Assembly: GCA_903813345.2 (NCBI GenBank)
Contig: CAIIXF020000001.1
Location: 9,362,001-9,426,000 of the forward strand
From: Owenia fusiformis
Lineage: Eukaryota
Direction: 5' to 3'
DNA length: 64,000 nt
The notes beneath the pieces were generated by a model. It saw only the letters and a program-made list of their open reading frames with translations. It did not search any database and was not told where the DNA came from. Below, piece after piece: positions 1 through 64,000 of this stretch; the stretch's first letter is position 1; the number at the start of each line of letters is the position of its first letter. Both the position numbers and the translations under genes were made by a program.

Positions 1-1900
1 ACTGGCCACCATGCAATTTACCCAGCATGGCCAAAACCTAATCAGACCTTGGCACTAGTCTGCTCTTGCATCTGTAAACATTTCAAGTTGACAAGGTTAG
101 CGGTTTTCCTGCAATTTTGATGACAAGAATTTATTTGTAGTCTTGAACTTTGGGAAAATTTAGATAACATTGTTTGTGACCTAATTTGATGACCTTCGAC
201 CTTGAAAATTTCACTTTTTCAGACCTCAGTAGGTGTTTTGTAATTAAGCTGACCTAAATTGAAATCCAAAATATCAATTTAGAAAATCAACTTTTTTGAC
301 CTTTTCAAGGTCACTGAAGGTGAATGAAAGGTCAAATCTGAAATCTAAGGTCAGATTTGAACTTCTGAGAACTTGTAGATGTTTTTAAAAAAAGTTTGGT
401 CAATTTGGAGCAAGTTGAAAAATTCAAAATGGCCGCCAAATTGAAAAATTCAAAATGGCCACCATGTCATTCAGCCAGCATACCCAAAACCTAATCAGAT
501 CTTGGCAATAGTCTGCTCTTGCATCTGTAAAAATTTCAAATTGAACGGATAAGTGGTTTTCCTGGAATTTTGATGACAAGATTTGTTGAAAAATTCAAAA
601 TGGCCGCCACGTAGTTTACCCAGCATGCCCTTAACCTAATCAGATCTTGGCACTAGTCTGCTATTGCATGTGTAAAAATTTCAAGTTGAACAGGTTAGCG
701 GTTTTCTTGGAATTTTGATGACAAGAATTTATTTGTAGTCTCAAACTTTGAGAAACTTGGATAACATCATTTGTGACCTAGTTGAATGACCCTGACCTTC
801 GACCTTGAAAATTTCACTTTTTCAGACATCAGTAGGTCTTTTGTAATTAAGCTGACCTAAATTTAAATCCAAAATATCAATTTAGAAAATCAACTTTTTT
901 GACCTTTTCAAGGTCACTGAAGGTGAATGAAAGGTCAAATCTGTGACCTAGTTTAATGACCTTGACCTTCGACCTTGAAAATTTCACTTTTTCAGACCTC
1001 AGTAGGTGTTTTGTAATTAAGCTGACCTAAATTTAAATCCAAAATATCAATTTAGAAAATCAACTTTTTTGATCTTTTGAAGGTCACTGAAGGTGAAGGA
1101 AAGGTCAAATCTGAAATCTAGGTCAGATTTGAACTTCTGAGAACTTGGTCAATTTGGAGCAAGTTGAAAAATTCAAAATGGCCGCCAAATTGAAAAATTC
1201 AAAATGGCCACCATGTAATTCAGCCAGCATACCCAAAACCTAATCAGATCTTGGCAATAGTCTGCTCTTGCATCTGTAAAAATTTCAAGTTGAACGGATA
1301 AGTGGTTTTCCTGGAATTTTGATGACAAGATTTGTTGAAAAATTCAAAATGGCCGCCACATAGTTTACCCAGCATGCCCTAAACCTAATCAGATCTTGGC
1401 ACTAGTCTGCTATTGCATGTGTAAAAATTTCAAGTTGAACAGGTTAGCGCTTTTCTTGGAATTTTGATGACAAGAATCTATTTGTAGTCTCAAACTTTGC
1501 ACTTGGATAACATCATTTGTGACCTAGTTTAATGACCTTGACCTTCGACCTTGTAAATTTCACCTTTTCAGACCTCAGTAGGTGTTTTGTAAAGCTGACC
1601 TAAATTTAAATCCAAAATATCAATTTAGAAAATAAGTGGTTTTCCTGGAATTTTGGTGACAAGATTTGTTGAAAAATTCAAAATGGCCGCCACATAGTTT
1701 ACCCAGCATGCCCTTAACCTAATCAGATCTTGGTACTAGTCTGCTCTTGCATCTGTAAAAATTTCAAGTTGAACAGGTAAGCAGTTATCCTGGAAATTTG
1801 ATGACAAGATTTGGTTTATGTGCCGCCCGCCCGCCCGCACGCCCGCCCGCCCAACAGCACAAGACGACGACAATATAGCACTTTTTCAAAGTGCGATAAA
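1..1900 (+). mobile_element. HINE/pearl-like (Helentron-associated) element, 5' end outside window, with internal tandem array
   Basis: Tandem ~160-bp and higher-order units rich in CAAAATGGCCGCC, then a (GCCC)n microsatellite at ~1822-1852, then a terminal hairpin GCACTTT-ttc-AAAGTGC followed by A-run. Same architecture as the elements at 11932 and 17752. Confidence 0.7.
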
Positions 1901-2437
1901 AATGTGAAGCACCTGCCAAAAATTAATAGGTAAAAATCTGTGTTGGAATCCTTCAAACCGGCTACGAAAACGGATGCGTTTCGGTAATAAAAGTACAAAT
2001 GTGTGTTTTTTAAACATAGTACAACATGTACAATGGGAGAACTAATACACAGAGGACCATAATTATATTCATTCGCAAACGCTTAGATCTTCTTGAAATA
2101 TATGATGCTGCGCCATTCTGTTACCCATTCTGTTGTCCCACAGTGAAAATGTCACAAGGTAAGTTGGTTGTAATGCAATATATTCGAAGCAATCTGAGTA
2201 GATTAGTTCTGATTTGGTAGTACATGTATTATTTGGACCTACGGATTCCAACATGCATTGAAAGAATGGTATAACTTTTCATACCTTAGTTAGATAATAG
2301 TTGATTTTGTGTATTGTACATTGTGTACTAGACATTTGGATTTGCTTAATTGTTGTAATGGTAATCAGGTTGATCAATAGCCCCACACTGGATGGTGTTA
2401 AAACCGTTGAATGCATATCTAATTTCTCAATCTACTC

Positions 2438-2734
2438 CCCAGATAGCACAAAGACGTCGGGCCAACGTCACTATTGGTGCCCATTGGTTGGCATGGTCGC
2501 AGTTGGCAAATTGTAGTTGGGCCAATGTTGGCCCGTCGTTGGCTGCCGCTAATACCAGGGAGCCAACAATGGCTGTACAAGAAAAGTAAATTGTGTCAAC
2601 GGTGGGCCAACGTTGGTTCTTTGGTGGGTGCCAATGTTGGACCAACGTTGGCTGGCTGGACACGCCAACGTTGGCAGCCACTGTTGGCCCACTGGCCCGC
2701 ATGCTGTTGGACCAACGTCGTTGTGCTATCTGGG
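2438..2734. mobile_element. Non-autonomous CMC/EnSpm-type MITE
   Basis: TIR CCCAGATAGCACA / TGTGCTATCTGGG, 2-bp TSD (TC), interior made of repeated CCAACGTTGG palindromes. Confidence 0.7.
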
Positions 2735-5440
2735 TCAAAGCTTGGGAAGGTGTGTCCGATCCCAACCAATCCGAAGATGCTATTTCACATGACTGTATTC
2801 CATCATATAAACAATAACCAAGTCAAGGTCACTAATTAAACGGTTGTCAAGGCGACAACTGGACTCTACAATTGAAATTGATACTTTGCCAACTTGACCC
2901 TTGCAAAAGGTTTCACTGAAAATATGTTCTTTTAGTGATTTCGTATCTTTTAGATGATTTGTAGAAAAATATTTTGCAATATGTGAAAGAATCTAAGCCC
3001 AAGACCCAATGAATTGTCTAATGACCAATCCTTTCAGGCATTGTTTCCTAAAATTGACACTCGATGCTCAGCACCTGGTGCAAATTTTGGAAGGCAATAC
3101 CTTCAAAGAATGGTCATTCCACATTGCACGAGTCCAGGGCTCAAATTCTTAAAAAATACATGAATATTTTACATACAAAATGTTTGTATATTTTGGATTA
3201 CTTGTAGTTTAGCTAACAAATTTGTGACCGTTTGTATTTTGATGCTTTTGACATGCCATTTTCGAAAAAATCTCAAGAGGCCCCAGGTTGTCTGTGCATA
3301 AAACTAATTTATCTGTATTCTTATTTTTCAGCTTTAGTACTAGTAGAGTTACAATTTCACGACCTTGCACTGTATAAGTGAATCAGAAAACTACTTTTTG
3401 AAGAAAGATGTAAGTAAAACAGCTTCTCAGGCCTCTATACCATCAAATTCACTGAGAGATACAGTGCTTAAAGCAACAGGACTCATTAGGATTTACTAAT
3501 GTAAAACGTTGCATTCACATGACAAAATTCAGCACAAAACTAACTAAAATTTGTTTAATCTGAATACTTGTAGGAGTTAATTGTGATGTTTTTCTATGAA
3601 TAAAACAAAGAATTTAAACTCCTCTCAACTTCAACCTATTTGTCACCATGGAAACAGTCTACAAGATATGATCAAAAATATATTCAAAAAGTTTGAGGCT
3701 ATAACAATATGTCACCACTTCTTTGAAATAATAAAGTTGAGAAGTTTGACTGGAACACCTTTTACTAGAACGAGCTCAAAGATTTCTCATCTGCCAAGAG
3801 TTATAAATTGTTTTTGTGGATATAGAGCTATGGAATAGTTTCATGGTAGAACAGGGGGAGGAAACATATTTTGTAACATGGGGCATATATGGTTCATACA
3901 GATTACACATGCATTGTGGATGTAAAAAAGTAAGACTAATCAATTATCTGCAGATATCAGAATCTCATTTATTTCTGTTTGAGCTATCAACATGATCATC
4001 TTTGTCCAAGAGCTGCTTTTACAAATTTATTTGCTCATTATCACCATCAGCAAATATGTTGACTTTTGATATATTAAAGTATGATGGCCAAATTATGTCA
4101 AATATTGATATATGTATTTATTGTATTATGTACACTAGACTACGACTACATAGAGATAGTAAATAGATGAAGGGAGTTGTATCTTCCACTAGCAGAATTT
4201 TGCTGGCTATCTTATTGATATTACCACACCAACTATCTGCTTTGGTTTGCACATTATCACTTTGACAAAATCAACAAAACATACATAAATTTCCTTCTCC
4301 TTTTTGTATATTAATCTTACAGCAAGCTTTCTGATGGTGCTTCAATTTACAACCTTTTATTTATATAAACTTGAATGTTTTTTAAAAGCAAGTTGAGAGT
4401 GAATGCCCTGCAATTGAATAGATGTATAGCAATTCACCAACCTAAGATGTTGTTAGAACAATTATGAGTTCCACATCTACAGGTGTAAAGTGAATTGTCA
4501 CTGCATTATAATGGTTAAGTAACAATTCAGGGCCAATCAATCTTTCCTTGCAATCACATAACGAATGCACCATTTTTGATAAGCATATCACCTCTAAGGT
4601 TATTTATCTTTAGCCTGGCCAGATTTCTGGGAGATCTGCATAGGCACATTGAATGATATAAACAGAGGACTAGACAATATAGTACAACTGAAGACTAAGT
4701 CTATAACCCACCAGATCAACCCCATCAGTGAATAAGATGCACTTTTATAAAGCTAGTCTGAATTAATTTCACTTTTGAACAGGGGTGACTGGTGACTGGT
4801 TAAGGTGGTGCAGAAATTATGTACATATAAACTCAACGAAAACCTGGCCAGGCTAGGTACTCTGTGCAGCGGAACTATATGAACAGGACATTACGATGTA
4901 GTTAAATTAGCATTTATACAAATACATCAGTACAATTTGAATAATTCTCGAAATAACTAGATTTATACAATTATAGTCTACAGCTATTGCGCATATGAGG
5001 AATAAATACTGTATGATCATAGTAGAATAAAACTGGAAAATAAATGAACAATTCACCTTTATATTTCTATGAACATGAAATGGCACATTCTCTTAAGAAA
5101 AGTGAACAAAAAATGAAAATGAATTTGGCAATTTCATGATGGGCGGTTTAATAGTTAATACAGATCTTTAGTGGTCAATATTCAGTTTCTCATTACATAG
5201 ATCAAGCATTTTACATGAAATTTGCACATTTCCCACCTTGTAGGTTCCAATGATATGTCGATCCTCATGTGTATGGGAGAAATAGTCCAGGGATGATGAT
5301 ATATAGCTAGAGGGTAGTCCATTTAAATGTGGAATGTCTGACTGCGCTCTGGTTGTCAAGTGCTCATAAAACAGCCCATACAGATAAGAAATTCACCTTC
5401 TCTTAGAATTAACTCACAACTGGTGGTGTCCTTGGTGGAT

Positions 5441-5500
5441 TTATTTTGCAATCTTGCAGTCAATAATAGTTTCTGAATCCATAGCCTGAAGAACTGTCGC
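5441..5500 (-). CDS. EIF5A: eIF5A last coding exon (ATVLQAMDSETIIDCKIAK*)
   Basis: tttattccAG acceptor, phase 0, in-frame TAA at 5443-5441; matches the eIF5A C-terminal VTVLxAM motif. Confidence 0.85.
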   Translation of the reverse strand, partial: ATVLQAMDSETIIDCKIAK

Positions 5501-5893
5501 CTGGAATAAATTGAAACTAGATAAACACAACCATCGAACATTTTGTTAAGCGTTAGACAAAATTTCCTCTCAAAATGGTTGCTATACACCTAACACACTC
5601 TGAAAAATGTTGACACTCGAGGCATTTTTGAGTTACTAGTATCCTTACAAAAAAAGTTTCCCAAGTTTTAGCAACCTTTATGACACATGCATTTCTCTTT
5701 TTCTTTTGTGCTATCATATATTCCTTCATAGGGGGCGATAAGTACAGTTTATTAAATACAATTAAACAACTTTTGGGTTTGTGGATCAGATCTCAATCCA
5801 GCTAATGTATTGCAGTCTTACATATATACCCAGCTGATGACACACTTGACGCCAACAAAAAAATTTACATAATTTTCCAGGGATTTAATAATT

Positions 5894-8800
5894 CACTGGG
5901 GGGTATCGTGATGCAACAACACCGTGTTGTTGCATCAAGATGGCCAGACTTCCGGTGATAGATTTTCGTACGATGTTTTGTTTTCCTAATTTAAACCCAT
6001 TTCTAGGACGAGTTGCTCAATAATCACACACATGCAGTAAGCGCATGATCTATATTTTAAAAAACTGTCATTGGTACACATGTAGCATCATCAAGAAGCG
6101 ATAAATTCGTGGTTTTAATTCCTCACTATTGATGCAACAACACCACTCTGTTTCTTATCGATGATGCAACAACACCAATGTGCTGATGCAAAAACGCCAA
6201 TATAATGTATCATTGAACAACAAGAGAAACTGTTTTATGTTCTGTTTACGGTAGGTCGGGACATGAATAAAACGCGTGAGTCAGTGGTCCATGAACGAAA
6301 CGTATTTTGTTTGGTTTCTTAACGTATTTGTCTATATCAAATTTAAAAGGTTATACAAGGCAAACTAAATAAAGTACTGAATCCCCGGGAGGCAATCTCA
6401 TTGATATTGTATCTGAAAAATAAAGATTATACATTTTCTAAATTAAATCCCCTTGATTTACCGTATGGAAATTGTTTACAAATAACTAATATAATTTTGG
6501 AAAGACAACAGATATCAGTCATTTTGAGTTGTTAGTACCTCAATTGAAATACTCATTTCTGATTGGTTTATGAGCGGTCAACAATATGTATTGTTAGTAC
6601 CTCAATTGAAATACTCAATTCTGATTGGTTGATGAGCAGTCAACAAAATGTATTGTTAGTACCTCAACTGAAATGCTCGATTCTGATTGGTTGAAATGCG
6701 GTCAAAATTATGTACTGTTGACCGCTACTAGGTACTGTTGACCGCTACTTCTGAAAAAGAAGTTTCATGACGTCACAAATAACATGGAAGACGGACATTT
6801 TGTAAACGTTGATGAAAATGACTTTACTAGGCGACAAGTATAGCAAAAATACAAATAGAAACTTAAAATTAACATTAATTCACTAACGAGTACGCCGTGA
6901 TGTGCCAAATACAGAGTTAAAGGAATATTCCTTGCCAGACCCTTTCTCTCTTGATATGGTAGCTATAATCATATATTATATAGTTTCCATATTTAGCAAA
7001 ACATGGGAAAATGTTTTAATATGGTCAATATTGATCATTTAAAAATCTAGTGCTTATTTCCAGTGAGCTGCCATCTTTTAGGATTTCTTGCAGGAAGTGA
7101 TGTCATCAACTCTCAACTTCTATAACCTTGCCCATGACAGTATAGGAAAGTAGCACAAAATCACTTCTAGACAAGTGATCATTACTTTCTGTGCAAAAAT
7201 ATTTTCAGGGCTTGTCAACTTAGAATAAAAGAAGAGATTTTCAGAAGGATTAAGTAAGATACAAAGTTGAAAAAGAATATTTAGCTGAATTTGTAATTCT
7301 TAATAGCTCCTCACCTAATGCTATATTCAAAGTTGAGAGTCGATGACATCACTTCCTGTGTGAAATTTTAAAGAATGGCAGCTTACCGGAATTGAGCATC
7401 ACATTTCTAAGTGATCAAATTTGACCATATCAAAGCATTTTTGCGTGTTTTGCTAAACATGGCAAGCATATATATGGTTATAGCTACCATATGAGGAGAG
7501 AGATGGTTTGGCAAGGAATATTCCTTTAAGCTACTTGCACTGTCTCCAGATTTGACCTCTGTCAACAGTAGTTTTTCAGTTTACAGTCTCGGTATACAAT
7601 TTTGCCGGTTGTAAACTGTTGACCACTACTAGGTACTGTTTACCGCTATATTTGAAAAATTGTTTTTTTTATGTTGACATTTTTTTAATTTTGAAAAAAT
7701 AAGTTGTGTAAAAAATTACAAGTATTCGACGGTTTGGGGATTTTTTGCTAAAATATGATACCTTTATATGTATGTTCACGTGATATTCGATCTTATATTC
7801 GTCCAATTATTATATTATTTGTACTAACAGAACAATTGTTAACCTCTCTTTTCGGTCAACTGGCAAAAGTATCTTCGACCTCTGGTCTTGATCAACAGTG
7901 CTTTCAAGGTTTACAGTATCGATATACAATTTTGCCAGTTGACCTTAAGAGAGGTCTACAATTGTATATTATAGCCTTCAAATTATTATATTCTTCGGAC
8001 TAACAAACAATTGTTAACCTCTCTATTCGGTCAACCAGCCAAAGTGTATACCTCAACAGTAAACCCTGAGAGTACTGTTGACCTCGACCTCCGAACTTTC
8101 AAGGATTACAGTATCGGTATACAATTTTGCCAGTTGACTTCAAGAGAGGTCTACAATTGTATATTGTATATCCTTTGTTATCCCACCCAAAGTATGATGC
8201 CATATATCAAGTTGAAGAGTTGTATACGCTGCTCAGGGGTTTACGCTATCCAGGAGTTGTACATTCAGGGATTCAATATTGGTTTTATTCCGAGAGACAA
8301 TATGATATTTCCCGAGGGCCCGGGATATCTGGGATAACTGTACCCCTATCAATTTACCTGTTTGGGCCCTTAATCTTATCACTTTTGTTTACCTTTTTAC
8401 TCAGTCGGAGAGAAGGAATCCAAAGAGAGCAATAATGTGCGTCGTGCAAGATTTTCATTAAACGTGTAACTAAACGGCCTCTAATAAAGTCAATTAGACG
8501 TTTTTACACGTTGGCTCTCCAAATTGGAGGAAATAAAAATCATATCATATTATATCATAGATGAAGCAATCACCCCATCAACATAAGCTCACGAATGTCA
8601 CAGTTAAACTGTTTTAGTTATATTTTGATAAACAGTGGTAACGTACATCTACTAGTTTATCACTGTTCCACAGATGGATGACAGATAATTTCCAATAGCT
8701 CATCATGTTTACCGAGAACGAAAAATGTTTGTCAACCATGTTGAATGATACTAACTGGAGTCAGGGTCATCAAGCTATGGAACAGTGGTTTATGAAAATA

Positions 8801-9350
8801 GATTGGGTTACTAAAGCTTGCCATGTTAAAGGCGATTGAACTATGTTATAGAACAACGTCCAGTACATTATAATATTTAAAAGTATAAATTTTTTAAAAT
8901 ACATATAAAGGATCTTCGCCCGCAGGACGTGTATTTTGAATGCCTTGAGAAGAACGCAAATATGGGTAACGGTGTTGCAATAGTAGCATTTAAAAATCCG
9001 TTCCTCTCGAGATTTATGGCCTGATTTATGGTCTTCTGAAATTATACTATTAATTGGTGATGCTGCATCATTGCTCAGAGTGTTGTTGCATCTTCGGTTT
9101 GGTGTTGTTGCATCAATAGTGAGGAACTAAAACCGTTAACTTATTGCTTCTTGGTGATGCTACATGTATACTAATGACAGTTTCTTCAAATATACATCGT
9201 GTGCTAACTGCACGTATAGGTTATTGAGCAACTCGTCCTCGAAATGGGCTTAAATTGGGGAAACAAAATATCGTACGAAAATCTATCACCAGAAGTCTGG
9301 CCATCTTGATGCAACAACACGGTGTTGTTGCATCACAATACCCCCCAGTG
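5894..9350. mobile_element. Non-autonomous TIR DNA transposon (CACTG termini, 6-bp TSD) with nested inserts, inside an eIF5A intron
   Basis: Long imperfect TIRs beginning CACTGGGGGGTATCGTGATGCAACAACAC / ...CCCCCCAGTG; ATAATT on both sides (5888-5893, 9351-9356). Confidence 0.75.
6921..7525. mobile_element. Kolobok-type foldback MITE
   Basis: TTAA TSD on both sides, AGGAATATTCCTTGCCA termini, long imperfect inverted arms. Confidence 0.75.
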
Positions 9351-9613
9351 ATAATTGATGTAAACAGAGCTAAACTCTTTGGAACAATAACTGCATCCTG
9401 CATATCAGAATATGGTTAATTATCAGACTGATCTTTTGCATTGGTCCCTCACAATCATTGGTCACCATTTAACTGAATGTTCTTATCATGGGAAATCTTG
9501 GAGCATAAATCAGTCAACAAACAAATTGAAACTGCAGCGAAGATTCATCATCAGTCATCTCTTGATCACATATGTTTACATTATTTCAGTATACTAGTAA
9601 ACAATTAACTCAC

Positions 9614-9766
9614 CATCACCATTTCCTCGCTACCCTCGGATGCCTTTTCAAAAAAACCCCTAAGTTTGTCTCCAATCTCTCCAGCAGGAACAAACAGGTC
9701 TTCTTTTAAGTTTCCAGCATCATCCATTAATTGGACAGAATTATCCGAATCATCAATGTCAACAAC
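9614..9766 (-). CDS. EIF5A: eIF5A coding exon 3 (VVDIDDSDNSVQLMDDAGNLKEDLFVPAGEIGDKLRGFFEKASEGSEEMVM)
   Basis: ttttAG acceptor, GTGAGT donor, 153 nt phase 0; LMDDxGxxKEDL motif of the eIF5A OB-fold. Confidence 0.9.
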
Positions 9767-10430
9767 CTAAAATATATAAACAGATGCTTTGTGAACATGT
9801 AGCATCTTCTAATAAATAATAATAATGAAGGACCCCCAACCTGTTCTCTTGGCATGGCACAATTGCTAGATGCATTGGTATAATTCCTAGAAATGACGTT
9901 TTATTTGGTTCATATATATTGATCATTTATTTTTATCCCAATGAACAAAGTTCAGTAGGAATATAGTGAAGCCCTCTATCTCATATTCAATATGACCTCT
10001 GCTTCAAAAAAGATCTACTTCAGTCTATAAGTCTCATGCATCATACAACATCTATAAGAAGTATTATATACATCGATTATATACAGTTCGACTTAATTTG
10101 GCAAAATTGGTGAAGATTTAATATGGCAAACTTAGTTGCCCAAGGATAAATATCTGTAAAATTGGCAAATTAGAGTGAGCCAGAGTTCCGAATTAATGGT
10201 GTTCATTAAAATAAGCAAGGTGGATAAAAATTGAATATGATCAACCAAACAGCGTTCACTCTTTTATCCAAAACAGAGCTGACAAACTGTAGTAGTAATC
10301 TAAAACTTCACACTGTTCAAATATAACTAGACATCGGCAACTCAGAAGTGTAGCAAATGTAACCATTATTTTAAATTCCTGCTCTAGGCAGCCACTTTAT
10401 CTGAGGCACAAGCCGAAAAACAATATCATA

Positions 10431-10865
10431 CAGGGTGTCCAAAAAAACAGAACCGTAAGAAAGTTGAATAATTCGGTTGTGAAAGTTTCATGATAATCTG
10501 TTGATTGTGTCAAAAACTACAGTTCCTTACAAAACATGCTCAAAATGGGCACTTCTTCTCTCTTTGCACAAATGAATCCTGCGAACAAAGTTGTTAATGA
10601 CCCTGACCTACACACATGAATGTGGATGGTACAAATTGGGGTAGTTATTGCCCTCTTAAGATTGTTAGGGGCCTGTCAGTATACATATTGGCTTTGAGAA
10701 ATCCCCAAAGATAAAAATCTGAGAGATTTAGATCTGGCAAATAAGCTGCCCATATGTTTTGAGTTCTGTGACAGAGGAGCTGATCACCAAAGCATTGCTT
10801 AAACCATTTCAGCGTATCATTTGAAGTGTTGGGGTGGTATTCAGGCCTCAAAATTAGCATTACTA
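10431..10865 (-). mobile_element. Tc1/mariner transposase remnant
   Basis: TA-CAGGGTGTCC terminus; minus-strand peptide PDLNLSDFYLWGFLK resembles the SPDLxPxDfxLWGxLK motif; truncated. Confidence 0.7.
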
Positions 10866-10982
10866 AGGTAGTGATTTGCTACCTGATTTCCCAAAAACAC
10901 TACTTGTCATTTCCTCCAACTAGCTAACTTCACTAGTTCCTCAACTAACAACTCTCTATGTGAAAATATACAGATTTTTGAT

Positions 10983-13900
10983 GGGTTTTCAGAAAAGACC
11001 GTCCCCACCGACCGGTCGGTGTTTTCCATAGGTAGCCTCAAAACAGGGTTTGAAAAAATATGTAAAAGACCGACCACTATGTAAAAGACCGACCAAAAGA
11101 AAAAAGTCTGCCTTGACACTGACCAATTTTACAGGAAAACAATATTCCTGTTTCTTTCCGTACGTAGGCCTATGTCTGTTCGCCGTATCCGGGCATTAAC
11201 TCCAATACCGTTGTCCCAATATTGGCTACAACAAGGCCCCCAGAAGAGAAAAATTCTAAATTGTTAATCACATTCCCAGTCCGGGCAAGTCCATGAAGTT
11301 CGTAAAGTTGTAGCTACGTTCATCCAGTTCAGGCACAGTTTAAAACCAGTTCGGCAACGTTTTAAAGAACGCAGTGACAACTTGTTTGGTGTGATAGCTA
11401 TATTTGTTAATTAAGCTGCAAACGGAACCGGTTGGTGTACTCACGACCTGAATTTACGCCTGACTGCACAACGCCGTAATACGTTTCTAGTAGGATTGAA
11501 GTTCGCCGTGTGTCCAGATCGTTCTGCGTTCTTTAAAAACGTGGTCACTCGTTCTGATTACTAAGTTCTGGATGACCTACTCGTTTGGGTAGTTTGATAA
11601 TGGAGAGGTTAAGCAATGCATATAAACGTATGTACGCAACTTGTACGTATAAATCGTCCTATACAAATGCATGTAGTTTTCTCACATAAACAATCGTTCA
11701 GTTACAGTGTTTACTTAGTCCGTTACTTAGGCTACACATCCTCTTGTAATACGTCATTGATAGTTATATAGCTGGTTTTCTATGATACATACTTTAACAA
11801 GCTCGTGTCGTAAGATATTTAAAGCTAAAACATGTATGACATTCATTTTCTTCAGAAAGCATTTAAGCCAAGCTATTTTGGCCTAAAAGCATGTTCGAAG
11901 TTATCTTGCGCCAGAAGCAATTAAAAAGATTAACAAGAACACAAATGTGTACAAAATGTCCCCACCAAGTGGTGATCCCGTGAAATGGTTATCCTGAAAA
12001 TGAGTAGACAAGACTTTACCAACACAATTTGAGGACGGAAAATCCAAAGTGGCCACCTTAAAATTTACCCAGAATGCCAAAAATTTAGTCAGTTCTAGAT
12101 TTTCATACTAAGAACCACCCCTGAAAATTTGAAATTGATCCGTCACACAGTTAACCAGAAAACATGTAAACAAGACTTTACAGACAAGATTTCAGGATGG
12201 AAAATCCAAAATGGCTGCCTTGACATTTACCCAGAATGTCAAAAAACTAATCTGTTTGTAGATTTTCATACTAAGAATCATCCCTGAAAATATGAAATTG
12301 ATCTACCAAACGGTTCACCTGAAAACGGGTAGACAAGACTTTACAGACAAGATTTTAGGACAGAAAATCCAAAATGGCTGCCTTAACATTTACGCAGAAT
12401 GCAAAAAAAGTAATCAGATGTAGATTTTCATACAAAGAATCATCCCTGAAAATTTGAAATTGATCTATCAAACCGTTCTCCTAAAACGCGTAGACAAGAC
12501 TTTACAGGCAAGATTTTAAGACGGAAAATCCAAAATGGCTGCCTTGACATTTACCCAGAATGCAAAAAAACTAATCAGTTCTAGATTTTCATACTAAGAA
12601 TCATTCCTGAAAATTTGAAATTGATCTACGAAACGGTTCACCTGAAAACGAGTAGACAAGACTTTACAGACAAGATTTTAGGACGGAAAATCCAAAATGG
12701 CTGCCTTGACATTTACCCAGAATGCCAAAAAACTAATGAGATCTAGATTTTTATACTAAGAATCATCCCTGAAAATTTGAAATTGATCCACCAAACGGTT
12801 CACCTGAAAACGCGCAGACAAGACTTCACAGACAAGATTTTAGGACCGAAAAATCCAAAATGGCCGACAATAAAAAAGTCCTTATGAGTTTTTGCTGATT
12901 TCTTTTTACAAAATTATCACATATAACTACTGTTAACAATAAAGTAGGCTTTTACAGCAAAGTACATCTGAAATTATTTATAAAGCTACTAAATAGTTAA
13001 AGTATGAAAACTCAAAAACACCATTCAATATGATACAAAGTATTATCGCGCGCTAACTTTTCTTAAGACATTCAAAATGGCTGACATGACTGAGCTAGCA
13101 GGTCCAAAACCTAATCAGATCTAGAATGAAGTGAGCTGAACAAGATGTTAAAGTTTTAAAAGCAACTGTGAAGCAGTTTTTCTTAAAGTTTGCAGACAAG
13201 GATTTTAGCATTTGACTTCAAAATGGCCGACAGGAAGTAGGTATCGAGTTAATTTTTTTTCATCCACATCTGTATGCACTCATAAGTTATCCCTGAAAAT
13301 TTGAAGGTGATATCTGTAGCGGTTTTGGAGAAAACTGCCGGACGTACGGACAGACAGACGGACGCGCCTAGGCCGACAATATGGCCCCACACTATGTGGT
13401 GGGGACATAATAAAAAGGTATCAACTTTCATCTGGCTAGATTCTCTAACACAGTGGTGTGACCTTACATGACACTGTGCATCGAAATCAAAATTGCCAGC
13501 ATAGTACCCAATAAACATGAGTATAATGATTCCCGTTGACACCAACGTAAAATTGAAAATCTCCCGTTGTAAACAGGAAAATAAAGCTGATCTGATATCT
13601 GAAGTAGACTAAGTATCGCTTGATTTTTATGGGTGCGATATACATTACTGTATATATTCATTGACTTTGCGTTCACGGTTACGTTGCGAAAAACATCGCT
13701 AGCTTAACCTCTCCAAAGTTTAAACGGACCCTAGACGGTTCTTAGTACGTCAAATCCGTTCGTGCACAGTTAAAGTCCGTTTTCGAGAACGTAGAGGAGT
13801 CCCACTTATTTGTTTATAAGATTTCAAGATTTTAACTGCAGGAATTTCAGGTGAAATAACGTCCATTCAGAGTTTATTTTTGCTAAACAGCTAAATGTAG

Positions 13901-14262
13901 GTCCGTGATCGTTGGAAACGTATCTGCAATAAACGATCAACCTAAAGAATACACTTATCTGCTTATAAGAAAGATTAATTACGTGTAGTTGATGTTGCTC
14001 AGGATCAAATTGTACGCTTTGATTTCATATTTTCATGGACCAGATATATTGAAATAGTTTTCCAATTTATGTGTAATCACAAACCATTTTTATATTCATA
14101 TTGGTTTCTAAATGAGGGGATACGATTCAGGAACATGTGGAATCTATTTCCAGACACTTTTATGCTTTCTACACCTTCTACGTCGACCAAGCACCGACCT
14201 CTCATCTCATGGACCCAACTGTGGAGAGTGACTGGTCGGTGGTCGGTCTTTTCCGAGAACCC
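10983..14262. mobile_element. MULE-like non-autonomous element (9-bp TSD) hosting nested elements
   Basis: Termini GGGTTTTCAGAAAAGACCG / CGGTCTTTTCCGAGAACCC; ATTTTTGAT on both sides (10974-10982, 14263-14271). Confidence 0.65.
11932..13411 (+). mobile_element. HINE/pearl-like element with ~162-bp tandem array (~5.5 copies)
   Basis: Starts AACAAG; subterminal IR ATGTCCCCACC / GGTGGGGACAT; GACG/GACA microsatellite ~13340-13365; 3' hairpin CCCCAC...GTGGGG. Confidence 0.8.
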
Positions 14263-15782
14263 ATTTTTGATTGATTTGCCGATCAGCTGATCTTTTTTAA
14301 TTCTTGTTCGAGCTGAATCACAACTTTTACAATTGAACAAAAGCAGACCAATCATAGTCAACTTCATTCTTACTATCAATGAAATGTGTACGCAAATTGC
14401 AATGTAATATCTTATTATTGGGCTGCTAAGTCATAAGAATAAAGATCACTTTAATCAAAATTATCACTACCTGGTTCTCTGAAATAGCTAACTGGAAAAT
14501 TCACTAAGTAGCGAAACAACTACCTGATAAAAAAAGTTAAGCGCGAGGCCTGGTATTGGCATGTTGAAACCACTGCCTCTCTCCTTAGATGCCCCTTCTG
14601 ATGCTTAGTGACCTCCAAAACTGATTAGTGAGAACTTGAATATATGTGTAACTTAACTAACACAATTGAAGTATCAAAACTGGATGCATGGTAACTTTGA
14701 GTGACTATAATTCCTTGATTACCCAGATAAACACCAATTCACTTATCCAGAAATACTATTCAATATCTATACAAAGAAAGTAAGTAATGTTTTGGAGGAT
14801 GCATTTCAAACTTTTTGAATAAATTATTCATTTAATATTTGCCATTGATTTTTTTTCAATTCCTGGCAAAGTAATATGCATTGTCTTTGATGCCAATATT
14901 CTTCATCAATTGTGATACAAATTGATATTTTTGTAATCTCAGAAGAAGGATAAGATATTAAAGTTTAATAATATGTGTGATTGAGTTGGTTTTTCAGACA
15001 TTACAATTTTCAATATTTTCTTAGTCGATGCCCAGACTCATTCCCAGACTCATCCTTACCTCAATTTAAGTATAATATAGCTACTACACTGCCTTTGAAA
15101 AGATCAGAAAACTAGTGCAAAATCCATAATTATACAGCCATTTTGAATTTTATGAGGCCCAAATCAGAAAATATTTGCTATCTGCTCCAAATTGCTTTTC
15201 ATTTGAGTATAAATCTCATAATTAACGAATTTCCTGTTTTTCTGATACTGTCCCTGGGCTCAGGGTGAAAACACGGAAATAGATGTGAAATAGATTAATG
15301 TTGTGATTATACTATTAAAATTTCAAACAATAATATTTATTGCTTTGTTTAAAATGTAACTTCTACTATTTTCTAAACAGTGGTCATGTTGAATGTATCA
15401 CCAATAAACATATTTTCTACCAAATATGGAGAAAATTGGTCACCTAGTATTTGAGTTAAGCTCCAGCCAATCAACTGGACAGACAGATGGCTTCACCATA
15501 CCCCAACAAACTTCTTTGGGATAAAAAATGGCGTAGATAACTGAATGGGCATGCGCACATACAATTAACGAGAGTATTTCCCTGGAATTTTTAGAAAAAA
15601 TTGACAGATGAATCGAGCAGAACTCATACTTACATATGGCCAAAAATATAAACGATATTGGGCCTATTGTATTTGAGATATTGCCCACATGTTCGACAGA
15701 GCCATTTCTAATCTCTATATCCACTCGAATGGTGGATGAATAATAAAATTAGATGTGGAACATGAAGTATTAAATTACATAC

Positions 15783-15887
15783 CTGCCACTCTGTACGCGA
15801 TACCTTTGGGACATTCATGTTGTGGGTAGATGGACAGATATCCTCATATTTTTTTGCCGTGAATATGTCTATACCCACCAAGTGAAC
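15783..15887 (-). CDS. EIF5A: eIF5A coding exon 2 ([35 protein letters not shown])
   Basis: ttttAG acceptor, GTATGT donor, 105 nt phase 0; conserved [13 protein letters not shown]. Confidence 0.95.
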
Positions 15888-15937
15888 CTAAAACGACAAA
15901 ATAACATCATGATAAACCACACAATGTATATAGGCAC

Positions 15938-16302
15938 TAGAGATGTCACGGAACAAAAAAAATCGGAACGGTTCGGAACATTTTGCTTCGGAACGGAACA
16001 ATTTCAGAACGGTTCGGAACAGAGTGACTGCGTGTTTAAGATTAAAATAAGTTGATCATCTAGGTCTATTTGGTAGCGAAAGCTCTTCAAAACTCTTCAA
16101 TGAGAAAGAGTGAAAAGAATAAACGTCTTTTGGTGCAAAATATTGAAAGAAAAATGCTGTTTTGTGGCGATTTAAGGGCCAAAAGTTGTGAAAGGGTAAA
16201 ATGTTCTTGTTCCTGAACAGAACCGAAATTCTCAATTTGTGTTCCGTCCCGAGGGCATAATTCCGCAGATCGGAACAAAATTGGGTATTCATGACACATC
16301 TA
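15938..16302. mobile_element. hAT-type MITE
   Basis: TAGAGATGTCA / TGACACATCTA termini, 8-bp TSD ATAGGCAC, CGGAAC subterminal repeats. Confidence 0.75.
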
Positions 16303-16441
16303 ATAGGCACAGTAATCATTGATATCAAAAGTACAACAGCGGATTGCTGATCGCTTCATTCAAAACTAGGGTACGAAACATTATAGCTATAAAATGGAAA
16401 ACTTATTCAGACAGGCAATTTTAGCTTTATGGTTATTCATT

Positions 16442-17426
16442 CACGCCCAGTGATCGTACAAAAATGATGGAGGGGGGGATTTGGCGATTTCTGCAAGAAA
16501 ACTCAACAAATTTGGAAGATTTATTTTTTCAAGAGAAAATTTACAACTGAATTGCCAAAGGGATAGGCGCAGTGCATGGCAAAATATGTTAGGTCATCTA
16601 GTATTTTTTTAAAACTGATACCCTTCTAAGATATGAGATCTATTAAAAAAGGCGCATCATCACCAACGTGCAAAAGTCAATGTTTTTGCTATAAATCGGG
16701 CAACAATGGTCTACACGACCTGTAATAAATAGGTATAAGAGACGTTTTTATCTCAATACTAATGACATTGCTCACTTTTTAAAGTTAGTTTCCATGCGCT
16801 ATACAAAAAATAATCGAAATGAATTAATTTGCGATGGAGGGGGATCGCGTGTACATAAGACATGCTACTTGAATTTATTCTAATGACTCCAAATTTTCCC
16901 ATTTTTCATTCTCCAGAGATATAATATCCAGTTTCTTACTGGGGTACTGAGTTTAGTTTTTTTTTCAAATACACGAGTTCTTGTGAATTTGTTCCATAGT
17001 AAAGATATATAAATCCCCCCCTCCATCCTAAATTAATTTTGTTCGATTATTTTTTGTATAACGCATAGAAACTAACTTTAACAAGTGAGCAATGTCACAA
17101 GTATTGTGATTATAACGTCCCTCAGTCCTATTTATTACAGGTCGTGTAGACCATTGTTGCCCAATTTATAGCAAAAACATTGACTTTTGCACGTTGGTGA
17201 TGATGCGCCTTTTTTTCTAATAGATCTCAAATCTTAGAAGGGTATCAGTTCAAAAAAAAAATACGAGATGACCTAACATATTTTGCCATGCACTGCACAT
17301 ATTCATTTGGCAATTCAGTTGTAAATTTTCTCTTGAAAAAAAATTAAATCTTCCAAATTTGTTGAGTTTTCTTACAGAAATCGCATAATCCCCCCCTCCA
17401 TCATTTTTGTACGATCACCGGGCGTG
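16442..17426. mobile_element. Transib-type foldback MITE
   Basis: CACGCCC termini, 5-bp TSD TCATT, ~400-bp inverted arms. Related copies at 23396-23607 and from 29344. Confidence 0.75.
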
Positions 17427-17751
17427 TCATTGCTTCAGAGAAACTACGCAAGAACAGATATGTCCCATTTGATGATAAACATACATATACTCCTCATGGT
17501 GTAGCATCCATATTGCTCAGTTGTCTAATAACTTGACAAGAATGATTAGAAATTCAAAATATGTCACTACAATGTATTTTTGTCAAAATGTGTCATTTCT
17601 ATAATGATTCAAAGACAGGAATTAACATGTAGCATAAAATTCAATTACTCCAAAACAACTTCATTTTCATGTGATCTTTTGTCAACAGATATTGTCCCTT
17701 TAATGAGTAAATGGGGGTATAGTTACAATCCAGCCGTCTGCTTCAGGTTTC

Positions 17752-19325
17752 AACCAGAACAACGGCAACGCCGAAGCGTAGCGAATCCCATCGAACAGAA
17801 ATGGCTGGCAGTTTTACAAACGAAATATATAGCAAATATCATAAAACAACACACCAGAAAGGCCACCATTTTCAAAATGGTTGCTCACTAGCCGAGTTGT
17901 CATCAGAAAAAATAATATTATTTTAAGTAGCCACCTATAAAATTTTTGAAAAATCGCACTCATGTACTTGTAAAATAACACACGTAAAAATGGTGGCCAT
18001 TTTTCAAAATGGCCGACTACTCCCCAAAGTTTTATTAAACAATGTGCCATGCTTATAGAGTATTCACATATCAAATATGAACAAAATCGCTCCACTACTT
18101 TTCAAGTTATAGTAAAAAATGTAACAATGACAGCCATTTTTTAAAATGGCCGCCTACTATCCGAAGTGTCATGAGACAGTGTGCAAGGCTCATGAGTATT
18201 CACATATCAAATATGAACAAAATCGCTTCACTACTTTTCAAGTTATAGTAAAAAACTTAAAAATGGTGGCCATTTTTCAAAATGGCCGCCTACTACCCAA
18301 AGTGTCATTAGACAGTGTGCCATGCTTATAGTTTTCGCATATAAAATATGAAACATACCAAATATGAACAAAATCGCTGAACTACTTTTCAAGTTATAGT
18401 AAAATACGTTAAAATGGGGCCATTTTCTAAAATGGCCACCGTCTACCAAAAGTGTCATTAGACATGCTTTTAGTATTCACATACCAAATATAAACAAAAT
18501 CGCTGAACTACTTTTCGAGTTATAGTAAAATATGTTAAAATGGCGGCCATTTTTCAGAATGACCACCTTCTACCAAAAGTGTCATTAGACCATGCTTATA
18601 GTATTCACATACCAAATATGAACAAAATCGCTTCACTACTTTTTTCGAGTTATAGTAAAATACGTTAAAATGGCGGCCATTTTTCAAATTTTTTTCAAAA
18701 TGGCCGCCTTCTACCAAAAGTGTCATAGGACAGTGTGTCATGCTTATAGTATTCACATACCAAATATGAAAATCGCTCCACTACTTTTCGAGTTATAGTA
18801 AAATATGTTAAAATGGCGGTCATTTTTCAAAATGGCCGCCTTCTACCAAAATTGTCTTTAGACAGTGTGCAATGTTTATAGTATTCACATACCAAATATG
18901 AACAAAATCGCTCCACTACTTTTCGAGTTACAGCAAAAATCATAAAATAACAAGTAAAGGCCGCCATTTTTCAAGATGGCTGCCATGTGCTTTTTAATAT
19001 CTACATTTGTAGCTTTATTAATGTCCTTTATAATTTTTTTACATTTAAAACATATTGCTATTACAGTTTTACATATTGCACCTAAATTACTGCAAAATCG
19101 GCACTAAAATGGCCGCCATTTTGAAATGAGCGGCCATTTTGAAAATCGGCTTTCGAGCAGAACTTCTACCCCCATAAGGTATATGTGTACAAAATATGAA
19201 CAAAATCGGGCCAACGGTATTTGAGTTATTGCCCGGACGGACGGACGGACAGACGGACGGACGTACGTACGGACGGACGGAGGCGTTCCCTATATCCCTC
19301 CGAACTTCGTTCGATGGGATAATAA
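17752..19325 (+). mobile_element. HINE/pearl-like element with ~130-150-bp tandem array (~7 copies)
   Basis: Subterminal IR ATCCCATCGAAC / GTTCGATGGGAT; (GGAC)n microsatellite ~19234-19281; CGAAC-ttc-GTTCG hairpin at the 3' end. Confidence 0.8.
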
Positions 19326-19654
19326 CATTTTTTGAAGGGGATGTGGGAATCCTGTTGCAATTTTTCCTGATATGGCATAAATGAATATTTAGTGGTTTCT
19401 GAATAAGAAAGGTTAACATACAATATCTATTTATTATGCACCTCATTAAAATACTCAAATCTGATTGGTTAAGAGCTGCAAGGTCTATTGCCATATGTGG
19501 CAGCAAGATCTCGTTCTATCCAGTATTGAAGCAACGAGATCTCCAACTATCCCGTATGCCAGAATACCTATCCTCGAAAAAAAATACTAGGCTCTTCTTC
19601 TGTTTTAGCAGACCTATTCTTTCGAAAAAATACTACGCTATGCTTCGCCTCGCC

Positions 19655-20023
19655 TACCCTTTGCATTCGTTTGACTTCACTTCTTAAAAGAGAGCTTCAT
19701 CTTCACTCTTTCAAACTAAAATAAACCTCTGAACTCACCGCGCCAATCAGTGTTCGTTGGCCAAATTTGACTGACGTTCTTTACATGGTCATTCCTTCTG
19801 ACGTCATCGTTGAGTCCGGAATTCACCAATGACATGCGCATATTTAATTAGAACGCATTTGGCGTATGTTTCTTCAAGCTCGCTGATTGGTGGAAGGTCA
19901 GCGTGTATGTCAAAACTGATTTACCCAAACTGTCATCGGTACCAATCGTGGGGGCGGGGCTACTAAACTGTAATATGGTCTCTACTAGGCAGAGTGTAGT
20001 TAAACACAACTGCACGCAGGGTA
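19655..20023. mobile_element. Long (369-bp) member of the TACCC-ended MITE family
   Basis: TACCCTTTGCA...TGCACGCAGGGTA ends; 9-bp TSD CGCCTCGCC. Confidence 0.75.
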
Positions 20024-20148
20024 CGCCTCGCCTAGTATTTTTTTCCTCGTATAGGTATTCTGGCATATCCACCTCATGGTCATCCAGTATTTGTTTACTA
20101 TCTACAAGTTACATTTTCACTGCATCATACTAAAATTGAACAATATAC

Positions 20149-20319
20149 CTTAGCGTGGCCGTGCTTGCCAGTTTTTGAGGTTGACATTTCCACAATTTTG
20201 CATGGTTTCTCCTTTATGAGAACAAAGCCACCTTTGCGTAGAGCAGAGCACTGCTGGGGGATACATTTAGATGCACCAGCATCGGTAGACTCGAAGGTAT
20301 GCTCATGATCATCTGCCAT
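20149..20319 (-). CDS. EIF5A: eIF5A coding exon 1, containing the hypusine-site motif [12 protein letters not shown]
   Basis: [11 protein letters not shown]...[12 protein letters not shown] followed by a GT donor; exon acceptor ttttcAG at 20330. The four joined exons give 162 aa. Confidence 0.97.
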
Positions 20320-21591
20320 TGTGGATGTTCTGAAAATATGACATTTATACCATTAAAGTGAAACTGTGACCAGTGTTTCATGTTTGTCATCATACTGGTT
20401 GATCGCCATATGATCATACCCAGTGTTCGCGATAGCCACTTAAATTTTTGAGTCCAAAGAATGCAACTCAATTGAAAATTTGAGTCCTGTCTAATTATTT
20501 TTACCAATGTAACCTAAGGTTGGAGGAAATGTAAAATGTCTCAACTTTTTGGTGATTTTGATGTAACTTTCATGAGGGACTGGGAATATCAAGTTTTCCA
20601 TAGCCATCAATGTAAATGATGGCTACGTGCAAATATAGTAAGATTTTCAGAAGGTTTGTCCAAGATTGCGTCCCTAGAGGACGTAATGATTTTCAAAAAA
20701 TGTGTCTCCCCTCAAAAAACTGCGTCCCTTGAAAAAATGTTCGCGGGAATTCAAAGTCACGCTTTTACACTGGGCGAAATAAAATTGTTGAAATTTTGTA
20801 TCGCTTTTGCTATTTTTCGGTCTAAATCAGTGTTCTAGTTAGTTTATTATGTCACTGAATGATACAGATACAGTGCTTTCAGTAGGTTTGTCCAAAAGTG
20901 CTTCCCTGGGACGGATTGATTTTACAAAATTGCGTCCCCCTCAAAAAAGTGCGTCCCCATGAAAAAAGGTTCCCGGGAATTCAAAGTCACATTTTTGCAC
21001 TGAACGAAAAAAATTTAAAAAAGTTTGCATCAGTTTTTTGGCCCAGATCAGTGTACTACACACGTCAAGTAGGTCATTAAATGATGCAGATACCTTCATT
21101 AGAAAGAGATAACTAATTTTCAACCATTAAATACCATTTTTCTCCGGTAAGAGGGAATTTCGAAAATTTCGGACAATATTTTCAATATTTACTGCCATGT
21201 CGACATCCTATGCTCTTAACTGTATACCGAATGGTTAAGGTCAGGGTGCATGATGGGAAATTTTCTGCATTCCTCAATTGAGTCACATGTTATTTTTCAA
21301 ACAAGAATCACTCCTTCCCTTCATTGTCTATATCTTCCAGTTTTGCACAAAGAGTGCACTTATGTGCCTAGAAAAGACTTGTGAGAAGAATGTTTTGATA
21401 AAGTGTATAAAAAACATGAAAATTTTCTGATTTTTTTTCACTGAATTTTCTCATTTTTTATACATTTTACAAAACAAACCTTCTCACAAGGCTTTTCTAG
21501 GCACAGAAGTGCACTCTGTGCACTGTTTCTTACCGGAAACAAATCCATTTTACACGGAAGTGACGTAACGAAATACCAACTCGTGCTATTA

Positions 21592-22464
21592 GGCCAAACA
21601 AAGAAATACCTCCGTTTCCGGAACCCCGACCGACCCTCCCTTGAGACCCCCGACCCTAAAACATTTTTCAGCATTTGAAAATAAAATACAAAATTGAATC
21701 CTGATCCCGTTCATAAAGCTTTTTATTCTACTCAAAACGTGACCAGAATAGAAGAATATAAAGTCACCTACCTTAGAGAAGAACAATTTGAAGTAAAATA
21801 GCCAGATGATCATCAGTATTTAGAAAAAAACACTGAAAAATCATCTGAATTTTGCCGTGAGCAAGCAGGAAGTAAGCCTACTCAGAGCTTACAATTTTGG
21901 TAGTTTGTACTGATCGCCCTGCCATCTTTATGACTTATGAAAACTTTTGAAGTCAAAACTCATTTATAACAACCAGACACCTGTCAACTCCTTGATACAT
22001 TTGAATAATACTATTGATTCCTTTATTTGTTCATCCTCATTATCTATAAAGAGCTTTAATTAGTATAATGATAGATGTAGATGAATTTTAAAGATGTTCA
22101 ATTCAAAAGATGCTCCATTTTTGAAATATTGATCTCTCCAAACTCTGAAATAAAAGCTTCTTGGATTCAATTCAAAAGATGCACAAAAACAAAGTTTCCC
22201 TTTTAAAATACTGATTTCTACACTCTGAAATGAAAGCTTGCAGGGTGATACATACTGTGGCAGATATAACAATATGTTTTTATTCCAGTGTTACAGATAT
22301 TACATGCATATAATTCTAGCGTAGACAGTTTATCAGCATGTTCTCTAACATACCCTCAAAAATTATGAATAAAATTTCGAATAAAAATAAAATATTTTTC
22401 CTACCTACCTACCCTAATCTGAAAATTCATTGAGCAGGAAACAGACATATATTTTTGTTTGGCC
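21592..22464. mobile_element. Zator- or PIF-like MITE
   Basis: GGCCAAACAAA / TTTGTTTGGCC termini with TTA TSD. Confidence 0.6.
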
Positions 22465-23106
22465 TTACGGAAAAGTTTGGGAAATTCTGTTATAACCGCC
22501 ATCTTAATCGAACTTCGACCAAAAGAGCCATAAGAAACAAAAAGACCTCGTTCTGCCAACTAACCCAGACAATCGGCGGTTCCAATATATTAGAAGTTAC
22601 ATTTTGAGTTCTAGAATGCATTGAGGTAGGTTTCTTAAGTGGAGGGGCGTAGATAATTCTCCCAAGTTGTAATCGTACAGGCAAATGTATGCGCTCAGTA
22701 CAGGACTAAAGTCCTGGTACGGGATAACTCTAAACATTTACATTTTTCAAACTTTTTAATTTAGGTAGGGGAGGAGTTCCTTGGTATTATCTTTCTTTTG
22801 TTTATGGATAGAAAAAAACAGTTTCGATTAACTTTATTTCTAGGAAGACGGTGTTATTTGCCGATACACCGAAAATAGAAACACCATTTTTGTATCAAAT
22901 ATTCTCGGTGCAACTTGAAAATGGAAGAGAGAACAGGAATGCAAAATCATCGTCCAATGAAAAAGTTAAAAATGTCGACAACCCCATAATCGTTGACCAT
23001 TTAAGTTATGTCACATCTGGCTAGGTGACTCATAAACACTCCGATAGTTTGACCAGTAGATAGTTTCACAGTGACAATTAATAAAAGAAAGAAAATATGT
23101 ACTCAC

Positions 23107-23154
23107 GTGTGAATATTTCCACTAAAATCTGTAAAGGAAGTACCTGCGCATGCG
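23107..23154 (-). promoter_or_regulatory. EIF5A: Probable eIF5A promoter and non-coding exon 1 (5'TOP/TCT start, NRF1-like site)
   Basis: Minus strand reads CGCATGCGCA-ggta-CTTCCTTT...CACAC|GTGAGT: NRF1-like palindrome, pyrimidine start, perfect donor at 23106-23101. Confidence 0.6.
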
Positions 23155-23395
23155 TCCCACGTTAGTAGGTCATGCTGAGAGGGATATAGCAAATGAGGAG
23201 GTCGCCATTACACTAAACGAAACGATTATAATCCTAAACTTGACTTCCTTAAAATCGGGGTATTTCTTAAAATCTTGGTTTGGGAAAAATTGAGCTAATT
23301 GGAAATTGGGTGGCCTATATTTTTGGGGATATCAGGAGAATATCGGTAGCCTATTTCTAAAAAAAAAACGGGATAAAATTTCCCGTAGTAAAATT

Positions 23396-23607
23396 CACGC
23401 CCAGTGATCGGAAAATGGCCGGGGGGGGCAGGCAATATCTTAGTGATTCAACAAATCTGGAAGATTTTTTCTCAAGAGAATGTTTACCATTGAATACATG
23501 TAGGTGCACGGTACTAAACTTTCTCTTGAACTTCAGATTTGTGGAATTTTCGAGCAGAAATTGCCTGCCCCCCCCCCTCCGTCCCTTTTTTCCGATCACC
23601 AGGCGTT
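23396..23607. mobile_element. Short Transib-type MITE (same family as 16442)
   Basis: CACGCCCAGTGATCGGAAAA terminus; near-perfect 5-bp TSD AAATT/AAATC. Confidence 0.6.
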
Positions 23608-25231
23608 AAATCGAGGTTTCTAAAAATAGATCGGGGTGCAAACAATCGGGTTTTAAACATAGGGCACATGTTCACTGTTTTTCATAATTCAAAACCACGA
23701 TGGAAAGTTAATCTTTGAAATCTCGACAGAAATCTCATTGAAAAAAATGTGCCGAACGTCGCAATAGACGACCAATTTTCACATCGGTAAAAATCATATT
23801 CTAGTTATCAATGATTGATTCTGTTATGAATAAAACATGAGTACCGGTTTAAAAGATGTTTCTTTATAAGAATTTATTTATTCAAACTAAGCAAATACAT
23901 AATTCCAATCGCCCGAAGGCCCATTATAGGAAAAATGGACATTGAAACAATATATATTAATACATATAATAAATCATAATAGTACACTATACAACAAGTT
24001 AAGGGGGGGGGGGGGGGTGCACTTGTGGGGTGGGGATAGGGGAGGGTGTTTGGAGGAGAGACTAAACAGGTTCACTTGAGGAGGGAATTTAGATATTGGC
24101 AGAAATAAAATCAGCCACTTTGGACAAGAGTTGCGAATTGGTTTCTCCATAATAGAATAAAGAAAGTAAATCAGCTTGATTTTATGTTTATTTAAGACAT
24201 TTAAGGCTCTTGGTGCAATTAGTTCAATGTCATGTTTTATGTTTGAAAATTCAATTCATTATTTGGACAGTGCTTTGGCGTACTGATAGCTCCACATGAG
24301 CAATTGGGGCCATCGATAAAGGTAAAGTTATGGGCGTATAGTTGAGCCCTAAAAAGTAAATCAGCTCTAAGTCTGTTTATGATTATTTCTTGTTTTCTTG
24401 TCAATTTAAGAGAGGTAGATGGAGTGAGTTTTTTGGGAGCAAAATACAGTTTTATTTTTATTTTTTGAAAGTCTGAAGTGTCTTCTTTTCTCTGATATAT
24501 GATGGGAGCATTGACCATAAACTGATTGCACCTAGGACTACCGACTCCAAGAATCTATTGCTACAGCGGATGGGTAGTCACAATTAGTTCTAATGCTTTT
24601 ATTTTTGTACTTGATATACAGGATTTGTTCCATTGACAACCTTGTACATGAAATTATTAACTTGCATCTTCCTTCTGTCCTCTAATGAATGCCATTGTAA
24701 TAAAGTGAGTACTTGAGCATGTTTAGTGGTATTACTACCATGGTAACAGCCTGAACACAAGATGGCTGCTTGGTGGTACAGCTTATTCAACCGTCCAAGT
24801 AAATATTTGGAAGATTTGTTGTAATACAACACCATAGTCAAAATATGGACGGATAAATGAGGTAAAGATTGTCTCCAAATGTTTGGCTGTCAGTTTGCCT
24901 TGGAGTTTTTTAGAGGATTTAGCATTTTTTTACCTTTGTACAAATCTCATCAATATGATTTATATTTGAGAGGCATTCATCAAAACAGTAACCAAGATGT
25001 TTATGGGTTGCAATTCTTTTGATTTCAGTGTTATTGAGAAATGATGTGGTCACGTTTTCGATTGGCATTCTTGGAGTATTTGGATTTTTGGGGTCAAAAT
25101 AGAACTGCAGTGAAGTATCATCAGCGTATATATAGCAATATGTGTCAGTTTTATCTGGGAGATCATTTATGTACAATAAAAAATAGAGGTCCCAAAATTG
25201 ATCCTTGTGGAACACCGCAATTGATAAAGTT

Positions 25232-26199
25232 TTTTTTAATATATTTATTTATTCACAGTAAAAAATTTGTTTACAGTATACTTGATTTCTTAGTCACTTA
25301 TATTAATATATAATACTTATTGATTAGAAATGGTACGGGGGGCACCGGTATTATATGAAATAAAATAGCTTAAAATGTGAGTGGTCTTCAGTTTTCTTCA
25401 TTCTTTTGTAAACATCCTGAGTTTGTCCATAGAATGTCATGTGTTTAATTTTTTGCGCATGTACTTTCTATAAGTTCATCATTTCAATTTTGTTGCATAG
25501 TTTCTCCATTCTGTCATGTTGGGACGGTTCTTTTTAATTTTACACTTGTAGATATATGTTTTTTGTTTCAGGTGCAGTAAGATGTCTTCAGGTTGGCTGT
25601 TTGTTCCAAGAAGAAAACTATCTCGTTTCGGGGTATCTTCTTTCAATATACTGCTGCGTTGTTTTAGGAATTCTTTTACAACTACGCAGTCATATAATCC
25701 ATGTTCTATCGTGTCCAGTTCCTCCTTACACAGATCGCAGATTGGGGAAGATACGTTGGGTATCTTCATTTCAAATAAGCCTTTGTTGAAGTATATGATT
25801 CTCGATATGAGCTTGTATTGGAAACAAATATGTCTGATGTTAACTGTTAGTTTTCTTGTGCTAAGGTATATTTTTTCCAGGTTATATTATTGTTTTGTAG
25901 CTTTTCTTCCCACTTCCCCTGTGGCGTTATTGCTGGGTTTAGTATATTGTTTTTTTAGTAGGTATTTGTATGTCATCTTGTTTGGTGACTTTGTGAACCA
26001 TTCCTTAATGCTTGGCTCTGGGTCTTGTGTACTTTTGTCCTTCATTCGATCTTTCCATTCTTTTGGTAATGCTGATGTCACTTTTATGACATCCAGAAAA
26101 CATATGGTTTAAAAGTTGTACTTTCTGATGATCTGTTCTCTTGACATTGGTTTATCTTTATCAAATATATCTTGAATGGTGTGAATGCCATGTTCTTGC
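25232..26199 (-). mobile_element. 5'-truncated L1/Tx1-like LINE fragment inserted in the CR1 RT
   Basis: 14-bp TSD CAATTGATAAAGTT (25218-25231, 26200-26213), A-tail and AATAAA on minus strand, CCHC motif CDLCKEELDTIEHGLYDC. Confidence 0.8.
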
Positions 26200-26645
26200 C
26201 AATTGATAAAGTTGGCCTCCGACATTGAAGACGAAGCACCAGCTAGATTTACACACATTCCTCTGTCAGAGAGATAGGATTTTATGACATTTAGTAACTG
26301 TCCCCTTATACGATAAGATTTGAGTTTCAATATGAGTAAGTGATGAGGGACTTTGTCAAATGCTGATGCAATATCAAGAAATATTCATTTGATGCATTTC
26401 CTTCTTCAAAATTATTCTGAAGGAAGTGTTCTTTAGTCAATAGTTGGGCGTGTGTGCTATGGCCAGGAAGAAAACCTGCCTGGTGTTTATAAAGTAAATT
26501 ATTTGAGGTCAATGCGTTCGAGTTCGATCAGCTATTACCCTTTCAAACAATTTGGATATAGTGTTTAATAGGGTAATCGGGCGGTAATTGTTAATGTCAG
26601 ACTTGCTACCTTTTCTGAAAATTGGACAAACTATGTATACCTTCC

Positions 26646-27972
26646 GATACGACGTCAGATACTGTACATCACGGCGTAACATTGTAATTGTCCATTTTAC
26701 CGACAAAATGCAAAGATTTACGCGATAAATATGCGCAATGCTCCTCCAAGTAATTGCAGAAGTTATATTCGTGGAATCTTCTTAAAAACTTCAAGTTTTG
26801 TTCAGATTAATGTGTGCTTCAATACAATTCTATATTCAAAAAGGTTGTATCACGATATACAGAATTAGAATCACCAGAAAGTAGACATTTCAAACCCTAC
26901 CCGTTTTCTTCTTTGTCGCGCTTTTCGGCCCCGCGCTCTCGTTGTCGCACCGTCTTTCTAGACACTTTCAAAGTGCCCCTTGTCATATTCAACTGATATA
27001 CACAGACGGGAAGATATTAAGGATTGTTAAATGCATTATTTGTAATTGATTTTAACTCGAATATTTAGTTTTATTTATTTGAAGCAATGAATAATAAAGG
27101 AGAACATATAATACGCTAACGGCATAACGTCTTATTTTGTAAAGGCTTCACTCGGGGTTGCGGTGATAAAATGATGTCTATCTCAATATATACTGGATCA
27201 AATTAAATGAAATTAATTGTATGTAGTAAGGGGTATATTTAAAAGAACATGCTGAAACATTGAAAAGTTTTGAATGTTTATCCCTTAATTAGAAATATTT
27301 GAACTCAAAAAATGAAACGTAGTTTTGTGAATTTTTCACATGGCTTCACTTCATATTTCTTTCAATTTATGCTTCTTACAGACTGAATTTCAATCGAAAT
27401 GATATAGTTTTTTGATAAAAATATAGAATATGATATGCCTTTCAGGAATCAAAAAATAATAATTCACCTTTCAAACGATTTAATGTTTAATTGATCAAAA
27501 TATATATCTTGTTGGTACGAAATTCTGCCTGTCCACACTTTTTTTGCATAAATATAAGCGTTAAGTTAGCATTGTTATATTATGACGTCATCAACCAGAA
27601 TCTGTTTGTCTTTTTCAAAATGGTGAATTTAAATATTGTGAAAGTTTGAGAAAGATCCGTTAAGAAATGAAAAAGTTATCTTCATTTTTCGTTTAAAATT
27701 GAAATCATTTTTCTTCAAAATGTTACAGTCCACACCCGGTTTTAGCATATAAAGTCGCATAATACGGCTTGCGTGATTCGCAATTTAAAAAGTCACAAAT
27801 CAGTTATTTGGAATTCTGATAGGCAAAATATTTCATGGACATACGTGTTCAACTGATGACGAAAAATTGTAGAAAAATATGATTTTGCTGTCGAGATATT
27901 GCGGTTTTAAAAGTAAGAACGCATGTAAAAATGCAGTAAAATGCCGCGATGTACAGTATCTGACGTCGTATC
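26646..27972. mobile_element. Non-autonomous TIR element inserted in the CR1 remnant
   Basis: 30-bp IR GATACGACGTCAGATACTGTACATCACGGC with one mismatch; exact ends and TSD not resolved. Confidence 0.65.
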
Positions 27973-30003
27973 TCCATGGTTTCTTGAGCATACATGTAGT
28001 CTGTTAAATAAGGTAGATAGAGGTCTTGATATTGTGTGTCCACAGGCTTTTGAAGTGTCAAGTGACAAAATTAATATCATCAATTCATCTGGATTTCTCA
28101 CAACTGAAATGAGTAAAGAGTTGGTTCTGTCAGGAAAATTAGGTAATTGGTCAAAATTGATATTATCCATATGATTTTTGAATGCAAACAGCTTTAGAAG
28201 GCATTTGCCTTCTCAAGGTTATCTGTTATTGGCGGTTGATTTTGATTAAACAGTGGTGGAATTTGGGAATCTGCACTTTTACTAAGAAACAGCCTTATTA
28301 GTTTCCAATAATTCTTATCAGTTTTACTAAAATTATTAATGGAATCGCGGTTTTTTCTATCATGATTTTCTTTAAGATTCGTAATAAGAGTCGTTACTTT
28401 GATTGATTGATTGTCATAAAGATGTCTATTTAGGGTGATAGGGGATGATTTGAGTTTCCTAGTTTTGTTGATTTCTTAAACAAGGGCTGATCCTTAGATT
28501 TGATAATGATTTTCTTATTTGGAATTGTTTTGAGTAAATATTCATAAGTGAATTGCCAAAATGTGAGGTCACTTTATTCATATCAATGTCTGAATCAATA
28601 ATTTTAAGCCAGTCAGTGTTTCGGATTGAATTGTTTAAATTTTCAAGATTATACACACCATATTTCCAAATAGTTTTCCTAATCCTACTATCACACTAAA
28701 CTAGTTCTCATTACGTTCTCAAAAACGGGCTTCAACTGTGTACTCGTGAACGGACTGAACGTACTTAGAACCGTTTGGGGTCTATTTACAAACTTCATCG
28801 AACGTACTCGAACGGGTAGGTCCTCTAGAACTTAGAACATGTTCAAAATGTTCTCTTTGTCGCCACGTTCTACAATTAGAAAGTTTTGAAACATATTTTA
28901 TCTAGATCCTTCAGAAATTAACTTATCCAATAAATTACTTTACTAGTTCTTGTATCTTGGGGGGGGGGGGGGGTGTATAGAGATATTGTATATCGTATAA
29001 GAGGCTGAAAATTTATTGTATATTGTATAAGAGGGGGCAAAATTTATCGTATATGGTATAAGAGCTGTAAAAAATATGGTATAATAGAAAATATATGGTA
29101 TATGGTATCTAGAATTAAAAAAGGCTAATTATGAAGAAAGTGCACCCTAAAGTTCCCCATTGTGCCAACTCGCTTACTGTAACCGTGTTGGAAAAACATG
29201 GAAAAGTAGTCTCTCTAATTGGTTCCACATTCCAGGTCAATCAATACTGTAAGTTTAGAAAAAATCCTTCTCAAACTAAGAGTTTTGTGCCCTTTTCATT
29301 CAAATTTTCACAGGAGGTGTTAAATATAGTCTCAAATAAGAATCACGCCGGGTGATCAGAAGAAATGAACAGAGGGGGGGGGGGGGGGGTAGATCTAGCT
29401 GATTTTTGGTAGAAAATTCAACAAATCTTGAAGATTTATTTTTTCAAGAGAATGGCTAAATGAATAGACGCAGTGGACGGGGGAATATGTTAGGTCTTCT
29501 TGGATTTTTTTGAACTGTGGAGTTCTAAAATAAAAGATCTATTAAAAAAGTGCAGCGTCGACAATGTGCAAATACCAATTTTTTGCTATAAATCAACCAA
29601 CAGGGGTCTACACGACCTGTAATAAATACTTGTAAGTGAAGTAATTATCACAAAACTATTGTCATCATTGGTTTTGTAAAACACGTTACTATACGTTATA
29701 TAAAAAGTAATCTAAAGTTATTAAAATTGAACGGAGGGGGGAGAAATATGTCTATAAGACATATGAAATTTTTCACTTTTCAGAGTTGTAACATCAAGTT
29801 AATGAGTAAGTGAGTTCATTTTTCAAGTACACGAATTTGTGGAAATTTCTTCCACCTTAAAGACATATTACTCCACCCCCCCCTCTGTTCACTCCCCCCC
29901 CTCCGTTCAATTATTCGATTATTTTTTATCTATCATTTGGAAAATTATTTTTAAAAACCGGCAAAGAATTTTGTGATAAAAACGTTGCTTATATATTTAT
30001 TAC

Positions 30004-30637
30004 GGTAGAGATTAAAAGGTGGATTGGATCGAGTGGATTGGATTCATGTAAAAGGTGGATTGGATTGGGAATCTTCAAAATATGGAATTTCTTTAAGATT
30101 TCTTTCTGTTGATCTCCATCTAAGCTATTTCCCTCTAAAGTATTTTTTGATCGCTTGGGTCCCATGAGGAATCAGAACAAAGCAACACCAAATATATACT
30201 CAAATTAGTTGATGGATACTCCCTAAGTATTTAACTGCGTTCCCTTGTAAATTAACTTTTGTAAGATATAATAAACATAGATCTGTAGATAAAAGCTGTC
30301 ATTCAAATTGATGTGTGGGTGTTCCCAAATTTTTTTTCTATGTTCTGTTTGGAATGAAAACAGATGATATCTTCAAACCAGTCTGCCTTGTGATTTATGA
30401 AATGTTTCAAATTACACTTGGAATGAATAAGATTGTGGATCGGAGAGTGGGTACCAGGTCATCTTTCTAGCCCAACCAAGCAAAATAATGTTACATCTAT
30501 TATTTGATATTGTGGAAGTGAGGGCAGCACCGATCTTCTTAGAGGGAGATCAATAGAATATTTTGAAGACTCTCGATCCAATCCACCTTTTACATGAATC
30601 CAATCCACTCGATCCAATCCACCTTTTAATCTTTACC
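30004..30637. mobile_element. Merlin-like MITE inserted in a Transib-type MITE
   Basis: GGTA/TACC termini, ~65-bp TIR with GGATT repeats, 8-bp TSD TTTATTAC. Confidence 0.65.
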
Positions 30638-31462
30638 TTTATTACAGGTCGTACAGACCATTGTTGCTTGATTTATAGCAAAAACATTGGCATTTGCACG
30701 TTGGCGACGTTGCCTCATCTTAACTTTGATGAAAAATATGGTCACTATGGCTACTCGTGTTTCGGGGTATTTTGGATAAATCATTAAAATATTTGAGTAT
30801 AAAGTGTTCATACAGCGCATGTTTTAATACAAGCATCACAATGCTAATATAGCATAATATAGCAAAAGGTTTTTATTTGGTCTTCAAACTGTCATATGTT
30901 GGATTTCGGCTATTTATTGGTGATTTGAACAGGTGCATATGTTAGGCCAATGCATTAACTCCAGATCAAGCAATTTGATTGAGCAATTGATGATAATTTG
31001 GACTTTGAGACAGGGAAGGTTTTTCTGAAATTTTGTTCTGATTTTTAGCCCTTTCCACATATGTTTTTTCAATGTTTGATGCACCAATATGTTGCACTTT
31101 GAGACACAGTTTTGAGACACAGTTAACCTCTAAAATATGATTTATTTGGGATAAAGTGGAAAACATGTACATGTATTTCCCATGTTATTTTCCCATAGGG
31201 AAAACTCATGTGATCCATTGTTTTCAGCTAAATTTTGGTCATTCAAAATTGATATCTTTAAAACCCCTGCATGAATCATATTTTCATTTAAAACGCAACA
31301 GAGTGATCGATGCAACAAACATTGAAAAACAGGTGTGGAAATGGCTGAAAATCAGGACAACATTACAGAAAAAAACATGTTGATGGGGTGCAAATTTGCA
31401 CCTTCCCTGACTTATAGTCCAAATTATTTTATAATCTCTATGATTGCTTGTCCTGGAGTTAA

Positions 31463-34400
31463 TAGACAGGTTCCAATTCAAATAATTCAAGTTTTTGAGG
31501 CATTTTTTAGAAAAAGCAACAGACCTATTTTTACTAGATCAGTTTTTCATGCTGATAAAGATATTAAAAGATGACAGCTCAACGGGGTGGTCACGACATT
31601 ACATTTGGGCATTTTTACCCCCCTAGGAAAATATTCTAGGGGGTACTATGAAACTAGTTCATAACTCAAAGGATATATGAGCTATTGTTCTGAGTTGTAC
31701 ACCATACATTGCTAGTACAAATATGAATACTATCCTAAAGTTATGGGTTGATACCCTTATTGGTCTCAGAAAAATACAAAAAACAGGAAAAAGATACGCA
31801 ATTTTTGTCTTGCCAATTTTATATTTGTAGCTTCAAGCACAATATGACAGCTTTAACAGCTCATAGTAGTATTCTAAAAACATTTCTAAGCTATGTGTGG
31901 TATTGTAATACATCTATTTTAGTTATGAAGTACTATTTTGTAATTTTAATATGACTTTATAGTGCCCTACCCCTGGAAAATTGAAGAAAGTGGAAGTGGT
32001 GAATTTTATCATTTTGCAGCATTAAGTTAGAAACATGTATTGATAGACACAAAATCAATAAATTCATACCATCATCAAATGTTAGGTGACATTCTAATTC
32101 ATTTATTACTAAAATATAGGACTTGAGATATTTTATATGTAAGTTTTCAATTAAGTACATGTATCATAATGAAATCACATACTAGAGAGGTTGGCATACA
32201 GTCTGGATATTGACATAAAGTCTAAACATTATAATCATCAATTGATCTCATTTGAGCAACTAGACTATGGTGGTCATCATGCACAAGTAATGTACAGTAG
32301 AACCTGCTAAGTGGAACACCTCTGTAAGTGGAACACCTCCCAAGTGGAACGCCTTTTCAAAGCCCCGTTTTAAAAACCCATTGACTTAATGTTAATTGAA
32401 TCTCTGTAAGTGGAACACCTCCAAACTTGAACAGTGAACACCCCATATTGAAAAATTAACCTGCTAAGTGGAATAGTCAATTTCCATAGATTTCAATATT
32501 GATATATGTAAACAGAATTAATCTCCTTCAATGATATCTGGGTATGAAAACAGGTAATACTGTGATAATTGGCAAATTAGGATTTTAATGGATTAACCTC
32601 CTGTAGAGGTCAACATGTGATGCAACCAATAATTAATTTGATTATCAGCAAATTAAGATTTCATAAGATTTTCATTCAGAAAATTGGATTAACCTCCTGT
32701 AGAACTGGACACGTGATGCTACCACTAATTAATATCCCTTGCTGTTTGTTTCAAACTTAATAAGTAAGATTAAAAATGTCATTTAAAAACAATTGAATTA
32801 TTAACAGTAGGAACAAGTCTTTAAAACTTAATTGCCTAATCCTTGTACCTGAGACTAGCACAATTAGGAGGATTAAGAATATCAGAAAACATTTTTGGCA
32901 GAATGAGGAGGATTAAGAATGTCAGATACCTTTTTGAGTTAAATAAATGGATTATTAATGGTATATACCTGCCCTGTAATGAAGGGAGAATCATATTTCC
33001 AATGATACATATAAATCCTATATTTGATTTTGTATGTTCCCTGTGAACCCAAAACCTCTGTAAGTGGAACATCTTCTAAGTGGAACGCAGAACGGAGAGT
33101 GTTCCACTTACACAGGTATTTACATAATAATGTTATAAAGGAGCATGTAGGTTATCGCAAACAACTTCAGACAATTCTAACTTGAATTATGAATATTTAG
33201 ATCTATTCATTATCTTCAAGAAAAGTAAATATAATGATTAATCAGACTTAAGTGATATTAAAGGGAATGGCCCAATCACCATACTTTTTACTAAAAATGT
33301 TGACCTAATTTTTACCAAAGATGCAACCTTTAATTATATTGTTGAATGCATAATTAGAATATGCTTTGAGACATGTTCTATTTCCTAAGAGGAAAAGTGG
33401 ATTGCTCCAGGGACTTTAAAGACACTGAATTTGGATGACCAAAATGAACTGAAACAAATGGATAGCATGAATTTTTTCAAAGGGGAAATAACATGGGGAA
33501 CACAAATTTTGGAGGAATTCAGTTTTCTTTTCAAGAGCTATTTGATACATTAAAATAAAGAATAGTAATGCATTAAACATTGTTAAAATGATTGCATTTT
33601 TGGTGAAAATGAGGTCAACAACTTTGAACAAATATATTGATGGGTTGATTGCTAGTGAAATATCTCCGAGTCCGATTGACTTTGTTATCCCTGTATACCT
33701 GTCTTCATGGTCAGAAAATAGTCATAATCAAAGATATAACTGTCTGAAATTGTTTGTGATAACTTACCTGAACCTTTCCAGGTCAAATCAGGAGTGACAA
33801 AATAATTTCAACCAAATTTTTGACATGTCTTCAAATACGATAATATTTTCTTCATAAGATAGAGTGTCACTTGTGAAATTTATTGATTGACCTGAGATCT
33901 TACCATATCTTTATGACAGAGAAGCGAAATAGCCATATTGAACTTTAATGATGTTTGTTTAATTGTTGTTTGCCACTTTTCGACAATTGTCAAAATTTGG
34001 GGGTTTGGGGGAGGGGTACAATTAGGTTAAAAAATTCACCTGATTCAGACTATCCTTAAATGAGCACTGATTCACCCGAGAGCATAACTTTTTCAAAACA
34101 TGTAAGTGTTATTTTTGGACCACTCACATTAATGTTTCGTCTAATTTTCCCTTAGAGTTTCATCATCATTGTCCAAATCTTTGTTGAGATATTTGAGATA
34201 TATGTATGTTCATTATTAAAATCTTGCCTTCCTTTGCAGTTGGAAAAGATTCGGCATTAGGTGTTATAAGTCCTAGAGCACGATAAATAAAAAAATAACA
34301 ACAAAATGACATAGAACTGACAGACGTTTTCTCCTGTGCGTGTCAGCCTTGGTCTACCAAATTGCTATTCAGTAGGAAGAAACTCATTTTTCAACTTCAA

Positions 34401-35405
34401 CTTCTGTTTTAGAGAACAATAGAACAATAGAAAAGATTACTTTACCATAATTTTAATCATCCCACATTGTAGACATATTTAGAATTAAAAATATGAAGAG
34501 AATGACAAAACCTCTTAAAACACATTTCTTAGGAAACAAATAGTGTCGTATTCTTGTTACTATGGCAACAGAGTTTTTTCTTTTTGTCATTTTTGTCATA
34601 CAGATTACCTATCATACCAGGACCAAATCCTGAAAATTTGAATTCAGTATCTTCATTACTAGTATCTTAGATATATAGGTTTCTTATAGTGTCCCCTGCA
34701 GATTTTATCGGATGATATAAGGAAAATGCTCTGAAGAGGGTTGCCCAAGGATGCCACTTAACAGTTCTGGTATTTTTGAGGTCCCAACCCTCTATTCATG
34801 GGAATAGTTAAACATTGTAAAGTTTCTCATGGTTAACTGAGAGAATTGATTGTATCTTCAACTAAGAAGACAATAAAATGTTAAAACCAGAAGAAAAGTC
34901 ATATTAAAATTACAAAATAGTACTTCATCACTATAATAGATGTATTACAATATCACACATAGCTTGGGAATGTTGTTAGAATACTACTTTGAGCTGTTTA
35001 AGTTATCATAATTTGCTTGAAGCTACAAATATAAAATAAGCAAGAAAAAAATGACAAAAATTGCATATTTTTTTCTAATTGTATTTTTCCGAAATCAACA
35101 AAGATATCAACCTATAACTTTAGGGTAGTATTCATCTTTGTACTAACAATGTATGCTGTAGAACTCAGAACAATAGTTTATATATCCTTTGAGTTATGAA
35201 CTAATATTATAGTACCCCCTAAAATAATTCCCTAGGGGGGTAAAAACGCTAAAATTCAGTGTCGTGACCACCCCGTTGAGCTGTCATCTTTTAATATCTT
35301 TATCAGTATGAAAAACTGATCCAGAAAAAATAGCTCTGTTGCTTTTTCTAAAAAATGCCTTAAAAACCCTTTCCCTTGAGATATTCTGAAATTGGAACCT
35401 GTCTA
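31463..35405. mobile_element. Academ-like non-autonomous element
   Basis: TAGACAGGTTCCAATT termini, 3-bp TSD TAA, ~500-bp imperfect TIRs; inserted into an older foldback (~30890-35475). Confidence 0.7.
32295..33124. mobile_element. pogo/Tigger-like MITE
   Basis: TA-CAGTAGAACCT terminus, repeated AAGTGGAACAC, degenerate right end. Confidence 0.6.
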
Positions 35406-35541
35406 TAATGCATTGGCCTAACATATGCACCTGTTCAAATCCTCAGAAAATAGCCAAAATCCAATATATGACTGAAATCTGTTGCGATACCATCTGTGGT
35501 CCTTTAAAAGAAAGTTATGTCTAGTTGCACAGAGTCATTCT

Positions 35542-35657
35542 GATTTATCAGAGTCCCTCTTTACCTAACGTTTTTGAGAGATTTATCAGAGTCCCTCTTT
35601 ACCTAACGTTTTTGAGAGATTTATCAGAGTCCCTCTTTACCTAACGTTTTTGAGAGA
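35542..35657. repeat. 38-bp tandem repeat x3
   Basis: GATTTATCAGAGTCCCTCTTTACCTAACGTTTTTGAGA, three identical copies. Confidence 0.9.
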
Positions 35658-37191
35658 CTCTGATATATCATGAGGCAGAACATGTTCCTAGCCAGTGCAT
35701 TCTCCAAGTAAATCAGTGTATATGGAGGAATAAATTAGTGCCTTAGAATGCACCGTCCTGTTATCCCCTTTGTAAACTTTAATTCAATGAATTCATTATG
35801 TGGAAAACTTTTATTTAACTTGATGGTTCTTGTTTTTATATTGAAAATGAATAACTATGATAATGTTGACGTACTTCTTTTTTCTTATTGATTTCCAATT
35901 TATAATTTTAAACAATAATTATCATGCAAATGTCAACACTTGGATTATTTGGGAGGGCATTGTGTTTGGTCACACTCATTAGGCTTTGTCTGCTTATGTA
36001 ATCATGCAACTGCAGGTAATGCCTTCCCATGATACTCATGGTCAATAGAACTCTGTAAATAATTTGATTGGTCCGTACATTTTAGGGTTAAAGGAAACAT
36101 TTATTACAGTCAGTATCCCACAGTCTGAACTATTCCAAAAGGATAGTAAAGGCTGTGGATCCCACAATGGCACAGAGTAGTTTTCATTCTCATCAATACA
36201 TCTTTGCCTTGAAATCATTCGTGAAACATGTGGTTTGAACTTTATGGAAATTTGCTTTATTTTGACACACCTTTATTTAACTTATACTGTCTTTAAGGCT
36301 GCCTTATCTGAAACCCCGAAGTGTCTCTTGTTTCAAATGTTTAAACAATCAAGTCTCGTCTTGCCTTTATTTCAAACTCTAATTTCCAGACTCGAGTCCA
36401 ATCAAAAATGAATTATCTACATGGAAGTTTGTGAAGTCCTTTATTTCTGAAACTGTTTTCAATACTTAATATTTTCAGGTAACTGCTTTACAAAATCATT
36501 GTGCATTGTGAATAGTAGTTACAGAAACGAGAGTTCTGACGCACCTTTAACATTGAGTCCTATGGGGAGGGACACGATTTTTCATAGTACCCTCCCTAAC
36601 ATGGGCTCCAATGGGGAGGGACATCTGTGAGCCTCCCTGAGCTCGGGAGGCACATACGGGGACCCCATCCCTCCCCCCTCGGCGTGGTGGCGTGTACATA
36701 TTTCGGGAATCTCGGGCCCTAAGGGTAACGGACGCCCTACCCCACGTTTGTACGTTTACTGTAAGGGATAATATTCGAATTCCCGCCAAAAACAATAAAT
36801 CGATAAACCAGTACGCGTCGTAAATGTCACTGCCTTATTTATAAAGTGCGGCCCAGGCGGATTATCGATTACCTATCAACCAGGCGTTTCGTACTCGCGA
36901 GGTCTTATCGTTTTAAGGTCATCCAGCTGTCAGTTTACGAAACAAATTACTCTGGACTGTACTTTAAAGTGCGGACCTAGCTCGATTATCGATTATCAAT
37001 CAACCATCCATCAACTTTAATTAGTGTAACGTCCTTCATCGATTTAAGATCATACCGTTTAATGGATGTTACATTTGGTTGGGATAAATATTTATTTGCT
37101 AATTCGTCAACACACTTCTTTTCAAAATACATCAACTATAATACATATTTACATTATAACATTCAAAATTCTTCATTGAATCATACACAAA

Positions 37192-38289
37192 TTACAAAGG
37201 TATTAAATCGGAATCTTTAACCCACGAATCAAACTTTTTTGGCCAATATTGCCAACGCACTAAATGTTCCCGTTGCCCTCGTCTAGTTCGTGTTTTCAAG
37301 ATTTTTTCTACTTTCCAAATATCATCTTCATTCGCTTGTACTCTTTGAAGCTCCGATTGGTAAAAAGTACCCTTAATGTCTTCATTTTGAAAATCATTTA
37401 AACGATATAATGGGAGGCCCTGCCTAATAAAACGTTTCGTTACTTTAAAAATTTCCCCTGTCCAATGTTGGTCGTATTCTCTACTAAAAACATGTCTCGA
37501 CTGGGTAATTCTTACCAGAGCTCCAATGGGGAATTTAAAGATGTGATTAGATTTGGTTTTAACGATAGTTGATTTAGGATAATACATCCGCCACCAAATA
37601 ACCAATTCATCGTCTTTAGATACATTTTTAGGAGCCATTTTTATACCCCTATGCCAAGTGGCGTTATAACTCTTCACAAAGTTTTGTAAATTGTCTATAA
37701 ATCTATGGTTCTGTTTGTACGTGATATACCTCATTATTTTAGTCTTTAACGTCTTTATCAATCTTTCTGCATAGTTGGCCTTGGGGGTATTACCCGTAAC
37801 AAAATGGCGGACTCCCCATCTATTCAACAATGTTTGTACAACCTTAGCGCGGAATTCTTGACCTTTGTCCGTCCTAGTGACATCTGGTTGTCGACCTTCT
37901 TTCAATATATCATCGAAAGCCTCCGCCACTGCCTTTCCAGTTTTGGAGTGTAGCGGTCTAACCCAGGCAAAGCGAGACATAATGTCAATCGCAACCAGGA
38001 TATACTTTATCCCGTCATTCTGCGATGATATATTAGAGACATCCATAAGATCTGCATCCCATTGTTCGTCAATATGCGAGACATATACTTTGTTACGAGC
38101 GAATCGTTTCTTATAAGGTCTCTGTAGGCCATAAGCTTCTTGATTGTCCAGCCATTTCTTTATCTGATAACGGGACAGCTGGTATTTCCCATCATTTAGT
38201 ACAGCTCTATAGAGTTTGTCTGGTCCAGCAAAGGCTCCAGAATTTCGACTGTCAAAGTATAATTTCTTTAAATAGTCTCGATATGCCAT
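37192..38289 (-). CDS. Maverick/Polinton retroviral-like (rve) integrase with C-terminal chromodomain
   Basis: 365 aa intact; DDE residues in WDADLMD / RTDKGQEF / YAERLIKTLK; chromodomain VEKIL..LVRWQYWPKKFDSWV. Confidence 0.95.
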   Translation of the reverse strand: MAYRDYLKKLYFDSRNSGAFAGPDKLYRAVLNDGKYQLSRYQIKKWLDNQEAYGLQRPYKKRFARNKVYVSHIDEQWDADLMDVSNISSQNDGIKYILVAIDIMSRFAWVRPLHSKTGKAVAEAFDDILKEGRQPDVTRTDKGQEFRAKVVQTLLNRWGVRHFVTGNTPKANYAERLIKTLKTKIMRYITYKQNHRFIDNLQNFVKSYNATWHRGIKMAPKNVSKDDELVIWWRMYYPKSTIVKTKSNHIFKFPIGALVRITQSRHVFSREYDQHWTGEIFKVTKRFIRQGLPLYRLNDFQNEDIKGTFYQSELQRVQANEDDIWKVEKILKTRTRRGQREHLVRWQYWPKKFDSWVKDSDLIPL

Positions 38290-38348
38290 CTTACACTGTC
38301 GGAATCTGACTCCTTAATGACGATCTCTCTTTAAATTGCTAATATTTA

Positions 38349-39700
38349 TCACTCAGTGCTTGATTCAACAGCCTCGTTTTCGGATTCACTCTGTTCTTCC
38401 TCGGAGCTACTTTCCTGGTCTGTATCCTCTATAAAGACCTCGTCAAACTTGTGTTTGTTTTTTAAAAGTGTCTTCCTAATGGCTAAGTTCACAGAGACAC
38501 CCCTCCTCATCATATTATTTATTGAATCAATTATATTTCTGTGTAACGCATTGTCTTTTACATCAACCGTTAGCTTGACGAATTGTTTATATCCTTTCAT
38601 AAATTCTTCCTTATTCTTCGACAATAGTTTATTATCTGCCTTTTCTACAGCCTCTGTCTTATCCATCCCTCTATCCATATACTCATCCACTTTACGTCGG
38701 TGGTCTTCCTCATTCTGTCTTATAGACCACTTCTTTAAAAATGCAAATGTTTCATTTGCTTTCAAATCACCATCATCGTCATCAACGTCATTGTCTTTGT
38801 CTTGAGGAATCTTCTCCTCAATATTTTGGGTAGATTGGGTCCTCATCCTCTTGGGTAGTGGTCCCTGATCTTGACACCACTTTTTTATATGCCTCTGTAA
38901 GTCGTGAATGCTATCAAATACTAAACCACAGTCATCACAGGAAACCATGCTGTCTTCTCGAAATTCACGTTCCATGTAAGGGTAGTTCTTAACATCACTA
39001 CTATTTATAAATGTTGTCGTCGGATAGTCAACTTCTGAAATACCCTGTCTTTCAAGTAAGTGTTTTGAATCATTCATTGGTTCCTTGAAGTTGCGGGAAT
39101 CGTGATGACTTTCAAATTCAACTTCACTTTTAGTAAAGGCATTTGGTTTCAATCTGCTGTGCTCCGAAGTTTCTTGCTTCAGATCAAGAAGCAGGTAACC
39201 ATAGGGTCGACTAGTTGCGTTGGTATATGCTCTGACCAACTTGTTTCCATTTCCGGGGTACATCTGCCTCGATAAGAATGCCACCTGTTGGCGATCTCTC
39301 GGGTTATTAAACAGTATCATATAGTGAGAGTTTAAGCTCATCGATCTATTCATTTTTCCTTGATGATACATATTCTGGAGTAGGCATATCACAGACAGAT
39401 TTCGATGGTGACTGCCTTTGCTATAGAGATCACATATCCGTTGATCATTTGTTGCCTCATTCATAAGATCATCGAGAAGTATCAAAGTAGGAACTGAAGT
39501 GTCGAGGTATCTTGAATCATCAATATCCTCTGGTATTCCCTTCACAAATTCCAAATGTGGGTATTTTCTTAGCTCTTCGTAGGCAGGCTGCCATTGACCA
39601 TAACACCAGATGATTCTTCTAGGAATTGGGGATATATACCGTTCAACATTTTTGATCAAGTGCTTCATAAGCCAGGTCTTCCCCGACGATGTTGGTCCGG
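38349..39700 (-). CDS. Polinton A32/FtsK-like packaging ATPase, exon 2 (Walker A to C-terminal ZnF, helical and acidic extension)
   Basis: Begins after ttttcAG: (A)GPTSSGKT; Walker B LILLDD; SHHRNLSVICLLQN; NSHYMILFNNPRD; CDDC..F....L.RH...WC finger. Confidence 0.92.
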
Positions 39701-39802
39701 CTGAAAATACAACAAAAAATATTTTTTTAATAAATTGACATGCTCTCTTTCTATATTTAGAAACCTATCAGACTTTTAATTTCAACATGTCCATGTCTAT
39801 AC

Positions 39803-39938
39803 CTGCTATCATAGTAAACGGATGTTTCAGCATAACATCAGACTGATGCATTTTTTCTCCATGAAACTTATTCATATGCCTTGATAGGTTATCACCTCTC
39901 GTAAAATTCACACTACACTCAGAACAATTGAAAGACAT
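39803..39938 (-). CDS. Polinton ATPase exon 1 (C2H2 zinc finger plus LKHPFTMIA)
   Basis: MSFNCSECSVNFTRGDNLSRHMNKFHGEKMHQSDVMLKHPFTMIA, then a G|GT donor; phase-1 join restores HPFTMIAAGPTSSGKT; spliced protein 495 aa. Confidence 0.85.
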
Positions 39939-40109
39939 GTTGTCTGTTCAAGATCTATCAGTAAAATGACTCAAAACATGGACAACTTAAAATATATAAG
40001 AATATTCTAATGTGCAGTATTGTGATTGGTTCAAAATGTGTCAATTAAGATCAATTGTAAACATAAACAGGCATTTATAACATTATAAACTATTGAATAT
40101 TAAAGTAAA

Positions 40110-40442
40110 GGGAGGGGAGGAGGTTTGGAAGATGGAGAAGAAACAGGAGGAGGTTGGGTGGAAGTAGGAGGAGGTATGAGGTAAGGAGGAGGTAGGGAGG
40201 AGGTGGGAGGAGGTAAGGAAGAGGTTGGAGGAGGTAAGGAGGAGGTAATGATGAGGTAGGGAGGAGGTAGGAGGAGGTGGGAGGAGGTAAGGAGGAAGCG
40301 GGAGGAGGTAGAGAGGAGGTGGGAGAAGGTAAGGAAGAGGTGGGAAGAGGTAAGGAGGATATAGGGAGGAGGTAATGATGAGGTAGGGAGGAGGCGGGGG
40401 GAGGTAAGGAGGAGGTAAGGAGGAAGTGGGAGGAGGTAGGGA
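40110..40442. repeat. Purine-rich (GGAGGAGGT[A/G])n tandem array inside the mini-Maverick
   Basis: Directly visible 10-11-bp imperfect units. Confidence 0.9.
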
Positions 40443-43400
40443 AAAGATGGCTAACTTCCGCTTTAAAACCTACCCAGGCCGACTAAAAGATGCCTCACTT
40501 CCGCTATGATGTCATCCTCTTGCCCAGACAGATGCAAAATGGCTGACTTCCTGCTAGAAAGCTTCAAAATGGCCGACTTCCGGTTAAATGGCTGACTTCC
40601 GGGCTGACTTCCGGTTAAAATGGCTGACTTCCTGTCAAAATGGCTAACTTCCGGAACGTATAGTCGTGGGGTAGGGCGTCCGTTACCCTTAGGGCCCGAG
40701 ATTCCCGAAATATGTACACGCCACCACGCCGAGGGGGGAGGGGTGGGGTCCCCGTATGTGCCTCCCGAGCTCAGGGAGGCTCACAGATGTCCCTCCCCAT
40801 TGGAGCCCATGTTAGGGAGGGTACTATGAAAAATCGTGTCCCTCCCCATAGGACTCAATGTTAAAGGTGCGTCAGAACTCTCGTTTCTGTAACTACTGTG
40901 AATCTTCATTACCTATCTGATACATATTTTCCTCAGCAAACTTCATTTTCATAGAACACATGATGAATCTTTTATTCCACATTCTCAATTTTGCATCAAT
41001 CATTCAATTATGTTTCAAGGATTTTTTCCCTGGCTCACTATGAAGGATTCCATTGACATTAAAATATGTCATGGGAAAGTAGGTCATAAGAAAGAGGAAC
41101 ACTGAGTTCCACCCATTCTAATGATGCAGGTTTTGTGCTAATTTTGAATATCTTTATGGTACTTTTACAGGTAATGGGCTAATGGCTTTAGCAAATTGCA
41201 GAAATGTTAAAGTTAGTTTTTTGGTCAAAGTAGATTGTGAAATCACTAAAGATAAGTCATGAATCTTATATCATAAATGTGTTTTAAATCAACTTGTTTA
41301 CCTGAAAATAAAATGTGATCACAGCTTTTCTGAACATGCGGATGTACCCGAATGGTGTCTTATTCATAATGTAATAAATGAAATCATTGTGGTATATATG
41401 TGGAGTCTATTTCCCTTATAATAATACATTTACTTTAGTACATGGATTCTCTCCTAATATTATTTCCTTATAAATATTCAAACTTTAATCAAAAGCAGTT
41501 TCAAAATTATCGTATATTGTATTTCACCTAAAATATCGTATATGGTAAAAGAGCTGTGAAAAATATTGTATATGGTATAAAAGGGGTGAAAAAATATTGT
41601 ATATGGTATAAGAGAGCTGAAAAATATTGTATATGCATTTCCAAGACCCTCTATACACCCCCCCCCCTATCTTGCATGACTCGTTCATAAGAATTCTTTA
41701 ATTCTACCTCTTTCCCAATACGTCCTCAGACAGACAAGAAATTGAACACCCGTTTGTTTGCGTGACAGAATATGCCACGCTAAATACGTATACGCACTTT
41801 CTCTGATTATTGTCAAGCAAATACCTTTTAGGAGAAGAACATAAAAAATGCCGGAAACGAATGCCGACAAATAAATCCAAATTGATGAAGTTTAGAATGT
41901 TTTTTTTACGATTTGATAAGAGACAGAGACTAAGAAATTAAATGCGACGAAATATTCTGACAACGTTAAAGTTCTATGCGTTAACTCATTTTATCTGTTT
42001 CAAAATGTTTCATTTTATTTTGCTTGTAAAAAAGAGATTGAATAAGATAAAATAAACTATTCCGTAATATATATTGTGTTTTAATAACCTTTTTAGAATC
42101 ACAATGTAAAATAAATCCCCCGTTCCTGCCATTTTGGTAATTACACCATATAATGGGTGCAATTCAAAGTGAGAGATCTATGAACATCAGAATGCGTCCA
42201 TCCCATTAATTTGGCCAAATACAGTACATGGCATGAAACTGGCGTAAGCTTAAGTACGTCCCCCCTTTCTCTGGTAAATTATGACTATAATACACGTGTA
42301 CACTTTCCCCTCGTGATAAAGGTGCATCTAATTCAGCTAGTAATCTAAAACTTCCTTTGGAGCTGCTCCATGGAGTTAAGTTTTACTATGCAAAAGGACA
42401 AGTCAGAATTTATGCAGATAAAAAGGTTATGCAACATTATGTCTGTATGTGGGTGGGTAGCATTTTGTTTAAATTTAAATGATGACATTGAATGTTAAAA
42501 AGTTTTATCTCAAGAGATAGAACCATATAGCAATAACTATCTTTTTCAAATGAAGGACATAGAGCCTTATTGCATTAGAATTCTCCTATTTCTGTTGGAG
42601 ATACAGCTTTATAACCTTAATCTTTGGAAAGAGCATGGTGAAAATTACATTTTCTTCATTTCTTATCTCAATTCCAGACTCATATAATTGGAATGAATGA
42701 ATCAAGTAACGATGATTTTTCTGAATTTTCTGAAACTGGCGACACCTCTTTGAAAGGCTGTACAAAATAATATATCGTTCAAGATGGGTTTTGTTTATCA
42801 CTTTCTCTTAGAAACACACGGTGACGAAGTAAAGTCGTTTGGAAATTGAATAAAATGTGATAAGAAGTACCTAGAAACATGACTTGGAAATTGAAATTCA
42901 AAACGGCGACAGTAATGATCGAATGATTCATTTGGACTCTTTAAAGCCCTGGTAAAAATACATTAATGAAATTCTCATTAAAAAATGAGCGTTCACATAC
43001 GGCCTTGGGGTTATTGATGAAATATATAAAGAAGTTAAAGGTACACCACTAATTTTTTCCGAGATAACATACGGCGACATCAAATGGGACTTTTTTTGAA
43101 TTCAACGTGAACGCGTATGAAACAAGCTAGGGACGTGCTGACATTTATTTAAGGAATCAAATGGCCACGAATGATTCGCTGTAAATGTAAAATTTTTGTG
43201 TCTTTTGGGGACAACAAACTTTCGGAGAGTTCGGTGAGGGTCTAGGGGTGAGTGTATGACTGTATTGATTTTTATATCCCCAGTAAGTCCGAATCCGCCG
43301 GTTAAAGATTGTGGGATCCACAGCCTGTACTATCTCTTGGAACAGGCATTAGGTAAAGGAACATATATTCGGTGAAGAGAGGCTCTGGTAAATCAAGATG

Positions 43401-44736
43401 TACAAACTATGAAAATGAGCGGATTCTATTTTTAGAAAAAATTCAAACTACGTACCTTAAACAAAGACCTTTTTATTCTAACACGTCTGAGGAAAACAAA
43501 TTCCTTTATATCGTGTCATACAAATCAAATATGGATGAAGTATTTTCGGAATTAAGCTACGGCCGCCGCCCACTCGCCTTAGAGCAAATTTGACTTGAGG
43601 CACTTCACTGAAACCAGGTGTAAAAGGGTAGGTGGTCCTATCAAATTTTGGTCCTACTCTCTATTGATTTATATGGTGACCTAATTACAACTATTTTCCT
43701 TATTATTTATACACAGTCAGGGCCAGTAAGGGCCGCTAGGAGAGGGGACCATAATCCCCAGGGGACCATAATTTCTTTCACACCGGTGAACCTGAAAAGC
43801 GGCAAATTCAGGTCTTGCTGTCCGTGCCCGGGTGTCCGTGCAAAATGAATGGAATCGCGAAAGGAATAGTTCATTGCCGGATGAGCCAAATATTTAGCAC
43901 AATTTAACCTTGTTCAATGTATATTCATTCATCTTTCATTGGTCTATACCTTGTGGTCACAATTTTATGGATATTTACAACAGATGATAATAATACCGAA
44001 ATGTGCCTCACTCACTGGAGATAAATCTGTGAGGCTAATGTCTACACTAACAACCCTTGAAACAGGGCAAGAGGAAAAATGATCGAGAGCCATTACACAA
44101 GATGTCTGTGTCTTTGTAGTGAACAACTTCACCCGAAAGAATCCACTTTGCCTCCAGACACAACGCCCCGGCACAACGTCAGGATTTTACAGCAGCTTTT
44201 GTAAAATGACCATGAAACCCTGGCCTTGGCCATTGGGGATAGACCAATGAAAGAGAATGAAAGAACATTTAACAAGTTTAATTGTGCCAAATATGACCGT
44301 AACCCATGCTGAATACCGAATTATAAACATTTGTTTGGGTTACCTTTTTTGTCTCATTATGTAATTCAAACCTCACTTACAATCTCTCTCGGGTACAGCT
44401 TTTTCAGTAATGAATGAAATAATGGTGTTATCTGTCAGTTTCAGTTGTAAGTATTATAATCGTTAACATACATATATAAGTAAAATAATGTGCTATGCTA
44501 TGCATCCCTCACATACAGTACTATTAAGTATTCCATTCTTTAGAAAGATAATATATCATTAATAAATGGCTGACTTAGAATGTTTTTGCTTTGCCTTGTT
44601 GGAGAAAATGAGAAATAGATTAAGAAATAGATACACTAAAAAACATGAGATCGCCTGACCCAAATCACAAGTTGGCAAGTACATGTATGTCTTTAAACCA
44701 AATCGATTCAAATAATGACTTAACAGTTTGCACAGA

Positions 44737-45234
<498 letters not shown>

Positions 45235-45502
45235 TTATGTTTTAATAGATGTACCAAGTATATTCAATTCAATGAACCACACAAAAGATAATGCGAAATA
45301 TAAACTCATATCTTATTTTGCAGTTATAGCCTATATAGTATAGAATCAATTGCTATTTAATGGATCACAAAAAAGAAAATGTGAAAATAATTTTATTTCT
45401 TATTTTACACATTTATAGCTTATAGTTTAGTTTAAATTCAATGCTTTTCATGCTATTAATACTTGAAGTGAATGAAATGTGAAATGCAAAAGATTTTTCT
45501 GA

Positions 45503-46198
45503 TTGAGAAATAATGCACAAGAACATGCCTCAGGAGACATCTCAAATGACACTAAAATCTATCTCGATAATTTGTTCAAACGCTACTTCACAGATATGAA
45601 AAGCGAGATTGAGAAAGCTGTCGTAGAAGTGAGTGAAAAAACGGACAAAAGACTAAACGAAATCGAAACTGAAAACAAGAAACTTAAGGATGATATAAAA
45701 GCAGTGAATGTAAAGTTGCAAGAACTCACTATTGCAATGAACGATACTGCCCAACAAACCCGAAAAAGTAGCGTACGTGTGTTTGGTATCCCGGAAAACA
45801 ATTCTGAAAATCGTGAAGACTGTGCAGAAGTTGTCTATGAACACCTCAAAACTAAGATCCAAAACTTTTCACCTGGGGACATCGAGGTTGCTCATAGAGT
45901 CCCAGGAGGCAAACCTCAGATTTCTAACCGTTCAAAACCACGCCCGATATTGGTGAAGTTTAAATTCAGAGGCGTAAAGGACGTTGTTATCCGACAGAAA
46001 AAGGCACTTAAGGGATCTGATCTGCGTGTGTATGAAGACCTTACTCCAGCAAACAGGAAACTTCTTTATGAGCTCAAACAGCATGATGGTATATCCCAAG
46101 CCTGGACTGTAAATGGAAAGGTGTTGGGTAAACTCGCCCGAAATGACAGTATTGTACAGTACACCGTAGGAGATCTTCCCCTTGGACCGAATCTCTAA
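45503..46198 (+). CDS. LINE ORF1-like protein (coiled coil + L1-type RRM/CTD), no ORF2 downstream
   Basis: RKSSVRVFGIPE, DIEVAHRV, PRPILVKF, VYEDLT, AWTVNGKV motifs; the listed start codon is TTG. Confidence 0.75.
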   Translation: MRNNAQEHASGDISNDTKIYLDNLFKRYFTDMKSEIEKAVVEVSEKTDKRLNEIETENKKLKDDIKAVNVKLQELTIAMNDTAQQTRKSSVRVFGIPENNSENREDCAEVVYEHLKTKIQNFSPGDIEVAHRVPGGKPQISNRSKPRPILVKFKFRGVKDVVIRQKKALKGSDLRVYEDLTPANRKLLYELKQHDGISQAWTVNGKVLGKLARNDSIVQYTVGDLPLGPNL

Positions 46199-48216
46199 CA
46201 AACCAATCTTACAAAATGCCCTAGAAATGGACTATACAGTATGTACATACACTGTATGCTCCTGTAAAATCTTGAAACTTACGGCTTTTAGATGTGAATT
46301 TTCTGAAGCCAAAATAGCTGGAAATTTCTAGCTTGTGACTTAAAATGACATATTGATTTGTCCTCATTAAGAGCATTCAAAAATAATGGATGTCTGTATT
46401 TATCTAATAAGCAAACAAGTGATTTGTACATACACAACGAGAAACACTATATAATAAACATCAATACGACGAGATAATAGATTTATTATCCAAATTGAAT
46501 AATAATTAATAAGATCAGTTACTGTTGAATAACATTCTGCCCGGGATTTGTTATTAATCATATAGAAATGTCTTATCCGAACAGCTTACATGTACGTATT
46601 ATCCGTTGCGGCCATTAACAATTTTACATATCTAATTAGCTAAGTAAATAAACATGCGTCGACACAGTCGCAGTTGACTATGAAAAGTTCAATCATCAAT
46701 CTTATTTTTATTTTCTTGATTTAAAGATTTATTATGTTTAGAAAAGAAAATGTTTGATTCTCAAGTTCAACCTTTAATTCTTATTATCAAGAACGCGCAT
46801 GCAAATTCGCCAACCATGTACATTGTTTGCAGTCTGCGCAATTTAATGTAAATCATTGTACATTTTTCGATATACTGTAATACTATTCATTATTTGTAAA
46901 ATTGAACCGAATATAATCTAAAATTAATCAGCTTTAAATATAATGATTATATGTCATAAAAGTTGCCTTAAAACAATACAATTCGTGCGTTTGTAAATGC
47001 TCTAAAGCCCCGCTAGTATATGAACGAATCCTAAATAGAAATGAGTAAAATTCGTTCCCATTAGTGTGTACACGTTCTACACCGAGACTTCTCCTTTAAA
47101 TCAAATCAGTCCACTAGTATGAGTTAAGAATGGACAGAGGGACGGATGGCTTCATTCAATGGGATAATTAAGATATTTCAAAACCAGTGTCATTCTTCTA
47201 TGCATACATCACTCCAATCATAACATAAAACAAGCTGTTTATTTTAAAACTATTCTTTACGAATTTATGATAAGTGTATAATGTTCAATCATACAAATCG
47301 CAGTCAGTGATTGTTCTCCACACTCACCCCTCCCCCTTCCTGACATGAACTATTTTGTAAAACCATTGACAGTGTGGAAAGGATTCTTACACTCGAGTGT
47401 CAAGGGGGAGGGGCAGTTACAGAAATATACTAGGCGATGGTTCAAATTGGACAATTTTCAAAACTGCTCAACATGGTGAAAACTTCACGTTTTTAAAGAA
47501 TGCTTGCCCGGCGAGTGGTTTGCTCTGGATTGCGAGAGAACAAAAACTTTGAGTTGGGATTTTTCCTAATACTATCATTAATCTAAACAACTTTTTAAAC
47601 CGTCTCTGACTACATGTCATGCCAATTAATACCATTATTGTGTTGACAGGATTAAATATGATATCTATGGAATTATAATTTAATAGTCAATAGTTCAATA
47701 GTCTAAATGATAATAAGTTCATAATTTAGTCTTGGCTGACTAGTCTTGCATCATCAGAGTTGGATTGCAAATACCTCCCTAAATCAAATATTTAAAATTT
47801 ACAAATTTGCTAGTGTACGGGGTGGGGAAACAAGTCTCCATCTAACCACTAAAGTTTAAAAGGAAGACTATAGTGTCCCGTGAATTCATTATAAGTATCT
47901 TAGACAATAGTGAAGCGGTACAATCATTGGAGTGTTAATTAATCGGAATGCAAGTTTGATTTAAAATAACTCCTTTGGATCAAATATTTAAATTCTACTA
48001 GAATGCGGGGAGTAATCTATGTGTATATTGGCTCCCTTCCAAAGGTGGGAAAACCAGATGCAGGCATAGACATTGACAAGGTGAGGGGATTTAAATATAA
48101 AAATAGTTTGTTTTTGGCTCCGACTTATATATTTTGGCACTGTTTAACGAAGCCGGTTTAAGGAATGAGAGGCAGAAATAATTCCTAGAAATAAGATGGC
48201 CTCATCGCGATAGCCG

Positions 48217-48294
48217 TACCCTGCGTGCAGAGTCTAGTTAAACTAAGAAAACGAAGCTCTGTTAAGAAGTGAAGTCAAACGAATGCAAAGGGTA
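48217..48294. mobile_element. 78-bp TACCC-ended micro-MITE
   Basis: 9-bp TSD CGATAGCCG; reverse orientation relative to the other copies. Confidence 0.8.
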
Positions 48295-51100
48295 CGATAG
48301 CCGCGACCCCTTTGTCTTTATCCTTCCACAATCGGCAGATAAGAGTGGCTCTGGCATACCAAAATGAGATGGCCTGTCTTTACTGTAATCAAGATATGGT
48401 ACCTAACCGCAGTTATTTTGGTTTTATAACGGGGATATTGCTCGAGCTTGAATAACAAATAAAAGGCATGTTCTAATTTTTGTATTTGACCTTTGATTGT
48501 GTATTAAGTTGAGCTGCACGCCAAACGTTAAGATTGTTAAAACGCTTAAAATAAAACTTTATTCCTCTCAATTTACATAAAAATGAAACAGATTAGATTC
48601 GAATCTCAGTCACACCAGCACCACTGGTCAAAGGAAGTACAAATATCTATATTAATCAAATGTCTGAGAATTTGATAACTGTCTGGGATCCAATGTTAAT
48701 TTTATTGAATCAAACTAAGAAAAGTATAAAGATGAATTTTAAACGTTTAGAGGGAAAAGTCAAATATGCATTGTAGCCCTAAAAATAATTCATTAAAGTG
48801 TCGTACACATTTCATAACATTTATATAAATAAAACAAATAAAGCACAACCCTAATGCCCTAATGAATTCATATCGGCGCTAAACGGCCCTTGCAATAAAA
48901 ACGCATCGAAGCAGGGAATGCTTGGAAAATTCTTCCGAGACTGACTTTTGTTATTTCAAAATTGAAATATGCCTAATTCCTATGAACACGCGATCTTTTT
49001 CCCTGGGTTTTACTCTATTTTAGATTTACTAGAAAAATGTTTATATGATGATTGCATTTGCTTCTCACGAGTTCATTGAAACGTTCAGTCGTAAAACTTT
49101 AGAGATCAAAAGACTAATTAGGCACCTGATTGCGAAAGTTTGATCGCATTTCGATCGCCGGGATTTTACAAACGTATTGTTTAAGTAGCGATCGTGTTCT
49201 TGGGATCTTGATAACTTCCTATTTTAAGTTTTGGGTTGAAAGCAATAAGTATGTCGGACTTTCTCAAGTCCACATAATGAAACAATATCCCTTTATATTA
49301 GTCCAATCGGAATTTGCATAAACATACCAGTTTTATATTGCAAAAAGAACTGTAATTAATAGCCTACATAAAAGCATCATGATAAATAAAACATTAAAGC
49401 ATATATAAAGCCTATTGTTATCGCACCCATCGCACCCCCCCCCCCTCCTGGCTACGCCTATGGATATTTTGGCAACTTTCACGTTTACCCCGCCCCCTAA
49501 TAATTCTTGCGCCCCCTCTAAATATCAGACCCGTCAGGCGTTGAGGCATGGATCAGGATACCCTGACTCCCAAGCTGTGCGACTTCTGGCAACCGCTACA
49601 CCTATATTCCCGGGAAAAACGCTTTTAGAAAAATTGTCAAATATGGTTGTGTGTGGGCAAACACGGAGGAGGAGGAGAGGGGTGCGTGCATTGTGTGCGA
49701 CCCTTCATCAGTTGTGTACCTTATTTTTTGTATGAATTTCTTCCGAATAATTATGCTAGAGGGGTTCTGATATTTATTTCTGTTTTCAAATGAAATAATT
49801 TCACCTTTGCCCGACTGACTTGTAGATAATGCACGAATCAAATAGCATGGAGATCAGATAATCAGGTTGATTCGTATTTTCGCAATCAGATGAATTAACG
49901 TATTGTTTTCTCTGATTAAAAGGCGGTTTGGAGCTACTTTTACAGGATTTGTAAATTCGCAATCAGACTGGCTTATTTTAATATTTAGTCAGTGCAAGAG
50001 GAGGGGACTATAATGTAGAAAATTGTTTTGATTTCGACACTAACTGAATAATTTATCACAATTGTTAAATAAGCAAACAGAAACAGGTTTAAAAATGAGA
50101 ATAGAGGCAAAAAAGTCTATGCATAAAATGTAATTAAAACCCGGGAATTAAAAGCAATTTTAGACTGTTAGACAATCTCTTCTGTAATCAAGGTGATGTT
50201 GGTACACTTCCGCCGTTAGAAAAACAAAGACTAAGACAAAGACTATATAGCAATTAATCCTTTTGTAATCATTAAATGTTAGATTCTTATTATTTTGTTG
50301 GACAATGTTCAGACTTCTGACCAAGATTAAATCATTTATGTTTGTATTTAAAAAATAGTATTTCAATCAGACAGACGTTCTAATGAGTTAGAAAAATACA
50401 TTTGTCCATTTCCTCTCAAGAAGTTTTCAAAGGTAATCAAGTCGATTTGTTTGAGTGTTTAGCATTGTTTTTCATAACTTGACGCTTCCATGAACAGAAT
50501 GACTTTGAAATGAGTTTTTATAATTTTAGCTTTTATATGGATATGCTTATTGTATATTTCTATATGAACGTTGTAGTTATGTGATGTAACATCCCCCCCC
50601 CCCAAATTACAGGTATACAAATTTTGGTCGGAATGCATTAACTTGCAATTAAAAGCAATTTTAGACTGTTAGATGATCTCTTATGTAATCTAGGTGATGT
50701 TGGTAAACTTCCGCATTTAAGAAAACAAAGACTAAGACGAAGAGAACTAAGCAATTAATCCTTTTGTTATCATTAAATGTTAGATTCTTATTTTTTTATT
50801 GGACTATATTAAGACTTCTGTCTCCGATTGTTATGCAGGTACGGTATGTGTATAAAATCATATGAACAACATTATCTTGGAAACTCCCATATTCATTCTC
50901 ATAATGTCTTACATCTATTTCGCAAATGACATAAACAACATGTGGACATAATATTGCAGAACTGAGCGAAAAGAAAGGTGGAACAAATCAGATTAAGATA
51001 TCTTATTTTTGAAATGCACAAAGGGCAACAGTTGAAGAACAAAAGTTAAAGGCGTTGTGAAATAGATCGTGCTTTTATATGATCCCGTTCTATAGTACCC

Positions 51101-51184
51101 TACCCTTTGCATTTGTTCGACTTCACTTCTTAAATGAGTGTTTCGTCTTCTCGTAGTTTATAATTAGACTCTGCACGCAGCGTA
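51101..51184. mobile_element. 84-bp TACCC-ended micro-MITE
   Basis: 9-bp TSD ATAGTACCC/ATAGTGCCC (one mismatch). Confidence 0.7.
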
Positions 51185-52553
51185 ATAGTGCCCCTATTTT
51201 CCATGTTCAGGGGCTTAGCCAACTTTCAGTCGGGGGGGGGGGGGGGGGGGGGCGGGGGGGGTGCGATCGCCAAAAAACAATAACGGTTTTCAGTCGGGGG
51301 GAGGGGGTTGCGATCGTGGCAAAAGCAAGCCAAAAGATGCAACTTCCTTCAAAATTGAGCTTGAAGCTTCTATCTCTTCTTCTATTTCTCTTTAACAATC
51401 AAGACAAGAAGCAGATGCCCCAGAAGTATTTTGTTTATTTTTTGAAAAAGAAGAGGTTCAACACTAGTTTATATCTTTTAGATAATATACTACAAAAATG
51501 AAACCGGCAATTTTAACAAGTGTCCCCTCTACTTTGATGTGTGAAACCTCATTTGATTTTTCATCAGTTATGACTTGGTAACATTTGCTCCGATTTTCAT
51601 TACGGCGCCCGGCCGATTGAGTATTTTGTTCAGAATTGAATACAATTTTGAACAAAATACTCATCGGCCGGGCGCCGGTGCTGAAAATCTGAGCAAATGT
51701 GACCACGGCATTATAAAAGCATACTCTTTAATACACGAACAGATTCAAAATGAGACTTTATCTATCAGAGAAATAAAAATGGAAAATTTGTATTCTGAAA
51801 ATATTAACTGATGCATTGGTTAGTATTAAATATTAAGTTTTACAGTTGGAAACCTCAAGGGGCGGGAAATTTGATTAAACAAAAGGCCGGATTAATATGT
51901 GGACAACTTGCAAATGAAATGTAAGTAACATGACAGAACGAGTATGTACGCCCAATAAATACTTTTATAGTTTTAATGTGCATTCAAAGGACCCCGTTTG
52001 TAAAATTGATAGAAATGAATAGTTTTATTATCGGAATAAAACTGAGAAATATCTACCCGATTCGCCAGAATAGTCATCATCACATCAGTGCGAAAAATTA
52101 GCTATATTTATTTTCTATGCGATATACACTTGATATTGATAGCCTTCCACGATCATGGTCCGTTGACATCATCAACCTTGTGATTTGCCATAAGTGATTT
52201 ACCAACATTTTTTTTATTAAAAGTCGGGGTTGACGTTTCTTGACTTTTCACATTGACATCAAAACAAAACATAATTTGAAAATAAAAGGCATAAAATGGC
52301 CACTAAAAGTACATTTTTGAACAAAAGTATCAACTTATATTACACTGCACGCAAATACAAATTGAAAAGAACGTCTTCCTGGAGATTGAAATACGGATCG
52401 GTAAGTCAACAAATCTAACTGTTAAATAAACAAGCTTAGCCTATGTCTGCGATTGTTTGTCTGAGTGGCCAGATGTTATCCGTTTCGGATAATAAATTTC
52501 TGAGAATACTACTGATATCTAGAATACATCTTCCGTGATATTTTTCATAAAAC

Positions 52554-52635
52554 TACCCTTTGCATTCGTTTGACTTCACTTCTTAAAAGAGAGCTTCGTC
52601 TTAGTGTAGTTTAACTAGACTCTGCACGCAGGGTA
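52554..52635. mobile_element. 82-bp TACCC-ended micro-MITE
   Basis: 9-bp TSD TCATAAAAC. Confidence 0.8.
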
Positions 52636-52869
52636 TCATAAAACAGGCATCTTAGCTGCAATTTTGAATAATAGCGTAATTCATAGCACAATATAAATTA
52701 ACCCGCCTCTGTTTAATTCAAATATGCATTACCCTTAAGATTTATATACTTAGACACCTTTTCATTCTTGATTCGAATTTTTATCTTGTCTTCATCTAAA
52801 TTTGTGGATTAATAACAGTTTTTAGTATACAAATTGAACATACAAAATGTAACGCATTGATTACACGTT

Positions 52870-53110
52870 ACAGTGGCGTAGCCAGCTTTCAGTCGGGGGA
52901 GGGGGGGGGGTGCGATCGTGGCATAAAAAATGTTTTTGAAGATTTGTTTTGAATTTTACAAAAATTGGTGCAACTTCGTTCAAAATCGAGCTAGAAGCTT
53001 CAAATAAAAAGCATTTTAAGACTTTTTTCTTCTATCTAATGGTTCTATTTTCATTGGTTATGGAGGGGGGGGTGCGATCGCACACATCACATCCCCCTGG
53101 CTACGCCTAT
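52870..53110. mobile_element. hAT-like MITE (CAGTGGCGTAGCCAG...CTGGCTACGCCTATG)
   Basis: Terminal IR; partial copies near 49420-49462 and 51208-51330; TSD not evident. Confidence 0.5.
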
Positions 53111-53485
53111 GCGCTATATTAATATAACAAGGTTATCATATCATGCCAATAGTTAGATGGTTAACTAATATTAACACAAAATAAATAATACACGATAATT
53201 AAAAAAATAAACCTCGGTATTCGGGCCTAAAATCCAAGGATACGTGTACCATTACTTAAGTGTAAGCTGCAATACCATATCGAATACCTGTACCATTACT
53301 CAATAATAACCACTAGTAAGACCATAATAACAAGCTTAATAACTAGCTTATCGCAAGTTATTCAATACGATTTTGTCTTGTGATAGTGCCTGCCGTGCAC
53401 TTATTTGTTTACATTCTGAACAAAAGCTGAGGCGCGTGAGAAAATTTCTGACGTCACTTCCGCCATGCCTCTACAGTTTTTCAAA

Positions 53486-56400
53486 TTTCTATTACACTCA
53501 TCTTATTAAGAGTTCATATCGCATAATAACCCTTATTATCGGATTCCAGCTGTTAGTAGTATTAATTTGAATAAATTAAAACTGAGTAGTACAGCTGAGT
53601 GGACATGTATATGCACCGATAACTAGGTCTATTTTTGCTTAGCTGCCAACGGAAACACACCTTTATAGGAGACTAGGCTATTTGTACATAGCTGTAAATA
53701 GCACATGAATTTTAGTTCAGATGATCTGCTCGACTTGTTGAATTTTTTTTCAACAGTCATTTGTTTGCAGTTTTTTGGAACTTTATTTACTAGTCTAGCT
53801 ACATTTGTTTGGACTTATGAACCATTAGTACGGCTCCTAGGCCTAGTGCTCCTGAAATTATGTACTTGGACAGGTAGGGAAATATTATGATTTTTCAAGA
53901 TGGAAGTTTGAATACTGAAGGTCTAAATGACCATGGTCTATAATGACCACAGTCAAGGTCTAGATGACCACATGTTAGGTCTAAATGACCACAATTTAGG
54001 TCTAAATGACCACAGTTTAGGTCTTAATGACCACAGTTTAGGTCTGAATGACCACAGTTTAGGTCTGAATGACCACATGTTATTTCTAAATGAACACATT
54101 TTAGGTCTAAATGACCACTGTTTATGTCTGAATGCACGCACCAAAGGTCCAAATGACCAAAGTTCAAGGCCTATAAACCAAAGTTTGACCAAGGTTCAAA
54201 ATGAGCCGCCATCAGAATATTAGTCATATTAGAGGTCATATTACAGTTTCAGCGAGCATATCCAATTGCATAGCCTCATAGTAGGTTCAAATTAATAGAA
54301 TCATTTTTGTTTTGATTCAAGTTCTAGTAATCTAGTGCTTATAGATTCATGTTCTGTTTATCAGCGGTCTATATGTTCAATATGTTTGACTCATCTTTTG
54401 AGAACAAGTCCGAATTGAAGATAACAGACAAGCATGTAAAATCTGTCCATAAATATTGGTCAAAAACATTATCCTAGTAGATATCAAAATATGAAGAAAA
54501 TGCTAGAGCAAGCTATCTAGAAAGTAAATGAACTAAAAATGTTCCTAGTCCCAAAGCAGATAGAAATCTACAATTGCAAAATGGGAAATGGCATATGCAA
54601 TACTGGTAATGTGTGTCACATGGACTTCCTGAAATAAAGCTCTTTATCCATGGGAATCGGGTTAACAGCCCTAGATCAAATGACAATACTCGTACAATAT
54701 TTTGATTAAAACAGCTATTGTTGCTAAACAAGGATTTCCCATAACCAACTACTGTAGTTGAAACAAGCTTCATGCTTCAAATTTTCATTTTGACAAGAGT
54801 GAATTGGAGAATTTTCTGTCGTCATACCATTACCTAACCAAAAAGAGAATACCCCAAGCTGGGCAAAAGAATTGTTTGGTGATGACTCAACAAAGATTTT
54901 GTCAAAGACATGAAAACATAGTTTTCTAGATCAAAATCTTTCAATAGATTATAAATACAAGTATTTGACAGCCTTTTGAATAGGCCAATGAAAGCAGAAA
55001 CTGTCAGCTGTCAATAGCTACACAGCTAGAAGTCATGACAAACAATGTCATTATAGACGATGTCGCTCCAGCACAACTTACGCTGGAGGAAAATCCTTGT
55101 CCAATGACAGGTACGTCAATTTTATTTTTAAAATTAAACCAAAATGGATCTAAAAAAGATGAATGTTTTGACATAACATCAGATCTAGAAAAAACAATCT
55201 GGAAGTTCACTAAAACAGAAACCTAGGTAAATTACATATACTTTTTGAAGTTTCAAAGTCACCTACATAGAAATATGAAGTATGGTCAAGGTTACCAGAG
55301 ATTCTGAGAAATGATAACAATATAGCTTAAGATTTCTAAATGGAAAGCAGCTTTAATATTTCTAAAAACTGCGATTTTAAGCAATCGGATGTTTGTCCAT
55401 CCTTTAAAAACAGGAGATTCATTTAACTCTTAAACATGCAACAGAAAGGCAAAGTCAAGCATAGATCAATTTCTGTGTCACATATTGTTACAGGAGAAAG
55501 AGGATTGTTCCCAGAGACTCGTTCTCAATCTAAACTCTAAAAAATCTAAACCTTAACCATTTAGTTGGTATGAATATTTCAAAATGGAAGACATGGTAAC
55601 TCTAAGAAACATGAGATGGCCAAACAATTACCGATGGTGAAAGTCCATGCTAAGGATGCTTATATGACCATAAGCATACATTTGAGGCACAGGAAATAGC
55701 TCTGTTGAATGATATAACATCATTTGAGATCATTACTATGGACCTTGCTTCCCTCAAACTCGTGAAAATACCATAAGCACTATTGTGGAATATTTAATTT
55801 GGTTTTGAATCTTTTATTGATTCTCTGATGTCATTAACCTCTCGCCTATCCGCTACTCATGAACATGATGTCAAGTTAGTGAAATATTTGTTTCAAACTG
55901 AAGTTTCTGATAAATGGGGAAAAGCCTATTGTTGAATTTTTCCCATCATAAAAATGTAAAATGGAGCTTTGTAGTTTTGTGATCAATACAATTGAGATGA
56001 ACTTGAAAGCCTTAATAGAAATGATAGTTTCTATCAAAATTCTCGCAAAGACTTTGTAGGGATAGAATCAACCCTAGTCAGTAATCTTACTCAAGTTATT
56101 GAGATACTTTTGAATTGTACTTTAGTCTGTAATCTGTATATTGAACCTCTACATTTATTGACACTTGCAAAGGTCAAAGCAGTCCTACATGTATGCATTG
56201 ATTGCCAAAATAACTCACAAAAAAAATGAATTCAAAATTTGATAGTGATTGGTCCAAGAAGTCGAAATTCAGAATACTAATAGTGTTATCCGAATCAATA
56301 ATTACAATAACAACAAAAAAGCAGCCTGTTTGGCTAAAGTTCAAGTCTGACGGGACAGTAGCTTAGGGGAAATAGATTAACAAAAAATTGTTTCATATGA

Positions 56401-58706
56401 ATGAAAGCCATGGATATGGTAGTGAAAGTATTCACAAAACTTAGACAATGTTATATAAAATTAACAAGAAAACCACGATGACATTATGTGAACAAAATGT
56501 GGGGAACGAGATGGCTAGAAATGTTAAAAGCAATGCAAGATCGTTCAGATACCTTTGCCAGAGATATCATTATTACTGTATAATATCTTCCAAGGAATCA
56601 GAATTGAATGTCAGATCAAACCTAGAGAAATTCCTCGATGCATCAAACTAGAAATAAAGATTGGGAGATTTTTCCTAATTGAAAGTTTTAAGGTCCAGAT
56701 AAATTGATTTTGTCGACCAGTAGAAAATTAATATTTCAGGTGGAAACTAAACCCAGAAACTCTGGAAGTTGACATATTTATTCAGAATAAACAGTCAAAT
56801 AACTTTCCTCCAATTTCTTAAATCAGCCGTTTACTGGTTAAAGTGAGACAGAAAAAATGCACAGATATGGCTCTTATAGCCCCAATGTGGCAAATGGCTC
56901 TGCGGTATCTATAATTGTTGGAAATGTTGGTCTGTATGCCCATCTTATTGCCAAACCATATGAAATTACTAATATCTAATCTTACAGCCTTTATAAAAAA
57001 AGAAGCTACATAACACTAACGGTGTCCAAATTATCATCCTCAAGTTTGAAACTAGAGGTTTCTGTGACAAACTGGCAAAACATGTATGTTCATTAAATCA
57101 AGTAAAGAAAGTACTTAAATTACTTCCAAGGACCCCTAAAAAACATGGGTATGCTGCATGTTCTAATAAACATGACATTAATATTTAGCCTCTGATACAA
57201 ATTTAGCCAATTTCCTAACTGAAATGTCAAATCAGGTATGTGCTATTCGTTTCTCGATACTTAAAGTCTGCAAAATCAGCATATAATGGAACCATAGATA
57301 GGTAAGTCAATACCATGTTCTGGTTGATTTTATGGAAACTTTTACAATGGAAACCCACTAAATAAAATAAATGAAACTTGGGATGTGAATAAGGTCGTAC
57401 TGTATCTCACATTGAACATTCGGGTCAGAATAGAATTCTCAACTGAAAGTACACAATAAGTCATGTTAAAGTCTATTTCAAGCATGTATCCCAGGGCCTC
57501 TGAAATAATATGCCATTGGATGGTTGTCAAAGACAGAATGTCAACACATAAAATTGGGGTTTCAAGTTTTTTCATGAGAATCCATTTAATGATGTTGTAC
57601 TAGCATTTAGAAAATACCAGAAACATCTGAAACAAACTACTAGTAGTAGAAGGGAATCATAAGAAGGAAGTTTAAATTATCCTTGTCAAATGTCATGCGA
57701 TGCCATGCATGTACATATCCAGTAAAACATCTCATATACATACACATTAGCAGTTTCTATAACAATACATAAAGGTCTTAATTTTATAGAATAATAATAA
57801 TAGATAGATATTTAATAAATACATTTAAGTACATTTGAAAGACATATTTAACCAGGTATGCAGTAACAGTACCATAAACTTGAACATTTGATATATCTAC
57901 AAACCAAGTGATGGGAAATGCAAATTAACTGAATGCTTAACAATTTTACAATCTGTTAAACTGATAAAGGAAATTAAAGGATTTAGATCAGTTGTTCTGA
58001 GGTCATGTTACTTTAAACATGCGATATGAACTCTTAATAAGATGAGTGTAATAGAAATTTTACAATTTCTTAAGAATCTCGCTAATGAAATTATAATTTT
58101 ATTAACGAGATCTTATTAAGAGTTCATATATTCCCCCCTCGCCCACCCAGTCGTTAATTGTCACTAAAACACAGTTTTGTCTTATTTCAGAACATAACCA
58201 CAGACAACTGAGTTATGAAGGATAGAATTAACATTCAACAATCTTCATCAAGTCAAATATTATGTATCTGGATTTTTACACTCTCAAAGTTGTAATGAAA
58301 GTTTTTAAAGTTTAAATCTCACAAACAGTGAAAGGTTTATATCCTATACTACACAAGGACTTTATTTTAACTTTGCATCCCACAAAGATTTAGGGATAAA
58401 TTGGACATCTCACAAGCAGTGGATGTAGTTGTTTTCTTTGTCAAAGAATTCACTGAAGTTTACTCATAGTAAGGTGAGTTTTTCAATGGTTTCAGAATAT
58501 TAAGTTGGCATCTAAGCAATAGACCTAGTTATCGGTGCATATACATGTCCACTCAGCTGTACTACTCAGTTTTAATTTATTCAAATTAATACTACTAACA
58601 GCTGGAATCCGATAATAAGGGTTATTATGCGATATGAACTCTTAATAAGATCTCGTTAATAAAATTATAATTTCATTAGCGAGATTCTTAAGAAATTGTA
58701 AAATTT
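53486..58706 (+). mobile_element. DIRS1-like tyrosine-recombinase retroelement, non-autonomous
   Basis: ITRs 53500-53633 / 58518-58651, right extension to 58706, ICR 58019-58129 complementary to both outer ends; RT traces (FKME ~55580, KDAY ~55652), FPP/IAPxW ~56800-56890, TWDVNKV ~57376. Confidence 0.9.
53920..54155. repeat. 21-bp tandem repeat (GGTCTAAATGACCACAGTTTA), ~11 copies
   Basis: Directly visible; gives rise to the LGLNDHS-repeat ORF. Confidence 0.9.
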
Positions 58707-59237
58707 TAATTTTTCTTTCTATTTTCACAAACTACAGCCAATGAGCAGTGGTACTGACTCTTTTGGACATCATTTCACTATCACAGTCACAGGTATGGTA
58801 ATACTGCACTATGTGGGATGACGACTAGTGATTTTTGTTCTATTGTTCTATTTACATCTCTACATTTTTAAGCGTGAGTGCTGACGACAGTACAGTGCAC
58901 AATAACAGCACTTATAGATTATTCTCTTTGCAAAATAAGTTTACAAATAGTCATATTTTATAATACTTAAATAAATGTGATCTCTGACAAACAAAAATAG
59001 CTCCTCATCCCAATCTGAGCAAATTACTAAGCCCATATACTATAGGCTATCTACTAGACTATCTATATATTGTCTTATTTTTATTTGTTTATTGTTCATG
59101 TAAGTCTTAGTGAGGATTCCTCTTTTTGGAGTCTATACCGCACAGCACTTGAATATAGGATGGTAGTTCCCTATGTTCTTGTTTCACTTTTATGCTTAGT
59201 GGGGGGGATTTTGGTCCAGGAGAGTAAAACACATATA

Positions 59238-60228
59238 CAGGGTGTCTCAAAAAAATGTACCCAAAAGTATACCAAGAGCACAGATAAACCAATCAATATT
59301 TTCAGACATTTTTTGCATGGTCATGTAGCCAAAACATGAAAGTTTTCTCCCCAATACACCATTTTTATTTCAGTCTTGTCTTTTTGATGCTTTAACCCTT
59401 TACCTTTTACACCACATAATCGATGTAACCTCATATTTCGATGACAGCCTGTGTCCTTGCTGCTACATTGTTCATCACATTTGATAATAATTCTGGTGGA
59501 ATGTTTTGGATTTCTCTTTAGATGTTGCCCTTAAGTTGTTCTAGGTCTTTTTTCTTGGAATGAACATTAAAACACTCCTTCAAATAGCCACAGAGAAAGA
59601 TGTTTGAGGATGACGATGACAGAACAAACACAGATAATCAGGTCAATTATCGGCAAGTGATTCAGGAGTTAACTTCCAGAGTTAGGCCAGTTAGCCTGGA
59701 GACCAAATCATATCCAAATGAAAACACAGTGGTCTCAAATTGATACACAAACAAAAGCTACACTAGAATCCCAAGCAATGCAGTTTCTTGAACATCTGAT
59801 CTCACTGTACAAGGGGGCTATAAGATATTGTGAGGGCCTCCCTATTCGCCATATTTGACAGCCCATACTTTTTTCCCTGAGGCTATTTGAAGGACCATTT
59901 TTATTCTAAACCCAAACTAAGAGACCTAGAACAACTTAAGACCAGCATCCAAACAGAAATCGAAACATTCCACCAGATATATCAAATGTGATGAACAATG
60001 TAGTAGTAAGGATGCAGACTGTCATCGAAATATGAGGTTACATTGAATATGTGGTGTAAAAGGTAACGGGTTAATGTATCAAAAAGGCAAAACTGAATTA
60101 AAAACTGTGTATAGGGGAAAAAACTTTCATCTTTTATCTACAAGACCATGCAAAAAATGTCTGAAAATATTGATTGGTTTGTCTGTGGTGTTGATATACT
60201 TTTGGGTACATTTTTTTGAGACACCCTA
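59238..60228. mobile_element. Tc1/mariner-derived foldback element
   Basis: TA-CAGGGTGTCTCAAAAAAATGTACCC termini, ~350-bp inverted arms. Confidence 0.8.
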
Positions 60229-60334
60229 TATTCATGAAAAACGACTTAAAGGTAATTGCCATATACATGTACATGTTCTCTCAATCAACTGATATTTTCC
60301 AGTCTGGTGCAGTAAAAACTGGTATAGGTTAATC

Positions 60335-63300
60335 ATGGATGTTGACATCAACTCATGGCGAGCAAGAATAGGACACTTTAATACAACACACACACCACTA
60401 CAAAAGGGAACTGGAACCTGCTATGGTAAACCCAATGCAAATGTTGATGAGAGTATAAACTTACTGTATCTCCTCCTGTACATAATTTCTATTCACATTG
60501 ATCCCTTGGTAGAATTTTATCAAACAGCAAGTTTTATTCCAATCATCAACTCGATAATAACAAGAATTTTAGCTATGGTTGTTCTACTTTACTCACTCTT
60601 ATTACTCATGACTTTACTTTGTAAGCCTTGTTTGTTTCTGCTGAAATATTCAGTTAATCTGCAGGAAACTGGTGAAACTTTGGCACTATTTTTATTGATA
60701 ACCAATCTAATCATTGAAATTCCAGACCTGAGTTACCTATTACTGCAAGCTGGAGATGTTGAAACAAATCCTGGCCCAGAATTGACCGCACAAAGCGACA
60801 TGAAATTCCTTTTCTCCAACATCAATAGCATTGGAAGTAATGAAGGCACCAGGTTTGAATCTCTCAAATTAAAAATAAGGGATAGAAACATCTCTGTAGC
60901 TGGTCTTTGTGAGGCTGGTAATTTAAATTCAAAAACTATCTCAGACAAATATACAATTCCAGATTACCATACCCCCATGTATCATCCAGGGGGCAGAGGC
61001 CTTATGATCTATGTAAAAAGTGATCTCATATGTATTCCAAAGCCTGAATTTAACACAGAAAATAGCCTGTGGGTAAATGTTAAATTAAAAAACACATCTG
61101 TTTTATATGGGGTGCATTATCGCTCCCCTAGCATGAATGCAATCCAAGAAGCGGCTTATTTTGAAGAGTTTAAAGAGAACTTAAAACTTGCCTCCAAATT
61201 TAAATGTGACTATTTGATCATAAATGGAGATTTTAATTGCAAAAATAAAAAGTGGTGGAATGAAGGAACAACTGATTCAAAAGGAGCAAAATTAGATACC
61301 ATACTTACAGAACTTAACCTTTTCCAATTAGTCAAGGAACCTACTAGAATCACTAGAAATTCAAGAACTTGCATAGATCTTTCAATAACAGACAAAGCAT
61401 TTCTGGTTAAAGAAATATCAGTCATTGATCCAATCGGAAACACTGATCATTCAACAATTTTGACCACTCTTCCACTTAAACTAGACAAAAAACATGTGAC
61501 TAAAAAAACAATATGGAATTATGATCTTGGAGATGTAGATAAAATAAACTCAAATATCAGCGATATCGATTTGACCGACATTTTCATAAATAACAATGAA
61601 AATGTGAACTTAACTACTGAAAACTTTACTCGCGATGTTTTTGACATTTTTTCCAATAACATTCCGCAGAAAACTTACATAACCAAGGCAAATGACCAGC
61701 CATGGATTAACAAAAAAATCAAACTTGAGATCAGAAAAAAAGAAAAACTTTTTCGTAAGTCAAAATCAAATGATGACCCTGTTCATTTTGAAAATTATGC
61801 CAATCAAGCAGAGCATGTAAAGACTCTTATTAAAGAAGCAAAATTAACTCATGAGGACAAATTAGTCCAACAACTTAATGAGTCCACATGTAAGGGCAAG
61901 CAATATTGGAATATTGTAAACTCATTTCTCTCCAAAAAATTCAATGACTGTCTCCCTTGTCTCAGAAGTGAAACTTCATGTTCTATTGCTACATCTGACA
62001 CTGAAAAAGCCAACCTTTTCATGAACCTTTTCTCTGGCAAATATCACCATGATGAGCTTCATGGTGATATGGTCTTTCCTAATTTTCCAAAAAGGTGCAA
62101 TCAAGAAATTGACAATATTACGACAACACCTGATGAAATAAATAAAATCATACAGTCTCTTGAACGTGACAAAGCATGCGGTCTTGATGGAATAAATAAC
62201 AGAATGGTGAAAATTGCCTCAGCCACTCTATCAATCCAACTTTCTTCGCTTTTTAACTTTATTTTCCAAAAGTCAGAATTTCCTGACTGTTGGAAGTTGG
62301 GAAATATTTCTCCAATTCATAAGAAATCTGACCGGTCATTCGTTGAAAACTATAGGCCGATAACATTATTAAGCACTTTCTCCAAAATTTTTGAAAAGGT
62401 ACTCCATGCTAGAATCATGAAACACCTTATGGATAATGACCTCTTATACAAGTTTCAGTCAGGTTTTCTCCCAGGCCACAACACAGAACTTCAACTTTTA
62501 GCAATAACTGACTATATTTATCATCAAATGGAACAAGGAAACTGTATTAACTCGGTATATCTCGACATTTCGGCTGCGTTTGATACCGTCCCGCATTCGC
62601 TCTTAATACACAAAATGAAATCTTATGGAATTAACGGCAAAACAATTGATCTTTGTGATTCTTACCTGAGGAATAGAAAAGTTTGTGTATCAATCAATGA
62701 CCAACATTCTAAATTCTCAGACAACAACTTCATAAACTCTGGTGTTCCTCAAGGCTCAGTAATAGGCCCCCTCATGTTCCTCATCTATATAAATGACCTC
62801 CCAGACAACTTAGACTCTGAAGCATACATATATGCTGATGATACATCTCTATATTCATTTTTTCATCCATCAAATGCTCAAACAGATCAGATTCAAAATG
62901 ATCTTAATAAAATTAATCTGTGGTCAAAGAAATGGTTCCTTAAATTCAAACCTTCCAAAAGTGCCCAAGTCATATTCCACTCAAACCGGATCAAAAACTT
63001 CCAAAAAACGCCACTTTATTTTGACGGAGAAGTCATTCCATGTAAAACTTCACACAAACATCTTGGATTTATCCTTGATGAAAATTTGACTTATGAAGAC
63101 CATATTAACTATCTTTCACGGAAAGTTCAAAAACTCCTTAATCCACTCAAGTATCTGTCAAATAGTGTAAGATCCAAACACCTTGAAACAATGTATAGCT
63201 CCTATGTAGCATCAAATTTTGACTACTGCAGTGCCTTGTATGGGTCTGCCTCATTAGCCCTATTAGCAAAACTTGACAAATTGCACTATCAAGCAGGTGT

Positions 63301-64000
63301 AATATGTGCAGGTGTTCTTCATGGCTCAGATACCTCCAAAGTTTTTCAATGCCTTAACTGGAAAACCCTTAGTCAAAGGAGAAATGAAAAAAATGTTCGG
63401 ATAATGTTCAAAATAAACAAAAGAAATGTAGCACAATATATATGCGACATATTTGACAAATATAAAAACCCAGCCACCAGACTACTGAGACATTCTATGC
63501 CTTACAATATTCCAACTAATGTTTCTATCAGACTCCTTAAAGCCCCTGTCTTAAATATTATAAAACAATGGAACAACCTTAGCCAACTTATAAGAGAATT
63601 ACCAACCATCTCTAGTTTTAAAAATGCTGTTCGGTCAACAATTCTCCCAAACATAAATTTCATTCCAACAACCAAGCTAAACTTAACAAGGTCAAATGAG
63701 AAGATTTTAAACAGACTTCGTGTCGATTTCTTTTTAAAAGAACACTTTTTCTCTCATAATTTTATTGGTGTAACCGACAACAAGTGTCCATGTGGATCCC
63801 CTGAAAATACTAAGCACTTTCTCCTTTCTTGCCCCCGCCATACTGATGATAGGACAAACATGATTACTGCACTTAGACAAAACAACCTTCTCTATGATGA
63901 GAACATCTACACCAACCGAAATGATCAAGTCAAATATCTCCTCTATGAAAATACCCTTAGCCGTGATTCACAAAACTTACTTCTTAACATTGTGCTCAAC
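60335..64000 (+). CDS. Intact CR1-like LINE polyprotein: hydrophobic leader, 2A, APE endonuclease, RT, CCHC (3' end outside window)
   Basis: All motifs fall in one frame (>=1222 codons; absent from the ORF track because no stop occurs): MDVDINSWRARIGHF, LLQAGDVETNPGP, GDFN, TDH, NYRPITLL, GVPQGS, YADD, CPCG..HFLLSC. Confidence 0.93.
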   Translation, partial: MDVDINSWRARIGHFNTTHTPLQKGTGTCYGKPNANVDESINLLYLLLYIISIHIDPLVEFYQTASFIPIINSIITRILAMVVLLYSLLLLMTLLCKPCLFLLKYSVNLQETGETLALFLLITNLIIEIPDLSYLLLQAGDVETNPGPELTAQSDMKFLFSNINSIGSNEGTRFESLKLKIRDRNISVAGLCEAGNLNSKTISDKYTIPDYHTPMYHPGGRGLMIYVKSDLICIPKPEFNTENSLWVNVKLKNTSVLYGVHYRSPSMNAIQEAAYFEEFKENLKLASKFKCDYLIINGDFNCKNKKWWNEGTTDSKGAKLDTILTELNLFQLVKEPTRITRNSRTCIDLSITDKAFLVKEISVIDPIGNTDHSTILTTLPLKLDKKHVTKKTIWNYDLGDVDKINSNISDIDLTDIFINNNENVNLTTENFTRDVFDIFSNNIPQKTYITKANDQPWINKKIKLEIRKKEKLFRKSKSNDDPVHFENYANQAEHVKTLIKEAKLTHEDKLVQQLNESTCKGKQYWNIVNSFLSKKFNDCLPCLRSETSCSIATSDTEKANLFMNLFSGKYHHDELHGDMVFPNFPKRCNQEIDNITTTPDEINKIIQSLERDKACGLDGINNRMVKIASATLSIQLSSLFNFIFQKSEFPDCWKLGNISPIHKKSDRSFVENYRPITLLSTFSKIFEKVLHARIMKHLMDNDLLYKFQSGFLPGHNTELQLLAITDYIYHQMEQGNCINSVYLDISAAFDTVPHSLLIHKMKSYGINGKTIDLCDSYLRNRKVCVSINDQHSKFSDNNFINSGVPQGSVIGPLMFLIYINDLPDNLDSEAYIYADDTSLYSFFHPSNAQTDQIQNDLNKINLWSKKWFLKFKPSKSAQVIFHSNRIKNFQKTPLYFDGEVIPCKTSHKHLGFILDENLTYEDHINYLSRKVQKLLNPLKYLSNSVRSKHLETMYSSYVASNFDYCSALYGSASLALLAKLDKLHYQAGVICAGVLHGSDTSKVFQCLNWKTLSQRRNEKNVRIMFKINKRNVAQYICDIFDKYKNPATRLLRHSMPYNIPTNVSIRLLKAPVLNIIKQWNNLSQLIRELPTISSFKNAVRSTILPNINFIPTTKLNLTRSNEKILNRLRVDFFLKEHFFSHNFIGVTDNKCPCGSPENTKHFLLSCPRHTDDRTNMITALRQNNLLYDENIYTNRNDQVKYLLYENTLSRDSQNLLLNIVLN

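Follow-up and report, generated by a model that had tools for sequence, protein, structure and literature searches.

A 4.4-kb integrase-ATPase element in Owenia fusiformis: a possible member of a capsid-less lineage derived from Maverick/Polinton elements

The closest described systems are the canonical Mavericks/Polintons (polintoviruses, adintoviruses), which are 15-25 kb long according to an excerpt of PMC6431247, where Ginger DNA transposons are mentioned too, and which "by definition" encode the polymerase pPolB (PMC5499653, excerpt). Krupovic, Bamford and Koonin (2014) placed capsid-less Polintons on a continuum that links the viral state with that of a transposon, and nine Polintons without a major capsid protein gene were also without the protease and the ATPase, which amounts to a concerted loss (PMC4028283, excerpt). 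Compared with the capsid-less Polintons of that excerpt, the element described here keeps its ATPase, which is remodelled and under purifying selection, and it is the polymerase that is gone instead. The element comes from the window, that is, the whole 64-kb stretch of Owenia fusiformis DNA that we analysed. It shares with canonical Mavericks a chromodomain DDE integrase, an A32-type ATPase core, long terminal inverted repeats (TIRs) and a 6-bp target-site duplication (TSD); the order ATPase-then-integrase is also found in the canonical loci L068, L081, L092, L096 and L106. It differs from them in measuring only 4.4 kb, in encoding no pPolB, capsid proteins or protease, and in having an ATPase about twice as long.

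Ginger elements are short, TIR-bounded and integrase-only, with a retroelement-type DDE integrase as the sole recombinase, and they set a precedent for such an integrase working as a cut-and-paste transposase. Their integrases are Gypsy-like, have no known ATPase partner and leave a shorter TSD; by this description, the window element is set apart by its ATPase gene and its 6-bp TSD. In IS21 (IstA/IstB), Mu (A/B) and Tn7 (TnsB/TnsC), an rve-fold DDE enzyme stands beside a DNA-binding AAA+ ATPase, and the ends carry several repeats. Here the likeness is one of layout only, the ATPase of our element being predicted to belong to the FtsK/HerA-A32 packaging type and not to AAA+. Satellites that redirect the packaging of a helper include virophages and the phage-inducible chromosomal islands, which bring a small terminase of their own. 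The window element would resemble them in the logic of keeping genes for integration and packaging specificity while borrowing a capsid, although the protein families and hosts are different. Finally, adenovirus IVa2, which binds repeats adjoining one inverted terminal repeat, is similar in its ATPase core structure, and our element has a one-sided repeat array beside one TIR; IVa2, however, acts with a self-encoded capsid and has neither the fingers nor the helical domain of the element's ATPase.

The features of the locus, in window coordinates, are as follows:

36508-36513, no strand: left TSD copy, GTGAAT (direct reading; empty-site contig)
36514-36756, plus: left TIR with terminus AGTAGT; 233 nt (36514-36746) with one mismatch, 243 nt at 98%
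36548-36623, plus: two 27-nt direct sub-repeats within the TIR (36548-36574 and 36597-36623; 85% alike; repeat families D7 and D8)
36860-37006, plus: two 23-nt sub-terminal direct repeats (36860-36882 and 36984-37006; 91% alike; repeat family D9)
37091-37096, minus (gene strand): candidate polyadenylation hexamer, about 100 nt past the integrase stop (sequence reading)
37192-38289, minus: integrase, 365 aa, rve core and C-terminal chromodomain (Pfam rve and Chromo; alignment)
38349-39700, minus: ATPase exon 2, with Walker A (GPTSSGKT), A32-type core, finger, helical domain and acidic tail
39701-39802, minus: predicted ATPase intron, 102 nt, GT..AG (conserved motif spacing)
39803-39938, minus: ATPase exon 1, with start codon, N-terminal C2H2 finger and HPFTM motif (Pfam zf-C2H2)
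40145-40442, plus: purine-rich tandem array with periods 11, 21 and 32, upstream of the ATPase gene
40442-40654, plus: about seven spaced copies of a 17-21-nt motif (AAAATGGCTGACTTCCGG; repeat families D3-D5)
40655-40897, minus: right TIR (end alignment, repeat extension)
40898-40903, no strand: right TSD copy, GTGAAT (direct reading; empty-site contig)

The element spans 36514-40897 (4384 nt). Both ends start with AGTAGT, and their end-to-end alignment gives a TIR of 233 nt with a single mismatch at column 165, stretching to 243 nt at 98% under looser extension. This alignment and direct reading bear out the AGTAGT termini, the 233-bp TIRs with one mismatch and the perfect 6-bp TSD reported in the first-pass annotation; long TIRs (233 nt) and a 6-bp TSD (GTGAAT) are both Maverick characters. 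The 20-nt terminus occurs twice in the window, against zero occurrences expected from 100 shuffles. It is also important that a contig from public run X6 represents the empty site: it joins 36509 to 40900, and the 4390 nt skipped are the sum of the element (4384 nt) and a single copy of the TSD (6 nt), so that the boundaries are fixed independently. The unit bounded by the TIRs inserted recently, is still intact and produced a 6-bp duplication. The recent transposition proposed earlier is supported, and TIR, TSD and this precise empty-site contig speak for mobility. A 6-bp duplication is, for its part, what is expected of an integrase of this type.

The family of this element is multi-copy in the host. 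Its words are present in 20 of the 24 listed runs, which come from six studies and are in some cases very small; in those 20, 64-73% of the sampled words were recovered, and near-identical contigs tile the interior plus the junctions to sub-terminal DNA. The element is flanked by high-copy repeats, where assemblies can err, and an assembler that collapsed Maverick ends or fused them into a chimera might imitate a short element. Such an artefact is extremely improbable in view of the recovery across runs and studies, the tiling contigs, and a perfect TSD and exact empty-site contig that match a real insertion.

Both genes lie on the minus strand, 59 nt apart. The integrase matches Pfam rve (7.9e-11) and Chromo (2.2e-6), and its catalytic residues D80, D141 and E175 do not vary across an alignment of 43 sequences; among 360 homologues, the best is 55% identical. 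Like Maverick integrases, it is a retrovirus-like DDE enzyme with the usual chromodomain, and in the integrase tree it falls into a 100%-supported clade with capsid-bearing Mavericks (L081-L083, L085 and L101). The two genes were at first considered uninterrupted, which holds for the integrase but not for the ATPase: here, a 102-nt intron is predicted because the spliced protein regains the HPFTM-x3-GPT spacing conserved in the family. The splice joins the zinc-finger exon to an exon beginning at the Walker A motif, a junction that none of the RNA reads spans. The integrase stop and the ATPase ATG are separated from the inner edges of their 243-nt TIRs by 435 and 716 nt, respectively, so the gaps of ~450 and ~730 bp given earlier were about right.

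In ATPase exon 1, the zf-C2H2 match (E 2.6e-5) reaches 24.9 bits against a cut-off of 25.2, and such an N-terminal finger is common to many relatives. In exon 2, an A32-type core occupies aa 1-194 and a C-x2-C-x12-H-x4-C finger lies at aa ~252-275; they are followed by a domain of seven helices (aa 313-426), for which no fold match was found, and then by the acidic tail. Across 69 sequences, C254, G258, H270 and C275 never vary. With its two fingers, new helical domain and acidic tail, the protein is about twice the usual Maverick length. It reached no Pfam ATPase model, its relatives carry PF04665 or PF02456, and Walker A/B and the other invariant ATPase columns are present in it. Structure comparison matched the core to STIV B204 (E 2.5e-4, TM 0.57) and to two adenoviral IVa2 models (E 1.4e-6 and 2.7e-6), with a further resemblance to NCLDV A32-like ATPases. 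The best of the fold matches listed (E<=0.001) are packaging ATPases, with no IstB, MuB or TnsC among them, and Pfam gave no IstB match. Such evidence points to a core of the A32/B204/IVa2 type (FtsK/HerA, packaging), as in Mavericks, that carries a non-canonical extension.

The lack of pPolB, capsid and protease genes, remarked on already at first reading, was confirmed across the window. In tblastn searches with 24 queries from related loci, among them pPolB from L007, L040, L062 and L073 and 12 capsid-module queries from L062, L068, L073 and L078, no homologues were found in the element or the 64-kb window, nor did tblastn find a pPolB remnant between ATPase and TIR. No unassigned ORF of at least 60 aa exists in the element beyond overlaps with the two genes and the TIRs. 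The pPolB of Mavericks sensu stricto is therefore absent, and the element has no room for it; the double jelly-roll major capsid protein, penton protein and adenoviral-type protease are absent as well.

The ATPase has 495 homologues, and a profile of its C-terminal domain retrieved 699 cluster representatives at E<=1e-10. The finger-core-finger-helical-acidic layout recurs in every full-length row of the 19- and 69-row ATPase alignments. In 10 of 80 metagenome loci, the arrangement of the window element is repeated, with the integrase gene coming immediately after that of the extended ATPase and on the same strand. The integrase-side end was observed in L007 and in the L032/L077 family. L007 (~10 kb, with pPolB) has its integrase abutting the TIR, and its other 3.3 kb hold no ORF above 137 aa; the L032/L077 family ends 545 nt past the integrase with a terminus like that of the window element. 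Judging from these sequences, the hallmark of the lineage is a pair of genes beside one TIR, the first for an A32-type ATPase extended by zinc fingers and the second for a DDE integrase with a chromodomain. The window element displays it, with an extended finger ATPase and, downstream on the same strand and beside the TIR, the integrase. From other species, the contigs were too short to yield a second two-gene element complete from TIR to TIR; L041, the only other TIR-bounded short contig, has the ATPase without the integrase. Capsid-module matches were obtained in none of 42 main-clade loci versus 7 of 18 canonical loci, with queries taken from canonical loci themselves, so that very divergent capsid genes would be missed.

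Estimates of dN/dS and gene trees had been proposed as checks in the first-pass annotation. In relatives, dN/dS is 0.09-0.22 for the ATPase core and 0.27-0.42 for the extension in the 6 of 15 pairs whose dS is unsaturated, and the gene pair and the whole ATPase architecture are conserved there under purifying selection. In the ATPase core tree, 30 finger-bearing ATPases and that of the window lie on one side and 18 short ATPases lie opposite, 5 of the latter coming demonstrably from canonical contigs with pPolB or capsid genes. This split is weakly supported (89/48), and the window ATPase is a deep branch of unsettled position. Overall, the Maverick/Polinton origin claimed at first is well founded in the 100% integrase clade and the A32/B204/IVa2-like ATPase core. 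That the element arose by fresh deletion from a canonical Maverick of 15-20 kb is not supported, since the ATPase is the remodelled type of a large old clade in which the ATPase-integrase pair recurs. We tentatively place the element, with confidence a little short of balanced, in a large, old, capsid-less lineage derived from Maverick/Polinton; this lineage could quite possibly have lost the capsid module as a whole, that is, the major and minor capsid proteins and the protease. We found no published description of such two-gene ATPase-integrase elements, and stripped-down Maverick relatives with the extended ATPase form a large, apparently undescribed group.

A few longer relatives (L007, L037, L074 and L024) carry pPolB beside the same ATPase-integrase pair. 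Such a layout allows one to imagine a dead end, in which a ~10-kb pPolB-bearing member similar to L007 lost its polymerase half and became a passive passenger of its parent, with two leftover genes that have no special role and simply have not decayed yet. In agreement with this, TIR depth is 3.4-6 times that of the interior, instead of the twofold expected (summed contig word depths, which have no single-copy baseline). Moreover, contigs of runs X6 and X1 track the left end to 36819 and then enter a different interior, which means that other host elements share these ends. We nevertheless find the dead end quite improbable. In run X1, unique DNA beside both genes is as deep as the genes themselves (again summed contig word depths with no single-copy baseline), which argues that the short layout is the main host form and that a parent with the same genes is not more abundant than it. 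The element contigs in host runs are broken and accompanied by diverged variants, and RNA reads carry five linked differences. Other, diverged host copies exist, some transcribed in sense; transcription is weak, and it is a diverged short-form subfamily that is transcribed. Seven of the ten listed within-gene variants in host runs are synonymous. Neither does the position next to the ATPase speak for a lost polymerase half, as the window element has no pPolB remnant there and no pPolB was found in the 826 nt upstream of the ATPase in L077.

Several repeats inside the element might be bound by its proteins. The 27-nt sub-repeats of the left TIR are mirrored at 40788-40863 and are candidate integrase-binding sites. 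The 23-nt sub-terminal repeats are placed between the left TIR and the 3' end of the integrase gene, past whose stop the candidate polyadenylation hexamer lies; no such hexamer occurs in the space between the two genes. The AAAATGGCTGACTTCCGG array is situated directly inside the right TIR and only at this end, and 6 of the 10 ACTTCCG heptamers of the 64-kb window fall within it. It may represent a promoter/enhancer or a binding array for the finger-bearing ATPase.

Such a one-sided array directly inside one TIR, similar in position to the adenovirus packaging repeats that IVa2 binds beside one inverted terminal repeat, would also suit a virion-hijacking satellite. Under this scenario, a capsid-less lineage would load its own DNA into capsids of co-resident capsid-encoding Mavericks, using a packaging motor with added DNA-recognition fingers, and its own integrase would insert it in the next genome. 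There is a precedent in phage satellites, some of which bring a terminase subunit of their own and thereby steer the packaging of the helper. We consider this scenario somewhat unlikely, but it stays alive because capsid-bearing Mavericks with closely related integrases, the five loci of the same integrase clade named above, occur in the same kind of data. The ATPase core, moreover, looks like a bona fide packaging ATPase with intact motifs. It was kept although capsid loss is normally accompanied by ATPase loss (PMC4028283, excerpt), which suggests that packaging still matters. On the other hand, no helper was found within the 64-kb window, candidate helpers being found only in other records, and the whole clade, pPolB-keeping members included, would have to consist of satellites. 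Elsewhere, relatives fall into clusters at 90% identity with 37-283 members spread over many contigs, and tens to hundreds of near-identical copies per cluster look like the multiplication of a transposon within genomes. Nor do the short canonical packaging ATPases show anything comparable to the extensive and conserved remodelling seen in this ATPase.

The account that we prefer, not quite confidently enough to call it probable, is that of an intact, recent copy from a multi-copy family of an old capsid-less lineage derived from Mavericks. The element's own integrase would carry out the joining step. Since the element has no pPolB, the mobile DNA copy would come from replication in trans or from excision: either longer pPolB-carrying members of the lineage would replicate it, or it would be excised by the integrase, which would bind at the sites repeated within the 233-nt ends. 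The remodelled ATPase, in what we tentatively see as its most likely fate, would have taken a capsid-free role on the element's own DNA, gripping the sub-terminal repeats via its fingers and serving as a motor or loader in a replication or transposition complex. All characterised members of this ATPase family are capsid-packaging motors, and in the 2014 survey the Polintons without capsid genes had lost the ATPase too (PMC4028283, excerpt); a capsid-related role, as in a satellite, is therefore the more conservative reading. It is tempting to go further and suppose, unlikely as this is, a eukaryotic two-component transposon in which a packaging ATPase, through the gained zinc fingers and the new helical domain, was exapted in the manner of MuB, TnsC or IstB as a DNA-bound partner of the DDE integrase or else as a loader in protein-primed replication, in either case independently of any capsid. 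If true, the lineage would be a new class-II group of superfamily level with high copy numbers in molluscs, and some of the "polinton-like viral region" hits, which are reported to be very numerous in bivalve genomes, could be due to it (bioRxiv 10.1101/2025.04.19.649669, excerpt).

The first-pass annotation had proposed AGTAGT termini, 233-nt terminal inverted repeats (TIRs) with one mismatch and a perfect 6-bp target site duplication (TSD), and all of these were borne out: the ends align from AGTAGT over 233 nt with a single mismatch, and GTGAAT is found on both sides. With looser extension, the inverted repeat grows to 243 nt at 98%. Exactly two occurrences of the 20-nt terminus were counted in the window, where 100 shuffles gave an expectation of zero, and the window holds one copy of the element. 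We are thus dealing with a TIR-bounded unit that was inserted with a 6-bp duplication, composed as follows.

Features of the two-gene element (window coordinates)
36514–40897, 4384 nt: the element, delimited by its inverted ends and the flanking duplication
37192–38289, minus strand: integrase, 365 aa, with rve core (E 7.9e-11) and chromodomain (E 2.2e-6)
39938–39803, 136 nt, minus strand: ATPase exon 1, carrying a C2H2 finger and ending in HPFTMIA
Between exons 1 and 2, 102 nt, minus strand: predicted ATPase intron, GT..AG, from homology and splice signals
39700–38349, minus strand: ATPase exon 2, joined to exon 1 by the predicted splice

Reads and contigs of four public sequencing runs were compared with the element plus 1 kb per side. 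One contig from run X6 links position 36509 to 40900, omitting 4390 nt, which equals the element and one TSD copy. Because the flanks are a high-copy, transcribed repeat (summed word depth in X6 of 15,000–86,000, versus 2,000–5,600 inside the element), this joint most likely represents a paralogous empty site; even if paralogous, it still fixes the boundaries of the element. The host repeat occupies 35514–36513 and 40898–41897, with an RNA depth of 5–28. Many contigs and some RNA reads omit 541–576 nt of it, between about 35561–35581 and 36122–36150, and therefore the repeat has length variants. A 200-aa ORF at 45596–46198 gave a sub-threshold match to the phage Rz lysis protein (E 3.3e-4; 21.3 bits, cut-off 25.4), which is probably due to chance.

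Both the DDE integrase and the ATPase are intact. The catalytic residues D80, D141 and E175 of the integrase are invariant in a 43-row alignment. The initial description of two uninterrupted genes holds for the integrase and had to be given up for the ATPase, in which splice signals and conserved spacing point to the 102-nt intron: the open frame has no in-frame ATG before the Walker A motif, and the predicted splice recreates the HPFTM-x3-GPTxxGKT spacing conserved among relatives. Since RNA reads are absent over this intron, it is placed by homology and splice signals. The exon 1 finger (E 2.6e-5) lies slightly below the Pfam cut-off. In two related loci on other contigs, L032 (about 174–225) and L077 (about 852–905), an intron is located directly past the Walker A start, a few codons from that of the window; the lineage may thus have had an intron near the Walker A motif for a long time. 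A complex prediction for the integrase and the ATPase scored 0.01, being uninformative either way.

An AlphaFold2 model of the ATPase, built with a 69-row alignment, contains three confident modules, namely a nucleotide-binding core (exon 2 aa 1–194), a small finger (about 250–279) and a seven-helix domain (313–426), the last followed by an acidic tail. Among the matches to the core are the packaging NTPase B204 of STIV (E 2.5e-4, target TM 0.57), adenovirus IVa2, NCLDV A32-like ATPases, an adintovirus FtsK-like protein and virophage ATPases; the protein is a remodelled packaging ATPase. The central finger has the form C-x2-C-x12-H-x4-C, and its residues C254, G258, H270 and C275 do not vary across 69 sequences. 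Folded alone, the helical C-terminal domain reached a pLDDT of 82, and its model found no convincing fold match with Foldseek (best E 1.7) or with VIA-align (best Z 7.0 over 64–68 residues of a helical hairpin, within the tool's stated helical background); no fold was therefore assigned, and this does not prove a new one. When the ATPase profile was run against PDB sequences, only zinc-finger matches and marginal P-loop matches came up. A second, free-standing copy of the helical domain is encoded downstream of the extended ATPase in the related locus L043 (2135–3022), and is 24–36% identical to the corresponding part of the ATPase in 25 other loci. C2H2 zinc fingers also stand at the start of pPolB in two relatives, L007 (7128–7814, minus strand) and L040 (2436–7043), so finger gain is not confined to the ATPase.

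What such an ATPase does in an element of this size can be read in two ways. DNA packaging is the function of all known members of this ATPase family, and capsid loss was accompanied by ATPase loss in the 2014 Polinton survey (PMC4028283). Both points argue for a satellite whose ATPase packages the element into the capsid of a helper, a reading that we consider possible but somewhat less likely than a capsid-free role.

Searching metagenome contigs yielded 80 related loci. Both genes were present in 13 of them, and in 10 of these 13 an extended ATPase is directly followed by the integrase on its own strand, the arrangement also found in the window; the gene pair is therefore conserved. The ATPases were either short (about 195–215 aa between Walker A and the stop, fingers lacking) or extended (390 aa or more, fingers present). 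In a maximum-likelihood tree of the ATPase core (73 rows), 18 short ATPases, five of them from contigs shown to be canonical (L040, L062, L068, L073 and L078), were placed on one side, while all 30 finger-bearing sequences, their degraded copies and the window sequence were placed on the other. The canonical Polinton L073 additionally carries a 2OG-Fe(II) oxygenase gene (4206–4895, E 1.3e-20) between pPolB and the ATPase.

Capsid-module queries, taken from four short-clade loci, matched 7 of the 18 short-clade loci, none of the 42 in the main extended clade and 1 of 11 other extended loci. Next to the extended ATPase, pPolB is present in divergent orientation in L007, L037 and L074, and upstream in L024. 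The L007 contig, at least 10.4 kb long, has inverted ends and encodes a broken pPolB, the ATPase and an integrase adjoining the end; its remaining 3.3–3.4 kb or so holds no ORF longer than 137 aa and gave no tblastx match to canonical or any other loci. Detectable capsid genes are thus absent from the whole clade, members with pPolB included, which speaks for a capsid-free role of the ATPase on the element's own DNA. We tentatively favour this reading, though at somewhat less than an even chance; the extensive and stable remodelling of the ATPase also argues for it.

L077 is a deletion derivative of L032. The two cease to be alike 545 nt past the stop of the integrase, where the terminus ...TTAACTACT closely resembles the ...GTAACTACT of the window. 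L077 has no pPolB within 826 nt upstream of its ATPase, and its terminus has no left-end copy within the contig, so that a second complete two-gene element was not delimited. A 4.2-kb contig, L041 (1–4242), is flanked by 340-nt inverted repeats (94%) and encodes an extended ATPase and a CARD-RING ORF (CARD E 2.4e-13) without an integrase, representing other cargo on the same kind of chassis.

Scanning prokaryotic genome records with the integrase gave 46 further loci (L081–L126), most of them canonical Mavericks with the gene order integrase, minor and major capsid proteins, protease, short ATPase and pPolB; many carry capsid, protease and pPolB genes. Their bacterial and archaeal MAG labels include Sedimenticola, Ignavibacteria, Nomurabacteria and Endozoicomonas, and they have the appearance of eukaryotic or viral DNA that was wrongly binned as prokaryotic. 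In an integrase tree (C-terminal 206 columns, 37 rows), the window sequence belongs to a 100%-supported clade of 12, composed of all six integrases linked to extended ATPases, five from capsid-bearing elements (L081, L082, L083, L085 and L101) and L084. The lineage thus descends from Mavericks with that range of hosts, among which possible helpers are present too. Five of the six linked integrases group in a clade of their own with a support of 93. In the ATPase tree, the short/extended split received only 89/48, and the window sequence branches deeply without a resolved position. Overall, the element, having neither pPolB nor a capsid module, falls outside the canonical Maverick definition, though it is clearly Maverick-derived, with a distinctive conserved ATPase.

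The family is large. At E≤1e-3, we found 495 ATPase homologues, the best full-length ones being 38–40% identical, 470–530 aa long and laid out as in the element. The integrase has 360 homologues, with a top identity of 55%. The named ATPase homologues are all bivalve (Mizuhopecten, Pecten, Pinctada and records labelled Solemya gill symbiont), and the named integrases are bivalve too. A profile of the finger and helical domain matched 1950, 699 and 86 cluster representatives at E≤1e-3, E≤1e-10 and E≤1e-30, respectively. In 148 of the 150 profile matches listed, the domain stands at the C-terminal end of 380–560-aa proteins or in fragments, the other two being multi-finger proteins matched through the finger alone. 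Clusters at 90% identity contained 53, 37 and 68 members for the ATPase and 283 and 78 for the integrase, spread across many different large contigs, so these are multi-copy families elsewhere as well. This transposon-like multiplication of relatives is a further argument for a capsid-free role. Scanning IMG/VR with the ATPase alignment gave five pattern matches, none of which was confirmed. Among 15 related locus pairs, dS was unsaturated (0.06–0.67) in six, and in these dN/dS was 0.09–0.22 for the ATPase core and 0.27–0.42 for the extension. In host runs, 7 of the 10 listed within-gene differences were synonymous (40 of 266 differences being listed); the three non-synonymous ones, I198V, H195Y and R4Q, are all in the integrase.

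Between 64 and 73% of sampled words were present in 20 of the 24 runs listed (six studies, one organism label), one of the 20 having only 32 million letters of contigs; none of the listed runs that contain these words is recorded as RNA. The interior is covered by near-identical contig pieces of 166–822 nt (depth about 1,470–1,950 in X6 and 57–77 in run X1) and by diverged ones with 11–13 differences per about 166 nt. Unique DNA adjoining both genes has an X1 depth of 66–72 versus 61–111 for the genes, and thus the short layout is their main context. TIR bins reach 3.4–6 times the interior depth, these depths having no single-copy baseline and giving no copy number, while X6 and X1 contigs follow the left end to 36819, 63 nt inside the inner edge of the TIR, and then continue into unrelated sequence; other elements in the host therefore share these ends. 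In two raw RNA runs, depth over the genes was 0–8, and zero over exon 1 and the intron. First mates were mostly plus strand, which would mean sense transcription provided that the library is stranded in the common way. At 37672–37729, five linked differences are present in most RNA reads, which therefore stem from a diverged copy. The host harbours several diverged copies, at least one of which is transcribed.

Each TIR holds two 27-nt sub-repeats, and an array of about seven AAAATGGCTGACTTCCGG-like units lies just inward of the right TIR, on this side only. All of these are candidate protein-binding sites; the array could equally serve the ATPase gene as promoter or enhancer, the start of this gene being about 500–700 nt downstream on the opposite strand. 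The ACTTCCG array is not conserved in the 80 related loci, the best case being L026 with three scattered copies. A protein-coding nature of the right-hand repeats was rejected, the sole ORF there being a 69-aa frame overlapping the TIR.

As for the mechanism, the joining step would be carried out by the element's own integrase. As the element lacks pPolB, its mobile DNA copy might arise through replication in trans by longer lineage members sharing its ends or through integrase-mediated excision.

In the full-text literature searched, a scope that leaves out Repbase, subscription journals and closed supplements, we found neither a two-gene ATPase–integrase derivative nor a finger-bearing Maverick ATPase described. 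The same applies to those parts of PMC4028283, PMC6431247, PMC10748475, PMC10294476 and bioRxiv 10.1101/2025.04.19.649669 that were covered, the supplementary tables of the last being able to list such elements. Among the literature matches listed, "C2H2" was not found in papers with Polinton terms.

Mavericks/Polintons stand at the border between transposons and viruses, and in the accepted picture the packaging ATPase is a part of the capsid module that is lost with the capsid genes. The lineage described here contradicts this picture, since its capsid genes are gone while the ATPase has been retained, enlarged and conserved. Either reading of the ATPase is new for eukaryotic mobile DNA: a satellite would mean a long-lived integrating family with its own packaging motor, and a capsid-free role would mean a packaging motor reused for transposition. 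In practice, screens for endogenous viruses that rely on the ATPase would score 4-kb transposons of this kind among the viral regions of mollusc genomes.

Follow-up and report, generated by a model that had tools for sequence, protein, structure and literature searches.

The window, by which we mean the whole 64,000-nucleotide stretch of Owenia fusiformis DNA that was analyzed, contains at 36514-40897 an element of 4,384 bp that has terminal inverted repeats, a flanking 6-bp duplication and, as the only long sense-strand frames between the repeats, an integrase gene and an ATPase gene. The ATPase frame is broken immediately ahead of its P-loop by 102 nt that have the form of a short spliceosomal intron. 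The features of the locus are as follows:

36508-36513: left target-site duplication, GTGAAT (the flank ends GTGAAT and AGTAG follows)
36514-36756: terminal inverted repeat starting AGTAGT, 243 nt, 98% complementary to 40655-40897
37091-37096, minus strand: AATAAA, the first beyond the integrase stop (motif scan only)
37192-38289, minus strand: integrase gene, uninterrupted, with an rve core and a C-terminal chromodomain (37204-37317); ATG at 38289
38349-39700, minus strand: ATPase exon 2 including the stop, with the P-loop ATPase domain and a C2HC-type finger (38874-38942)
39675-39698, minus strand: Walker A codons GPTSSGKT, in which T3, G6 and K7 do not vary across alignment A1
39701-39802, minus strand: candidate spliceosomal intron, 102 nt, GT...AG, phase 1, with in-frame TGA TAG
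39803-39938, minus strand: ATPase exon 1, with the ATG, a C2H2 finger (39861-39932), a linker and the HPFTMIA strand
40132-40462: GGAGG/CCTCC-rich tandem repeats, 17 overlapping copies at spacings of 10-11 and 21 nt
40655-40897: terminal inverted repeat ending ACTACT, 243 nt
40898-40903: right target-site duplication, GTGAAT, the same hexamer as on the left

The integrase matches the rve family at 42.5 bits (cut-off 32.6) and the Chromo family at 27.9 bits (cut-off 25.1). Among the frames of at least 130 aa within 36514-40897 none encodes a polymerase, a protease or a capsid protein; a frame of 156 aa (38335-38805) runs antisense within the ATPase gene, and the non-coding part of the element amounts to only about 1.1 kb. 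With both frames open, the repeats 98% alike and the 6-bp duplication intact, the element is a complete, recently inserted two-gene Maverick derivative and not a virus-like Maverick. A preliminary description of this DNA had spoken of a core virion-morphogenesis gene of a Maverick, a label that does not suit an element of 4.4 kb holding an integrase and an ATPase only. By the same signs of open frames, similar repeats and an intact duplication, the element apart from its interruption looks alive. The interrupting stretch was found in contigs of 20 sequencing-run entries, whose run types are guesses and none of which is listed as RNA.

The ATPase stop and the integrase ATG are 60 nt apart (38290-38348) with no AATAAA between them, and the two genes look like one transcription unit. 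Acceptors upstream of the integrase ATG were also considered as partners of the exon-1 donor; none was convincing by eye, and this candidate was dropped. The GGAGG/CCTCC repeats occupy the region between the right inverted repeat and the start of the ATPase gene, where they may be subterminal binding sites or plain low-complexity sequence. Elsewhere in the window, long inverted repeats at 31491-35367 (289 nt, 89% alike, and 158 nt, 91% alike, their arms separated by about 3 kb) enclose no frame of at least 130 aa and possibly represent a non-coding inverted-repeat element, and three perfect copies of a 40-nt sequence, 38 nt from start to start, are found at 35542-35657. An open frame of 1,236 aa at 60293-64000 runs off the end of the window and by eye resembles a non-LTR retrotransposon, with an endonuclease-like N-terminus and a reverse-transcriptase-like YADDT motif.

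Anatomy of the ATPase gene and its family

Exon 1 (136 nt) extends from the ATG at 39938-39936 on the minus strand through 45 codons to LKHPFTMIA plus one G, and encodes a finger of the pattern C-x2-C-x12-H-x4-H that scores 24.6 bits against the Pfam family zf-C2H2, for a cut-off of 25.2. The candidate donor is the GT at 39802-39801 (GTATAG, in the context CAG/GTATAG, with the slash marking the boundary), which lacks the usual G at +5. The candidate acceptor is the AG at 39702-39701, ending TTGTATTTTCAG, in the context TTTTCAG/CC; 12 of the 15 bases before this AG are pyrimidines, and a CTGAT, read off the sequence by eye, lies about 65 nt ahead of it. Exon 2 opens at 39700 with CC GGA CCA, which reads (A)GPTSSGKT across the joint, and its 3' part codes for a helical C-terminal domain and an acidic tail. 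On these points the preliminary description was right: when the coordinates were re-read, the donor at 39802 did follow LKHPFTMIA, the acceptor ttttcAG did end at 39701, and removal of the 102 nt, in phase 1, joined exon 1 to GPTSSGKT at the spacing found in the family. It was right also that the ORF as listed lacks Walker A, since the first ATG (39668) of the downstream open frame (38349-39764) comes after the GPTSSGKT codons (39698-39675).

The spliced product would be 495 aa long. In the unspliced frame 11 further codons are followed by TGA TAG, just as had been described, for a total of 56 aa, and because no ATG lies between these stops and Walker A, unspliced RNA would be limited to this peptide. 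The peptide had been called zinc-finger-only; its length agrees, but it is not confined to the finger, since exon 1 also contains HPFTM, the first strand of the ATPase fold. The length of the interruption, 102 nt, is divisible by three.

Of 3,734 candidate proteins, 495 matched the exon-2 product at E up to 0.001, and an exhaustive search with the same product gave 7,164 cluster representatives, 619 of them at E up to 1e-30. The best ATPase homologues (477-531 aa) are about 38-44% identical over their full length and share one order of parts: an N-terminal C2H2 finger, a variable and often proline-rich linker, HPFTM, the P-loop ATPase and then a C2HC-type finger, beyond which lie an acidic stretch and a helical C-terminal domain. 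Of the 102 homologues in which over 40 residues precede the P-loop, 57 show the N-terminal finger pattern, and the few homologues with a named source are from bivalves. Besides Walker A (GPTSSGKT), the window's ATPase has the Walker B motif LILLDD. Its domain scores 19.4 bits against Pox_A32 (PF04665), below the cut-off of 22.8; among 14 aligned family members, 11 match Pox_A32 (E up to 0.01) and 7 match Adeno_IVa2. The AlphaFold model has a mean pLDDT of 68.7, rising to about 85 over the ATPase domain (residues 11-190), and its best Foldseek match is the genome-packaging NTPase B204 of STIV/STIV2 (E 3.4e-4, TM 0.58 on the target, probability 1.00), followed by HerA and EccC/EssC ATPases. A sequence search of the PDB with the family profile returned zinc-finger matches only, plus P-loop noise at E of about 0.2. 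The family also includes short ATPases, 44-46% identical to the window's in the ATPase domain, which likewise open with HPFTM (for example M-x5-HPFT in locus L081). The interruption therefore falls inside the ATPase fold, between the first strand and the P-loop, and not at a domain border.

The spacing of these motifs is nearly constant in the family. We fetched 258 proteins, of which 151 fit the strict pattern G-x4-GK[ST], the other 107 mostly having a different first residue; within the 151, an HPFT-like motif precedes the P-loop in 118, 20 start no more than 14 residues from it and 13 have other upstream sequence. The distance from the motif to the Walker G is 8 residues in 117 of the 118, and removal of the 102 nt matches it. 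Eleven GT-AG pairs nearby would leave an open frame, and the pair 39802/39701 alone restores this spacing. When five contiguous homologues were aligned by tblastn, 34 gap columns (34 codons) appeared at this place, as a single run (39803..39702) in two of them and split 19+15 in three. At 24.5%, the G+C content of the 102 nt is below that of the exons (36-40%) and of the window as a whole (35%), and stops occur in all three of their frames. Among 127,796 random 102-mers of the 64-kb window, 331 start with GT and end with AG, and 4 have in addition at least 12 pyrimidines among the 15 bases before the AG. Rfam gave no match in 36400-41000 at E up to 1 and the predicted fold of the 102 nt is nothing unusual (z = 0.02), so they are not a self-splicing or structured RNA. 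They do not recur in the 64-kb window, where the best match elsewhere extends over 17 nt, and they have no inverted repeat and no flanking duplication beyond CAG. Comparison with homologous sequences thus supports reading the 102 nt as an insertion relative to the protein family.

The window copy was also compared with further copies or alleles found in reads that bear the same species label, from which 40 differences are listed and 16 more exist. Among those listed, 20 fall in ATPase exon 2 (15 silent and 5 replacing, P = 1e-7) and 18 in the integrase (12 silent and 6 replacing, P = 3e-5), for an expected silent share of about 0.2; at an expected share of 0.33 the values become 1.5e-4 for exon 2 and 3.6e-3 for the integrase. 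One near-identical contig (X1) retains the 102 nt. Its departures from the window number 4 in 1,102 exon-2 nt, all of them silent, and 3 in the 102 nt (2 substitutions and 1 single-base insertion), a contrast between intron and exon with a Fisher P of 0.016 from an approximate table, in which one of the 7 differences is unlisted. Judged by these substitutions the coding sequence is under constraint, as at least one pair of intron-bearing copies indicates. Such constraint, together with a P-loop that cannot be translated from unspliced RNA, favors splicing.

Related loci and their interruptions

Of the 81 related loci that were fetched, one came from viral contigs; genome contigs yielded 4 further loci, short or distant, that added nothing on introns. 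The P-loop region could be read in 77 loci. It is contiguous in 70 (66 by pattern and 4 with an APFT variant judged by eye) and interrupted in 4 (L014, L016, L080 and L009), while 2 loci have too little upstream sequence and L034 starts near a contig end. The preliminary description had proposed examining whether the intron position is conserved in homologous elements; it is not, as none of the 77 loci is interrupted at the window's exact site, and what they contain instead are GT-AG interruptions 12 and 18 nt away. Those of L014 (224-310, 87 nt, G+C 22% vs 45%) and L016 (220-631, 412 nt, G+C 20% vs 36%) both have the form GT...AG and cut the same codon, GPT/ACGKT, in phase 1 and 12 nt downstream of the window's site, despite an identity of only 53% between the two proteins. 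L080, whose GT-AG interruption is likewise AT-rich and in phase 1, has an acceptor (near 415) in common with L016. The interruption of L009 (2522-2683), GT-AG and AT-rich, lies within the G of GKT, again in phase 1, 18 nt downstream of the window's site. The integrase gene is interrupted as well in four loci, at TDKG/QEF, by GT-AG stretches of 113-158 nt (L014:2108-2220, L016:2421-2538, L070:1612-1724 and L029:1617-1774), and the window's integrase has none there. All interrupted loci stem from two sister metagenomes.

A quick maximum-likelihood tree built from 91 ATPase domains puts the three intron sites in three places, each beside contiguous relatives, and at least three changes are needed to account for them (SH-aLRT 86-97). 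The window's own sequence forms a long branch of unsure placement; the relatives that the tree places closest to it, P0001 and P0002, are contiguous. From these interruptions and their placement we conclude that the family acquires and keeps introns of the spliceosomal type and that the window's site is its own.

The gene arrangement of the window recurs in these loci: 25 of them offer 1.5 kb or more of downstream sequence, and in 21 of these a same-strand integrase follows the ATPase. The spacer between the two genes is 57-332 nt in the long-ATPase class (11 loci) and 0.7-1.3 kb in the short class. Short ATPases adjoin a DNA_pol_B_2 polymerase in L057 and an adenain-like protease in L081 (12.3 kb, with inverted ends). 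L003, a metagenome contig of 10.6 kb with inverted-repeat ends, carries a DNA_pol_B_2 polymerase, a long finger-ATPase and an integrase. Its ATPase (516 aa, Pox_A32 28.9 bits) has the domain order of the window's and is followed by a same-strand integrase next to one end; unlike the window element, L003 has the polymerase in addition, on the opposite strand, and its P-loop is uninterrupted. The window element looks like the integrase-ATPase end of an L003-type element whose polymerase half is gone. Inverted repeats of 63 nt, 82.5% alike and about 6.2 kb apart, were also seen in L049 (173-6456), which has a short ATPase, an integrase and four more frames (263, 142, 441 and 157 aa), none of polymerase size; L049 may be a polymerase-less, capsid-bearing relative. 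The ends of 12 contigs were inspected for poly(A) as a check for transcripts, and none was found.

Transcript evidence and competing explanations

Two raw RNA-seq runs of the same species label, X22 and X24, were read to 6-12% and gave 67 and 73 reads, respectively, on 37100-40100. The preliminary description had named junction reads across 39803/39700 as the check on splicing. Neither run lists such an exon-exon junction, at a depth over the site of 0-3 reads and a listing threshold of 3, and at this depth, which leads one to expect no more than one to three junction reads, the result neither shows nor excludes removal. The reads of X22 are nearly all in the sense orientation for a stranded library and cover the integrase and parts of exon 2, not 39726-39927. 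In X24 the bin of the intron has a depth of about 2.7, next to exon bins of 2.3 and 3.1, and three or more reads cross the 102 nt, mostly in the antisense orientation; three reads carry intron variants, which means that unspliced molecules exist, and two of these three are antisense if the library is stranded. The finding of unspliced molecules and of no spliced ones is weak evidence against efficient splicing. The X1 contig that keeps the intron is uninformative in this respect, because the type of its run (RNA or DNA) is a guess. A further observation is that the X24 reads over 38110-39927 run mostly opposite to those of X22 and to the integrase reads of X24 itself; if the library is stranded, this pattern represents antisense RNA over the ATPase gene.

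Taking gene structure, family spacing and constraint together, we think that the 102 nt are probably a spliceosomal intron of the U2 type and that the zinc-finger/A32-like ATPase gene holding it belongs to a reduced derivative of a Maverick (Polinton), a reading in which splicing itself is what we infer. Since the element moves as DNA, the intron would be carried along with every copy. A host Pol II transcript would be spliced at CAG/GTATAG ... TTTTCAG/CC, so that the P-loop of the 495-aa protein would be preceded by the start codon, the finger and strand 1 (HPFTMIA), and RNA left unspliced would yield the 56-aa peptide only.

The absence of junction reads, the RNA reads that run through the 102 nt and the contiguity of the nearest relatives, none of the family being interrupted at this site, would also be expected if the 102 nt were an insertion that is never spliced, interrupting the ATPase of this copy and its close kin while the signs of selection came from uninterrupted master copies elsewhere. 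The youth of the element, with repeats 98% alike, fits this too, since open frames alone prove little in a young element. Against such an insertion stands the rarity of exact GT-AG ends with a pyrimidine tract, found in 4 of 127,796 random stretches, or about 1 in 10,000 if four equivalent placements are allowed for, as we presume they should be. It would moreover have come without an inverted repeat, without a duplication beyond CAG and without another copy in the window, and the second copy that keeps it differs in exon 2 at silent places only. We consider this explanation rather unlikely. A different origin for the transcript, in which the acceptor at 39701 would be used with another upstream exon from a host or read-through transcript and exon 1 with its finger would lie outside the main product, was raised by four X22 reads that match exon 2 as far as the acceptor (39702) and continue for a median of 58 letters unlike exon 1 or the window's intron. 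The loose letters would end in AG, a frequent exon ending, and their 30-letter consensus has no match in the window even with 3 mismatches allowed. The reads, however, derive from a diverged copy about 92% alike (4 of 5 carry five exon-2 variants), the consensus has an in-frame TAA and so cannot supply the start of the P-loop, and in homologues the finger and HPFTM lead into the P-loop without a break; this origin appears very improbable.

It is also conceivable that the intron is real and that its retention is regulated by tissue or stage, giving either the full ATPase or a 56-aa finger peptide, or no product at all after nonsense-mediated decay. A length that is a multiple of three, early in-frame stops, the weak donor GTATAG and the presence of unspliced reads are compatible with such control, and the introns that three lineages have within 18 nt around the P-loop codons might reflect selection for a control point near the 5' end. 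A lone C2H2 finger with one strand of an ATPase fold would nevertheless make an unlikely regulator, the 56-aa product has no counterpart among the fetched homologues, and with no junction read there is no ratio to compare between tissues. We regard regulated retention as improbable, and the splicing switch like that of the P element put forward in the preliminary description as pure conjecture for a product that consists of one finger and a fragment of the ATPase fold.

Comparison with known systems

Intron-bearing genes are familiar from cut-and-paste DNA transposons, among them the P element (with its regulated third intron), Ac and En/Spm, and the introns survive transposition because the intermediate is DNA. 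The element described here resembles these in being transposed as DNA with a gene that would need host splicing. It differs from the P element in its retention product, which would be a peptide of 56 aa where the P element has a shortened repressor that includes a DNA-binding domain. Introns occur in many DNA transposons, so that this one by itself is of modest weight; less ordinary are the retention of the ATPase in a two-gene element and the crowding of three intron sites at the P-loop codons. To the A32-like FtsK-HerA ATPases, including B204, poxvirus A32 and adenovirus IVa2, the window's ATPase is linked by its fold, its Walker motifs and the Pox_A32 and Adeno_IVa2 matches of its aligned relatives, its own domain scoring below the Pox_A32 cut-off. 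In contrast to the packaging ATPases of this group, it has no adjacent capsid gene and possesses extra fingers and a C-terminal domain.

With animal Mavericks (Polintons) the element shares (AGT)2...(ACT)2 ends, a 6-bp duplication, an rve integrase with a C-terminal chromodomain and an A32-like ATPase; the available text on vertebrate Mavericks gives the same end motif and perfect 6-bp target duplications (PMC8097293). At 4.4 kb rather than 15-20 kb, it is set apart by having no polymerase, protease or capsid frame and by an ATPase with two zinc fingers, a helical C-terminal domain and a candidate intron. The remark in the preliminary description that introns are unusual in core Maverick genes is in keeping with published accounts, which, in the portions available, call the core genes intronless in vertebrates (PMC8097293) and in a nematode Maverick element (10.1101/2022.07.12.499685). 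Surveys of protists assume intronless core genes (available text of PMC10120064), and in the same source Maverick gene finders often assume no introns; if core genes do carry introns, as they may in the window and in L009, L014, L016, L029, L070 and L080, searches on that assumption miss or truncate them. In the papers found, as far as their accessible text goes, we met neither a spliceosomal intron in an animal Maverick core gene nor a two-gene element of integrase and finger-ATPase, for both of which supplements (PMC4028283 Table S1 and the element lists of PMC8097293) may hold cases. Introners have been described inside Maverick-Polinton-like proviruses of dinoflagellates (accessible part of 10.1101/2025.03.18.643946), and the likeness is that of spliceosomal-type introns within Maverick-like integrated elements; introners are multi-copy intron-generating transposons, whereas the 102 nt are single in the 64-kb window, and the closest homologues that carry a name come from bivalves, which points to an animal host.

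According to the available text of PMC4028283, absence of the capsid gene in Polintons tended to go with absence of the ATPase, and the window element departs from this in having retained it. It is puzzling that purifying selection should maintain a presumed DNA-packaging ATPase where capsid genes are missing. MuB, TnsC and IstB, which are partners of their transposases, offer an analogy for the pairing of ATPase and integrase, on which the former packaging ATPase of capsid-less Maverick derivatives, by now fused to zinc fingers and a helical domain, might serve jointly with the integrase in transposition, and the recurrent P-loop introns might make mobility dependent on splicing; this is a speculation to which we give little credence. 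Were it true, the partnership would explain why the ATPase alone was kept beside the integrase, and the three intron sites within 18 nt, on three branches, would tie an active ATPase to host splicing.
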